The notes beneath the pieces are model-generated. The model had not been told where the DNA came from, made no database searches, and saw nothing but the letters and a program-made list of their open reading frames with translations. Both the position numbers and the translations under genes were made by a program. From positions 74,834,001 through 74,898,000 of the forward strand of contig OZ038379.1 of NCBI GenBank assembly GCA_964036045.1: 64,000 nucleotides of DNA. Direction: 5' to 3'. Below, piece by piece: positions 1 to 64,000 of this stretch (the first letter of the stretch is position 1; every line of letters begins with the position of its first letter). This DNA comes from Eutreptiella sp. 'Long Island Sound 2002' (taxonomy: Eukaryota > Protista > Euglenida).

Positions 1-1861
1 GGGGAGTGTTTGCATGCTCAGCCTGCGATGGGTGCGCACAGCACGCTACTTTTAGGCAAGTGTCCTAGAATTTAGGCACAGATTCGTGACCCCCTAGAGA
101 AGCACCAGAGGACACTTGGGAATGGTCAATCAAAGCCAATTCAACTCCAAAGGCAATCCTGCAAAGCACACAACACAAAAGCAAACCTGCCAATTCAAAT
201 TGCAGCAGAAATGTGACATTCTTTCTGCTTGACAGTTTTTTACTGAACAGGTCACTCATAGTTGAGGCCTTGACCCTCCACTGCTGTGGCATAATGCATA
301 GTGACATGACAGTAAGTACAAGTGCTTTCAGAAGAGACGTGAAGTTGATCTCAATCCCAGGTATGCAAACGGGCGTCAGCTCAAGACTGGGCACCTTTGT
401 GTTCCCACTATATGTCATTGTTCGGTGTTATTTGTTTTCTGACAGGTCCAAGTCGTTAAGGGGGACCAATTGCTTTGTCGTTTCGGGGTGGTTCCACGTG
501 TACCTCCTGCTCAGGAGGAGACCAGGATTTGCGTGCACCTTTGTGGTACGCATGGAACTGATTTGGTATGTCAAGAATGTCCTGTAGGTTCAGGTCACTT
601 GGCGACTATACTCGCAGGGTGGGGGAGGAACCACTGTCCCTCTCGGGGGGGAGGGGGGTGGTTACCTGTCAATTTCAGTCCGTAATTGGCAGAAGGGATA
701 CCACTAGAGTGCCACCCTTCTTTGCAGCAATTGTGCGCGTTAATGTCTCATGAAACCAAGGTCTATGGCGGCCTGCGCAAAATACAGGAGGGCTGGCTAC
801 ATCAGCAGCCTGAACACGAACAAATGTACCAACAAGAAACTAAAGACATGTAGCATGTGCATCAACAACAAACACATGATGTGGTTGCAGCAACGATGCC
901 CGACCGCACAACAACAACGACAAAACATGCATATATGGCACATGCCACAAATGCACAGCATGTGCCCTATAGCACCCATGTACATCGTTATACAACTGCC
1001 GCTGGGCCATCAAAGTTCCATACTTTCTTTTGTTTGTTTTGACACCGGACCAGTTCACACCATCAAAGTAGTCGGTGTTCATGGGCATCTGGGCCCAGAT
1101 GTATGTATAGCAAGAATTGTATAGCCAACAGCTTCAAACATGCGAGGCATGTCCCCTCTCGCAAACGCTGGTGGGAGATGCTACTGGGGTGGCAATCCTG
1201 ATGCTACTGTACAGAAAGTGCGTGTGGTGACGGGTCTGCCGCGCAGGGGACCCGGTGAGCTACACAGCGGGGAAGAGGTCGCACTTCCAATTGAGCAAGA
1301 GGGAGCCAACAAATTCTGCCTCCATGGCCAAGTGACGCTCCTGTTGCAACCAAGCAGGCGTCAATTAGTGATCCGTGTTTGTGTTCCACCAGGTGGTTTG
1401 CGCGTCCAAGTGCACTTGGACGCTATGTGAGGCCGCACGAGAAAAGAGGACCGGTTTATCCCTTGCCGCCCTATCAAATTGATCATGGCAGGACTCCCGG
1501 AGCTGGGCCTCATATGCACTCCACAATCTCCACGAGACTCTATGAAAATAGTTGAAGTAGAGCTATGCTCCCCACATCCCTAGATCCATGGGAAGCATCA
1601 CTTGCAACATTGGAAGCGTTTTGGAGCCGATTTTGGTGCGCGAGTCGGATGTGACGTGTGCGACATACCGAAGGACGATCATAGAATGACCCCCCCCCCC
1701 CCCACCCAAACACCTTAAATGTCAAAAAAACGCCTTGTGCCCCCACCCCCCCCAAGCACCATCACCACCACCATCAATCAGATATATTCTGTGAGGCTTC
1801 AACCAATCCCGCGAAGCGCCAAATCCTTGCCAACGAACCTTGTACACCCCCCCCCCCCCCC

Positions 1862-2110
1862 CCGCGTGGCTGGGTCCGGCTTATCCGTCAGGATGCGCTC
1901 CGCGGTATAATCATCATCCTCCCATCATCGTTGGAGTCCGGGTTCCCTGCAGTGAACGCAAGCGTCACCACTCGCCCACTGGGATCCGGCACCCGTGGTC
2001 GGACTTGCTTGTGGTCCCGATGCAGGATCTTGTTATCCCCCATCTAGACCGTATACATATCTTGTCCGATGTTGCGCACCATGAACCCTGGGATATAACC
2101 CTTGACAAAA
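1862..2110 (-). pseudogene. Decayed Ty3/gypsy integrase C-terminus/chromodomain fragment related to element B
   Basis: The reverse complement aligns by eye with about 61950-62200, e.g. GGGGATAACAAGATCCTG and (C/G)ATCCTGA(C/T)GGA(T/C)AAGCCGGACCC. It is frameshifted. Confidence 0.8.
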
Positions 2111-2664
2111 CGATTAGTATGTGCTTGTAGATGTCTTATTTGCCACAGAGATGCATATACCATGGCTCAAAACCTCCCGGGTGCCCCCCAAACTATTGTG
2201 CACTGCTCTGCCACTCCTCAAAGAGAAGCTACCCGGCTACCATGGCCAGCGGTGGCCAATCATAGGGTCCCGATGGTGGACCCTACAAACGGAGCCCCCC
2301 CCCCCCCCCCCCCGGGAGCCCCTTTCCACCACAGGCCCCCTCCCAGTTGGCCCGGGTAGCCCTCCCCACTCTGCATGCACACACACAAAGACACACACAG
2401 CAACACAAATTGGTGTGGCTTGGTCTCCTGTTTCAAAGCAACTTCGGCGTCGGTAGGGAGGAAGTCCCCAGTACTCAGCAAATGGGTTAGGGGCGGTGAG
2501 CTAGACGTTGCATCAACGCCCATGACAATAGGGGCCGGCTGCTAGCACAAGCTGTGTGCAAAGTGTGGGGCTCTGCTGCGGAACTTTTTTCGCGGAAGCG
2601 GAGCCGGTGCGGCAGCCATTGCTAACTGCGACAGCACCGCTAGTTGGTCACCATCACAGGCATC

Positions 2665-2760
2665 ACTCCCACTCCCGCTCCCACTCCCACTCCCACTCCC
2701 ACTCCCACTCCCACTCCCACTCCCACTACCACCCCCACTCCCACTCCCACTCCCACTGCC
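2665..2760. repeat. (ACTCCC)n hexamer microsatellite, about 16 units
   Basis: Direct reading of the sequence, with a few variant units. Confidence 0.95.
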
Positions 2761-2987
2761 ACTATCACTAGGGGAGTCCCCTATGTCCAATTGGGGCTCC
2801 TGGCGGGCTGAGACGAATCCTCTGCATGAACGACAATGCGCTGATGCAACCTCGTTGACCGCATTGGCAAAATGCGTTGGGTACTACCATTTGCCTTGTG
2901 TACGTGCCCGGGTGCCACACACTCTGCGGATGAGTCCGCTCGCAATGGATCGGGAACAACCAACACCTTGTTGGGTATCTTGTACAA

Positions 2988-3695
2988 TACCGGGCAAATA
3001 CGAATATTTTTAAAATACGAATATTTTGCGGGAAAAAAAAAACAATTAATATTTAGGAAAATTTTTGTTTTTGCCACTAAAAAGCCCAAACAATAATTTT
3101 TTTTGCGATTATTTTGAATTTGCGAGCCAAAACCTGTGTATTCAACCCATAAAATAAATTTATTTTTTGCGATTAATTTTTGTCCGACTACCATTTTGCG
3201 TTTGATATTGTGTCCTCAATGTTGCTGCTTGCTTCAAATCTTGCAGGGGCCAAACTTATCAGTTGTCTTGCAGTTGTCTACTTGATGAAATAAATGTGTT
3301 CCATGCACAACAAAGCTTGTCACAACATGACGACCACGCCAAACCAGGCCGCCGCCGGAGGGGGACAATATCAGGAATGTCCGTCGCCGTCAAATGGCTT
3401 CCTCAGAGGGCAAAGTTGGGAAGAAAGAATGCAAAGAGAACATTGCTGTCGGCGGAAAGGGTCGGGGCAGATGGGGGAAGCAACAAGGATCCTTGCATCA
3501 TACCTGTACGATTGATCACAAACAGTACCAACCCTACACTCTCCGAATTATTTATTTAACCTATTTTTTTGCGAAATCATGTGTCCCGAACGGCAGAATT
3601 ATTTAAAAAATTTGCGTTTGTTGTTTTTTTTTTGCGCTCAGAAAAAAACACTCTGGAATTCAATATTTTGGCAAAATATTCATATTTGGCCGGTA
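2988..3695. mobile_element. MITE-like non-autonomous DNA transposon remnant
   Basis: 23-bp inverted repeat: TACCGGGCAAATACGAATATTTT (2988-3010) versus the reverse complement of 3673-3695 (TACCGGCCAAATATGAATATTTT), 2 mismatches. Subterminal DNA is AT-rich. No clean TSD seen. Confidence 0.55.
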
Positions 3696-5704
3696 CACAC
3701 CCTATTTTTTCTCTTTACCCTTCTGGGTGCCTTGGCATGTGCCCTACGTTGGGAGCGAGGAACAAAGGGGTCCACTGAAACATAAGAAAAGGTAGGCCAC
3801 CCTTATAGGGCTTATAGCTAGAACATCACCCACTCACGCCGACCACTACGTCCGGATCTGCAACGTCCACAAAGGCAGTAGACATCATGCGCATCCACTT
3901 CACTCTCAAGCTGCACTAGCACCGATTGGGTCTGCGGGTGGCAAAGGACCCTAACGGTTGGTAAGGCTAACAGTGGCCGCACAATATGTTCCACAATGTC
4001 CCACGACTGTGGCGATGCATTCACAACACACCGTTCCAACACGAACGCACGCCGGATAGGCCTCCACAAGTGTACTTGTGACCGCCTGCTTTTACTTGAA
4101 ACTTTCTATATATGGCTCGTGCGTGAGTGTTTCCCTAATGCTATCTTCGGGGCAAGTGGTGGTTAGTGTGGCAGACATCTTGCCAAGCCGCAAATCGTGC
4201 TCGCCATCACCGTTGCAGTATTGGATCGGCAAGTGTGGCTGAGCAAAGGGGTGTGTAAGTCCATGCAAATGAAGCATGCCCGTTCACCCACTTTCCGCAT
4301 ACTCCATGATCCGGGGGATGAGGTATACATGAATTTTGCCCCACGCTTTGCATACCCCAAGGGGTAGGCCAACGTCTAAGGCATACAGCACGACTACAAC
4401 ATGGCAAAAAGACAAAAAAGGGGAATGCAAACAGAGGCGGAAGATGCACTCTTGTGCCACTAGCATTGCGCATTCCCCCGCTTCATGGCCAGTGAAGGAA
4501 ACCCCCATGCGAAATCGGCGTCGCACGAGGTGCGGTATTGTTTGTTGTCTTGCAGAACATCGCCCAACTTGTACCGAGGGGCAACAGCACATGTATATCG
4601 ATGCAACACACATGCATCATCTGATGGGAGTATGCACCCAACTACCGCACTGGCACGGCCGATGCCTCCCTTGAAATTGTGCACTGTCGGGCGACTCACA
4701 AATGCGTGTTCCAATACTTTAACACCACTGAGCATCCTACCTACTACCTAGAGTGGGTGCGGGTCAAACTAGAGGCAACGGACACCCTCATGCCACTACT
4801 ACGGACACACAACAAAACACCTCCCCCCACATGCCCACCACAAATGTTGGTGGTCGGCAGTTAAAAACAGAAATTGCCCCCGCCTAGGCATGTTTTCTGT
4901 GCAGCCCCCCCGTTGCACAAGAAGACGAAAAGGTGTCTTTTGAAACTTATTCGGTTCCTCTGCTTGCCCCTATCGAACGCATTGGTCGTGGGTGTTTTTC
5001 AATATCTCCCTCCAGGTGAATAGGAACATACATTGCCGAAAAAACACCCTTATTGGAAAAAATGCCCCCCCCCTCGTCAATCCGACACACTTTAACGTTT
5101 GCATTCCCCCATGCTCTAAGCGTGCACAAGGGACAAGAGACAATTTTGGGGTGGGGATTTACTCCGACCAAAGCCCACACACCAACCACTACCCCCAAAG
5201 AGGGCGCCCACAATCTGGGCCGGCAGCGAGCTATTCTGGAGGGAGTGGTCAAAAGAGGGTAAACGAGTATCTTCTGCCTAGTGGAGGCGGAGGCGCTCCA
5301 CAGTCCATCCAAAACGAGGCCGCAACCCTTCAGTGCACGGACTACGCGGACAGATGCAAGACATTTATGCCACTGATATAGCACATCTTGTTCTGCAATT
5401 TGGGGCTCCCGAGAGGCTTGGGAGGGATGGGGTGGGCGACACGAAATGTGCCGTGCCACGCGCACTCCACGCGGGGCTTGTTGTTGCAAAGACTCCGGGC
5501 CCCGGACACTCCCAGGCTCCTCCGTTAGAAAAAGCCGCCCATGCGTGGTGATCCAATCGCTAGTCACCACGCTGTGTAGGACGTAGACTAAAGCTTGGCG
5601 GCGGGAGAGGTCGGCAGGTCCATGTACGTGGCAGACCAATCCCTACAACTGCATTCATGGTGCGTAGACATACTTGAGACGTGATGTTGTCCGACTACAC
5701 CAAA

Positions 5705-8530
5705 CTGCTTGCACCATGTGTGCTCCGACCTTTCGATGATCAATTGGCCGGTGTTTCAATGGCCCTGTCATAGTGCCTCATGTGGTCTGACTGTTCATGA
5801 ATTCATGGCCATGTGTCTCAATGACTCTATTCTACTGCCTCATGTGGTCCAACATTTCGAACATTCCATGCACGCACCGCCTCGTGCCATTCACAATGAA
5901 GGGGACATCGCGCACACCCGGTGTGAGGTGACGGAGTACGCACCCGCAGGCACACAAACACAAACCTCTGTTGTCCATTCAAGTGCTATTGAAAAACACT
6001 GTTGGGCACGTGGCATGTTGCGGACTACAGCACGGGCAGAGGTGGCGGGGGTGGTGGCGTTCGTGGTTGTGGGCATCGTGGGCGGCGGGGGTAGTTGCAA
6101 CAAATGTGCTACAAGAATATCAGGGCAGCTTGCAACATTCTCCTAACGGCCGCCTGCCGATGGGCCTCAAGGACGGCACTCCAAACCGCGGCGTTGATGC
6201 CCAAATACAAGCAACTAACCCCTTTGCCGGAGCCGTCACCAAACTCCGACTGCGCCTCTGCACGGTTTGCCCTCATATCATAGATATCCTAGGCAAGAGT
6301 GTCCATCAGTGGGGTGGCCGGGGCGGGTTCCACCAAGCAAGGGGCCGGTGGGGCTGGTGGGGTTGGTGGAGCAGCATCGGCTTGTGGAACGGGGGCTGGT
6401 GGGGCCATGGCTATTGAGGCTGCTCAGGAGGAGGGGACGTTTTCTTCTTCTTCCTTGATGTTCTCCTCTTCTTTCTCCTCTTTGTTCACCCCCTTTCTTC
6501 GGGGTTCTTCTCTTCGTCCGACGTTGCTCTGAATACTCTGTCCAGTAATGCACAAGAACCACCATGTGGGGTCCGTCCCTTCAAGAAATCATTGACGTGT
6601 CCGCCTATGCCTCATGGACGCTATCATAGTGCTTCATGTGGTCCGAACTTTCAAAAAATTCATTGCCCTGTGCCTGATTGCCTGCATTATAACGATTGTA
6701 ATGCCTCATGTGGTGCGACCTTTCGAAAATTTAATGTACGCACCACCATGTACCATGTGTGGTGTAACCTTTCACAAAATTCCATGCACGCACCACCATG
6801 TACCATGTGTGGTCGGACGTTTCGAAAATTTATTGCCCTGTGTCTCGCTGACTCTATTATAACTATTATAATGCCTCACGTGGTCCAACCTTTCGAATAT
6901 TCAATGCACGCTCCACCATGTTTCATCTCTGGTCAAACGATTTGGAAATTCATTGACTCATGCCTCGTTGACTGTATTGTAACTATTAGAATGCCTTGGG
7001 TAGTCAAACTTGTCGAAAGTTGGTTGCCCCGTGTTTCGTTAATTGAATCATACTTTTTCTTTTTTTGTTGATGACAACAAACTCAGTTCAGGCCATCAGG
7101 CCATCCGTGTGCGTGGGCATTGAGCCCAATTCATATGTACAACGTGAATGGGTAAAGCGGCAACTTCATGCGGGTGAGGCATGTCCCCATATTGGGACGT
7201 TGTGGGGGAGGCAATGCGTTGCTACTATACACACCATGCGGTGGTGTTTGCTGCCACGGCCCTGTTTCGTTGACTCGAACATAATGCCTAGCGAGGGGCG
7301 ACCTTTCCAAAGGTCATTGCCCTGTCTCTCGTTGATTGTCGTGCAACTACTATAATGCCTTCAGGTGGTCTAACCTTTAGAAAAATGAATGCGTGCTCTC
7401 CCATTAACCATGTGTCGCCCCAATTTTCGAAAATTGATTGCCCTGTGTCTGGTCGCCTCTACAAAACCTATTCTAATGCCGCATGTTGTGTGACCTTTGG
7501 AAAATTCAATGCACACAACTCTTTGTTCCATGTGTGGTCTGAAATTTCGGAAATTCATTGCACTTTGTTGCATTGCCTCTACCATAGTGGCTCACGTGGT
7601 CCAACCTTTCGAACAATCAATGCCGTGTGTTTCTTTGACTATATCCTAACAATTACAATGCATCGGGCGGTCCAACATTTGGAGAATTCAACAGACATAA
7701 TTGGTTGTGCCATGTGTGGTCAGACCTTCCCAAGAGTCATTGCCCTTTGTGTCGTTGACTCTATTACAACTAATATAATGCCTCATGTGATGCAACCTTT
7801 CGAAAACCCAATGACTTGTGTTTGCTGAACTTTATCACAGTGCCTGATGTGGGCCGAGGTTTCGAAAAATCGAGGGCACAAAACTGCTTGCACCATTTGT
7901 GGTCCCACCATTCAATGCCCTCTATCTCATTGACTGCATTATAACTATTTTAATGCCGCATTTGGGGCAACCTTTCGAAAAATCAATGACCTATGACTAG
8001 TGGACCTGATCACGGTGCCTGACATGGTCCAACCTTTCGAAAAGTAAATGCACAAAGTTGCTTGCACCATGTATGGTCCGGCGTTTCGAAAATTCATTGC
8101 CCTCTGTCCCTTAGACTGAACTGGACTCTGTCATAGTGCCTCACATGGCCCGACTTTTCGAAAATTCAATGCGGATAACAAGTTCTGCCATGTGTGGTCC
8201 AACTTTTCGAACATGCATTGCCCTCCCTCTCATTGACTTTATTATCACTATTCTCATGCCTCATGTGGTCCGACCTTTCGAAAAGTCATTGCACTGTGTG
8301 TGGTGCACTTTATCATAGTGCCACACATGGTCCGAGATCTGAAAAAGATCAATGCACATAATTGGTTGTGTCATGTGTGGTCCCAACTTTCGAAAACCCA
8401 TTGTCGTGTGTCATCTTGACTCTATCAAACTCCCTCAATGGTCACATATGTGTTTCAACCTTTGGGAAATTCATTGTACACAACACCTACGTTAGCATGT
8501 GTGGTCGCACGTGTGGTCCGAGCCTTCGAA
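5705..8530. repeat. Degenerate satellite with an approx. 30-bp core TGTGGTCCRACCTTTCGAAAATTCAWTGC, in blocks at about 5705-5890, 6610-7030 and 7240-8530
   Basis: The core recurs about every 50 or 70 bp with two alternating, themselves repeated, linker types. Confidence 0.85.
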
Positions 8531-10833
8531 GATTGTATGCTCTCAATGCAAATCTTGTTATACCGAGAGCCCCGAGGTTGTAATACCTTGTACCTCCATA
8601 CATTTCATTTTTGTATGGCGTGTAGTTGCCCCATACATGCCATGGTTGTTTTATTTTGTATTTTGATGAATCTTTTGCACAAAATTGTATAGAAGAGTGC
8701 GTCGCGTGGGTTTGACTGCAACTCCATGGGAATGATGCGCTCCAAGAATGTTTCAAACATGTTGGGTTGGATGTACCTTTGCTCAAGCTGCATAACACAG
8801 TGGCACGCAAGTATCCACTGCAACGGGGACTGAACCACGGTATCGCGAGGAGCCTCAACATTAACACAGTCAATGTGCATCTTGCAGCACATGGTGACAT
8901 TGTCCTCGCTCATTGGACCAAACACCAGCACAAACAACACACCTACGTGGTGCACACATTGCGGGCATTTTAGAATGGTGGAAAGGTGTGGGGGCGTTGC
9001 GTTTGGGATGGCCCCAATATTGCCACGCCATTGCCGTGCCATTTTGGTGATTCACGGGGCGTTGGACCACGAGGCTCAAACTCCAGGGGGGAATGGAGCT
9101 GCCATTAGGGGCACTCTCTGCAATCACAAAAATTTCCCAAAGCACCCTAAGATGAGTGAGATGGACCGTAGATCGTATAACAAAATCTCAATGTTATTTT
9201 GGGAGGTGACTAGTAGGAAGAGAAGAAATGGCCTTGCCCACCTAAGGGTGAAGAACATATGTTCACCGCTATTCGACGGGGTTTGCCCGAGGCCCCGGCT
9301 TTGCACATGCTGCAAAACGTAGCCAACGGTTTGGGAACTGCGGTTCTCCTTGGGGTCCATCACTGGCTGCTTGGGGTTTGGCTTGAGGGAGGTGTGCCGA
9401 GGGTAAGTCTCCACAAGCCATCTGAGTAACCCTGCACACATCCGACTTCTAACATATGTGCCTCGTCATCGGGGGATGCGCACGCTGTGCAAGTATTTCT
9501 GCGTAGGGGGCAGTAGTGGGCCGCATGGGAAGGAGCGAGGTACGGCAATCATGGAGATGTGTGTCCAATGTGTGTTGGATAGCTATAGCCTCAAATTGCA
9601 CTGCTGCATCTCCACCTACTGCTTTTCCCCTCAAGAGTGCGCGGGGTGGAGGGCATCTGAGGTTTATGGTAGAGGCACTAGACAGTTTTCTTTGCAGTCT
9701 GCGCTGAACAAAATGGCTGTGGCTGACACGCTCCACTAGGACGAACGGCTAGAGCGACCCCCGTGGCTCCACAGCAAATATGTAGCATGAAACCCATTAT
9801 CCACAAGGTCGCGCTTTGTCGGTGCTTCGACAGTGTTGACGAGGTGTTTGGTCTGCGGGGATATGGGATCTTGCGCAAAGTGGCAAGGAGAGGTCCGGGG
9901 GTCATGGGGTACAACCACTGGGAGTCGGGTATGTGGTGAGGGGCTGTTGACCTTGGTCTCGTACAGGTTATGTGTTGTTCATGGCAGACGTTCTAGAGAA
10001 GGTAGGCTGCCTGAGAAGGTAGAAGGCAGTGGGATGAAGCTTAAGATCTCAACATTGCTGCTCACCATAATGCCCCCCGGCTAAGCAGCCGATCGCGTGC
10101 AATTTTCTCTTGGCTGGCGGCTCTCTCAACTTTGAGTGAATAGTGCGACGCTTCTCTACACGTTGTCTCACCGCCTCACATTTAGTTAGCAAGTTGTCAC
10201 CTACACTAAAGGCCGAATGATCACAAACCCCCTCCTTTTCTTTCATCTCCTCGGGCAAAATCCTTAGGAACCGCACGTGGGACTTCATTTTTACAATTCA
10301 AGGGGCGTATGCTTCTTCGGCAATGACATGTCCAGGTTGGACCCCCGTGTAGCGCACTTTCTCTTTGACTAGCAAACAAAATGCATCAGTGGGCCGGCCT
10401 TTGTTTGTCGCTTTAGCAATGCAAATGACTTCTTCTCATTGAGTCTTAGCCATTAAAACCCTCCAAATTCCAAAAATTGTGCTATTGCCCCTACCGCTTC
10501 CTCTTTCCCCTCGCGGCCGGAACTTTGTATCCAAATGAGTACATCCGCTACATGTAGCAACCTCTATGAACCCTCTCAGACAGGGCTTTGCTCAAGTTAC
10601 ATAACACAGTGGCACGCAAGTATCCACCGCAACCGGGACGGAACCACGGTATCGCGAGGAGCCTCAACATTAACACAGTCAATGTGCATCTTGCACCACA
10701 TGGTGACATTGTCCTCGCTCATTGGACCAAACACCAGCACAAACAACACACCTACGTGGTGCACACATTGCGGGCATTTCAGAATGGTGGAAAGGTGTGG
10801 GGGCGTCGTGTTTGGCATGGCCTCGATACTGTC

Positions 10834-11817
10834 TTTTTTTTTTATCAAACGGGCCAGTTCAGAATGTGCCATGGGCCACTGTGGGCCAAGTTCGATGCAA
10901 GATAGAGATTTCGGCAAACCCAGGGTGTGCATACGGGCTGCAGCTCATGACTGCGCCCCGATGGTTTCCCGTTGAGATGGTTGTGGTCATGTCATTGGTA
11001 TTTCCCACTCATTTGGATCCCAGTGCGTTTTGTGGCGTTTTGGCAGTGGTTGCATCGGGAATTCCCACAAGGTGGGGTCCCAATGTTCCCGCGGCCGTTT
11101 CCGTATCAGGTATATTGTCTGTCGTGCTGGTCGGGTTGTTTGCCGGTACTGAGTCGTCTTATGTTTGCATGCGTCATGGTAGCACTGTGTCATGTTTGCC
11201 AAGTGTTTCTGCTGGCGCCACATGTAGAGTGCCTGTCGTTGGTGCAGGTCCAGCACCTTCTCGGTGCCAGCACACAGCCTCCGGTATCGTCCGCCGATCA
11301 GCAGCAGCAGTTTTGCATCTGCATACCATATCCCTGTGTCGTACTTTGCTTGTTCATACCACTGCCTGCGTATTTGGCACAGGTGTGCGTGTGTGTCCTG
11401 CAGTTGTTGTGCTGCCATCTGTTCCTCGACCAGTTTTGTGACGAGCCTGTGATAGTCTGTTTTGGCCGTCAGTGTGTTGGTGTAGTGCGTGTGCAGGGTG
11501 CGTAGGTGTTGCCTTGCCACTGCAGCGGCGTGTGCTCTGTGGTATATGTCATGTGTTTGCTGTGCGTGTTCCTGAGCCAACCTGTCTGCTGTCTTTCTGT
11601 ACTGTCCCATCACTGTGTGTCAACGCTGAGGCGCCGACGTTTCTTGGTGTGTTCGTCTTGTGCTGTGATGGTTCCTCGTCTTGCGAACCATGCCACTGCC
11701 TCATCGTCGTCTGCGTTGCGCGCATCACGTATCCATTGGTCGGGGTCGATGGGCTCCGCCTTCGCGACCTCGGTCTTACGCTTGCGTTTCGTGCCGCACC
11801 TCATGGGCGCCCCGACC
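10834..11817 (-). pseudogene. Poly(A)-tailed retrocopy, copy 1 (unknown ORF 11804->10987, one frameshift near 11610)
   Basis: T10 at 10834-10843. Flanked by TGGCATGGCCTCGATA(C/T)TG(T/C)C at 10813-10833 and 11818-11838. The empty site is present in other units. Confidence 0.85.
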
Positions 11818-13650
11818 TGGCATGGCCTCGATATTGCCACGCCATTGCTGTGCCATTTTGGTGATTCACGGGGCGTTGGACCACGAGGCTCAAACTCCAG
11901 GGGGGAATGGAGCTGCCATTAGGGGCACTCTCTGCAATCACAAAAATTTCCCAAAGCACCCTAAGATGAGTGAGATGGAGCGTAGATCGTACAACAAAAT
12001 CTCAATGTTATTTTGGGAGGTGACTAGTAGGAAGAGAAGAAATGGCCTTGCCCACCTAAGGGTGAAGAACATATGTTCACCGCTATTCGACGCGGTTTGC
12101 TCGAGGCCCCGGCGTTCCACATGCTGCAAAACGTAGCCAACGGTTTGGGAACCGCGGTTCTCCTTGGGGTCCATCACTGGCTGCTTGGGATTTGGCTTGA
12201 GGGAGGTTTGCCGGGGATAAGTCTCCACAAGCCATCTGAGTAACCCTGCACACATCCGACTTCTAACATATGTGCCACGTCATCAGGGGATGCGCATGCT
12301 GTGCAAGTATTTCTGCGTAGGGGGCAGTGGTGGGCCGCATGGGAAGGAGCGAGGTACGGCAATCATGGAGATGTGTGTCCAATGTATGTTGGATAGCTAT
12401 AGCCTCAAATTGCACTGCTGCATCTCCACCTACTACTTTTCCCCTCAAGAGTGCGCGGGGTGGAGGGCATCTGAGGTTTATGGCAGAGGCACTAGACAGT
12501 TTTCTTTGCAGGCTGCGCTGAACAAAATGGCTGTGGCTGACACGCTCCACTAGGACGAACGGCTCCAGCGACCCCCGTGGCTGCACAGCAAATACGTAGC
12601 GCATGAAACCCATTATCCACAAGGTCGCGCTTTGTCGGTGCTTCGACAGTGTTGACGAGGTGTTTGATCCGCGGGGATATGGGATCTTGCGCAAAGTGGC
12701 AAGGAGAGGTCCGGGGGTCGTGGGGTACAACCACTGGGAGTCGGGTATGTGGTGAGGGGCCGTTGACCTTGGTCTGGTACGGGGTATGTGTTGTTCAAGG
12801 CAGACGTTGTGGAGAAGGTAGGGTGCCTCAGAAGGTAGAAGGCAGTGGGATGAAGCTTAAGATCTCAACATTGCTGCTCACCATAATGCCCCCCGGCTAA
12901 GCGGCCAATCGCGTGCAATTTTCTCTTGGCTTGGGGCTCTCTCAATTCTGAGTGAATAGTGCGACGCTTCTCTACACGTTGTCTCACCGCCTCACATTTA
13001 GTTAGCAAGTTGTCACCTACACTAAAGACCGAATGATCACAAACCCCCTCCTTTTCATTCATCTCCTCGGGCACAATCTTTAGGACCGGCACGTGGGACT
13101 TCATTTTTACAATTCAAGGGGCGTATGCTTCTTCGGCAATGACATGTCCAATTTGGACCCCCGTGTAGAGCACTTTGTCTTTGACTAGGAAACCAACATG
13201 CATCAGTGGGCCGGCCTTTGTTTTTCGCTTGAGCAATGCAAATGACTTGTTCTCATTGAGTCTTAGCCATGAAAACCCTCCAAATTCCAAAAATTGTGCT
13301 ATTGCCCCTACCGCTTCCTCTTTCCCCTCGCGGCCGGAACTTTGTATCCAAATGAGTACATCGCCTACATGTAGCAACCTCTATGAACCCTCTCAGACAG
13401 GGCTTTGCTCAAGCTACATAACACAGTGGCACGCAAGTATCCACCGCAACCGGGACTGAACCACGGTATGGCGAGGAGCCTCAACATTAACACAGTCAAT
13501 GTGCATCTTGCAGCACATGGTGACATTGTCCTCGCTCATTGGACCAAACACCAGCACAAACAACACACCTACATGGTGCACACATTGCGGGCATTTTAGA
13601 ATGGTGGAAAGGTGTGGGGGCGTCGTGTTTGGCATGGCCTCGATATTGCC

Positions 13651-14635
13651 TTTTTTTTTTATCAAACGGGCCAGTTCATAATGTGCCATGGGCCACTGTG
13701 GGCCAAGTTCGATGCAAGATAGAGATTTCGGCAAACCCAGGGTGTGCATACGGGCTGCAGCTCATGACTGCGCCCCGATGGTTTCCCGTTGAGATGGCTG
13801 TGGTCATGTCATTGGTATTTCCCACTCATTTGGATCCCAGTGCGTTTTGTGGCGTTTTGGCAGTGGTTGCATCGGGACTTCCCACAAGGTGGGGTCCCAA
13901 TGTTCCCGCGTCCGTTTCCGTATCAGGTATATTGTCTGTCGTGCTGGTCGAATTGTTTGCCAGTACTGAGTCGTCTTATGTTTGCAGGCGTCATGGTAGC
14001 ACTATGTCATGTTTGCCAAGTGTTTCTGCTGGCGCCACATGTAGAGTGCCTGTCGTTGGTGCAGGTCCAGCACCTTCTCGGTGCCGGCACACAGCCTCCG
14101 GTATCGTCCGCCGATCAGCAGCAGCAGTTTTGCATCTGCATACCATATCCCTGTGTCGCACTTTGCTTGTTCATACCACTGCCTGCGTATTTGGCACACG
14201 TGTGCGTGTGTGTCCTGCAGTTGTTGTGCTGCCATCTGTTCCTCGACCAGTTTTGTGACGAGCCTGTGATAGTCTGTTTTGGCCGTCAGTGTGTTGGTGT
14301 AGTGCGTGTGCAGGGTGCGTAGGTGTTGCCTTGCCACTGCAGCGGCGTGTGCTCTGTGGTATATGTCATGTGTTTGCTGTGCGTGTTCCTGAGCCAACCT
14401 GTCTGCTGTCTTTCTGTACTGTTCCCATCGCTGTGTGTCAACGCTAAGGCGCTGACGTTTCTTGGTGTGTTCGTCTTGTGCTGTGATGGTTGCTCGTCTT
14501 GCGAACCATGCCACTGCCTCATCGTCGTCTGCGTCGCGCGCATCACGTATCCATTGGTCGGGGTCGATGGGCTCCGCCTTCGCGACCTCGGTCTTACGCT
14601 TGCTTTTCGTGCCGCACCTCATGGGCGCTCCAACG
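13651..14635 (-). pseudogene. Poly(A)-tailed retrocopy, copy 2 (unknown ORF 14622->13804, one premature TAG at 14004-14002)
   Basis: T10 at 13651-13660. 21-bp TSD at 13630-13650 and 14636-14656 (20/21 identical). Confidence 0.85.
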
Positions 14636-17600
14636 TGGCATGGCCTCGAGATTGCCACGCCATTGCTGTGCCATTTTGGTGATTCACGGGGCGTTGGACC
14701 ACGAGGCTCAAACCCCAGGGGGGAACGGAGCTGCCATTAGGGGCACTCTCTGCAATCACAAAAATTTCCCAAAGCACCCTAAGATGAGTGAGATGGAGCG
14801 TAGATCGTACAACAAAATCTCAATGTTATTTTGGGAGGTGACTAGTAGGAAGAGAAGAAATGGCCTTGCCCACCTAAGGGTGAAGAACATATGTTCACCG
14901 CTATTCGACGCGGTTTGCCCGAGGCCCCGGCGTTGCACATGTTGCAAAACGTAGCCAACGGTTTGGGAACCGCGGTTCTCCTTGGGGTCCTTCACTGGCT
15001 GCTTGGGGTTTGGCTTGAGGGAGGTTTGCCGGGGATAAGTCTCCACAAGCCATCTGAGTAACCCTGCACACATCCGACTCCTAACATATGTGCCACGTCA
15101 TCGGGGGATGCGCATGCTGTGCAAGTATTTCTGCGTAGGGGGCAGTAGTGGGCCGCATGGGAAGGAGCGAGGTACGGCAATCATGGAGATGTGTGTCCAA
15201 TGTGTGTTGGATAGCTATAGCCTCAAATTGCACTGCTACATCTCCACCTACTACTTTTCCCCTCAAGAGTGCGCGGGGTGGAGGGCATCTGAGGTTTATG
15301 GCAGACGCACTAGACAGTTTTCTTTGCAGGCTGCGCTGAACAAAATGGCTGCGGCTGACACGCTCCACTAGGACGAACGGCGGGAGCGACCCCCGTGGCT
15401 ACACAGCAAATATGTAGCGCATGAAACCCATTATCCACAAGGTCGCGCTTTGTCGGTGCTTCGACGGTGTTGACGAGGTGTTTGGTCTGCGGGGATATGG
15501 AATTTTGCGCAAAGTGGCAAGGAGAGGTCCGGGGGTCGTGGGGTACAACCACTGGGAGTCGGGTATGTGGTGAGGGGCCGTTGACCTTGGTCTGGTACGG
15601 GGTATGTGTTGTTCAAGGCAGACGTTCAGGAGAAGGTAGGATGCCTCAAAAGGTAGAAGGCAGTAGGATGAAGCTTAAGATCTCAACATTGCTGCTCACC
15701 ATAATGCCCCCCGGCTAAGCGGCCAATCGCGTGCAACTGTCTCTTGGCTTGCGGCTCTCTCAATTCTGAGTGAATAGTGCGACGCTTCTCTACACGTTGT
15801 CTCACCGCCTCACATTTAGTTAGCTTGTTGTCACCTACACTAAAGACCGAATGATCACAAACCCCCTCCTTTTCATTCATCTCCTCGGGCAAAATCTGTA
15901 GGAACGGCACGTGGGACTTCATTTTTACAATTCAAGGGGCGTATGCTTCTTCGGCAATGACATGTCCAATTTGGACCCCCGTGTAGCGCACTTTGTCTTT
16001 GACTAGCAAACCAACATGCATCAGTGGGCCGGCCTTTGTTTGTCGCTTTAGCAATGCAAATGACTTCTTCTCATTGAGTCTTAGCAATGAAAACCCTCCA
16101 AATTCCAAAAATTGTGCTATTGCCCCTACCGCTTCCTCTTGCACCTCGCACCCGGAACTTGGTAGCTAAATGAGTACATCGCCTACATGTAGCAACTTCT
16201 ATGAACCCTCTCAGACAGGGCTTTGCTCTGGCTACATAACACAGTGGCACGCAAGTATCCACTGCAACCGGGACGGAACCACGGTGTCGCGGGGAGCCTC
16301 AACATTAACACAGTCAATGTGCATCGTGCAGCACATGGTGACATTGTCCTCGCGCATTGGACCAAACACTAGCACAGACAACACACCTACGTGGTGCACA
16401 AATTGCGGGCATTTCAGAATGGTGGAAAGGTGTGGGGGCGTCGTGTTTGGCATGGCCTCGATAGTGCCACGCCATTGCTGTGCCATTTTGGTGATTCGCG
16501 GGGCGTTGGACCACGAGGCTCAAACTCCAGGGGGGCTGCACAGCAAATGCGTAGCGCATGAAACCCATTATCCACAAGGTCGCGCTTTGTCGGTGCTTCG
16601 ACTGTGTTGACGAGGTGTTTGGTCCGCGGAGATATGGGAACTTGCGCAAAGTGGCAAGGAGAGGTCCGGGGGTCGTGCAGTACAACCACTGGGAGTCGGG
16701 TATGTGGTGAGGGGCTGTTGACCTTGGTCTGGTACGGGGTATGTGTTGTTCAAGGCAGACGTTCTGGAGAAGGTAGGATGCCTCAAAAGGTAGAAGGCAG
16801 TAGGATGAAGCTTAAGATCTCAACATTGCTGCTCACCATAATGCCCCCCGGCTAAGAGGCCAATCGCGTGCAATTTTCTCTTGGCTTGCGGCTCTCTCAA
16901 TTCTGAGTGAATAGTGCGACGCTTCTCTACACGTTGTCTCACCGCCTCACATTTAGTTAGCAAGTTGTCACCTACACTAAAGACCGAATGATCACAAACC
17001 CCCTCCTTTTCATTCATCTCCTCGGGCACAATCTTTAGGACCGGCACGTGGGACTTCATTTTTACAATTCAAGGGGCGTATGCTTCTTCGGCAATGACAT
17101 GTCCAATTTGGACCCCCGTGTAGCGCACTTTCTCTTTGACTAGCAAACCAACATGCATCAGTGGGCCGGCCTTTGTTTGTCGCTTTAGCAATGCAAATGA
17201 CTTCTTCTCATTGAGTCTTAGCCATGAAAACCCTCCAAATTCCAAAAATTGTGCTATTGCCCCTACCGCTTCCTCTTGCACCTCGCACCCGGAACTTGGT
17301 ATCCAAATGAGTACATCGCCTACATGTAGCGACCTCTATGAACCCTCTCAAACAGGGCTTTGCTCAAGCTACATAACACAGTGGCACGCAAGTATCCACT
17401 GCAACCGGGACTGAACCACGGTATCGCGTGGAGCCTCAACATTAACACAGTCAATGTGCATCTTGCAGCACATGGTGACATTGTCCTCGCTCATTGGACC
17501 GAACACCAACACAAACAACACACCCACGTGGTGCACACATTGCGGGCATTTCAGAATGGTGGAAAGGTGTGGGGGCGTCGTGTTTGGCATGGCCTCAATA

Positions 17601-20600
17601 TTGCCATGCCATTGCGTTCCATTTCGGTGATTCACGGGGCGTTGGACCACAAGGCTCAAACCCCAGGGGGGAATGGAGCTGCCATTAGGGGCACTCTCTG
17701 CAATCACAAAAATTTCCCAAAGCACCCTAAGATGAGTGAGATGGACCGTAGATCGTACAACAAAATCTCAATGTTATTTTGGGAGGTGACTGGTAGGAAG
17801 AGAGGAATGGCCTTGCCCACCTAAGGGTGAAGAACATATGTTCACCGCTATTCGACGCGGTTTGCCCGAGGCCCTGGCGTTGCACATGCTGCAAAACGTA
17901 GCCAACGGTTTGGGAACCGCGGTTCTCCTTGGGCTCCATCACTGGCTGCTTGGGATTTGGCTTGAGGGAGGTGTGCCGGGGGTAAGTCTCCACAAGCCAT
18001 CTGAGTAACCCTGCACACATCCGACTTCTAACATATGTGCTACGTCATCGGGGGATGCGCACGCTGTGCAAGTATTTCTGCGTAGGGGGCAGTAGTGGGC
18101 CGCATGGAAAGGAGCGAGGTACGGCAATCATGGAGATGTGTGTCCAATGTGTGTTGGATAGCTATAGCCTCAAATTGCACTGCTACATCTCCACCTACTA
18201 CTTTTCCCCTCAAGAGTGCGCGGGGTGGAGGGCATCTGAGGTTTATGGCAGAGGCACCAGACAGTTTTCTTTCCAAGCTGCGCTGAAAAAAATGGCTCGG
18301 GCCGACACGCTCCACTGGGACGAACGGCTTGTGCGACCCCCGTGGCTCCACAGCAAATATGTAGCGCATGAAACCCATTATCCACAAGGTCGCGCTTTGT
18401 CGGTGCTTCAACAGTGTTGACGAGGTGTTTGGTCCGCGGGGATATGGAATTTTGCGCAAAGTGGCAAGGAGAGGTCCGGGGGTCGTGGGGTACAACCACT
18501 GGGAGCCTGGTATGTGGTGGGGGGCTGTTGACCTTGGTCTGGTACGGGGTATGTGTTGTTCAAGGCAGACGTTCTGGAGAAGGTAGGCTGCCTCAGAAGG
18601 TAGAAGGCAGTGGGATGAAGCTTAAGATCTCAACATTGCTGCTCACCATAATGCCCCGGGGCCAAGCGGCTAATCGCATGCAATTTTCTCTTGGCTTGCG
18701 GCTCTCTCAATTCTGAGTGAATAGTGCGACGCTTCTCTACACGTTGTCTCACCGCCTCACATTTAGTTAGTTGTCACCTACGGTAAAGACCGAATGATCA
18801 CAAACCCCCTCCTTTTCATTCATCTCCTCGGGCAAAATCTTTAGGAACGGCACGTGGGACTTCATTTTTACAATTCAAGGGGCGTATGTTTCTTCGGCAA
18901 TGACATGTCCAATTTGGACCCCCGTGTAGCGCACTTTGTCTTTGACTAGCAAACCAACATGCATCAGTGGGCCGGCCTTTGTTTGTCGCTTTAGCAATGC
19001 AAATGACTTCTTCTCATTGAGTCTTAGCCATGAAAACCCTCCAAATTCCAAAAATTGTGCTATTGCCCCTACCGCTTCCTCTTGCACCTCGCACCCGGAA
19101 CTTGGTATCCAAATGAGTAAATCGGCTACATGCAGCAACGTCTATGAACCCTCTCAGACAGGGCTTTCAACGCAAAAAATCATGTACAACATGGGCCCGG
19201 GCCTATCATCATGGGGTATCAACGCAGCAATGGCGGCAAAAACAATGGACCTAGGGGGGGCGGTGTCTACTTTTCAAGTGGCAGCCTGGGTGCGCTTTCG
19301 TTTTGGACAAAGAGTTCGAATGGTCATGAGAGACAAATTGCACTTTGCAGTATGATGGGTGGAACCTTTCGAGACGTGGGGTCCATCTATGGGTTGGTCC
19401 CTATTGCGATTATTCGTGCCATGCACCAGGGTAGGTATAGTGCGCATGGAAGTGAAGACATGGCTGCACACATCATGGTATGCATTCTCTAGACTACGAC
19501 AAAAGTGCACCCACCGCTTATTGCAGGGGCACAAGAGAACATGCCAGTTTAGCATGACATGTATTTTTCTAGCGGGGCGGGAGATAGCTATTTCTCTCCG
19601 AAGTGGGTAAGAAAAGGAGTGTTCACATTGTCTCATTGTCGTGTAAGGGGCGATCTGAGAAAAAATGTTGTCTTGCCCCCCACATAGTAGGCAATCTATA
19701 AAGCGGCACTGCCCCACCTATCATCGTTGACGAATCACGATCTACCAAGATGCTAGAGGAAACCTTGCTTGTAGGTGTTGGTGATTCGCTGGGTATTCGT
19801 TCTGGCACACGTGCCGCAGTGCACTGAATGGTGGGCTATTCCTGCCGGAGGCTCAATGGCAGCTTATGAGGAAAGCGCCGGGGAAAGAGTTGGCACTAGG
19901 AGCGGGCACAAAGGTGTTTCATTCTCAACCAAAATGTATCCATTGCCCTTCTTGGAAACCATTAGACATGTGCTTTCCAAGTGTAAATTGATGCTGATCA
20001 CAAGGGTGCGCCAGTGTGAAGCCCGTTGGAGGCTTTGTGCCCAATGGATAAGCTGCTAGTTGACGACCCGCTACTTTGTCTTCAAACGACTCAAGGGCGG
20101 GCCATGTGGACGGCGAAATTAGCATCATGGGTGTTGTGTTGTGATGCTAAAACCACGGCTCTGAAACTAGCATTGCAAGGTTTCATAATTTTGTGCAACA
20201 CAATCGTGGACACCTTGTGTTCCGCCCAAAAAATCTTCTTCATTAGGGTCGAGGCATGTCACCTAACCAGTTGGAACGGTTCTTGAGGGGACCCAAACGT
20301 TTACCATCTACTGGCCCCAAGCAGTGATAACATGATCCTAAAAAAGGAGGGTGCCCAAGAAACAAAAAGGGGCAAGCATTCTGCCGGAAATGCCTCCAAA
20401 TATTAAATGAAAGGACACTCTCCGTTGGGATGTTGCCTTTGTCAATAGTTCAAAGAGATAGGAGGGTGGGGGGTCGAGTATGCAGGCCATGGCATTTGGT
20501 CTGCGGAAGGTGACGTCCATAATGAACAGGGCCCCATCCCAACGTCCGAACAGCAACACATGTCGCACAATTGCACAGCACGGAATCCTTTTTCCAAGAG

Positions 20601-21699
20601 TTTTACAATGCATCACTCAGCATGTTCCTTCCGAAATCTTCAGGTCCGTCATGTGTGCTGCTACGAACGTCTCGGCCGAGTGGTGCAGCCAATTTCCCTT
20701 TGGCCCGGGCGTCCCGGAAGCGGGCCAAAACCCGCCGGGAGAAACGCTTCCGATGTTTGTGTCTGATGTCAGAAGCAACGCTTTGGACGATGGCATGCCG
20801 TCATAGCAGCCGTTGCTTCAAGAAGCTTGTGGGCAATGGGATGTTGTACCAAGGACTTGTGCTTCGCAAAGCCGCCCCCGAAACCCATGGCATTCTACCA
20901 TGAGGCCCTCAACCCATTCAGGATATTGCCAACCACATCCATGCTATCCGCCCCTACCGGCCCCAAATATGTGCATTGTGGCCCGCACGACAAGTTCCTT
21001 GACTTCCCCCCTGTTTGTACACGTGGAGAAAATGAAGGTGCTGTATTCGTACCGGCACGAACCGTTTTCGGAAAGCAATTGCCTCACCACGATCCATGAA
21101 TGAGGGTCTCCATCTCCTTTTGCAAGAAATGAAGAAGCAATGCAAACATGACTCCATCGCCCCCCCCACCCAAACCCTCAAGGCGCTAACGCACAAAGTA
21201 GCGCCATTTGTTGTACGCTAGTCTTTGCTTTTTTGGGTTCTCATTCGAGGTTTTCAAACACTCCCCACAGCCCCTCAAAGCTAGGATCGTAGCCAGTGCA
21301 TCCTTCAATGCGTTCTTGGAGTTCAGTATGTACAGAGGTGCATGGGTGTTAGCTCTATGGTGGCCTGCTCCGCGTGCGATCTGATCCCTCCTGCTGCTTC
21401 CCCCTACTTGTCCCCCTCTACCCTTGCTGCATCGCTCATACCCATCGGCATGCCACGGAGTAGTCGCGCCGCCGTGACTCCGTGCATTCCAATTTCAATG
21501 GAAGGGGAGTTGGTGGCGGTGGTGGCTCGCCAAAAAAATAAACAGTCTGGGGCCTGCCTTCACGGGCCCCAGCCTTTGGTTTTGCCTTGAGGATTACACA
21601 TGCAAGTGGCTAATCCGGGGCATGGTCGGCCGTCGCGTTAAGATGTAAAAAACATACTTTGATTTTCCAGAATCTACCATCTTGCTTTGTGCCAGTTTG

Positions 21700-22300
21700 T
21701 TTCCTCAGGGCGCAATATTGGAGTCACGCACTTGCCGCGCACTTGAAGTAATGGCCGAGCATGTATGAGAATGTTGCGCAGTCATGGTCAACTTGATTTG
21801 TGCACGCTGTTGGTAGGTTCTTCGGCGTGCGGGCACGCAGTCTCCAAACCTCCCATATTTCTTTTAGTATGTACCAACTTCCATGGCATCCCTTTTCGAT
21901 CCCGAGCAATACCTCCCGTTCCTTAAAGTCAGATGCCCCGATATGCCGGAAGTCTTACAATACGGCCATTCAACAAGGCCTATGGGGGGTAGATACTGAG
22001 AAACTCTTGGCACAGCTCGCTGAGCAGCAACCCTGTACACCACCGTTCCGTCCCCCGCTCCATTGGGCCAAAACCCCTCACCATGGGCTCCTGGGGGAAT
22101 GTTTGCCCGGCGCATGCACGGCGCGCTACGTTTGTATTAAGTATGGTATCTCTAGCCCGAAGATTATCCTGACCTTGGGAAGTCCCCCAAGTAGACCGCA
22201 CCACACCGCATACCTTATCTGCAAGGGACCTTGTATAAGCCGAAATATGAGAATTCAACAACACAAAATGTCACTCCCACCACTTCCAACCACCACCCTT
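21700..22300 (-). pseudogene. Possible second LINE ORF2 C-terminal fragment
   Basis: The minus strand reads LLGIEKGCHGSWYILKEIWEVWRLR, resembling the lW.iW..R motif at the end of L1/Tx1 ORF2. Otherwise decayed. Confidence 0.35.
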
Positions 22301-25300
22301 ACCATCGTCATGAACTGGGTGCAAACGATGGGCCAAATTCTTAGACACCGCAAGAAGGTACTCCAAATTGTTTGGTGGGGTGGGGGCAAATATAGGCGGA
22401 GGAGGGTAATTGTCAAAAAAAGATGCCCGGCGTGCGCCTAGCACGCTAGCGCTCCCCCCCTAATGGGCTAAAAGAACTTGCTTGAGCATCCCAAGCGATC
22501 TAGGAGCAGCTTTGGAAAAAGTATTTTGTCCGCCCCGGGGGACCCTACTGGACCAATTGTTAGCCACCACCGTGCGCAGCCCCAGGTTGCCCTCGGGTTC
22601 CACCAACGGGTCACGGGTACCACGCGTCTACGCCTCTCGTTGGGGTTATTTAGAGGCTTGGAAACCACAAGTATTGGGCGGTTGCGGGTGGAATGAGTGA
22701 CCTAGAAATGCTGACTTCAGCCACATTGCCCAAGATAGGGTCGGTTCGTGGTTTTGGGGTTCGTTGACACAACCCGCGCACAATTTGGGACATTTTTGGC
22801 CATATTTTGGCCGTTTCTTGGAAACATTGTGCAGGTACAAGGCAACGAGGGCTCTTTATCACGTAGAGGTTAAGGCACTCGTGCCATGTAGCACCGCTTC
22901 CTGTCCCTTTAATCATCCCCCCCCCCCCCCGAAAAGCACTTCTTCACCTCCAAACTAGCAACAAGGAAAACATCTGCGATTGTAGACTCAAAAGAAGGGG
23001 GTCATTTTGCCGACTCTTCTTTTACCCTCCACAATGCAGCTGTAAAACAATCCGGGGTTCTTTCGGGAGGGGTCTATGGCGGTCCCCATCAAAAACGTTT
23101 TGGGAGATGTGTGCATGGGACCTAAGAATGATGCTACAAGGTTACACACAATTCGATCCCTTGAGCAGTAGCATGGCAGCGAGCCATAGAAGAAAGTGCA
23201 TGTGCATTTTCGCATACGTGTTGGCTTGCATAGTCTAGACGTTAGAAACGGCGCTATTTAATTTTTTGGGACGTTCGGGCGGGCAATGGCCCGGGCTGCA
23301 CAGGCTGTTGCAGAACAAACAAGCACCACACGCCGCAGTGTACCAAGAGAGGGAGTGGTACACCGCATCGTGTGTTATAGCAAAGCGTGCACCGGGTCTT
23401 TGTCTTCTCCCATGGTACGGGTGTGGGGGGGGGGGGGGGGCATGCCACCGGATGTTGTCCTACGGCCACAAAAGCCATACTTCGCGGCGTTGAGCGTGCA
23501 AAATGAGCCACAATACCTAGTCTCCCATGTGCAAAGGGTGCGGCCTCAGTGCTAGGAGTGGCTAACCACTATTGAAGGTGCATTCTATCTTCATTGAATG
23601 GCAAAGAGACTGCACACGGCCACTATCAACACGGTCATGGCCCCCACCCTTAAATACAGAGATACTATATACTGAATTGCAGGGGCCACTCAATTGGAGA
23701 ACTATTTGGTGTGGATCTCACCAAGTAGGACCATGGTCCTCATCCTCCAACTTTTGCCTGACTTGAACAATAAATCCGTACGAAGACTTCGTTTGATAGT
23801 ATGTACATGTGTCCTTCCTGCACCATCATGTGTGGCCCTCTTCCTTGCCCTCCAATGACAACATACCACTTATGCTTCCTACACAAGGTGAATCGCTTGT
23901 ACATGTGTATTGCTTTGTAGTTACCATGAGTGTCTGCCCGTTGGATATCTCCTTCCTTCTATCTCACCCATCACTCATCGACCTCTTCAGTTTGCAAAGC
24001 ACAATGTTCGACTAACACATTGACTATCGAGAAGAAAAGGTGTGCTAAGTGCCCGAAGAGAGGTGCATTCTTTCTATTGTTGCTCACACGGCCACACGGT
24101 GATTCACTAATAGGTGTATCTAAACGTAGGACTGTGTCAGCTTGTTCAGGCTCCTCTGGATGAAACATGACGGGATGGAAGAGTTTGATTTGTTGTGGCT
24201 GGCTCAAGAACCCCACATGAAAATGTCGTTGCCCGTCCTACATAACATGGCATGAAACGACGGCCTTTTGGGGTCGGCACCTGGAGGGCCTGCTCCCATT
24301 AAGACCTATGGAGGCACTTTGTATCTTTGCAGATCCATCCGATCAGTGTCTTCTCCGCCGCCGCGTCATTGAAATGTCAAATGAGGTGACCTACATCAAA
24401 AGAGAACATTCATGGTCACGATGTTTTGTTCACCACACAAAGGGAGCGCTTCACGTTGCATGCGAATGCTTCCTTGTACCTGCAACTTGGGCCATACTCT
24501 TAGAGAAATCATGGCCGAACCAAGACTGTGTTGGAGGCTCTCTTTGCAATTATCCTATGGCAACGGGGCCTTAAATCGTTGCCGCCCTTGTCACGACTTC
24601 ACGGGCTTTTTCTGCGCCATATAAACTTCTACACCATGGCCAACGGTGGCTAACCCTAACTATATGCATCAAGAAAGCACAAACAAGAAAGCAAAGAAGG
24701 TCTTGCACTTCATTTCATTGCGTGAGCTGTGAACAATTTGAGTTGGAGCCTGTATCCATGCACATAAACGAATCGTCCTTTCGACCCCTTGCAGTGGGGC
24801 ATGCGCCGCCTTTTTCGGTACTTGAAAACGACGAACGCCGAGAGCAAGGGGGAATGATGGGAAGACCCGCCAAAAGGGTGGCATGGCACTGGCAGCCACT
24901 AGCTGGGGGTCGTGAGTTTCCAATGGGGGACATGGTTAGTTCAGGGGAATTGGGGGCATCGCGCAAGGTCAATACCCTACACGGATTGTAGGCGACTTCC
25001 GAGTGTGCACGCTCTATGCTCCGTGTGGGTGTTGGTGTGGCTTCATGCACATAAACATTGCACCCTAGACACCTATGCTGAAACCAATATTTTCAATCTT
25101 TGGTCAAAAGTTAATGCATTAACCCAAAGTTGACCCTTTTGGGGGGGGTTGAGGGGTTTAGGCGGCAAAAACCCTACCCCCATGGGGTGCCGTACGGGAT
25201 CAGGAGTCATTTTTACCCAGGGGTTTTGGGGGATGAGGGGTCTCAGCTGTTTCCTTGGAAAGAATATTAAAACGGCCCTCGGGTTGAATTGTTGATTTTA

Positions 25301-25719
25301 ATTTTTGATGTAATGTTGGAAATGTTAAAAAATAATGTGTCGCCAACTTTAATATGAACCTCGTGAAATTAACTGTTTTCTGCAAAAATTAACCCTCGCT
25401 GAAAAACCCCATAAATGCATAATAAGAAAAGAAATACCTTTGCATCAAGTTTTTGTACTCATGTCTGTCCCCCATGGCCACTTTGCGGCCCCCCCCTTGT
25501 CCTTGTGGTTAGGGTTTGGGAGGGTATGCCCCATGGTGCAGGTTGTTTTAGGATGGTGGAAATAAAGATTGAGGTTGGGACAGAGGAGAAGGTTGTAAGT
25601 ATGTATGTGCGTGTGTGTTTGTGTGTTCATCGCTTGCATGTAGGTCGCAGTTTGCACATTGCGCCAATGCAGATATACGGGCTAGTTCCAACTGCATTGG
25701 CTATCCCCCCCTCTTCACG

Positions 25720-27010
25720 CTGTGGTGTGTAGGATTGTGATATTTGGGGCTGTGGTGTCTAGGGATGTGTGTGGGGGGGGGGGGGGGGGGTGGGGGTGCG
25801 GTTTGCAGGGCTATGTTGTGGGGGTGGGTAGTTATTAGGGCTGTGGTGTGTGGGCATGTGGTGCGTGGGTTGTGGTGTGTGTGGATTTGGTTTTTGGAGT
25901 TGTGATGTGTGGGGGTGTGGTGTATAGGGCTGTGGTGTCTGGGGTGTGGTTTCTAGGGTCTTGGTGTGTGGCGATGTGGGGGGGGGGGGGTTCCAATGCT
26001 TTGGTATGTGGGGCTGGTGTTAGGCGCTGTGGTGTGTGGAGGGCTGGTTTCCGGGGCTGTGGTATGTGGGGGTGTGGTGTTGGCTGCTGTGGTGTGTAGG
26101 GCCATGCTGTGTGGGCTGTGGTATGGAGGTTGTGGTGTTGGGCGTTGTGGTGTGGGAGTGTAGACCTGTGCGTCAAAACACCGCCCATAACCGCCCCCCA
26201 CCCCCACCCCACCCACACACTTGGACGACCGCTTAAAGTGCGGCCTAGAGTCTGTTTTTGGTCACGTTCATTTTTGAAGGGGTCCAATTAATATATGTAG
26301 GTTAATATTCAACGTTAATTTTGATATTTGGAACGCCGGTCCAAAAATTAAGTAGTCACATCCAGGTATTCAACTAGGTAGTCGAAAAATTTGCCTAAAA
26401 GAATGGGGGCAGTGTGGAGTTTGGTGTGTGTGCCTGTCCTATCAGCGTTTCTGAGGTGTCATGCTGCGGTATGTGGGTTTGTGGGGGGTGGGTATATGGT
26501 GTGTTGGACTATGGTGTGTGGGGCTCCGGTGTAAAGGGTTGTGGTGTAGGCAGCAGTAGTAGTTGGGGCAATGGGTAGTTTGTTGGGCTGCAGGGTGTTG
26601 GGCTACCGGCTGTGGGCTCTGGCGCGCTAGGTTGTGATGGTTCTGGCTGTTGGGGGTGGGATTGTGGGTTGTGGTGCTGTGGTATAAGGGGTCACATCAC
26701 ACACGCCCCACAGGCCCACCCCCGACAGCACCACCTCGCAGAGCCGCCAGCACCACAACCTGGCACGCCACAACCCCAAACCGTGCAACCCCATGCCCTA
26801 CAGCCCAACACACTACGGCCGAACATCCACAAGACCACACCCCACACACCCCGCACTCCACAGACCACACACCCCGCACACCGCACAACACAACCGCCCA
26901 TACCACACAGGCTGTGCGGTGTTGCGCTGCGTGTGTGGGGCTGTGCTGTGTGGGTCTGTGGGCTTTTGGTGTGTGGGGTCTTGGCATGTGGTGTGCGCCA
27001 ATGTGCCCAA
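25720..27010. repeat. G/T-rich low-complexity tracts (GGGCTGTGGTGT-like) with an inverted C/A-rich block at about 26697-26909
   Basis: Direct reading; the skew switches at about 26695 and 26910. Confidence 0.85.
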
Positions 27011-27529
27011 CACTGCACGTGTCACATGCCAAAAAAAAAAAAAGCAACAAACGAAAATTTAAAATTTGGGGCCCTGCGATAAACATTTGCAAAATCTGGA
27101 AAATGAAAGGGATTACCCTTCCGAGGCTTAATGGGCTAGGGCAAGGAGAGGATAGAGGAAGGAGGAAAGAGGGATGTGTGTGGCAGGCAATGGGTGTGTG
27201 GGGGTGCCAATATCATGGGCTCTGTGTGTGTGTGTGTGTGTTTGCGTATGTGTTTCTTGGAAGGTCACACTAGAAAAGTGTGAATAGATGCTATATATTT
27301 CATATATAGAGCACACTATGGGCAGCACCAATAAGGCGGCACACTAGGGGCTCGTAACCCCCAGTGATCAACTCATTGCGCATACATGGGTGCCTAGCAA
27401 AAGTTTCAGCAGCCATGAATAGGTTGCAATACGTGGAAAAAAAAGTTAATTTTTCCATTACTTTTTGGAGGTTCATACTAGCTTAACTTTTAATTTCTGA
27501 TCAATATTTGCCAAGTATTCAATATCAGC

Positions 27530-28200
27530 CTAGAGAAACTTACGCAAAAACTGAAGCCAAACGAACCCGCCGTATACATGGGAGTTTTGGGACCATGTTG
27601 TCGCTAGCATGGCCATGTCCTTGTCCCCGAATACGGCCGTGCCAATCACCCATAGGTAGGCGGGTGTTCGATCCGGTGCGCCGTGGTTGAGGAGCACAAT
27701 GGATAGTTGTGTCCCACTTTCACTGGCGCACGGGTCAGCATCCCCACGGAGGAGGAAAGTGAGCGGCCGCTTCCAATCCCTGGTGTCCACAAGGGGTGGA
27801 CGAGATTGGATGTAGCCGGCCCACAATTGCAGCGCCCAAGAGCGGCCACTTGTGTGGGGATCCGCCACGGACGAGGGTGGATGTAGCGGAAGGGCCCTCA
27901 CCAACTCCTTCCATTTGTCCGTGGAGCGGTCACGTGAAGGGATGGGTTGAGAGAATGGGAGGCCCGTTGCGGCGGTGTAAGCGGCCCCCTGGCCGGTCAT
28001 GAACTCCGAGACATGCCGGAAGCCGCCCTTGGGGAATTACAAGTCCATCAGTAACCCGATCAACTCTGGCGCCGGGAAGAGGACGGAGGCATATAAGGTG
28101 CAGCCAGACAGGATGAGCCCGACAACCCCCCCCCGAAAAGTGGTGTATTCCTGCACCATACCCCCATACATCCTATGACTTTTAGGTACTAGAACATCTT
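27530..28200 (-). pseudogene. Decayed coding fragment, possibly LINE-derived, paralogous to about 31740-31960
   Basis: VGLILSGCTLY here versus VGLILSGYTSY at about 31860-31900; CAGCCAGACAGGATGAGCCCGACA versus TAGCCAGACAAGATGAGGCCGACA. Family assignment is weak. Confidence 0.4.
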
Positions 28201-28284
28201 CCCTATGCCAAGGGGATCCCGTGGACACCGGTGCCGCCATGTGCGCACGCGCCGTTAGCATTTCGTAAAATCCCACCACAGCCC

Positions 28285-28410
28285 CAAGACAGCCCTTGTC
28301 TTCACGACAACCCCCTTGTCTTGGTTCAGCTGTCATACGACACCCCCCTGTCTTGACACCTGTCGCGAACCCCTGTCCTAAGACGGCCCCTTGTCTCGGC
28401 ACCTATCCCA
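28285..28410. repeat. Cluster of short GACA-N5-7-TGTC stem-loop repeats
   Basis: e.g. AAGACAGCCCTTGTCTT and ACGACACCCCCCTGTCTT; similar clusters at 32075-32200 and 34300-34500. Confidence 0.75.
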
Positions 28411-28452
28411 CAACGCTATCGCAAGGTACCACTTGGGATTTCATTCATCTCC

Positions 28453-29415
28453 TTAGGCCTGTTGTCGTCCCATGCGTCGCTTCTTGTCTTTTGTGTCATG
28501 CAACGCATGCCACATCTGCAAGCCCACGTTAAGAGCATTAAGCTCCAGTACGTGGGTGAATGCCCGTGAACTAAAATAGGGGCGCAATATTTTATAACCT
28601 AGAAATGAATGGCGGATGTCCATCTTGAACTCCACATTCCGCCTTTCGGTGCAGATGGTAGAAAAAATATAAAAAATGCGGTACTCAGCCGCAAACGACC
28701 CAGAATGGACACATGTCCAATGTACCCACACCGTGTGTTGCCATTGCAACGCACGCCAATCATTGGCAAATTGCACCACAGCCCACCTATACGACTCCGC
28801 CTCCTTATTGGTCAAACCAATCTTGTTCGACCAACACTTTTCCGTATACCACAAAGTCAGGAGCATGCGCCGGATCATGGCAAGCAGGAAGATGCTCGTC
28901 TCGCCGGCAACCACACGGTCTTGAGGCCCCACATGCTGTTGAATAAGCTGCACAACTTTTGTGTGGTTCGCTTGATCTCGGGCAAACCACCTTGCCCCCG
29001 GTAGATCAAAATTACCGTCCTTAGTGGGCCGCGGTGCGTCCCTAATTTCGGACGGGATGTGGGCAGCTGCTTGCAGCACGGATTGCACTACACTCCGCAC
29101 CAAAGGGCCAAGGGCGCCGGCTTGTGAAATAGGGCCATCCGAGCATAACCGTTTGAAAATTGTATTTACTATTCCACAACAGCAATCTACCATGTCTCCA
29201 ACACGACGTGTTGCGGGTATGGAGCCGAGGAAAGCCCCCCATCGGATGGAAATTATAAAATCACTACGGCGGAGGTTGTAACCTCCAAGGTCCTCAAATG
29301 CGAGGTCACAATGCCAACAACAGCATTTAAGTTTCGTGTGCCCGGCACACCTGTCTTGGGAACCCGTCTTGCGACATACCCTTGTCCTGACCCCTGTCTC
29401 GGTATGCTGTCCTCC
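28453..29415 (-). pseudogene. RAG1/Transib-like (CMC-Transib group) DDE transposase, C-terminal catalytic half
   Basis: Stop-free frame of 321 codons containing CWHCD (29319-29305), GDMVDC, DGNF..GARWF, Y-x6-FA and TVWVHWTCVH-x19-E-RRN-VEFK. The H-x4-H-x19-E-xx-N spacing equals RAG1 H937/H942/E962/N965. Confidence 0.7.
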
Positions 29416-29419
29416 TTAT

Positions 29420-30622
29420 CCCATCACCTTCATTCTCGGTATATGTAGCGGAACCAAAGTCCCCACCAACCTGCATTACGGTGGCATACACCCTTCTTGC
29501 ATTGTGATCACGGCAGGCATCAGTGGTGCGGACGTTCCATTGCATGGCGCATCGATTGTGATCCCGTGCTTCACTAGCACATTGCACCTCAGGTTCAGTT
29601 CATATTGCTTCTATAGTCTTTCAAAGAAAGTGAGCACCGTGGCACAACGAATTGTGCTGCCGGCTTACCGCCAAGCCACCTCTGCAACAAAATGAAGAAA
29701 ATGTGTATCAAGCACACACAGGGGAGCCAGGTGATCACCAGGTGATAGATTTTAAAATGAAAATCAGGCACACACATTAAAAACTGTTGCACAGTCTCTG
29801 CGACTCATGTAAACTGCGACCGATGCATTGACACCACCCCCAGGTACAAGGAGAGGTTTGGTCAACTCCCTATATCGTAAAGAGCCTGCCACAACCCCTA
29901 GACAGGGGGTGACGGCAAAGTGTTCCTGGGGGGAAGGGGACAGTGCCAATGCTCAAAAAACCCAAAAAGGACAGCCTTGCATCGGAGTGGATTGGCCTTA
30001 TTCGAATTGTGACCGGGACTGGGTCGATCTGCCCTTCGCCGCCATGGAACTTTGCTATCATCTGCTTCGGTGCAACAACTTGCGTTTTCAGGGTCTCCGC
30101 AAGGCTCCGTGCTTGGGCCAGCCGACCTTCGAGCTCCACCCGGAGAGCCTTCTCCTCGTTGACTTGCACTGCGAGGTCCCAGACCTCCACCTTAGCCTCC
30201 GCGGCTTTCTTCTTGGCCTTCTCGGGCGCTTCCTTCAAAGGGCTTACGACCTCCTGTTGCTTGTCCTGATACTTCCGGCGCTCCTCGAGAAGTGCCTCGT
30301 TCAAGGCAGTTTGGTGCTCCTTTTTGAGTGCACGGACCTCCATGGCGTGTGCCTCCTTGAGCGCCTGATCTCCCTGGACGCAGCCCCCTTTGTGGGCCGT
30401 GGTGATTGCTCCGCCCTTGCGTCGCTCCGTGTCGACAACACCAACTCCTCCAAGAGGCCCCTGGTGGTTTTTGCTTTTTTGTGGGGTGTACGTCCGAGTC
30501 CGAATCCCCTGGGTTTCGGGCCTCCGACTTCTCCGAATTGACTTGCACCGCCTGTCGTTCCCGTGACCGGAACTCATTCTCCAACGAGGTGCGCACGTGG
30601 TGCAAGACGGGGGATCCCCCAA
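29420..30622 (-). pseudogene. Probable frameshifted N-terminal part of the same transposase (coiled coil plus candidate first two catalytic Asp)
   Basis: ORF 29870-30622 has a charged heptad-like region, then VTIRIRPIHSDAR. Downstream frames give VTPCLGVVAGSLRYREL and VMQVGGDF (Asp codon 29461-29459). Same strand, directly upstream of the catalytic half. Confidence 0.4.
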
Positions 30623-30851
30623 CTGTCGTGAACTTCGACGGCCTGATCCAACGGCTGTCGTTTCATGTGTAGTTCAAAGGGGCCTGCACGAGGAATCGTA
30701 CCGGATCTGCGTCTTACCCCCTCCCCGAGGCTGGGTTGTGCACCGCACCACTGCTCCAAGCGTACCAGTTCCGTCCCAAGCAGAGCTATTGACCGACTGT
30801 TTTCTGACTCCCTCTTTGCTTTGCCTCACCCCCTATCAACACCAATGATAG

Positions 30852-31330
30852 GGTTTGCATGCATTCACATGGGAATTGTGTGATTCTGTTCCAATGTGTG
30901 CGCCACTTGCCAATAATGAAGCTGAATTGTACGCAGTGTTGTGGGGCATACAATTGGCACAATCCAAAATGGTGATTGTCATGGATTTGGATGTTCTATA
31001 CAAAGGTCGGCGGGGACGCATGCATTCCTGACTTGATGCGTATTGCGTACATTCAGGTGCCGTGTTGCATGTATACTTTTGGCAAGGCATTTTGATGACC
31101 CTGTAACACACAACAACTGCACTAAAATGGTTGTAGGTACCGGCTCATGCAAGGTTCGAAGAAAATGAGTGAGCGCATGTTTTTGATGGCCCCAAGAAGG
31201 CCAAAATACCACTTTTCAGTCCCGAAGAGTGCAAGACATTTTTTGTCCCCGATGTACCGTTGTGCACAACACCGACGTCTACGTCTATATGCGCCGTATT
31301 CCCTGATACAGGATGCCTGTTAACAAAACC
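30852..31330 (+). pseudogene. RNase H fragment followed by a CPRC Cys remnant (probably retroelement-derived)
   Basis: The frame from 30852 reads LANNEAELYAVLWGIQLAQSKMVIVMDL, matching the TNNxAELxA...I..D(S) motifs of type-1 RNase H. CPRCTVVHN occurs near 31245. Confidence 0.6.
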
Positions 31331-32074
31331 CGGGAAAACTTGGACATCAGCACACAACCTTAGAGACGTATGTTCAAACCAATATGGTCCATTTTAACCT
31401 GTAATGTATGAAAGGGGGGGAAAGTGAACCTCCCAAATATCAACATGTTAACCAAAATTTTGGTCACTTGCACCGCTTTGCTTGTGCGCGTACCATGCCC
31501 ACTTGAAGTGTTTGGGTGGTCAAAGAGTGGCCAACGGGATGCTACAAGGGTTGCATAGTCGTATAGGTGGTTATGTAGCCCCACACATCCCTCTCCGGTC
31601 TGGCCCCTCTCCCCGCTCGCAACCTCCTTTTCCCCTTGTGTAGCTCTTTTTATGCCTTTCTCCCAGGCCACCCTTCTCGAGCTTAGTACGACACTCACAC
31701 GTTTGAGTGGGGCCAAGAGTTTGCGGGACCCTGTGGTATCCCAACTCCTTGGTGAGCGGGTGGCCTCAACCCGTTTGGCCAAGGCCCAGTGGTACGAGGC
31801 CACCAAGGTTGCCTAACTCCCGCTCATCCGCAACAAGCAAATAGAGGCCGCGAAGCAATATGAGGTGTAGCCAGACAAGATGAGGCCGACAGCCTCCCCC
31901 TTGTCGTAGCACATTTTTGGCATCCCATACCCCGCACCTAGGCATGTTCTTGGGGTTTCTGTGGGCTTAAGAGGGTGAAATTAGCCCGAATATACAAGTG
32001 GTTGCGTTGTGCGATTGCGTTTTGACCCTTTTTTTTCCACGACGGCTCCTCTCTTTGCACAAGATAGGGGGTCC

Positions 32075-32200
32075 GTTGGACAACAGCCCCCCTGTCTGCT
32101 GCCTCCTGTCTTACGACAGCAGCCTGTCTTGAAGCCTGTCTGCACCCCCTGTCCACGAACAGCCCCCTGTCTTGAAACTTGTCTACGGCACCTATCTTGT
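32075..32200. repeat. GACA-N-TGTC stem-loop repeat cluster
   Basis: ACGACAGCAGCCTGTCTT and GAACAGCCCCCTGTCTT; ends TTGTCTACGGCACCTATC, like the 28390 cluster. Confidence 0.75.
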
Positions 32201-32224
32201 TTTAGCACCTGTGTCCTCTTTGCA

Positions 32225-34300
32225 ATGCCGAAAGTGGACAACCTTGGCAAGGGGTGGATTGGTAGTGTGGGGGCCAAAATGGGGGCAGTAGTGGTCCATG
32301 CCGCCAAAATGACCACGGAGTACATCCTCGCAGGGGAGAGTATGCAGGTGCAATGTGATGGTGCAATGGCGGATGTCAAGATGCTGCCCGCGTTCACCGC
32401 CAAGCGATCGCCCGGGTGCTTCAGCGACGTCCTCAACGACATTCTCGAACGGCACCCACATCTGCAGCTGGTGGTGGTACGGCCGACTGGCGACGACCTG
32501 GAGCACCTATTTGAGTATGCCCAAGCTACTGTGGATGGGGAAGTCCGCCAGCAGACGGTGTACCTTGAAAACCCCGGATGACAACGGGTGTGTGGACCTC
32601 CGAGCGGATGCCCCCCAAAGGGCCTCTCGGAAAAACACATCATGGCAAGGACCTTTGCAGCACCGCCTCTGCCTGTCTATGGAGAAGGATCCAAGTCTGT
32701 CAAGCCCCGTGTACTCCCTCCGAAGCGACTCCCCTCACCAATGGAGTGAACATGGGCCCGGAACAACGTCCGCTTGGCCATGGGTGACGCACAACAACGA
32801 CCCCATCACCATCCCCTCCCCACCACCACCACTCCTGATTGGCGTATCCGACGACCTTGTCAAGGGGGCGGACGGTACCACACCGCTGGAAGCACATGGA
32901 GAGGATCGACGCTAGTCATACATTCTGGCACATGAATCAATCGACATCATTACGAAGCTGCGACAAGAAGTCAAGGCAGCCCACAACAAGTTTGATTCCG
33001 AGACCGTCGCGGCGAAGCCCCCTCATCAGGATCTGCCTGGCCTTTCGGCAGAGGAAGTGACAACTCTTTCCCATGGTTACACGGCTCCTTTACCACAAGT
33101 TGGCGGGTTTGCCATGAAGCAACTTGACATGGTGCGGACGTCCTTTGCGGGTGGCCATAAGCAGGTCCACCTTTTGTTCGTCAAGTTGGGGCGCCTTCCT
33201 AATGAATCACCGGGGCCAACAGGATCTTCCTCACGTCCTACATTGTGGTTGTTGGGTGACATGCGGCGGATAGTACAACGAACGGGTACTTCATTCCATT
33301 CAGTTCTATAGGTTTGCCGCAGCCATGGAACACCCTACCATTCCCCATGGGGGCCGGCCTGTCGTTGACTTGCCCATCGGAATGCATTGTTCGCCTTCCT
33401 GGGAAACGAAGCGGTATGTATGAGCCGTTGGTCCTCATTCTTATCGGCTTTGGGACACATCGTGTGATCCATCGTGCCAGATATCCAATTATGCCGCCCC
33501 TTGATTGCACCATGGCCCCTCCGCCGGACAATCTTGGTCAAGTCAGACCATGCACAGGATGCAAAAAGAAGCAAAGCGCCAACAAAAGGTCCCCTTGCAC
33601 GCTGTGTCAAGAACCGCTGGCGTGCCGGAGCTGCTCCCAAGCTGGTACCCCTTGTGGGGTGTGCCGCACCAACCCAGGTTGGCACTTGGAATTCAAGGCG
33701 AAGACGGTCACCGACACCCCGAGTGTACCGGGTACGGCAAGCTTCTTCATGTTGTGCAACGAGAATACCCACTTGTACCTCACATTGGTTGACATGCCTC
33801 GGGCAGTCACGGAAGTGCCGTGCATGGGGGAGGCTGCACCCAGCCCTGAGCATTGTCCATTGGGTCACTTCTGCCATGGCAACACCATCATTTCCACGGG
33901 TTCCGACACCCTCGTCGCCACCGTTCACGTCCGCCCGGGTGTGGGTATCACTCTTCGCAACGAACAGTTTGCGGGCTTTGTTGTTCAGTCTCCTCCTGAT
34001 CCGCAGCTGTCAGCCACACGCGGTCGTGTCTTGTGGTGCACGCTTGTTCTCCCCCAAATGCCTCTCTTGGATTATCTTATGGCGCGGCACTACGGCTGGA
34101 TCACCCCACGGGAAAAACAATCCTCGACGGTTTCCAAGGTGGCAACACCAAAGAAGGGGAGCCCGGCCCACTCTGGCAGCCACGACAGCGACACGGAGGA
34201 TGCAGTGGACTGGAGGTGTGCCTGTCAGCAGGTGCACTACCTAGAAAACTCCCACGCTGCGCACGACGCGCGTTTGCTAATTTCGTTTGCGATTTGTGTG
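32225..34300 (+). pseudogene. Decayed approx. 690-codon gene of unknown function with a 4xCxxC cluster
   Basis: Protein-like frames 32225-32581, about 32570-33311 (stop at 32915) and 33314-34300. CTGC-x12-CTLC-x5-CRSC-x6-CGVC at 33551-33664. Confidence 0.4.
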
Positions 34301-34500
34301 TTGCGACAGCCGCCTAAGACAGGCATCACGACAGCCCTCTGTCCCGCGACAATCTGCCACGACAGCCCACCGACAGCCCCCTTCCGACTACAGACCGTGT
34401 CTTGTACCCTGTCTTCATGCCCTGTCCCACGACAGCCCCGTTGTCTGGTGCCCTATCCGAGGTCCGTGTGCTACGACAGTTGCCTGTCGCAGTCCCTATC
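34300..34500. repeat. GACA-N-TGTC stem-loop repeat cluster
   Basis: ACGACAGCCCTCTGTC, ACGACAGCCCCGTTGTCT and ACGACAGTTGCCTGTCG. Confidence 0.7.
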
Positions 34501-35526
34501 ACGCCCCCATATCCTTACGTGCTCTTTCACTTCGGGCCTCAGTGGATGTTCTTCCGGCCATGAATGTGACAGCCCCTGTCACCCCCAGAGTTCGGCGTTT
34601 CGTTCCGTTCGTCAGCAACAAGGATGAGGGGGATAAGGACACGGGGCAGAAGGATGTGGGGCAGAACCATGGGGCGCCGCAAGCCGCCCCCGCAATGGGC
34701 ATCTTTCCGTCGCGCGGCTTGAGATGGCCCTCGCTGTCGCAAAAGTTTATGACGGCTCTCCTAAAGTACACGGTCGCTCCGTTCGAGTCCCACGCGGCAT
34801 CCGACGGTGTCCGGACCACTACACTACCGCACGGCACCGCGTCTGTGGTCTCCTCGCCCGACGTGAGCGGGAATTCACACGAGGGAGGAAAAAAGGCCCG
34901 AAAAGATGCCTAGATGGCGCCCGGCGCGCTAAGGCACTCCATGTTGACAATTCATGGCTCGTCACTTGTCGTTTATCCGTTGTCAAATACTCGAGGATAC
35001 GCATTCACATGCACAGATCCTCCTGGTTTGAAGAGCCGGATGCAAATAAGCGTGATTTTGCCATGTGGTGATGAATTCAACAGTCTTGCAGCGGCACCTA
35101 CTGCTAAACAAGGATAGTGTAAAACGTCCCCTAAAGTTTCCCACAAAGCTACACATGCTGCCCATCAGCAACAAAGATAGACGAGACGGTTGCAGCTTGC
35201 TTCGCTTCAACCTTCTTGAATATTTGGGTGTAGCTTTGGGTGCAAATTTCAGCACTTTGTTTGCCACTCGGGGAAATTTCGATTTTCCGCGTTAAAACAA
35301 TGCACGTGTACCATGCATCAATGACCCTGTGTCAAGCGCCCTCCCGTGGATTGTTGCCTGCTTTGGTGCCTAGGTGTTGTACACCACGACCCACCAAAAG
35401 CCCACAATGTTTGAAAGCGCGCCCAATGGTGGCCCACAATCGAGGTATTGTGCAGTATTATAGGGATGAAGTTCTTTGATTGGTGCAAGCGGGTGGCCAC
35501 CCCCTTCAGGGAATGGGCTCCATGGG

Positions 35527-35926
35527 GCGTGGATCCACATCGATTGCTGGAGCCCCACAGACACATACCACCTGTAGCTCCACCCCTCGAACATCGCGGG
35601 ACCTACCAGAGATACGATGGATCCACAGCTCCAAGCGAACCGAACGTGCGCAACATGAATTAACGAGAGACATCATGTATTCGGAAGAGAGATCCAGAGT
35701 GGGCTTAATGCTGGAAGAACGAGGCGAGTTGGTGGAAGTCTTACGCCGAAATGTCCGTGCCAACCCCAACACTTGCCGCAAATGAAGGTCTTTGTCGACA
35801 CGGCTTCGAGCCTTGTGACTGCAGAAGCGGTTCGCTTCGCTTTGCAGGGCGCTCTTGCCGATGGCTACTTTGTGCATCAGCACCTCGGTCGACTCCAAGC
35901 AAACTCTCGAACAAGCAGCCTCGAGA
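35527..35926 (+). repeat. 400-bp direct repeat, copy 1 (copy 2 at 39496-39895)
   Basis: Colinear and highly similar from GCGTGGATCCACATCG to GCAGCCTCGAGA; no TG...CA termini. Confidence 0.95.
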
Positions 35927-36510
35927 TCATTGAGGTGGGTAGGTATCTTCGGGAGCTCCGGATGCCTCCTTTGACAATGCAGGAAGAATGTCTTACCGAG
36001 GGGGCGTCCTGTCCCTCCCACTGCCCTATGTCAGGTGCCTCTTAAGCCGCTCCCGCAGGTGCTTGGGAAGGCAGTGTCGCGGCCAGCCGGTCCAGGTGTC
36101 CCGGGTGGGAGGGTGTCCACACATGTTTCCATGGGTAGGGCCACATGCCCCCTCCTTTGGGCGGCAGCTCTGCGGGCTGCCCAGCCGTGTGGAGTATCTC
36201 TCACCACAAGGGGTATTGCTCCCGCTAGTCTACCGTACGACCGCCTCACCCTTGTGGCTTGAGTTGCGGGGCTTCTGTGCTTGGCACGTGACCCCCTCCT
36301 GGACTGTGTACCGGCTCACCTGTCAACGGTTGCTTCCATGGCTCCAGGTGACGTTTGCCATGGTCCCCGATGCAGCCTGGCCGGGCTCGGACCAGCGGCC
36401 TTGGGGTACCGCCCCTGCTGCTGGCCCGGTGGGTCGGCTGGGTCGCCCCAGTGCGCCCGACCCATGGGGTGTTGGTTCTTTCCTGTCCCTCGGCCGCCCT
36501 ACGTGTGCAC

Positions 36511-38402
36511 GTGTGTGCGGTGTCCTGGGCCACTTGGTTCCTGTTCACCGGTGTGCCCGCTTGGTTCGTTGCTTTGCTTGTGCGGTGTCCTGTGCCACTT
36601 GGCTCCTGTTCACCGATGTGCCCGCTCGGTGTGTTGTTTTGCTTGCGCGGTGTGCTGGGCCACTTGGCTCCTGTTCACCGGTGTGCCCGCTCGGTGCGTT
36701 GCTTTGCTTGTGCGGTGTGCTGGGCCACTTGGCTCCTGTTCACCGGTGAGCCCGCTCGGTGCGTTGCTTTGCGTGTGCGGTGTCCTGGACCACCTGGCTC
36801 CTGTTCACCGGTGTGCCCGCTCGGTGCGTTGCCTGTGTGTGCGGTGTCCTGGGCCACTTCGCTCCTGTTCACCGGTGTGCCCGCTCGGCGTGTTGTCTTG
36901 CGTGTGCGGTGTCCTGGGCCACTTGGCTCCCTTTCACCGGTGTGCCGCGTCCGCGTGTTGTTTTGCGTGTGCGGTGTCCCGGGCCACTTGGCTCCTGTTC
37001 ACCGATGTGCCCGCTCGGTGCGTTGCCTGTGTGTGCGGTGTCCTGGGCCACCTGACTCCTGTTCACCGGTGTGCCCGCTCGGCATGTTGTGTTGCGTGTG
37101 CGGTGTCCTGGGCCACTTGGCTCCCGTTCACCGGTGTGCCCGCTCGGCGTGTTGTGTTGCGTGTGCGGTGTCCTGGGCCACTTGGCTCCTGTTCACCGGT
37201 GTGCCCGCTGTGTGTGCTGTGTTGCGTTTGCGGTGTCCTGGGCCACCTGGCTCCTGTTCACTGGTGTGCCCGCTCGGCATGTTGTGTTGCGTGTGCGGTG
37301 TCCTGGGCCACTTGGCTCCTGTTCACCGGTGTGCCCGCTCGGCGTGTTGTGTTGCGTGTGCGGTGTCCTGGGCCACTTCGCTTCTGTTCACCGGTGTGTC
37401 CGCTGTGTGTGCTGTGTTGCGTTTGCGGTGTCCTGGGTCACCTGGCTCCTGTTCACCGGTGTGCCCGCTCGGTGCGTTGCCTGTGTGTGTGGTGTCCTGG
37501 GCCGCCTGGCTCCTGTTCACCAGTGTGCCCGCTCGGCATGTTGTGCTGCGTGTGCGGTGTCCTGGGCCACTTGGCTCCTGTTCACCGGTGTGCCCGCTCG
37601 GCGTGTTGTGTTGCGTGTGCGGTGTCCTAGGCCACTTGGCTGCTGTTCACCGGTGTGCCCGCTGTGTGTGCTGTGTGGCCCGTGCGGTGTCCTGGGTCAC
37701 CTGGCTCCTGTTCACCAGTGTGCCCGCTCGGTGCGCTGCTTTGCATGTGCGGTGTCCTGGGCCACTTGGCTCCTGTTCACCGGTGTGCCCTCTCGGTGTG
37801 TTGTTTTGCGTGTGCGGAGTCCTGGGCCACTTGGCTCCTGTTCACCGGTGTGCCCGCTCGGTGTGTTGTTTTGCTTGTGCGGTGTCTTGGGCCACTTGGC
37901 TCCTGTTCACCGGTGTGCCCGTTCGGCGTGTTGTGTTGCATGTGCGGTGTCCTGGGCCACGTGGCTCCTGTTCACCGGTGTGCCCGCTCGGTGTGTTGTT
38001 TTTCTTGTGCGGTGTCCTGGGCCACTTGTCTCCTGTCCACCGGTGTGCCCGCTCGGTGCGTTGCCTGTGTGTGCGGTGTCCTGGGCCACTTGGCTCTTGT
38101 TCACCGGTGTGCCGGCTTGGTGCGTTGTTTTGCTTGTGCGGTGTCCTGGGCCACTTGGTTCCTGTTCACCGGTATGCCCGCTCGGTGTGTTGTGTTGCGT
38201 GTGCGGTGTCCTGGGCCACTTGGCTCCTGTTCACCGGTGTGCCCGCTCGGTGTGTTGTTTTGCCTGTGCGGTGTCTTGGGCCACTTGGCTCCTGTTCACG
38301 AGGGTGCCCGCTCGGTGTGTTGTGTTGCGTGTGCGGTGTCCTGGGCCACTTGGCTCCTGTTCACCGGTGTGCCCGCTCGGTGTGTTGTGTTGCTTGTGCG
38401 GT
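36511..38402. repeat. 65-bp tandem satellite, about 29 copies (64-bp variants interspersed)
   Basis: Unit GTGTGCGGTGTCCTGGGCCACTTGGCTCCTGTTCACCGGTGTGCCCGCTCGGTGTGTTGTGTTGC; the anchor CCTGTTCAC occurs at 36540 ... 38161, 38226, 38291, 38356. Confidence 0.97.
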
Positions 38403-39457
38403 GGCATAGTGTGTCCGTCGATTGGGTTTCAGGATTGCCGTCAACCACCAGAGGCCATGAGGCTATCATGACTGTTGTCGATCGACTCTCCAAAGGTGGA
38501 ATGTTCATCCCTTGCCGCAAAGACATGACAGCCGACGACCTGGTCTATGTGTTCCTGCGCAAAGTGATTCGACTTTAAGGATGCCCGCGGCAAATTGTTT
38601 CTAATCGAGACAAGGTGTTCGAGTCCCAGGCATGGAAAGAGTTGGCACAGCGTTTCAAGATTGAGATGCACCAAACAGTCGCCAACCGCCCTCGAGGCAA
38701 CGGCCTGGCGGAGCGCAGCAATCAGTCAATTCTTCAACGCTTGCGTACACACGGCATCTTCGGTAACAACGAGTGGGATGGCGACCTTCTGTTCGCCGAG
38801 ATTCAGTTTAACAACCTGACGCCCAACACTCTTCGACTATCTCCGTTCCAGATTGATGAGGGACGTACACCCGATTTTCCATTGGGTTCTCCCCGAATGA
38901 CTTCTCACGCGCATGAACCTTCGATCGGCAATGATTACATGCATCGAGCTGAGTGTACCTTCGATTCTGTGCGTGCAAAGCTCGCTGAGGAATGTCCCCG
39001 CCAGATGCATGTGTACCTGCAAATGGACCGACACGTACGAGTGCCTGAAGTGGGGGAGCGATGGTGGGTGTAAGTGCCCGAATATCGACACAAAGGGAAA
39101 CTCGACGTTGTTTGGTGCGGCCCTTACAAAGTTCTCCAGGTACTCAACAAAGGCGAGAATGTTAAACTGACCATCCCTGCCCCCTTCGATGGGTTGCGAG
39201 TTTTTAATGGAGACAGCAGACAGCCCTACATCCATCGAGAGAGACAGCCAGTGGGCGAATTCCGGATGCCGCCTGTCAAGACTGGCGATTCCTCTCGACG
39301 TGTTCAGATTCTGGCTAGACGTCGAGTGGGATCTAAAAAGCGCCGCACATTCCTGTACCGCTGTGAATGGGATGACGACACATGGTCTTGGGAGTCGAGT
39401 AAAGCTCTAGAGGAGGATCCCGTGTACCTCGAGTTCCTTCGACTCCACCCTGAGTAA
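38399..39457 (+). pseudogene. Ty3/gypsy integrase core plus GPY/F and chromodomain (5'-truncated, third family)
   Basis: One frame with two stops: WHSVSVDWVSGLP, VVDRLSK, QIVSNRD (Asp to Asn), NGLAER, WCGPYKV, ILARRRV...YRCEWDDDTWSWE. Confidence 0.92.
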
Positions 39458-39495
39458 CCTCACCTCTTTGCAGCGTGAAGTCCTCCAAGACTCAT

Positions 39496-39895
39496 GCGTG
39501 GATCCACATCGATTGCTGGAGCCCCACAGACACATACCACCTGTAGCTCCGGCCCTCGAACATCGCGGGACCTACCGGAGATACGTTGGATCCACAGCTT
39601 CGAGCGAACCGAACGTGCGCAACATGATTTAACGAGAGACATCATGTATTCGGAAGAGAGATCCAGAGTGGGCTGAATGCTAGAAGAACGAGGCAAGTTA
39701 GTGGCAGTCTTACGCCGAAATGTCCGTGCCAACCCCAACACTTGCCGCAAATGAAGGTCATTATCGACACGGCTTCGAGCCTTGTGACTGCAGAAGCGGT
39801 TCGCTTCGCTCTGCGGGGCGCTCTTGCCGATGGCCAGTTTGTGCATCAGCACCTCGGTTGACTCCAAGCAAACTCCCGAACAAGCAGCCTCGAGA
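39496..39895 (+). repeat. 400-bp direct repeat, copy 2
   Basis: See copy 1; this copy continues as a protein-like decayed frame to about 40464. Confidence 0.95.
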
Positions 39896-41726
39896 CTATT
39901 GACTAATATGACCCCGGACCTGGGGTCGACGACATCAGCGTCATCATCGTTGCTCGGAGAGTTTCGATTGCCAACACGCCGTGGTGGCGAGTTGATACGC
40001 GAACTGGTGAGTTCTACCACAGCATGGCCGCTGGTACTGGTTCGAAGCAAACATCTCGATGGACCACCGGTCGAAATGACGCGTTGTCCTTCCAGACCAA
40101 TAATCAAATGGATTTGTGGAACCCTGCCATCTGGCAGCCGTTGAAACTTTAGGATTTCTTCATGACCAAGTCGCAAACATTGGGACCGGGACAGTTTCGA
40201 GCTCTTGCCCGTGAGCATGTCTTCGTATTCCATTACAAGTGCCCCGTCGACGGCCAGCGTGGCGATCCCAACCTTCAATTGCTCAACCATCGATCTGGTA
40301 TCCTGATCCAGAAACGTGCCCTCGAGAGCGATAATCGTCGACACTATACAGGCCATGACACCTTCAATTTCATGGCTAGCATCGAGACGCTGAAGGAGGT
40401 GCACGAAGTATGTCGGCTTCAGGTGGATAGCTCGTCCACATTCAATTTGGGCACGGACTGCTGATACGACGGTCAGAATGCCAAGTAATGGCTGATTCGA
40501 CAGTCTGAATGCCAAGTAATGGCTGATTCGACAGTTGGGACGCCATTAATGGTGTCGACGGCCTTAATATGCCCTGTCGATCCGACAGATGTATAGTCCT
40601 GTTGGTTGTTTGTTTGCTGGGCACTCAGCTTCGATAGCTGTGCCCAATGTTACGGTATCTCGACGAGCCAACAGCGTTGCTGCGGGTAGCACCCGTGCAT
40701 GTGCCTGGCGAAGTTGTCCTCTGCAGCTTCCGCCAAGACACAGCCGTGGCAAAGTCGAACACGCCGTATGAGTGAGGCCCTGAGGACAGGTATACCATAC
40801 ACTGGATCCCAGTCTTTGATTTTCGACCACTATTATGCTTCAGGAAGCTAGCACGTTTCGAGGTCCAGTAAAATTTTTTTTCTCCCTGGGCCCTGTCCAT
40901 TTTGTTTCGACAGTGCGACGCCCACCCAGACGAGTGTGACCTCTTCAAGTTCTCAGGGGGTTGTGGTGTTATGGTTTTGAGCAGCAGCAGCGCAGCGAGC
41001 GCGCGAGTCGCAATCGCAGTTGCAATCGCACTGCAGTCTGTGAAAACATTTGAAGCATCGAGATTCCAGTTGCTGTGAACGAAGTGCTGTATGATACTTC
41101 AATATCTTTGAACAGGGTTTTTGTCTTCGAATTTGTGAAGTGTGTATGAATTGGTGCTCCGCCTAAGGATCCTGCGCAGAAAGAGGTTTGTTGTATTTTG
41201 GGATTTTCGAGAAACAGGACAGTTCCCAAGTCAAACCACAACATGTGTGCAGTCCATTAGGACATGTTATTGTAAAATAGAATTGCTGAATTTGTGTGTT
41301 TTGAGGGCACCTCCCAACTCAGTATTCCCATAGCCAATGGAGAGGGGAAACTGCCCATTTGCATGTAGGTCAGGAATGAGGTCTTGTGTTAATATTTGTC
41401 CATTGTTCTTCCCTTACTCTCAGGGGATGTCCATTTCTTATTTGTATTATTGTTGATACTTGGATTGAGGTTCAAGTGTGTACTTCTTGCTCTTGCTGCA
41501 TTGCAGTGTCGAGGTGTTGATCCAAGGGTGACCAGGACAAGGCCATCCTTCCCTTACGAAGAAGGAGTCGAGGGGTAAAAGTTGGCAGCAGAGGCAGTTT
41601 CTTGCTCCTCTAGCACCAAGAGTACGCGATGAGCTCAAGAACGACCTGCGGAGCAGAAGAACAACAAGAAAAACAACAACAAGATCCATCGTTATCGACG
41701 ACTCCAACCAGCCCACACTTGAGGAC

Positions 41727-44684
41727 TTGAACGTCGTTGGCGAGATGGGACCGACTCCACTGAGGACACGCGTCCATCCCATGGGTGGGTGTCCGTTGGA
41801 CTCATCCTCCGACGAGCATATGCCCAGCCTGATGCTGGGGTTGACCTACAGCAACCTGCAGGCTGCCCGTGCGTTGGTAGGGCCTACGTATAGGCCCCTG
41901 ACTACGCAACAGCACCCAGCGAATCAGCCGCGGGTGGAAGAAGGCTTCGGCAGGTCAACCTGGGCCCAGGCAGACCCGAACCGAAGCCGAATGATGAATG
42001 CCGTCGAGTGGACGGCAATTGATGGCAGCCGAGTACGCCGGGTACGGTTTGTGGACTTCCAGATGGATGCCTCCTTGGCAATGGCCCAACTACGGGACCT
42101 GACGGAGACCTTCGCCCGGTATCGGGCCACCATGGAGGAGATCACCAACAAGACCATCATGGCCATCCATCAGCTACGGCAGCTGACGGACAAGGTGCGG
42201 CAAACCACCATGCAATCTTTGGATTTGCGTTGGTCGGAAGGATATCGACTTCATCTCCAAGTTGCCGAATCGAAGGACCGGATGGAGAGGGTGATGCGTC
42301 AGGTGGAGACGCTATCTGGAGCCCAAGCGCCTGGACGCACTGGCCTGGACAACCGGATCGACTTTATGGAGAACCAACTGGAGGTCCTGAACTCCAGTCT
42401 GACCACCCTGGAACAGGAGATCGCCGGCCTATCCCAGGCACAAGGGGATCACCTACATGGCCTAGGAGAAGGTCAGGTCGCGGTGCACTCCATCAACGCC
42501 AAGGCAGACCAAGCCGACGAAGCGGTCAGAGCGGGGTCCGATCAGCTAAAAGTGAGCAGCAGCAAGGTGGACCAAACCGCCGCAAGCGTAGTGGCACAAG
42601 CGCCACAACTCCAGCTGCAGATGGAGGGGATCAGAACCATAGAGACTCGGTTGAGTCGCCTAGAGGCCTTGGGTGCCACCAACGAAGCAGAGGGGAGCGC
42701 TGATCCCAGCCAGCTGAATGTGTTGCTGGAGTCCCTGGCCAGACTTCAAGAGGAACATGCTCAGTACAAGGGGGCCACCACCAACACGCAGCGACGTCAT
42801 GAAGAAGTCCTCAGAGAAACTCAAGACAAGGTCGTCCAACTGGGAATGAGGATCCTGAATACTGAAGAAGACTCCAGGGGACTGAAGACTCGAGACCGGG
42901 TTGGCCATTTGAAGTGCGAGTATAAGCATTGGAGGACCCGGCGAGGAAAACTGAAGGCCCGAAGACATCCCCAGCCCCAGGGCCGCCCGTAGGCGTTGAT
43001 TGAAATGCCGTAGCTCATCTGCAAAGAGAGGTAGTGCAGGTCATGTAGTATTCTGAGGGGCAAATAAGGACGCTCGGGCAAAATATGGACGCCCTGATGG
43101 CCCAACTGCGGGAGGAACACCTCAGGCCCAGGGGAGTTAGACCGATGGACCGAGGTTATTACCCTGACAGAGCCGAACCGGCCCCACGAGGACCTTTTGG
43201 GGGATATTTCCCCGAACCCTCAGGGGAGTCCGAGACAGGGCCAAGTAACCCGTTCTTGCATCCACAACGGGACGGCCTGATGGTCTCCCTTATGAGACGC
43301 CGGGATACGATGGAGTCTCAGACCATCGGGTACCAACTCATGATGGCATGCCACCGAGGGGAACCCCATTGCCGATTTCAGGCATTGTCGGGAATTGATC
43401 TCAGATTTTTTGATGACGAGGGTAAGTTTGAACCCGGGGCAATTGAACATTTCCCTTAGGGCGAAAAACTGCCCAAGATTAACCCCATTATGAGTCCCTT
43501 GACAGGCCTTGCGTTTTCGGAGGCGCTTTTGCCCTCAGGGCCATCACTAACGCCCACTCCCGTGGATGTTTACCCCGCGGAGGTGGAATCCCGTGGTATG
43601 GCCCGGGGGTGTATAACACCATGGGCAGCCCCTAGTGGACCCCCGTGCCCTGAAGGATGTACAAGTCCGGGACGTCGTTCCCACTTGGGACGGCGACGGG
43701 GTGAAGGAACAGGACTGGGTTCTGTCCTATGCCAAGTGGGAGCGAGACGTGGGGGTCGCGCTCGGTGAAGGAAAGCTTATCAAAACGCTTTTGGGAACAA
43801 TCCCGAAAGACATTGCGGACCCAATCGACAAGAGGGTGATCCGTAGGAACCTGATTTATGCCCAAGTGAAAGAGGGTGTTTTGCCGGAAGTCCACCGCTG
43901 GGTGAACAGAAATGTCCCCGACCATATTTTCTGTGGGCTAACCGTTCCTAAGGAGTGTTCGGTAGGTGAGCTCTCAAACTTCATGGAGGATTTCATTTAC
44001 TGGGGCAGTCAAGTACGAGAGGGGGTTACATTTGGCCATGCCCGACAAAGGTTCTTGGACGCTTCGGTCCACCATGACGGCCTCATTTATAAAATTTATA
44101 ATGCGGAGAACAAGTCGGGAGGACTTGAACTCACCTACCTCTCCTTGTACCTATTCTGCCAAGTGGAACTCAGAAAGAAAGACGCTGTCAAGCGTCATCA
44201 GGATCACCAGAAATGGCGATCGTTGCCCTTGGATAAGCGCCCCAATGTGGCAGCTTTGAATATCATGGGTGCCGAGCCTGTGGAGGAACAGATGAATGCA
44301 GTTGGGGAGTCCGAGGCTCCGCCTAACGCGAGTGATGCCAAAGATTTTGAACCACCTGACGAGTGGGATGAATGGTATGTGAATGCCATAGGACAACCGG
44401 TCCCCAAGAAAGGGAATAAATGTCCTTTTTGTGGTTTCTCGGGGCATACGGAGGACAAGTGTTAAAAAAAACACCCACACATCCGAAAGCCTCTGATTTT
44501 CGAATCTGGCAAGCCCAAGTCAGGCACAGGACCAGGAAACCCGAAGCCCAAGGGCACAGGTTCGCCAAAGGAATGCTCCCATTGCAAAATGACACGTCAC
44601 CTGGTGGATCAGTGCTGGAAGAAGCACCTCCACCTAAAGGCTGAATTTGAAGCAAAGAGAGCGGCGAAAGGGACCAAGTCCTGA
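41727..44684 (+). pseudogene. gag: gag of element A (coiled-coil N-terminus, two CCHC zinc knuckles)
   Basis: CPFCGFSGHTEDKC (about 44420-44462) and CSHCKMTRHLVDQC (44574-44615), both CX2CX4HX4C. The frame ends at TGA 44682-44684. Confidence 0.85.
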
Positions 44685-47600
44685 AGGCGTCAGCGGCCTG
44701 GTAAAGTGACACCAGGGTCGCATGTTAAGAAGCCACTTTTGAGAGTGGACTTCGTGTTGGGTCTGAAGTGAGCCCGTCTTTGTACAGTGCAACTCACCGA
44801 TGGTGAGCCCGTTAGGCTGAGGGAGCCCCGACAGGGCAATCCCAAAAGGCCGCGGAAAGGACTAATACTTTAAGGTGCATATACTATAGATAATACACCT
44901 GAAAATGTCCTCTGTGATATCGCAACCCTCATAGATTCGGGATCTGGGGTATTGGCCGTTGCGGGCTGAGAAACTTTTGATGCAATGCACAATACGAAAG
45001 CTGAGTTTCCCATCCGCTTGGTTGGAGCCGGCAAGAACAGATTGGCTGGCGGGAGCCAAGTAGTGAAATGCAGCGTGTCATTGCTGGTTTGGCACGACGG
45101 CAGGTATGTGACAGTGAAGTGTGTGCAAGTCACTGTCCATTTGGCCTCCGTTGGGCCCAGAGTCATTCTGGGATACCCTTTTCTTGCCCGGGGTGCACTT
45201 ACCCTGAGTCCCGCACGAGGTCCCCTCGTTTTTGATGAAGTCTCGCACGAGGAGCACATACCAGATGAGCCCTCAGCGGATGTTGAGGAGCAGCACTCAG
45301 GTGCGGAGCCTGAAATGCAGAACCTGACGGAACAGGATCAGGTGGATGATTCCAATCCCATTTCTCAGGTCCAAGATCAGGATGAGTTGACTGAATCCAG
45401 CCCCATTTTTCAGGTCCATGAAGTGTGGTATACACCCCAATTACAGAGTCAGCATCTGGATATAAACAGTGATGATGTGGACCAGAGGGGGCAACACCCC
45501 AAGAGGGATCCCACGCCTGACGCAGTCATAGTATCACCCCACAGCAACCAGGGTACGTCCATGAGCTGGCTGCATGGGAACCGTTGTTAAATTGAGAGCC
45601 AAGTACCCGTGGAGGGGAAGAAAAGGCTTGGGATTACTACATAGACATAGCCGCAGTGCTGGACTATCCAGAGGAACATCACGCCAAGATGGAAGATGGC
45701 AATGATCTCTCTTTGGATGGATCCAGCGACGAAGGGTCGTTGGGTTTCCACCCACCCCTGGGATTTATGGGAAACGTCGGCTTTTTGTGTGATTCTGAGG
45801 GCCGTATGGAGATGTCGGTTGATTATGTGGGTCCAGACCCACTAAACCGCTAGCGGTATGTACCTCAAGAGCACCCCCCGGATGTGCAGGCGGATACACG
45901 GGATGAGTCCAAGGACCTACCCTGTGACACCCTCGTTCGGTCACCAGTTTTTGACGGTGGTGAACATATGGACATCCAGGGCAATCGAGCCCATATTGCT
46001 TTCAGGGGACCAGCCCCACGGGCTAAGGGAAAGGTCCTGAGGATTCCCAACTGCAAGGGCGGATCCAGATATGTGAGATCCACTGGGAAATCTTGTATCT
46101 TAACCCCCGAGTGGTATTCAATGGTCTGCGATTGGGCGGGGAAGAGTTTCGGCCAGAGCATACCCCCTTGCCCAAGTTTCAGGGAGACCATGCTTCCAAA
46201 CCAAATCCGTCGTCGACCTCCAGTAGGCGACAACAGAAAAAACATATGTGAATGCTGACCCGTGACCCAAACGGTCGCCCCATGGGTTGTTGTATACCCT
46301 GGAGTGGCCACACGGTGATTCTGCATCCCAAGGAGTGTGAGATTCCCGGCATAGTCAAAAAATGCGGATGGGATGGCGCGAGGGGAGTAATAATTCTCCC
46401 CGTCAGAACCAAGGAAAATTGGTTGTGGTCATTAGGGGAAGTTACCGTGAATTGGTGGGACCTTCCTCGGGATGAACCAATTTTTCAGGATGTCCATGGG
46501 GGACAACATATGCAGGGGCCTGATACTCAGTATCGGGCCATAGCCTTCGACTGTTTGGGTGACCAACAGGAAGGCGTGAATCGTACCGACTGCAAGCGCC
46601 GTCTCAGGTATAATCTGGACTCTGAGGAAGGGTTCGAGGAGGTTATTGGGACTCCGACGTCCCACAAAGGGCAGAATATTCATTCTCCACAGCAATGTAC
46701 TAACTTGTTTGGGAAAAGGCCCAAGGGTACGGACCGTAAACGGTGGAGGCTCAAGTGCCACAAGTTGGCACTCCTCGGACAGGCCCCTGTGGATATTCCA
46801 GGCCCTCAGTTGTCCGAGGAGAGTCGCCCCCTAATGCCGGAACCCTTGGTTCAGCTCCAAGTTGAGGAGATGAATGCCCGCTATAAAATCAGTGAGTTGC
46901 AGCTAGCTGAGACAAAGGCCCTGGACCAGTTTCAGGAGGCCTCAGCAAAACTAACCAAAATCTGCTCCACTGATGGTCACGGTGACCTTCCCGACAAGGG
47001 TACACCCACAGGACCGGACATCAAGGCGCAAACTGACCCATCTGCTTGGATGGTTCGCTCCTTGGCCGAGGTCCCCAAGCATGGCCCGTTGCTTACAAGC
47101 ACGAACACTCATGCGAAAAAGTTTCTCAGTGGCGCCCCAAGGTGGATCCCGTACTCAGAGAGCCCATACCGCTCATGGGATCCGACTTGGGGCCCCTTAC
47201 CGCTTTGTTTCAGGACAGAGAACGCAGTGTTAGGTCAGTGATCGAAGCTGATGGTGAGCTGCTTGGTGATTTGGCCACCAAGCTTCGCAACCGCATCTAT
47301 GAGGACTTCGCAGATTCGGTGTTCGATCCTGCGGGGAAAAATTCCGGGAAAATGGAGGTCAATGCCTTGAAGCGAGGTCCAAAGGATGTGAGTTTCTGCA
47401 AAATGCAGTTGAACCCTGGCTCTCAACCCCGAGTATGCAGCCCCATACGGGCTGTGGGAATCAAGGAAAGAGAGATGAAAAAAAAAATCAAAGGATTCCT
47501 TGATAAAGGATGGATTGTCCGATCCCACAGTGCCTCGGTCGCAAGAGGGTTCCTGGTCAAAACCAGGAACCACCAAATGCAGATTGGTCATCAATTACCG

Positions 47601-50330
47601 GTACCTGAACTCGTGTCTTGAAGAACATGAGTTCAAACTACCGGTGATCGAAGATCTTCTCCAAGGGCAGGCTGGAAACCATCTCTGGACCTTTCCGGAT
47701 CCGGAAGATGGCGTCCACCAGATGCCACTGTTGGAGGAGTGCAGGCATTTAACCGCCTTTTGCACCCCCGCAGGGACATTTGAGTGGAAGATCCTGCCCA
47801 TGGTCGTTAAGGTTGGGCCACAGGCGTTTCAGCACCTTGTGAGCTAGTGTGTTGGCCGCCTTAAAGCCCATATCGGACCCTACATAGATGACATTCTAGT
47901 AGGCACGCGACCCACTTGCAGTGGCAAAGGGAAACTCCTCAATTCGCAAGGCATAATGGAACGTTATAAGCTCGTGCGCGAATTGTTCGAAGTATTAAAG
48001 GAGTACCACTTGCAAGTTAAAAAGGAAAACGGTTTCCTTTTCTACACGCAAGTGAAGTACGTTGGCCACATCTTGCATGAAGGCCAACGCTCTCCGGCAC
48101 CTGGGAAGGTCGCCGCGGTGCGCGAGTGGTCCAAGGATATGATTCGGACACCAAAGCAGATGAAGAGTTTCCTCGGCATCTGCAATCGGTATTCGATTCA
48201 TATCCCGAACTACTCGTCACTGGCGGCGCCTCTCATGGATTCACTTGCCGGAAAGTATAAGTACGATCCTCATAAACGCACCAGTAAGATCTCAGTGCAT
48301 AAGCAAACCATCAGTTGGACTGATCTGATGTGTGACAACTTCGAGAAGATCAAAACATCCCTATGTGAGGCTTGGAGCTTGTATATACCCAGTGACCAAG
48401 GCTAGTTCTGCATCCATACGGATGCGTCCGACCACGGCATTGGCGCTCTCCTGGAACAGAAGGACGACCAGGGAAACTGGCGTCCCTGTGCTTTTTTTAG
48501 TAGAAAACTTCAGGGCAGCGTCAAATACGACGCTAACGGGAATGTGCTGTGGTATATGGGCCACTACGCATGGTCAGTGAGGGAAAAGGAGACTTACGCC
48601 CTGGTGTTCTATCTTTTGAATTTCAAAAGCTGGATATCAGGGCGCCAGGTCACTGTTTTCACTGACCATAAGTCCCTGGAGTCATGGTACAAAGAAGAGT
48701 TTTCCACCATGGCTGGTTCATTGGGACATCGCGGCCGGTGGCACGAATTCCTCTCCGGGTATAACATTGTAGTTGTCTACAAACCGGGAGTGGAAAACGA
48801 TGCCGCCGACGGGATGTCCCGCTGGGCCTACCCAGCCAGATTGGTGGATGACACGAACTTTCACCGTTCGGACGCCGATCTGGAAGGGGTAACCCAGTGG
48901 GAGGCCTCTGAGGGTGAAAAAGAGCAAAAGCTGAGTGCAGCAAACGGACGACCCTTACCGCAGGACATGCAAGAACAGCGGGAGCGCGATTATTTTCTGT
49001 TGCAGGTCATGAGGTTGCATGACAGTGTACATTATGACAGCAATTCGCTCCCGGACGAATCCGCAGTGGATGTTGTCCAGAGCGTGTCTGACCACTGTGA
49101 ACACTGTTGCCCCTTTCCGTCTTGCCTCAGTACGGTGAGTATGAGCCTCGATGAGGACTCCTCGTCTGAAGCAAAATCCAGTGTAGGCCCTGATGAGGCC
49201 ATCTGGAATGTGTTGGATGAGACGGAGGATGTGTCCCCACTGTGCTATAGTGAGGGAGATCCTGCGTGGGTTGCTGGTAGCCCCTCTTGCAACCTCACCG
49301 AGGTCAAAGTGCCGCCTGAGACCAAAATATTGTACGAGGACTGGATGCCCCACTACAGGGCGGACAGAACGTCCAAACGACTCCTGGATAGGGGTCTGGA
49401 GAATCAGGTTTCCATGGATGGATACCTCTGGGCCAAGGGACCACAGTGGAGTCATCGCCACATTCGTCGGCATGGTAAAATTTGTGTTCCGCAGTCCATT
49501 GTGTCTGAGGTCATCCGGGCGGTACATGTATGTGCCCACCTGGGTCAGGCAAAGGCCCTGGAGCTGTTCCTACAGCGTTTTCACGCTGACATGCCCTATG
49601 CCCGGCTGCGGGAAGCAGTGAACAAAACATTGTCGGACTGTGTGGTTTGCGCGCAAGCAAAAGCTAGACGCGGCCAATATCCTGACTCGTGCAAACGGTT
49701 TCCCATACCCTCGTTTCCTCTCAGCTCAGTGGCCATAGACTTCGTGGATTTAGCTGAAGTCCGTAACCAGTCAACCAAGACCAAGATTTTTGCCAACTAC
49801 GCTATGGTCATAGTTTGTCGGTTGACAGGATATGTGATGGCCATACCCTGCTGTAAGGAGGGGCTAGCCAGTTGTAAGGCTGCCGAGCTCTTCCTGCCTA
49901 GGTGTGGATTTTTCGTGGGCTTACCAAGAGAAATTGAAGCTGGCAATCAGTCGATCATCAGCAGCACCTTTTTTGATGCGCCGTGCAATCTTGCCGGGAT
50001 TGAACAGGCCAAGTCTATTATATATAGACCTAAGTCCAATGGCAGGGCTGAGAGGGCTGTGCAGAGTACCATCCTTACTCTGCGGCAGTACCTCCTCAGC
50101 AAGAAGGTGAGTTGGCTGGAGGCATTGCCACTGGCCCTGTGGGGTCTCAATGACCTCCCTGAGGCAGTGTCACCCTATTAGCCACACCGGCTGGTGTTTG
50201 GGCGCGACCCCATAGCGGTGGGCGACCTACCCCCGGTAGCGGACAGTGAGGGCTGCGAGGACGCCACGCAGTTTTTTAAGAGGGTGGCTGCGGAAAGAGA
50301 ATTGGTACAAGAAAGACTGGAGGCGATACT
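44685..50330 (+). pseudogene. pol: pol of element A (PR, MTase-like, RT, RH, truncated IN)
   Basis: LIDSG (Asp 44934), YIDD (47881-47892), HTDASDHGIG/SVREKE/FTDHKSL, CVVC, VAIDF, SNGRAER. Confidence 0.92.
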
Positions 50331-51416
50331 GACACATATTGATACGCCCTCGGATCTTGGCTACTGAAATACTCTCCATGGTGAAGAGCTTGTGGTCTTT
50401 CAAACCCCTTTTTATACTCTTTTCTGAGGCATATGGAGCACGCCTTTGAGAGGCAATGTGAGCAGTCTTCAAGAGTCATTGTAAGAGCAAGTAAGCACAA
50501 GAGAACCCGTAATACCACGCAAATACAAATTGTTCTAGGAGCTTTGCTCGCGCGATGAGACACTCTCTGGTGTCCTAAGAGACAAAGAGAGGAGAAACAA
50601 GGCAATAACCTAGGTCAATACACATGTAAACATACCTAAGTACCAAACCATGTGCTAAGGTTACATGTTTAGGAAAAATCACAATAAATCAGGGCACCAG
50701 AGGCCCTGTGACCTGAGATTCAGGTCTTCAACGACTGTCGTCGACAGGAACTGTCCTATGGTCAACATGTCTAAGTCAGTTCTGGGTCAAACCAAGGTCA
50801 AACAAGTCAAACAAAGTCAAAAACATGTTGAAAACATGGTTAAAACTTGAAACATGCGTCTCCCCCCATGCGCCAGCCTAGAGGCCTTAGGGCATTTTGG
50901 CGCCACATGATATTTTTTCTGGAAACCTATGGACTTATACTTAATATCCCCCATAGAGGAGGGAACGGCTGTCACAGCAGGCCGTCAGGAGATAATTGCC
51001 AACATAGTTCGTTTTCATGAAAAATGCCATAAAGTGCACAAAAAATCCACAATAATTCATCAAAAATTGATATAAAAACAGCTTTTCTGTAGCTTTTACG
51101 CACTTTCACGACATTTTTCATCAAGAAAAAAATGTTGTAAGAATGACGGCGACGACTGGCGCCCGCTGCCGCACCGTTGGTTCTAACTACTTTGAAGGTT
51201 CAATGAACCTTCAAATACATTGGAAACTTCAAACACCTTAGAAAAATGACTAAAAAACGATTTCCAGGCCAAGCTGGAGCTACTATCTGCTACTACACAC
51301 CAGCTAACATCTGCACTGGAGTGTCAGCAAACTCTTGGAGCTTTCCTAGCTTCCAAGGAGATACTTTTACCTCCAAAAATGAACCTGCGTATGAGGACAT
51401 GGCCCCATATGCATCA
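50330..51416 (+). repeat. Approx. 1.1-kb direct repeat, copy 1 (offset 2118 bp)
   Basis: Colinear with 52448-53508 up to GGCCCCATATGCATCA; contains a 25-bp palindrome at 51191-51215. Confidence 0.93.
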
Positions 51417-52447
51417 CCCCCCTCCTTAAAAGGTTTCTATGAGCCTTGTGTAGAGAAACCTCCAAGGGGTAAAAGTAACTCATGCTTTGCCCTATTTGCT
51501 TTTCCCGCTTTCAGTGTTTCGAAAAACACCCATGCTGAAAAAACAGACTTCTTGGGCAAGCAAACATAAGCAAAAGAACCAAGTATAAAATCACCTTGGT
51601 GCAAGTAAAGTGTATGGTTCAAACAACCTTAAAAGTAAGTATAGTACAACCAAACAATGGCAAGAAACGCCAGAAAACAGAAGTATTTACAGTATATACT
51701 CCTAAATATATATCACTGGGACTCTGGCAGGACTGGCAGGAAATGACAAAGGGCTTGGAAAAATCAAACATACATGACTAGAGAGGGTTAGCCACTCTCA
51801 GAGCCAACGGGGGTCTTATAATTCTTGAAGAACTTCTCCATCTCCTTGTCAAAAATCTCCAGCTCCTTGGCTGTGACTGGACGACGGTCTTTTCTTAATG
51901 ACGTCGTCGTCTGGCGACCGCTACCTTCGCTGGAGCTGTCCCACATGTCAAGTTCTTGGTGCCCTTGTTGTTGGGCTTCATAAAAATCAATTGCTTGTTG
52001 GAACTAATGTGGGGCATGGTCATACCATTTCATTGGGCTGGTTTATGGCCCATTGTCGTTGCTGGACGTCTCTGACGAACTTGTCGCAAAATATTCCGCA
52101 ATTTGCGCCGCTTCTGAACCAGAATAAGAGGCCCACCAAGCCTCATTGTCTTCGTCATGATCCATTTCTGATTTTCTTGAAGTTCTTGATGGTGCTCTTC
52201 AGTCCAAGTACTTGAGGAGGAGGTGGAGGTTGTGGAGGACATACCTGGCTGTACTGTCGCTCCAGGCCTTCCCAGGCCACGCCAGGCCGTCGACTGGTTG
52301 ATCTGCAGTCCAATCTTTGGCTTGGTGAAGAACTTTAGCTCCTTGGATTGGCTCCTTCTTGTAGCTTGTGCCAAGGGTCCACAAGCTTTGAAGAACACAA
52401 AGAACTCCAAGTTCTCCTTCAGAGCTGCATCAACTCTAGAACAATCT

Positions 52448-53508
52448 TGACGCGTATTGGTACACCCCTGGATCTTGGTTACTGAAATACTCTCCATGGG
52501 GAAGAGCTTGTGGTCTTTCAAACCCCTTTTTATAATCCTTTTTGAGGCATATGGAGCACTCCTGTGCGAGGCAATGTGAGCAGTCTTCAAGAGTCATTGT
52601 AAGAGCAAGTAAGCACAAGAGAGACCGTAATACCACACAAATACAAATTGTTCTAGGAGCTTTGCTCGCCCGATGAGACACACTCTGGTGTCCTAAGAGA
52701 CAAAGAGAGGAGAAACAAGGCAATAACTTAGGTCAATACACATGTGAACAAAGCTAAGTACCACCCCATGTGCTAAGGTTAGATTTTTAGGAAAATCACA
52801 GTAAATCAGGGCACCACAGGCCCTATGACCTGAGATTCAGGTCTTCAACGACTGTCGTCGACAGGAACTGTCCTATGGTGAACATTTCTAAGTCAGTTCT
52901 GGGTCAAACCAAGGTCAAACAAGTCAAACAAAGTCAAAAAAATGTTGAAAACATGGTTAAAACTTAAAACGTGCGTCTCCCCCCATGCGCCAGCCTAGAG
53001 GCCTTAGGGCATTCTGGCGCCACATGATATTTTTTCTGAAAATCTATGGGAGGGAACGGCCGTCGCAGCAGGCCGTCAGGAGAAAAATGCCAACATAGTG
53101 CATTTTCATGAAAAATGCAATAACATACACTACAAATCCACAATGACTCATTAAAAATTGATATAACAACAGCTTTTCTGTACCTTTTACGCACTTTCAG
53201 GCCAGTGTTGGTCAAAAAAATAATGTCGTAAAAATGACGGCGACAACTGGCGCCCGCTGCCGCACCGTTGGTTCTAATTACTTTGAAGGTTCAATGAACC
53301 TTCAAATACATTAGAAACTTCACAAACCTGAACGAACTGACTAAAATAACCATTTCCAGGCCAAGCTGGAGCTATTTCGTGCTACTACGCACCAGCTGAC
53401 ATCTGCACTGGTGTGTCGGCGAACTCCTGGAGCTTTCCTAGCTTCCAAGGAGATACTTTTACCTACCAAAATGGACCTGCATATGAGGACATGGCCCCAT
53501 ATGCATCA
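52448..53508 (+). repeat. Approx. 1.1-kb direct repeat, copy 2
   Basis: See copy 1; palindrome at 53282-53306. Confidence 0.93.
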
Positions 53509-54008
53509 ATACACAAAAAACAGTTGCAGAAGCTCCTAAAGGAACACCCTCTTTCTACCTTCGTTGCCGGTTAAATTTCATCAGAAAAGGGTTCGTTGCT
53601 TCCGCAATTTTCATGTTATACACTCGCAAAATTAATCCGATTTTTCAGACATTCGGAATCGGATTTTCGACTTCGAGGTCGCCGCACGGGATATGATGAA
53701 TTTCGAGTGGTCCTACATTTTTCCCCGATCATGAATCAACCTTCCTTTTGTTGTCTCCTTCATTTTTCTTGGAGATATAGTCGAAACAAAATTGATTCGT
53801 GAGGCCACTTTGAAGAATCATATCTCCGGCTCATTGCGAGGAATTTCAATTTTGAGGTATGAGCTGGTATCGCCTTGGTCTCAACTTATCTTAGGAAGCA
53901 TAAAACGCCTTTGATGTGTACACATGACCGGTGTAGCAAGAAACAATGGTCAAGAGGGTAGAAAGTGATTTATAACTCTTGGACCATGCAACCGAATATT
54001 TTTATGCG

Positions 54009-54034
54009 ACTTTCTGAGTGTCTATTTTTTTTCG
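54009..54034 (+). other. Complete euglenid spliced-leader exon (SL relic), not an SL RNA gene
   Basis: ACTTTCTGAGTGTCTATTTTTTTTCG, 26/26 to the Euglena gracilis SL as I recall it. It is followed by GGCTTC rather than a GT donor. Confidence 0.9.
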
Positions 54035-54300
54035 GGCTTCTTTTTCCTTATTCTATTGGTGCAATTCTATGTACATGCCCAACGCCCGTGTCTCCGTGTG
54101 CACCGTGAGATGACCGGCGTGTTAGAAGGAGTTGTTGAGTGTCAACGCGGGACCTCAAACATCCTTGGAAGCCCTCAGTTCGAATCATTTGGATTGGAGC
54201 TATTGTACTTGGGAGTTGGTTATTGCAAGGGATCTGGATTTGTGTGAAGGAGCCATATTTTACTATTTTTGTGGGAAATCGTGCAGGATAGGGCAAGATC

Positions 54301-57300
54301 ATGCAGAACCTGGTGAGAAGCAAGACCATAGGAGTGACGGGAAATGGTGGAAGGGGTACAGCAGGGGCCGGTCCTGGTAGGGACCTTCTTTATGGTAGCA
54401 GAGGATTACCTGCCCCCTACCGCCGCACCGGGGACTTGGGCCCTCATGAGCCCTGCCCAAGGACGCCCCGGGTGCAGATCATGGAGTCCGTGGAGTCGAC
54501 GCCGGACTTGGAAGCCCGAGAAGAGCGAAGATGCTCAGGACGGAGAGCCCTTGCAGGACAGGGGCTAGACATGGAGGACCTGGCCTCCATGTGTGAAAGG
54601 CAATGCCGCAAGGCTTGCAATCTCCGCTCCGCTGTGGAGGAGTTGGAGGAGACTGGCAGCAACGGCACAGCCCGGCGTTACCGGAAGCGCGGGTCCCCAA
54701 AACCCGCGGCGGAAGCCAGGGCGATGGAGACGGATCCCAGCTCGGTCAGGCTGTGGTCAGCTGCAGATTCCGAGGGGCATTCCGATGGCTATCGGACCGC
54801 TTTCCCTTCGGAGTCGGAGGAGATGGCCATACCGCCAACAAGGGCGAACACGGCCCCCGAACCCAGCCTGGAGCATGACGCCGAGGCGTTGGAGAGGCCT
54901 GCCAGAGCCAGAACGGCGCCTGTGGCCCGGCACACGGAGCCAAAGCGGGATAACATGGGCGACACACCCATGGCGGAGGAGTCCGAGGCGCCGGGAACCG
55001 TGGGATGCGCCGGATCAGGTGGATAGCACGGTGAGTGCCACTGCGAGCACGTATCCTTCCTCATCGGCAAGTATCCAAAGATGGGGATGGACGCCATCGT
55101 GCAAGACCTCCACCGACTGGACAACCAGAAGAACGGCCTAGAGGAGGACATCCCGGGGATCCTGGATGACCAGTCAGAAGCGGGGAGAGACATGGCGGAG
55201 CTGCGAGCGGAGCAGGACCGGTACCGGGAGAAGCTGGAGATGGCCCTGCAGAAGCAGCAGCGAGTGGTGGACAACCTCCTCCACCTGGTGGAGGACATGT
55301 CGGGACGCCTGAAAAGGCTAGAGGAGTTACAACCCCTCGCCTCGGGTCCGGAGCTCCCGGCAACGCCGGCAACGGCAGAGCTGGTGGAGCGGGTTAAGAC
55401 CCTCAGGAGCGCCATGGAAAAACCCATGGGCGGCCCTGCGGAGGCACCTTACGCGCCTCCGCGTGTTGACCCGGGTGCGCTGCTGTTTGTTCCCATGTTC
55501 AGCGAATCCATAATGCTCGGGGAGCATACGGCACCGGCTGGGTCCATGCGGGAAGAGCACGCAACCACGGACCTGAGGAGCCTGACGGTACAGATGTCCC
55601 ATGCCGTCCAGGATCCACCGACCACTACGGCTGCCCATGCAGTTTATGCGGAAGATGGGATCCAGACCATGCAGGGGCGAACCATGGGAAGGGCCGACGG
55701 ACATGGTCGAGGCCATCCAGGCGGAAACCTGTGGGTGAAGGACCCCACTACGGGGATATGGACAGCCGGTGGAGCAAGTCCTTCCCGCATCCCAAACCCC
55801 ATGGGTTCAGGCCCAACTGGACCACACACCATCGAGGAGAGGGAGGTACGGGGAGTGTACTCACACCCCCCGGCCACAGGTGGTATCCGTCTCGGTGGAG
55901 TGGTGGCTGCAGCCGTCGGAGACGCCATCAGGATTGACGACCTCAGGGGAATCAAAATCCCCTATCACGATGGCAACCCCTCCAACCTGGATGACTTCAT
56001 CCTGGATTGGGAGGACTTCGCCGAGGAGGTCGTCGGCGAGATGAAGGGAGCGCCAAGGGACAAGTGGGTATGTCGGACATTCCCACACAGGCTGGCGCAA
56101 GACCTGAAGGAGGAGCTCAGGGATCAGATCCGCGAGGGATGGATCCAGACGGAGCAGGCCTGCCTCCAGTGGCTGGAGGACGAGGAGCGAGTGGACGCCC
56201 CCAGTCAGAAAATGGAGGATTTGTGGTCCATTCCGCTGCCGCTGGAGCGCGGGGAGTTGAGGGTCCGGGTATGGAATTGGTATATCCGCAAGTACCGAAG
56301 AAGCCTCAAGCTTGTGGAGGACTGGAACGAGTCCAGCGAGATCCGACACCTGCTGAAGGACGTCCTCCCCGGCCACTGGAAGAGGAGGGTGGAGGACGAG
56401 GAGAAGAAAAGAGCAAAGAAGCGCGTGGCCGTACGGATCATGGCATCGGAGGACACCCACGCCGGAATAATGGAGTTTTTCTGGCGAAACCTCGGCGAGC
56501 CCAGCCGAATGTTGGGGTTGAAGAACGCCGTCTACGTGGAGGTATTTGGCGACACCATGGGGCAAAGGCTGATGCGCCTCAAAAACGCGGAGTGGACGCG
56601 CGGAGAGCTGCTGAGGATGCAGGTCATCTTCGCCCGCATGAGCCTGGACGAGATCGTGAAGTACATCACGGTGGAGCTGAAGCTCAACGCCAAGAACGAG
56701 GCCCACGTGCAGGATCGACAGGGCCAAGGACATCGAGGTCATCGGGAAGATCGTCAACACCGAGAGGTCAAGGAGGACACGGTCGGCACCGCGGAGGAAG
56801 GGAATGGAAGCGGCCAAGGTCTCTGGACCGCGACCACCCGAGAGGATCAAGAAGAAGCCCACTTCTTCGCGTTCGTAGCGCACAATATGAAGGGGCATGG
56901 GCAGGACAGGTCCAGGTGGAGCCGCCTGGACCCAAGGACCAAAAACCGCAGAGAACCGCGGAGGATCGGGAACCCGCCGCTCTCGTTCCGCGAGTACAGA
57001 TCACAACACGACGGTTGCTGGGTCTGCTACGGCAAGGGGAACAACCATGCACATGACCACCGGCATTGCAAGGTATATGAGGATGACAAGAAGACCTACT
57101 TCGCCGCCCATCCCAACAAGAAGCCCAAGGAGCAACGAATTGCCGATTGGAAGGCAAAGGGCGGAGACGGTGGAAATGGCCAAGGAAAAGGCCAAGGGAA
57201 AGGCCGAGGAAAAGGCGATGGTGGAGGAGCCGGCCCAGACCGACGTGTGAGGTCGATCGAGGAGGTTGCTGAGGACATGTTGAGGACGTCGGAGGAACTC

Positions 57301-57372
57301 AAAGCCCAGCAACGCGGTGGACAAAGTCGGGGCGAATCGCAGCAGGAGGGAGCTGCGGCAGGCCACGTCTAG
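54301..57372 (+). pseudogene. gag: gag of element B (one internal TAG at 55024-55026)
   Basis: ORFs 54301-55026 and 55081-57372 share a frame. Coiled coil, capsid-like region (IPYHDGNPSNLDDFILDWEDF) and atypical knuckle CWVCYGKGNNHAHDHRHC. Confidence 0.85.
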
Positions 57373-60300
57373 AGGAGCCCCCACGGGAGTGGGACCCCGG
57401 ACGCCTCTCCTCCGAAAATCAGTGGAATCCTAGAGAAAGCGAAGGCACATCGGGTGCCTAAGAAGGCTCCTGAAGAGCCAAAACCACTGAGTTTCGCCAC
57501 TCCCAACCCCTGGAGCGCCCTGCCAAGGGAAGTGTATGTGGGCAAGGGACGTGGCAAGAAAGAAGGAGCGACCACGGAGAGCCCCGTGGACGGGCAGGAC
57601 CAGCCCAAGATCTACACCATCCGTGACCATACCCTCGAAGTCCTGATGCACCCGGATGTGCTAGAGTTGCATGCCGTGAGAGTCGTCCATACACCGCATG
57701 GTGACGAGCGGCAGTTGCACTTGAAGGTGCGTGTACGGTGCGGACAAGAGGAGTTGGTGGTGGATGTTTTGGTGGATACGGGTGCCCAGGTGAGCCTGGT
57801 CTGGAGAGGGTTGTTCAAGGAGGAATCCCTGCAGCCCAGCCGTAGACCGGTACGTCTGAAGGTGGCCAATGGAGAGATCCTGGGTGGTGGCACCCATGAG
57901 GCCACTATCAGTATGGAATTCTGGGAGCATGAGCGCTTGAACCGCCCTGATTTGGCGAAGAGAAGCACTCTACCCGGGAACTTCTATGTGGCCGACATTA
58001 CAGATTGGGATATGATCATGGGGTACGACTTCATGGTGGGAAACGCCATTGGAGCCCTTCCCCATCGTGCAACGCTGGTCCGGGAGGATGGTGAAAGCCT
58101 TACATGGCTGTCCACGGACTATGCATGCGGATCATCCCAATGGAGTGCTGAGGAAGAGGATCGGATCGTCCAAGCGGTGCAAGCTGTGGGTGCCAGGTCC
58201 AGAGGAGACCGCGGAGTTCAGCTCACGGAGTATGGAATGGCGCCGCAGGTGTATGCCAGGATGATCCAGACGCTGGGAGCCGAAGCGCCCGAGACGGACG
58301 TCTTCGCTTCCCGGGATGCCCCACTTTTGCGGAAGTGTAGGAGGCATTGGCATCGAGGAGACTCAGCCTGGCACAGGCATTGGGGTTTGAAGGACTGGGG
58401 GCCCATGTATTGGCATGGCTCCTTGGAAAATACCACACGTACGGTGGAGAAGATCGTCGCGGATAGGGCGAAGGGGATCCTGGTAATAACCGGCATAGGA
58501 TCCACCCCATGTCCGCTGGAAGGTCTCAAGTCGACGATGGATTCCATCACCCTGAACTAGATGTCATTCGGGCCAGAGGAGGAGTTGTTCATGGACGCCA
58601 AGGGTTTATCAATGCCCTCCCCGGGTCAAGCGTGGGGCACCAAGGCTTTCCTGGTGGATGGGGCGCAAGCCCAGCCCACGGGTGATGAAGCATTCATCCG
58701 TAGGGTTGACGTCCTGTCCCACGCCGAGATCGACCACGTCGTCAACTACATGCGGATGGGGATGCACGACCGTGTGGCAGCCAAGAAGAGGCGGGCCATG
58801 GTCACATCTCCGCATTGGTGGGATGAGAAGAGGTTGGTCACCGGCAAGTACGAGAAGGATGAGTTCGTGGCGAGGGTCATGGATCACATCGCGGACCAAT
58901 ATGATGGTCCGGTTGGGTCGGACCCGCCGACGTGGGATTTTCCAAGAATGGGGGCCCGTAGCGACAAGAACTCGGCTGATGCCGCAAATTTCCGAAGATT
59001 ATCGGTGGGAAGAGCTCCCCACGACGATGAAGACGGCATATCAAACGAGGAGAAGTCGGACTCGGACCCGGAAGAGGCCTATACCGCAGTGCGGTCGGTT
59101 GTATCGATACCGAAGCAAGCGGCTGAAGAGGCCCAGGAGAACCCGAAGGTCGCCGAGCTGAAGGGGAGGCTGATAAATGCCTATCCGCGGCTATTCAGTG
59201 GCGTCGCCAACAAGAACCCTGCATATCGTGGGAGGTTTGGCACAGCGAGGATCAAGCTGAAGCCGAACCCCAAGATCTATCGTCATCGGGAGTACCAACT
59301 TCAGGGCGATCGGGCCAAGGCCATGAAGAAGTTGTTGGCCGAGTTTATTGAGCGGGGCTGGATCGAGCCCTCCGACAGTGAGTGGGCCAGCCCAGCCTTT
59401 ATCGTGCCCAACAAGGAGAAGGGCGAGTGGAAGTTGGTGGTTGATTACAGGGGTTTGAACGAGCAAACGGAGCACGACTCGTACTCGCTTCCGCTGATCG
59501 ACACCATCCTCCAAAAACAACAAAAAAAGCGGATCTTCACGGTGTTAGACTTGAAACACGGCTATCACCAGATGCCGCTACACCCGGACTCCAGGCCCTG
59601 CACAGCGATGTCGACGCCGCTGGGGCCCATGCAGTGGAAAGTGGTGCCTATGGGCGCCAAGAATGGCAACGCCGCTTTCCAGCGCATGATGGAGGACCTA
59701 CTCGGTCCTGTCCGGGACTGTGCCGACCCCTTTGTGATTGACATCATCATCGGGTCCGGCACGGAAAACACGACTGAGGACGAGCTCATTGAAGCGCATG
59801 AGAAGGATCTGCGCCGAGTGCTTAGCGAGCTGGCCAAGCACAACATGGTGTGTAAGCCCACCAAAGCCTGACTCTTCGTGAAGGAAGTGGAGTTTGCGGG
59901 TCACGTGGTTGGTCACGGGCAACGCCGTCCCATGCCTGGGAAGCTGGTGTCCCTGCACCACTGGGAGAAGCCCCAGACCGTCAGCGAACTCCGATCCTTC
60001 ATGGGGTTCTGCAACTACTATTCGGGCTATGTCCGGATGTATGCAGAACTGTCGGGGCCGCTGCACAAGATGCTGCACGTGGGCAAGTTCGATGGCCGGA
60101 AGGGGAGCAAGAAGAAGCTTGCCTGGACCCCTGAGGCCGAAGATGCGTTCAGCCGCCTGAAGGAGCGACTCCTGGGGCAACTGGGGCTATTCCTGGTGGA
60201 CCCGGACAAGGGATTTGTGCTACGGACGGACGCCTCGGACTATGCTGTAGGGGCAGTCCTCGAGCAGGTCCGGGATGACGGGTCGCACGTACCCGTGGCG

Positions 60301-62373
60301 TTTTGGAGCCGGATCCTGGCCGAGGGCCAACGTCGAACCTCGACCGCGAGGGAGAAGGAGACGTACGCCATTGTTTGTGCGCTCAGGAAGTGGTCTGGCC
60401 ACATCGGATTACAACCGGTGGTGGTTTGTGCGGACCATCAGTCCTTACAGAGCTGGCACAAGGAGCACGTTGACACCCCCTCGGGACCGGCGGCAAGGAG
60501 GGCCTGATGGCATGAGACGTTCGCCAAGTTGGACCTCAGCATCGTATATGTCCCGGGGAAGGACAACACTGTGGCCGATTGCCTCAGTCGATGGGCCTAC
60601 CCCGCGGGAAAGGCATGGATGGACATATCCAGCCATGGGGACGCCGAGGAGACCGAGGAGGCCAAGCGCATCATCGAGATGGAGAAGGCCATGGAGCAAG
60701 AGGGGGTCAAGTGCTTTGTGGTGATGGCAAACCGTACAGACCTGGCCAAGTTCCGGGGTGCCCGAGTCCAAGCTATTCGAGAGGAAACCCTCGAGCAATG
60801 GATGGTGGCCCCTGTAGAGCTAGTCAGGTCGGTGCTTACAGAAGACTGGTCGGATGACTATGCGGCATCCAAGCACTGGGGGAGGTACTGGAATGCCGTG
60901 AGCGCCCCTACGGACGACGAATGGCCTGAGGGCTTGACCGAGGATGGGGACAAATTATTCCTCAAGGACAAGCTATTGGTCCCTGAGAACCGAATGGAGG
61001 AGCTCATTGACCACTGGCATAACGCCCAGCTCATGCATCCTGGTCGGGACAAGATGCAGCAGGACCTAGAGTGGCGCCTCAAGTTCCCACCGGGGTACTA
61101 CGCCATCTTGGACAAGTACTGCGGCGACTGCGCCGTGTGTCGGGCCACAAAAAGCCCTAACCATTCCACAGCGGGTAACCCGGTGTATACGGCTATACCG
61201 GAGGCCCCTATGCGGTCCGTGGCCATCGATGTATTCGCCATGCCTGAGGTCACCGTGGAAGGAGAGACCTACGACTGTGTCATTCTGGCGGTGGATAGGC
61301 ACAGCGGGTATATCGTGGCGGTCCCTGGCAAGAAGTCCAAGAAGAAGGACAAGAAGGACAAGCATGGAGTGGGTCTGCAGGCCAAGACCGTCGCTAATGC
61401 CATGATCAGACATTGGCTGGCGATTTTTGATGTCCCAGCTGTCATCTGCAGCGATCGGAGCAATCAATTTGTGGGGACGTGGTTCAAGACGATGTGCAAG
61501 CACATGGGGATTCGGCACGCCAAGACCGTGGCGTACCACAGCCGGTCGAATGGCCGGGCTGAGGTGGCTGGGCGGCAGATGTTCAAAAAGTTCCGCCAGC
61601 TGCATATTGACGAACCGGGCCGGAATCGGTACAATTCGCTGTGGAGAGTACTCCAGGCGTACCACGACCTTCCGGGGCCCACTGGACTGTCGCCCAATCG
61701 TATCCTGTTCCTACGGGATCGAGTGTCAGGCACTCTCCCGTGGTTGAACCATGGCAAAGTGGCCCGGGATGCGAGTGCTATGATGGCTGAGGCGGACGAC
61801 ACGGCGGCCAAGGTGTGCAAAGCACTTCAGGACGAGCACGAGAAGAGGGCCAAGTACTTCAAGCAGGGAAAAGTCCAGAAATATGCTCTCAGAGACACCG
61901 TATGGGTGGAGCGGCACCACAAGGATGTCCTGTCCAGGCATCGGCAGGCGTCTTGGTATGTGCCGGGGGTAATCGTGCGGAGAGTCGGGCAGGATGTGTA
62001 TGCGGTTCGTGTGGGGGATAACAAGATCCTGGACCGCGACCATACCCCGCTTCGTCCCCGAGCACTAGACCCCAGCGGACGTCCCGTCACCTTCGAGTTC
62101 ACAGCCGGCGATGTGGACTCGGATGACGAGGGTGAGGACGACGACTTCACCGCTGAGAGGATCCTGATGGACAAGCCGGACCCGGGGACGCCTCGGGGGA
62201 GGCTATATAAAGTCCGTTGGAAGGGATTCGCCGCATCCAGGGATTCGTGGGAGCCTCCGAGCAGTTTTGTGCCGAGGTATACCACGGTCTGGATGGATTA
62301 TCTAAGGAAAAAGAACATTTCCTTGGATGTCAAGGACGTGTTGGTCCATTTGGTGGCTGCAGCAGCACCGTGA
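57373..62373 (+). pseudogene. pol: pol of element B (PR, MTase-like, RT, RNase H, integrase, chromodomain); stops at 58560, 59871 and 60507
   Basis: VDTGA (Asp 57775); WASPAFIV, VDYRGLN, LDLKHGYHQ; YxDD site reads FVID (59731-59742); TDASDYAVG, REKE, ADHQSL; H...H...CAVC, VAIDV, D-x35-E (SDRSNQF...NGRAE); chromodomain AERIL...YKVRWKGF...SWEP. Confidence 0.95.
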
Positions 62374-62754
62374 TGGATCCACCTTGGCATTTTGTTTGTT
62401 TTTGTGCTTGGGAGACGGGTGAGGGCGTTCATCCGGGGATTTTTGGGCCTTCATTGGCCATAGACCCCCTTCACTCGATCTCCACATATATATTTCATTG
62501 TGGTATACTTATTTAGGTCGACCGACGACGTATCTCTATCTTTGATCCCCTTGGTCCATGTTGTAGATCAAGAGGAGACCGGATATGGCGGAGGGCACCG
62601 ATTATGAGTGTCCTCACCCCTCCCTTGGGGCATGGGGGACGCCTACGCCGTATGTGGGGCCTCCATGTGTCCTTGGGACATGGCGGGGGGGGTTGGAGCC
62701 CATTGGGTTCCTCCCGTCCTCTCTTCAATGACTTCTGAGCAGATACAACGCTCT

Positions 62755-62765
62755 GAGAAGGGGGG
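62755..62765 (+). other. Polypurine tract of element B
   Basis: GAGAAGGGGGG immediately followed by TGAAG, about 390 bp after the pol stop. Confidence 0.65.
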
Positions 62766-63033
62766 TGAAGCCTGTTCGGACCCCCGTGGCCATCTTTGGG
62801 TCACTTGGGGTGTGTATCTATGGGCCGGCAAGCCGCCATTGGCTGTTATCATACTCTCCCATCCTGACCTAACCTGATGTGATAGTGTGATAGGCTTGGC
62901 CATTCCAGCTATGAGCGGCAATACTCAATACCGAGGCGCCGCCGGCTGAGATTTATATATCAGCATTATCTTGAAGCGGTATCGTGGGGCCTCGCGGAGC
63001 GTGAGGCCTTCGACCCTTGAGACTCACGGTACA
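62766..63033 (+). repeat. Putative 3' LTR of element B (end uncertain: CA at 63026 or 63033)
   Basis: Starts with TG directly after the PPT and contains TTTATATA. No second copy is available in the window to confirm it. Confidence 0.45.
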
Positions 63034-63760
63034 CTGCGCTGAACTTGTTTCTTTGATCTCTGCCTTGCACTGATTTTCTCTTTCTTGCACCACTGTTTTT
63101 TCTGCCATTTTGCTATCACAGCTTGTCTTGGCCTTGCTTTGCTTTGACGTGAGAAAAACAAGATGCCGATCCCTTAGTATTTCTGCATACCTTGCCGCCG
63201 CACTCTTGGTCCTGCTTTGCTTTCACGTGAGAAAAGCTGAACACCTTGCGAGCTTTTTGAACCACAGGTTGATTTTGATAATAAAATATCCTGCTGCTCG
63301 TTGCATGCAAACACACAAAACCCTTTGATCGTCCAAACCCTGCTGGCACCCAATGGCAAACGCAGCGCACCAAATCCACAGGTGGGCTAACCTGTATCGA
63401 GGGTTTCTTTCAGTGAATCCATCATAGGCTGAGACCTTCCTTGCTGTACCACGTACAGTTTTCAGTTTCCGCGATGCTGAGCGCCATAGGCCAGTAGCCG
63501 TAGGCCCTCAACGAGGGCACTCTTGCCACGATGCTAAGCGCCGCCGGTGTATTTCACGACCTTTGGCCCTCAACGAGGGCGTTGCTTGCGTCCACGATGC
63601 CCTGGCATGTTGCCCCAGGACGAGGGATGCGGCGTTCAGGCCAGTGTCGGCCTACAAAAAATTCTGAGAACCTTGGACGGTCCTCCCATATGACACAAAC
63701 CTGAACGTCAACGACAAACAGATTCCGTAACAAACAGAGTTAACATACACGACGCAAATC

Positions 63761-64000
63761 GCATATATTATGCTACAGAATTCAACTATATAAAAATAAA
63801 TGCCAAATAAAAACACGTAACGGCGGCTATTGGCCGCCTCCAGTCACTCTCCTGATGCAAAATTGCATCATTTGCGTGGACTTCGCGCTATGCGCCAGAA
63901 GCCTTCGCGACGCTAAGCTCTGCTACAAAAATGCAAACGCGGGGATCGTTACCGATTCCGCTTCGCTTTATATAGTTAAATTCTGTAGCATAATATATGC
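63761..64000. mobile_element. MITE with approx. 34-bp terminal inverted repeats
   Basis: GCATATATTATGCTACAGAATTCAACTATATAAA (63761-63794) versus the reverse complement of 63967-64000, 1 mismatch. The window ends in the right TIR, so no TSD can be checked. Confidence 0.8.

Follow-up and report, generated by a model that had tools for sequence, protein, structure and literature searches.

A spliced leader inside the long terminal repeats of a euglenid retrotransposon points to replication from trans-spliced element RNA

In the euglenid Eutreptiella sp. 'Long Island Sound 2002', a minority of the long terminal repeats (LTRs) of one retrotransposon family carry the complete 26-nt spliced leader (SL) between U3 and the remainder of the LTR. 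The leader ends exactly where canonical copies have a splice acceptor, and we propose that element RNA tagged with the SL by trans-splicing has probably been reverse-transcribed and carried through the element's own replication. The analysis departs from a single damaged copy in the window, by which we mean the whole 64,000-nt stretch of DNA that was analysed (contig OZ038379.1, positions 74,834,001 to 74,898,000, forward strand).

RESULTS

The SL lies within the 5' LTR of the window copy

The sequence at 54009-54034 on the forward strand is an exact match to the SL published for Euglena gracilis, ACTTTCTGAGTGTCTATTTTTTTTCG (PMC6242988). It is the sole match in the window at up to three mismatches, and shuffled sequences give an expectation of 0. 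A published SL primer begins with ACAC, that is, two bases 5' of the start of the 26-mer (PMC5654406). Directly 3' of the SL stands GGCTTC, with GG in the place of a GT donor, and the ATG at 54301, 266 nt 3' of the SL, opens the long gag frame. The first-pass annotation had described a complete, donor-less SL at this distance from gag, and the description holds. In this 2.28-Gb genome, SL-RNA genes read ...GAGAGGTAC/SL/GTATATACTCGCTCC (loci L001-L008; the slash marks a junction here and below), whereas the window reads ...TTTATGCG/SL/GGCTTC. We therefore rejected an SL-RNA gene as the identity of the window SL, which has neither a GT donor with SL-RNA intron nor the conserved upstream flank.

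Alignment with a canonical copy of the family, C21, places the SL inside the LTR. Window positions 53569-54021 correspond to LTR 372-824 (96% identity), positions 54030-54397 to LTR 2089-2456 (95%), and 54030-62962 as a whole to the internal region followed by LTR 1-206. The earlier reading, in which the copy has the SL at its start and lacks a 5' LTR, is not supported: the SL is internal to that LTR, with 440 nt of U3 upstream and 358 nt of LTR plus the primer-binding site (PBS) downstream. The start at 54035 falls exactly after the canonical AG acceptor (...CCAATTTCAG/GGCTTC in canonical copies). It had also been noted that nothing upstream resembles the putative 3' LTR. Within the window this is true, because the two LTR remnants (372-2457 minus 812-2093, and 1-206) do not overlap, but the upstream U3 is LTR all the same. 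The features are collected in Table 1.

Table 1. Features of the retrotransposon copy in the window
Feature	Position	Strand	Remarks
5' LTR, U3 part	53569..54008	+	Canonical LTR 372-811; 96% identity to C21 LTR
Complete 26-nt SL inside LTR	54009..54034	+	Replaces LTR 812-2093 (presumed outron)
3'-terminal part of 5' LTR	54035..54392	+	Canonical LTR 2094-2457; ends ...CTTCTTTA; 95% identity to canonical 2089-2456
PBS, TGGTAGCAGAGGAT	54393..54406	+	Directly after LTR end; same sequence after the 5' LTR, not the 3' LTR, in C21, C23 and C16
gag-like ORF	54301..57372	+	ATG inside LTR; 1023 codons in the canonical copy
pol, same frame as gag	57373..62373	+	Pfam: protease, ~500 unassigned residues, RT, RNase H, integrase, near-threshold chromodomain
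Polypurine tract (PPT) region, CTCTGAGAAGGGGGG	62749..62765	+	Same sequence before the 3' LTR in C21, C23 and C16
3' LTR remnant, first ~200 nt (TGAAGCC...)	62766..62962	+	96% identity to canonical LTR 1-206; then sharp break
Start of 1.84-kb palindrome adjoining the cut 3' LTR	62961..64000	.	Runs beyond the window end

Both LTRs are incomplete. The 5' LTR lacks its first ~371 nt, with a sharp break at 53568/53569 (the local alignment begins exactly at 53569), and no more LTR sequence follows the 3' break as far as window-equivalent position 72000 (locus L062). Since the 3' LTR is cut before its informative part, the SL state of this copy is visible for the 5' LTR alone. Poly(A) is absent at the 3' side, where a normal PPT and LTR start are found instead; the absence of both a poly(A) tail and a target-site duplication (TSD) stems from later truncation of the two LTRs. 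The open reading frames between 54301 and 62373 all share one frame, interrupted by a premature stop in gag (55024) and three extra stops in pol (58558, 59869 and 60505), four in all; the stop at 57370 is the conserved in-frame stop between gag and pol. With ~96% identity to canonical copies, the window copy is an old, damaged SL-type member of the family, truncated at both ends. It may also be a permuted or circle-derived insertion (LTR 372-end ... LTR 1-206); 165 nt (LTR 207-371) are missing, and the flanks are unrelated repeats.

The surroundings are repetitive. A palindrome begins exactly at the 3' LTR break, with non-LTR sequence beyond; its arms (62961-63794 and 63967-64800, the second in L062) are 834 nt each and 97.5% identical around a 172-nt loop. 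It may be a foldback element or a rearrangement. Directly 5' of the truncated 5' LTR, a ~2.1-kb unit is repeated in tandem across 50330-53508, its two copies sharing 89% identity over 1088 nt; before them lies an ORF (48544-50181) with RNase H and integrase zinc-finger matches that belongs to a different gypsy-type element.

The family is a gypsy-type element with a long LTR

Judged by its sequence, the family is a Ty3/gypsy LTR retrotransposon, probably of chromovirus type, and numbers thousands of copies. The LTRs of canonical copy C21 are 2457 nt long, 99.6% identical to each other, and run TGAAGCC...CTTCTTTA. TSDs are 4 bp, GTGG in C21 and TGGC in C16. In C21, C23 and C16, TGGTAGCAGAGG adjoins the end of every 5' LTR and GAGAAGGGGGG stands in front of each 3' LTR; the former, the PBS, may be complementary to the 3' end of initiator tRNA-Met. 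The gag ATG is within the LTR, 92 nt before its end.

Pfam searches of pol returned protease, RT, RNase H, integrase zinc finger and core, and a near-threshold chromodomain, and the order PR-RT-RNase H-IN is found in both the window copy and the uninterrupted canonical pol. The chromodomain match (PF00385) falls just below the gathering score of 25.1 bits in either case, with 24.8 bits (E 2e-5) for the window and 21.9 bits for the canonical sequence. The gag product matched no Pfam family, and the ~500 residues between protease and RT (window ~57900-59400; canonical pol ~180-700, L069:1000-6063) matched none at E 0.1. Intact copy C21 has a single internal stop, equivalent to window 57370, which separates a gag of 1023 codons from a pol of 1688 codons in the same frame. 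This one conserved stop (L069:997-999) suggests stop-codon read-through rather than frameshifting between gag and pol. LTR elements termed DAM-LTR were described in E. gracilis in a 2026 preprint (10.64898/2026.05.21.726589).

The SL junction coincides with a splice acceptor in canonical LTRs

All 25 of the canonical copies sampled read ...CATATGCCAATTTCAG/GGCTTCTTTTTCC (...TTTCAG/GGCTTC), a pyrimidine-rich tract and AG, exactly at the SL junction. This acceptor sits 364 nt before the LTR end, 5' of both the gag ATG and the PBS. The first-pass annotation had proposed comparison with LTR-bearing copies, and these carry the AG precisely at the equivalent of 54035. Its reading of the genomic fusion of SL and element as a trace of SL trans-splicing followed by reverse transcription gains support from the acceptor at the junction. 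We rejected two other sources for the junction: a DNA deletion cannot supply 14 SL bases that canonical copies lack, and an SL-RNA gene would bring its GT intron. For the sequences compared here, the best account of the SL junction is that it was made by trans-splicing and then copied into DNA.

The upstream end of the SL also falls on a recognizable site. Of the 25 canonical copies sampled, 22 have ...AATGCG/ACTTTCGAGTGTACC at LTR 812, with at most one base of difference after the slash; the U3-end motif is ...ATGCG, and ACTTTCGAGTGT comes after it, again to within one base. The remaining three gave no match to the motif used in the search. The bases ACTTTC-GAGTGT at this position equal 12 of the first 13 nt of the SL with one gap. 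In the window (...TATGCG/ACTTTCTGAGTGTCTA...), U3 runs on into the SL through this microhomology without a break.

Two smaller junction classes were found, and both also join seamlessly. In the 451-type (four LTRs, from two elements), the SL follows LTR ~451, with GATTTTTTCAG/SL against canonical ACATTCAGAATC. In the 270-type (two LTRs), it stands at ~265-270, with CTATC/CTTTCTGAGTGTC against CTATC/CGTTCTGATTGTC in many canonical copies. When the canonical LTR is searched with the first 17 SL bases, the site at 813 ranks first and that at ~268, the site of the 270-type, second; the 451 site is weakly SL-like and outside the ten best matches of the LTR. A score as high as that of the SL-like motif is reached by ~10% of shuffled LTRs, and the motif at 812 may be chance homology. 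What chance does not account for is that the major junction class and one of the two minor classes use the two best SL-like sites.

Complete elements carry the SL in both LTRs

The canonical acceptor junction occurs 10,176 times in the genome at up to two mismatches. The SL-GGCTT junction was counted 43 times exactly, 94 times at up to one mismatch and 289 times at up to two, the last figure including unrelated SL retrocopies, and the U3(811)-SL junction 71 times at up to three mismatches. About 70-100 SL-type LTRs thus stand against about 10,000 canonical ones, roughly 1-2% of the surviving LTRs of the family; these genome figures are pattern counts and lower bounds, with the letters read at five SL-type and 26 canonical loci. 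The suggestion that the family had captured the SL is partly right, as it applies to that small share of LTRs.

At least 18 pairs of same-strand SL junctions are spaced 9.4-9.7 kb apart, in line with the LTR-to-LTR expectation of 10,886 - 1,256 = 9,630, and are full elements with the SL in both LTRs. Two were followed at the sequence level, C23 and C16, whose paired SL-type LTRs are about 1195 nt long and contain the complete U3 (LTR 1-811). The LTRs of C23 are 1193 nt and 99.67% identical; this element has an internal deletion of 2.2 kb, and a clear TSD was not found. Those of C16 are 92.1% identical, with TGGC as TSD. Integration by a non-canonical route, as first deduced for the window copy, is contradicted by these sister elements, in which the SL is present in both LTRs, in one case nearly identical between them and in the other within a 4-bp TSD. 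At G000:C7:52783190-52797343, three U3-SL junctions lie exactly 2283 nt apart and a fourth 9561 nt further on, an arrangement that looks like a tandem array of SL-type LTR units beside a full element.

SL-type LTRs occur on several canonical backgrounds

SL-type LTRs share their U3 haplotypes with canonical ones. Haplotype H1, ATATTTTAATGCG, is present in 27 SL-type and 1930 canonical LTRs (exact matches; 1.4%), and haplotype H2, ACATTTTATTGTG, with three linked differences, in 13 and 590 (exact matches; 2.2%). Among further, minor haplotypes, TTTTTATGCG is that of the window and its nearest canonical relatives, C21 and L049. The 451-type lies on a diverged U5 variant that is also known with the canonical acceptor.

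Over 700-1850 nt 3' of the SL, we found no diagnostic substitution common to four SL-type elements, which are equally near canonical copies and each other (95-97%). A tree of 32 copies over 1.85 kb, these four included, is star-like and does not allow the origins to be counted. Read most simply, these sequences reflect capture that recurred in different canonical lineages, although with the four SL-type elements in hand recurrent origin and a single origin with recombination are inseparable.

One public RNA library contains the junction

The family was found in four public metatranscriptomes, at small shares, and in six runs of unknown kind. The latter cover the canonical LTR at huge, even depth across U3, like DNA unitigs. 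One estuary RNA library (run X1) yielded a single 304-nt contig with the SL-GGCTTC junction, ...TCTATTTTTTTTCGGGCTTCTTTATTGATT, which reaches ~140 nt upstream of the SL. This contig may derive from DNA or from a 3'-LTR transcript; it independently supports the junction but not a 5' end. The junction was absent from the metagenome contigs scanned. Three contigs of the X1 metatranscriptome are 95-99% identical to the LTR family (L063:5585-7794). A close relative of the sequenced organism is present in that sample, and the family is possibly transcribed there.

DISCUSSION

A proposed route through trans-spliced element RNA

We consider it probable that SL-tagged element RNA containing the PBS was reverse-transcribed, with first-strand transfer through microhomology between SL and LTR, and that this happened repeatedly. 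Trans-splicing at LTR 2093/2094 would take 812-2093 off the 5' end of the RNA and add the 26-nt SL, so that the leader of the gag mRNA would measure 292 nt. Since the PBS is 3' of the acceptor, the tagged RNA would keep it and could still prime the minus strand, with tRNA-primed strong-stop DNA running as far as the first base of the SL. This DNA, complementary to ACTTTCTGAGTGT at its 3' end, would pair there with ACTTTC-GAGTGT at 812 in the 3' LTR part of the RNA or, rarely, with the weaker SL-like sites near 452 and 265. With R gone or mismatched at the terminus, synthesis would go on into U3 after the transfer. Plus-strand synthesis and the second transfer would then give two identical short LTRs (U3 1-811 + SL + 2094-2457, ~1195 nt), and integrase would insert the product with a 4-bp duplication. 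The SL is expected in both LTRs because the R-U5 of both would come from the RNA 5' end (SL-(2094-2457)-PBS) and the U3 from the 3' end. The window copy would be one such product, afterwards truncated in both LTRs and decayed.

We infer acceptor use in vivo, the strand-transfer step and 812 as the transcription start. Should R extend beyond the acceptor, a 26-nt flap would have to be resolved during the transfer. A further conjecture is that the SL-like 12-mer at 812 is a transcription start under selection, either an initiator like that of SL-RNA genes or a relic of an older capture, that serves as landing site for first-strand transfer. SL-type elements would then be a replication-competent, 'pre-spliced' lineage, and the sites at ~265 and ~452 fossils of earlier rounds of SL capture. 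We hold this extended version to be improbable; if true, SL-type RNA begins with a genome-encoded leader and needs no trans-splicing, and the LTR was built by repeated SL capture.

Alternative histories

The capture may instead have occurred once, by the same RNA route, and founded an autonomous SL-LTR lineage whose transcript starts on the encoded SL, with recombination with co-packaged canonical RNAs spreading it over several U3 haplotypes. A single junction (811/SL) in about 70 LTRs, the identical H2 junction string in 13 of them and a tree compatible with one origin (the number least forced being one) are what such a history would leave, and the young C23 element (LTRs 99.67% identical) implies recent activity of an SL-type copy. 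However, SL-type copies have no substitution in common outside the SL, their ratios to canonical copies are alike on the two haplotypes (1.4% and 2.2%), and there are two more junction classes, of which one sits on a U5 variant also seen in canonical form. In addition, if the canonical poly(A) site is within the deleted 812-2093, SL-type LTRs may terminate improperly. On this evidence we regard a single capture as unlikely, though worth keeping in view.

Far less plausible is the reverse polarity, in which the family started out with the short SL-LTR and an insertion of 1.28 kb into the SL produced the canonical LTR. ACTTTC-GAGTGT at 812 could be the left half of an old SL, and TTTCAG/GGCTTC is one base from the SL end TTTCG/GGCTTC, but the right half of the SL, CTATTTTTTTT, is present in none of 25 canonical copies, which have GCCAATTTCAG, a normal acceptor, instead. 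Moreover, SL-type LTRs, ~1% of the family, show no greater divergence than canonical copies and include a young element, and one insertion cannot give three positions of the U3-SL junction.

We give almost no credence to an LTR-less cDNA of trans-spliced mRNA inserted non-canonically, for example by LINE machinery, so that the copy begins at the SL. Many LINE-type families of this genome do start exactly at the SL, and the window copy has neither a TSD nor a complete LTR. Nevertheless, the 440 nt upstream are U3 of the family, with a seamless join at a point shared by about 70 other LTRs, the 3' side has the PPT and a normal LTR start without poly(A), and the mapping of the window onto C21 refutes the SL as the boundary of the copy. 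A LINE-mediated, SL-headed retrocopy was rejected on the same grounds. An assembly artefact or cDNA contamination, which the first-pass annotation had named as a risk and for which nothing speaks, is equally remote, as dozens of loci across many chromosomes share the junction, in paired LTRs and with copy-specific substitutions, and a contig of an unrelated public run has it too. The preferred reading remains repeated reverse transcription of SL-tagged element RNA.

Comparison with known systems

The SLACS, CZAR and CRE non-LTR elements of trypanosomatids insert at a fixed position within the SL exon of SL-RNA genes. They resemble the present case as retroelements tied to SL sequence in a euglenozoan; here, in contrast, the promoter flank and the GT intron of the SL-RNA gene are both absent. 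A SLACS/CZAR-type insertion was rejected for the window copy, in which the SL is complete, the SL-RNA gene flanks are absent and the element is of LTR type. Retroviruses and LTR elements also leave copies made from spliced RNA, through cis-splicing of internal introns with R intact. In both situations a processed RNA with PBS and packaging ability is copied and the spliced-out segment is missing from the DNA, whereas trans-splicing here would swap the RNA 5' end, probably R itself, for host sequence.

The SL-headed LINEs of the same genome carry the same 26-nt SL and likewise point to trans-spliced element RNA as template. There, however, the SL is the extreme 5' end, with unrelated sequence upstream at the sites sampled, as would be expected if target-primed reverse transcription reaches the end of the RNA. 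The SL of the LTR element is internal, stands in both LTRs, is confined to ~1% of copies and calls for a strand transfer. Cer1 of Caenorhabditis elegans is likewise a Ty3/gypsy element with an SL trans-splice acceptor near the RNA 5' end (PMC3315495). It differs in that SL1 is found on a 2.4-kb spliced subgenomic mRNA alone and not on the 8-kb genomic RNA, and a genomic copy with SL1 in the LTR is not reported in that paper.

In dinoflagellates, SL relics on retrogenes and mRNA recycling are established (Slamovits and Keeling 2008, as summarised in PMC3229502; PMC5585692; PMC12014239). There, too, a DNA-encoded SL marks passage through trans-spliced RNA and reverse transcription. The dinoflagellate SL, however, heads processed copies of host genes, with truncated relics in tandem and an inserting machinery that is unknown, whereas here the full SL stands between U3 and the remainder in both LTRs of an autonomous element, probably placed by the element's own replication, with the outron deleted. 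We found no description of an SL inside euglenid LTRs in the literature searched, the coverage of which was incomplete. Retro-copying of trans-spliced RNA is already known; the distinct mechanism proposed here is canonical LTR replication with a host leader replacing R.

Our results indicate that a euglenid LTR retrotransposon is expressed via SL trans-splicing at a fixed acceptor in its own LTR. They also indicate that the translated, leader-tagged mRNA is not cleanly apart from the replicated genomic RNA, with ~1-2% of surviving LTRs coming from the tagged form. They suggest that first-strand transfer is workable on ~12 nt of chance homology once R is spliced away, which makes the junctions an in-vivo readout of the homology needed. 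Besides the SL-headed LINEs, this would be a second, mechanistically different route for writing the host leader into a 2.3-Gb genome, and SL-type LTRs are ready markers with which to date and count such events.

Other SL sites in the genome

Among 30 SL sites sampled, eight are SL-RNA genes, one is an LTR of this family, and most of the others head repeat families in which similarity between copies ends 1-5 nt upstream of the SL. Of the 22 sites sampled outside SL-RNA genes (L009-L030, G000:C1), 17 have a C directly 5' of the 26-mer. SL-RNA genes have it too (...GGTAC/ACTTTC), in line with the ACAC start of the published primer, and the leader may therefore have entered DNA as a sequence of 27 nt or more. 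The eight SL-RNA genes (L001-L008, G000:C1:27992-459853) are spread over 430 kb, each within at least 3 kb that is 99% identical between copies; they therefore sit in large dispersed or long-period repeats. One of them, L001, has GATT after the SL, not GTAT.

Just 3' of the SL at L010 (G000:C1:1041249-1044274, minus strand), the full SL, AC plus ACTTTCTGGGTGTCTATTTTTTTTCG, and truncated AGTGTCTATTTTTTTTCG follow in tandem. By analogy with dinoflagellates, these relics show a 'recycling'-like pattern that would reflect re-splicing at an AG inside the SL. Four sites (L011, L012, L025 and L026, G000:C1) belong to an SL-headed family reading SL/GTGTCTTTTTGTCCATGCTTGCCC..., whose copies have ~23 nt of C-rich sequence upstream in common; in this family the SL may be slightly internal, or C-rich sites may have been targeted.
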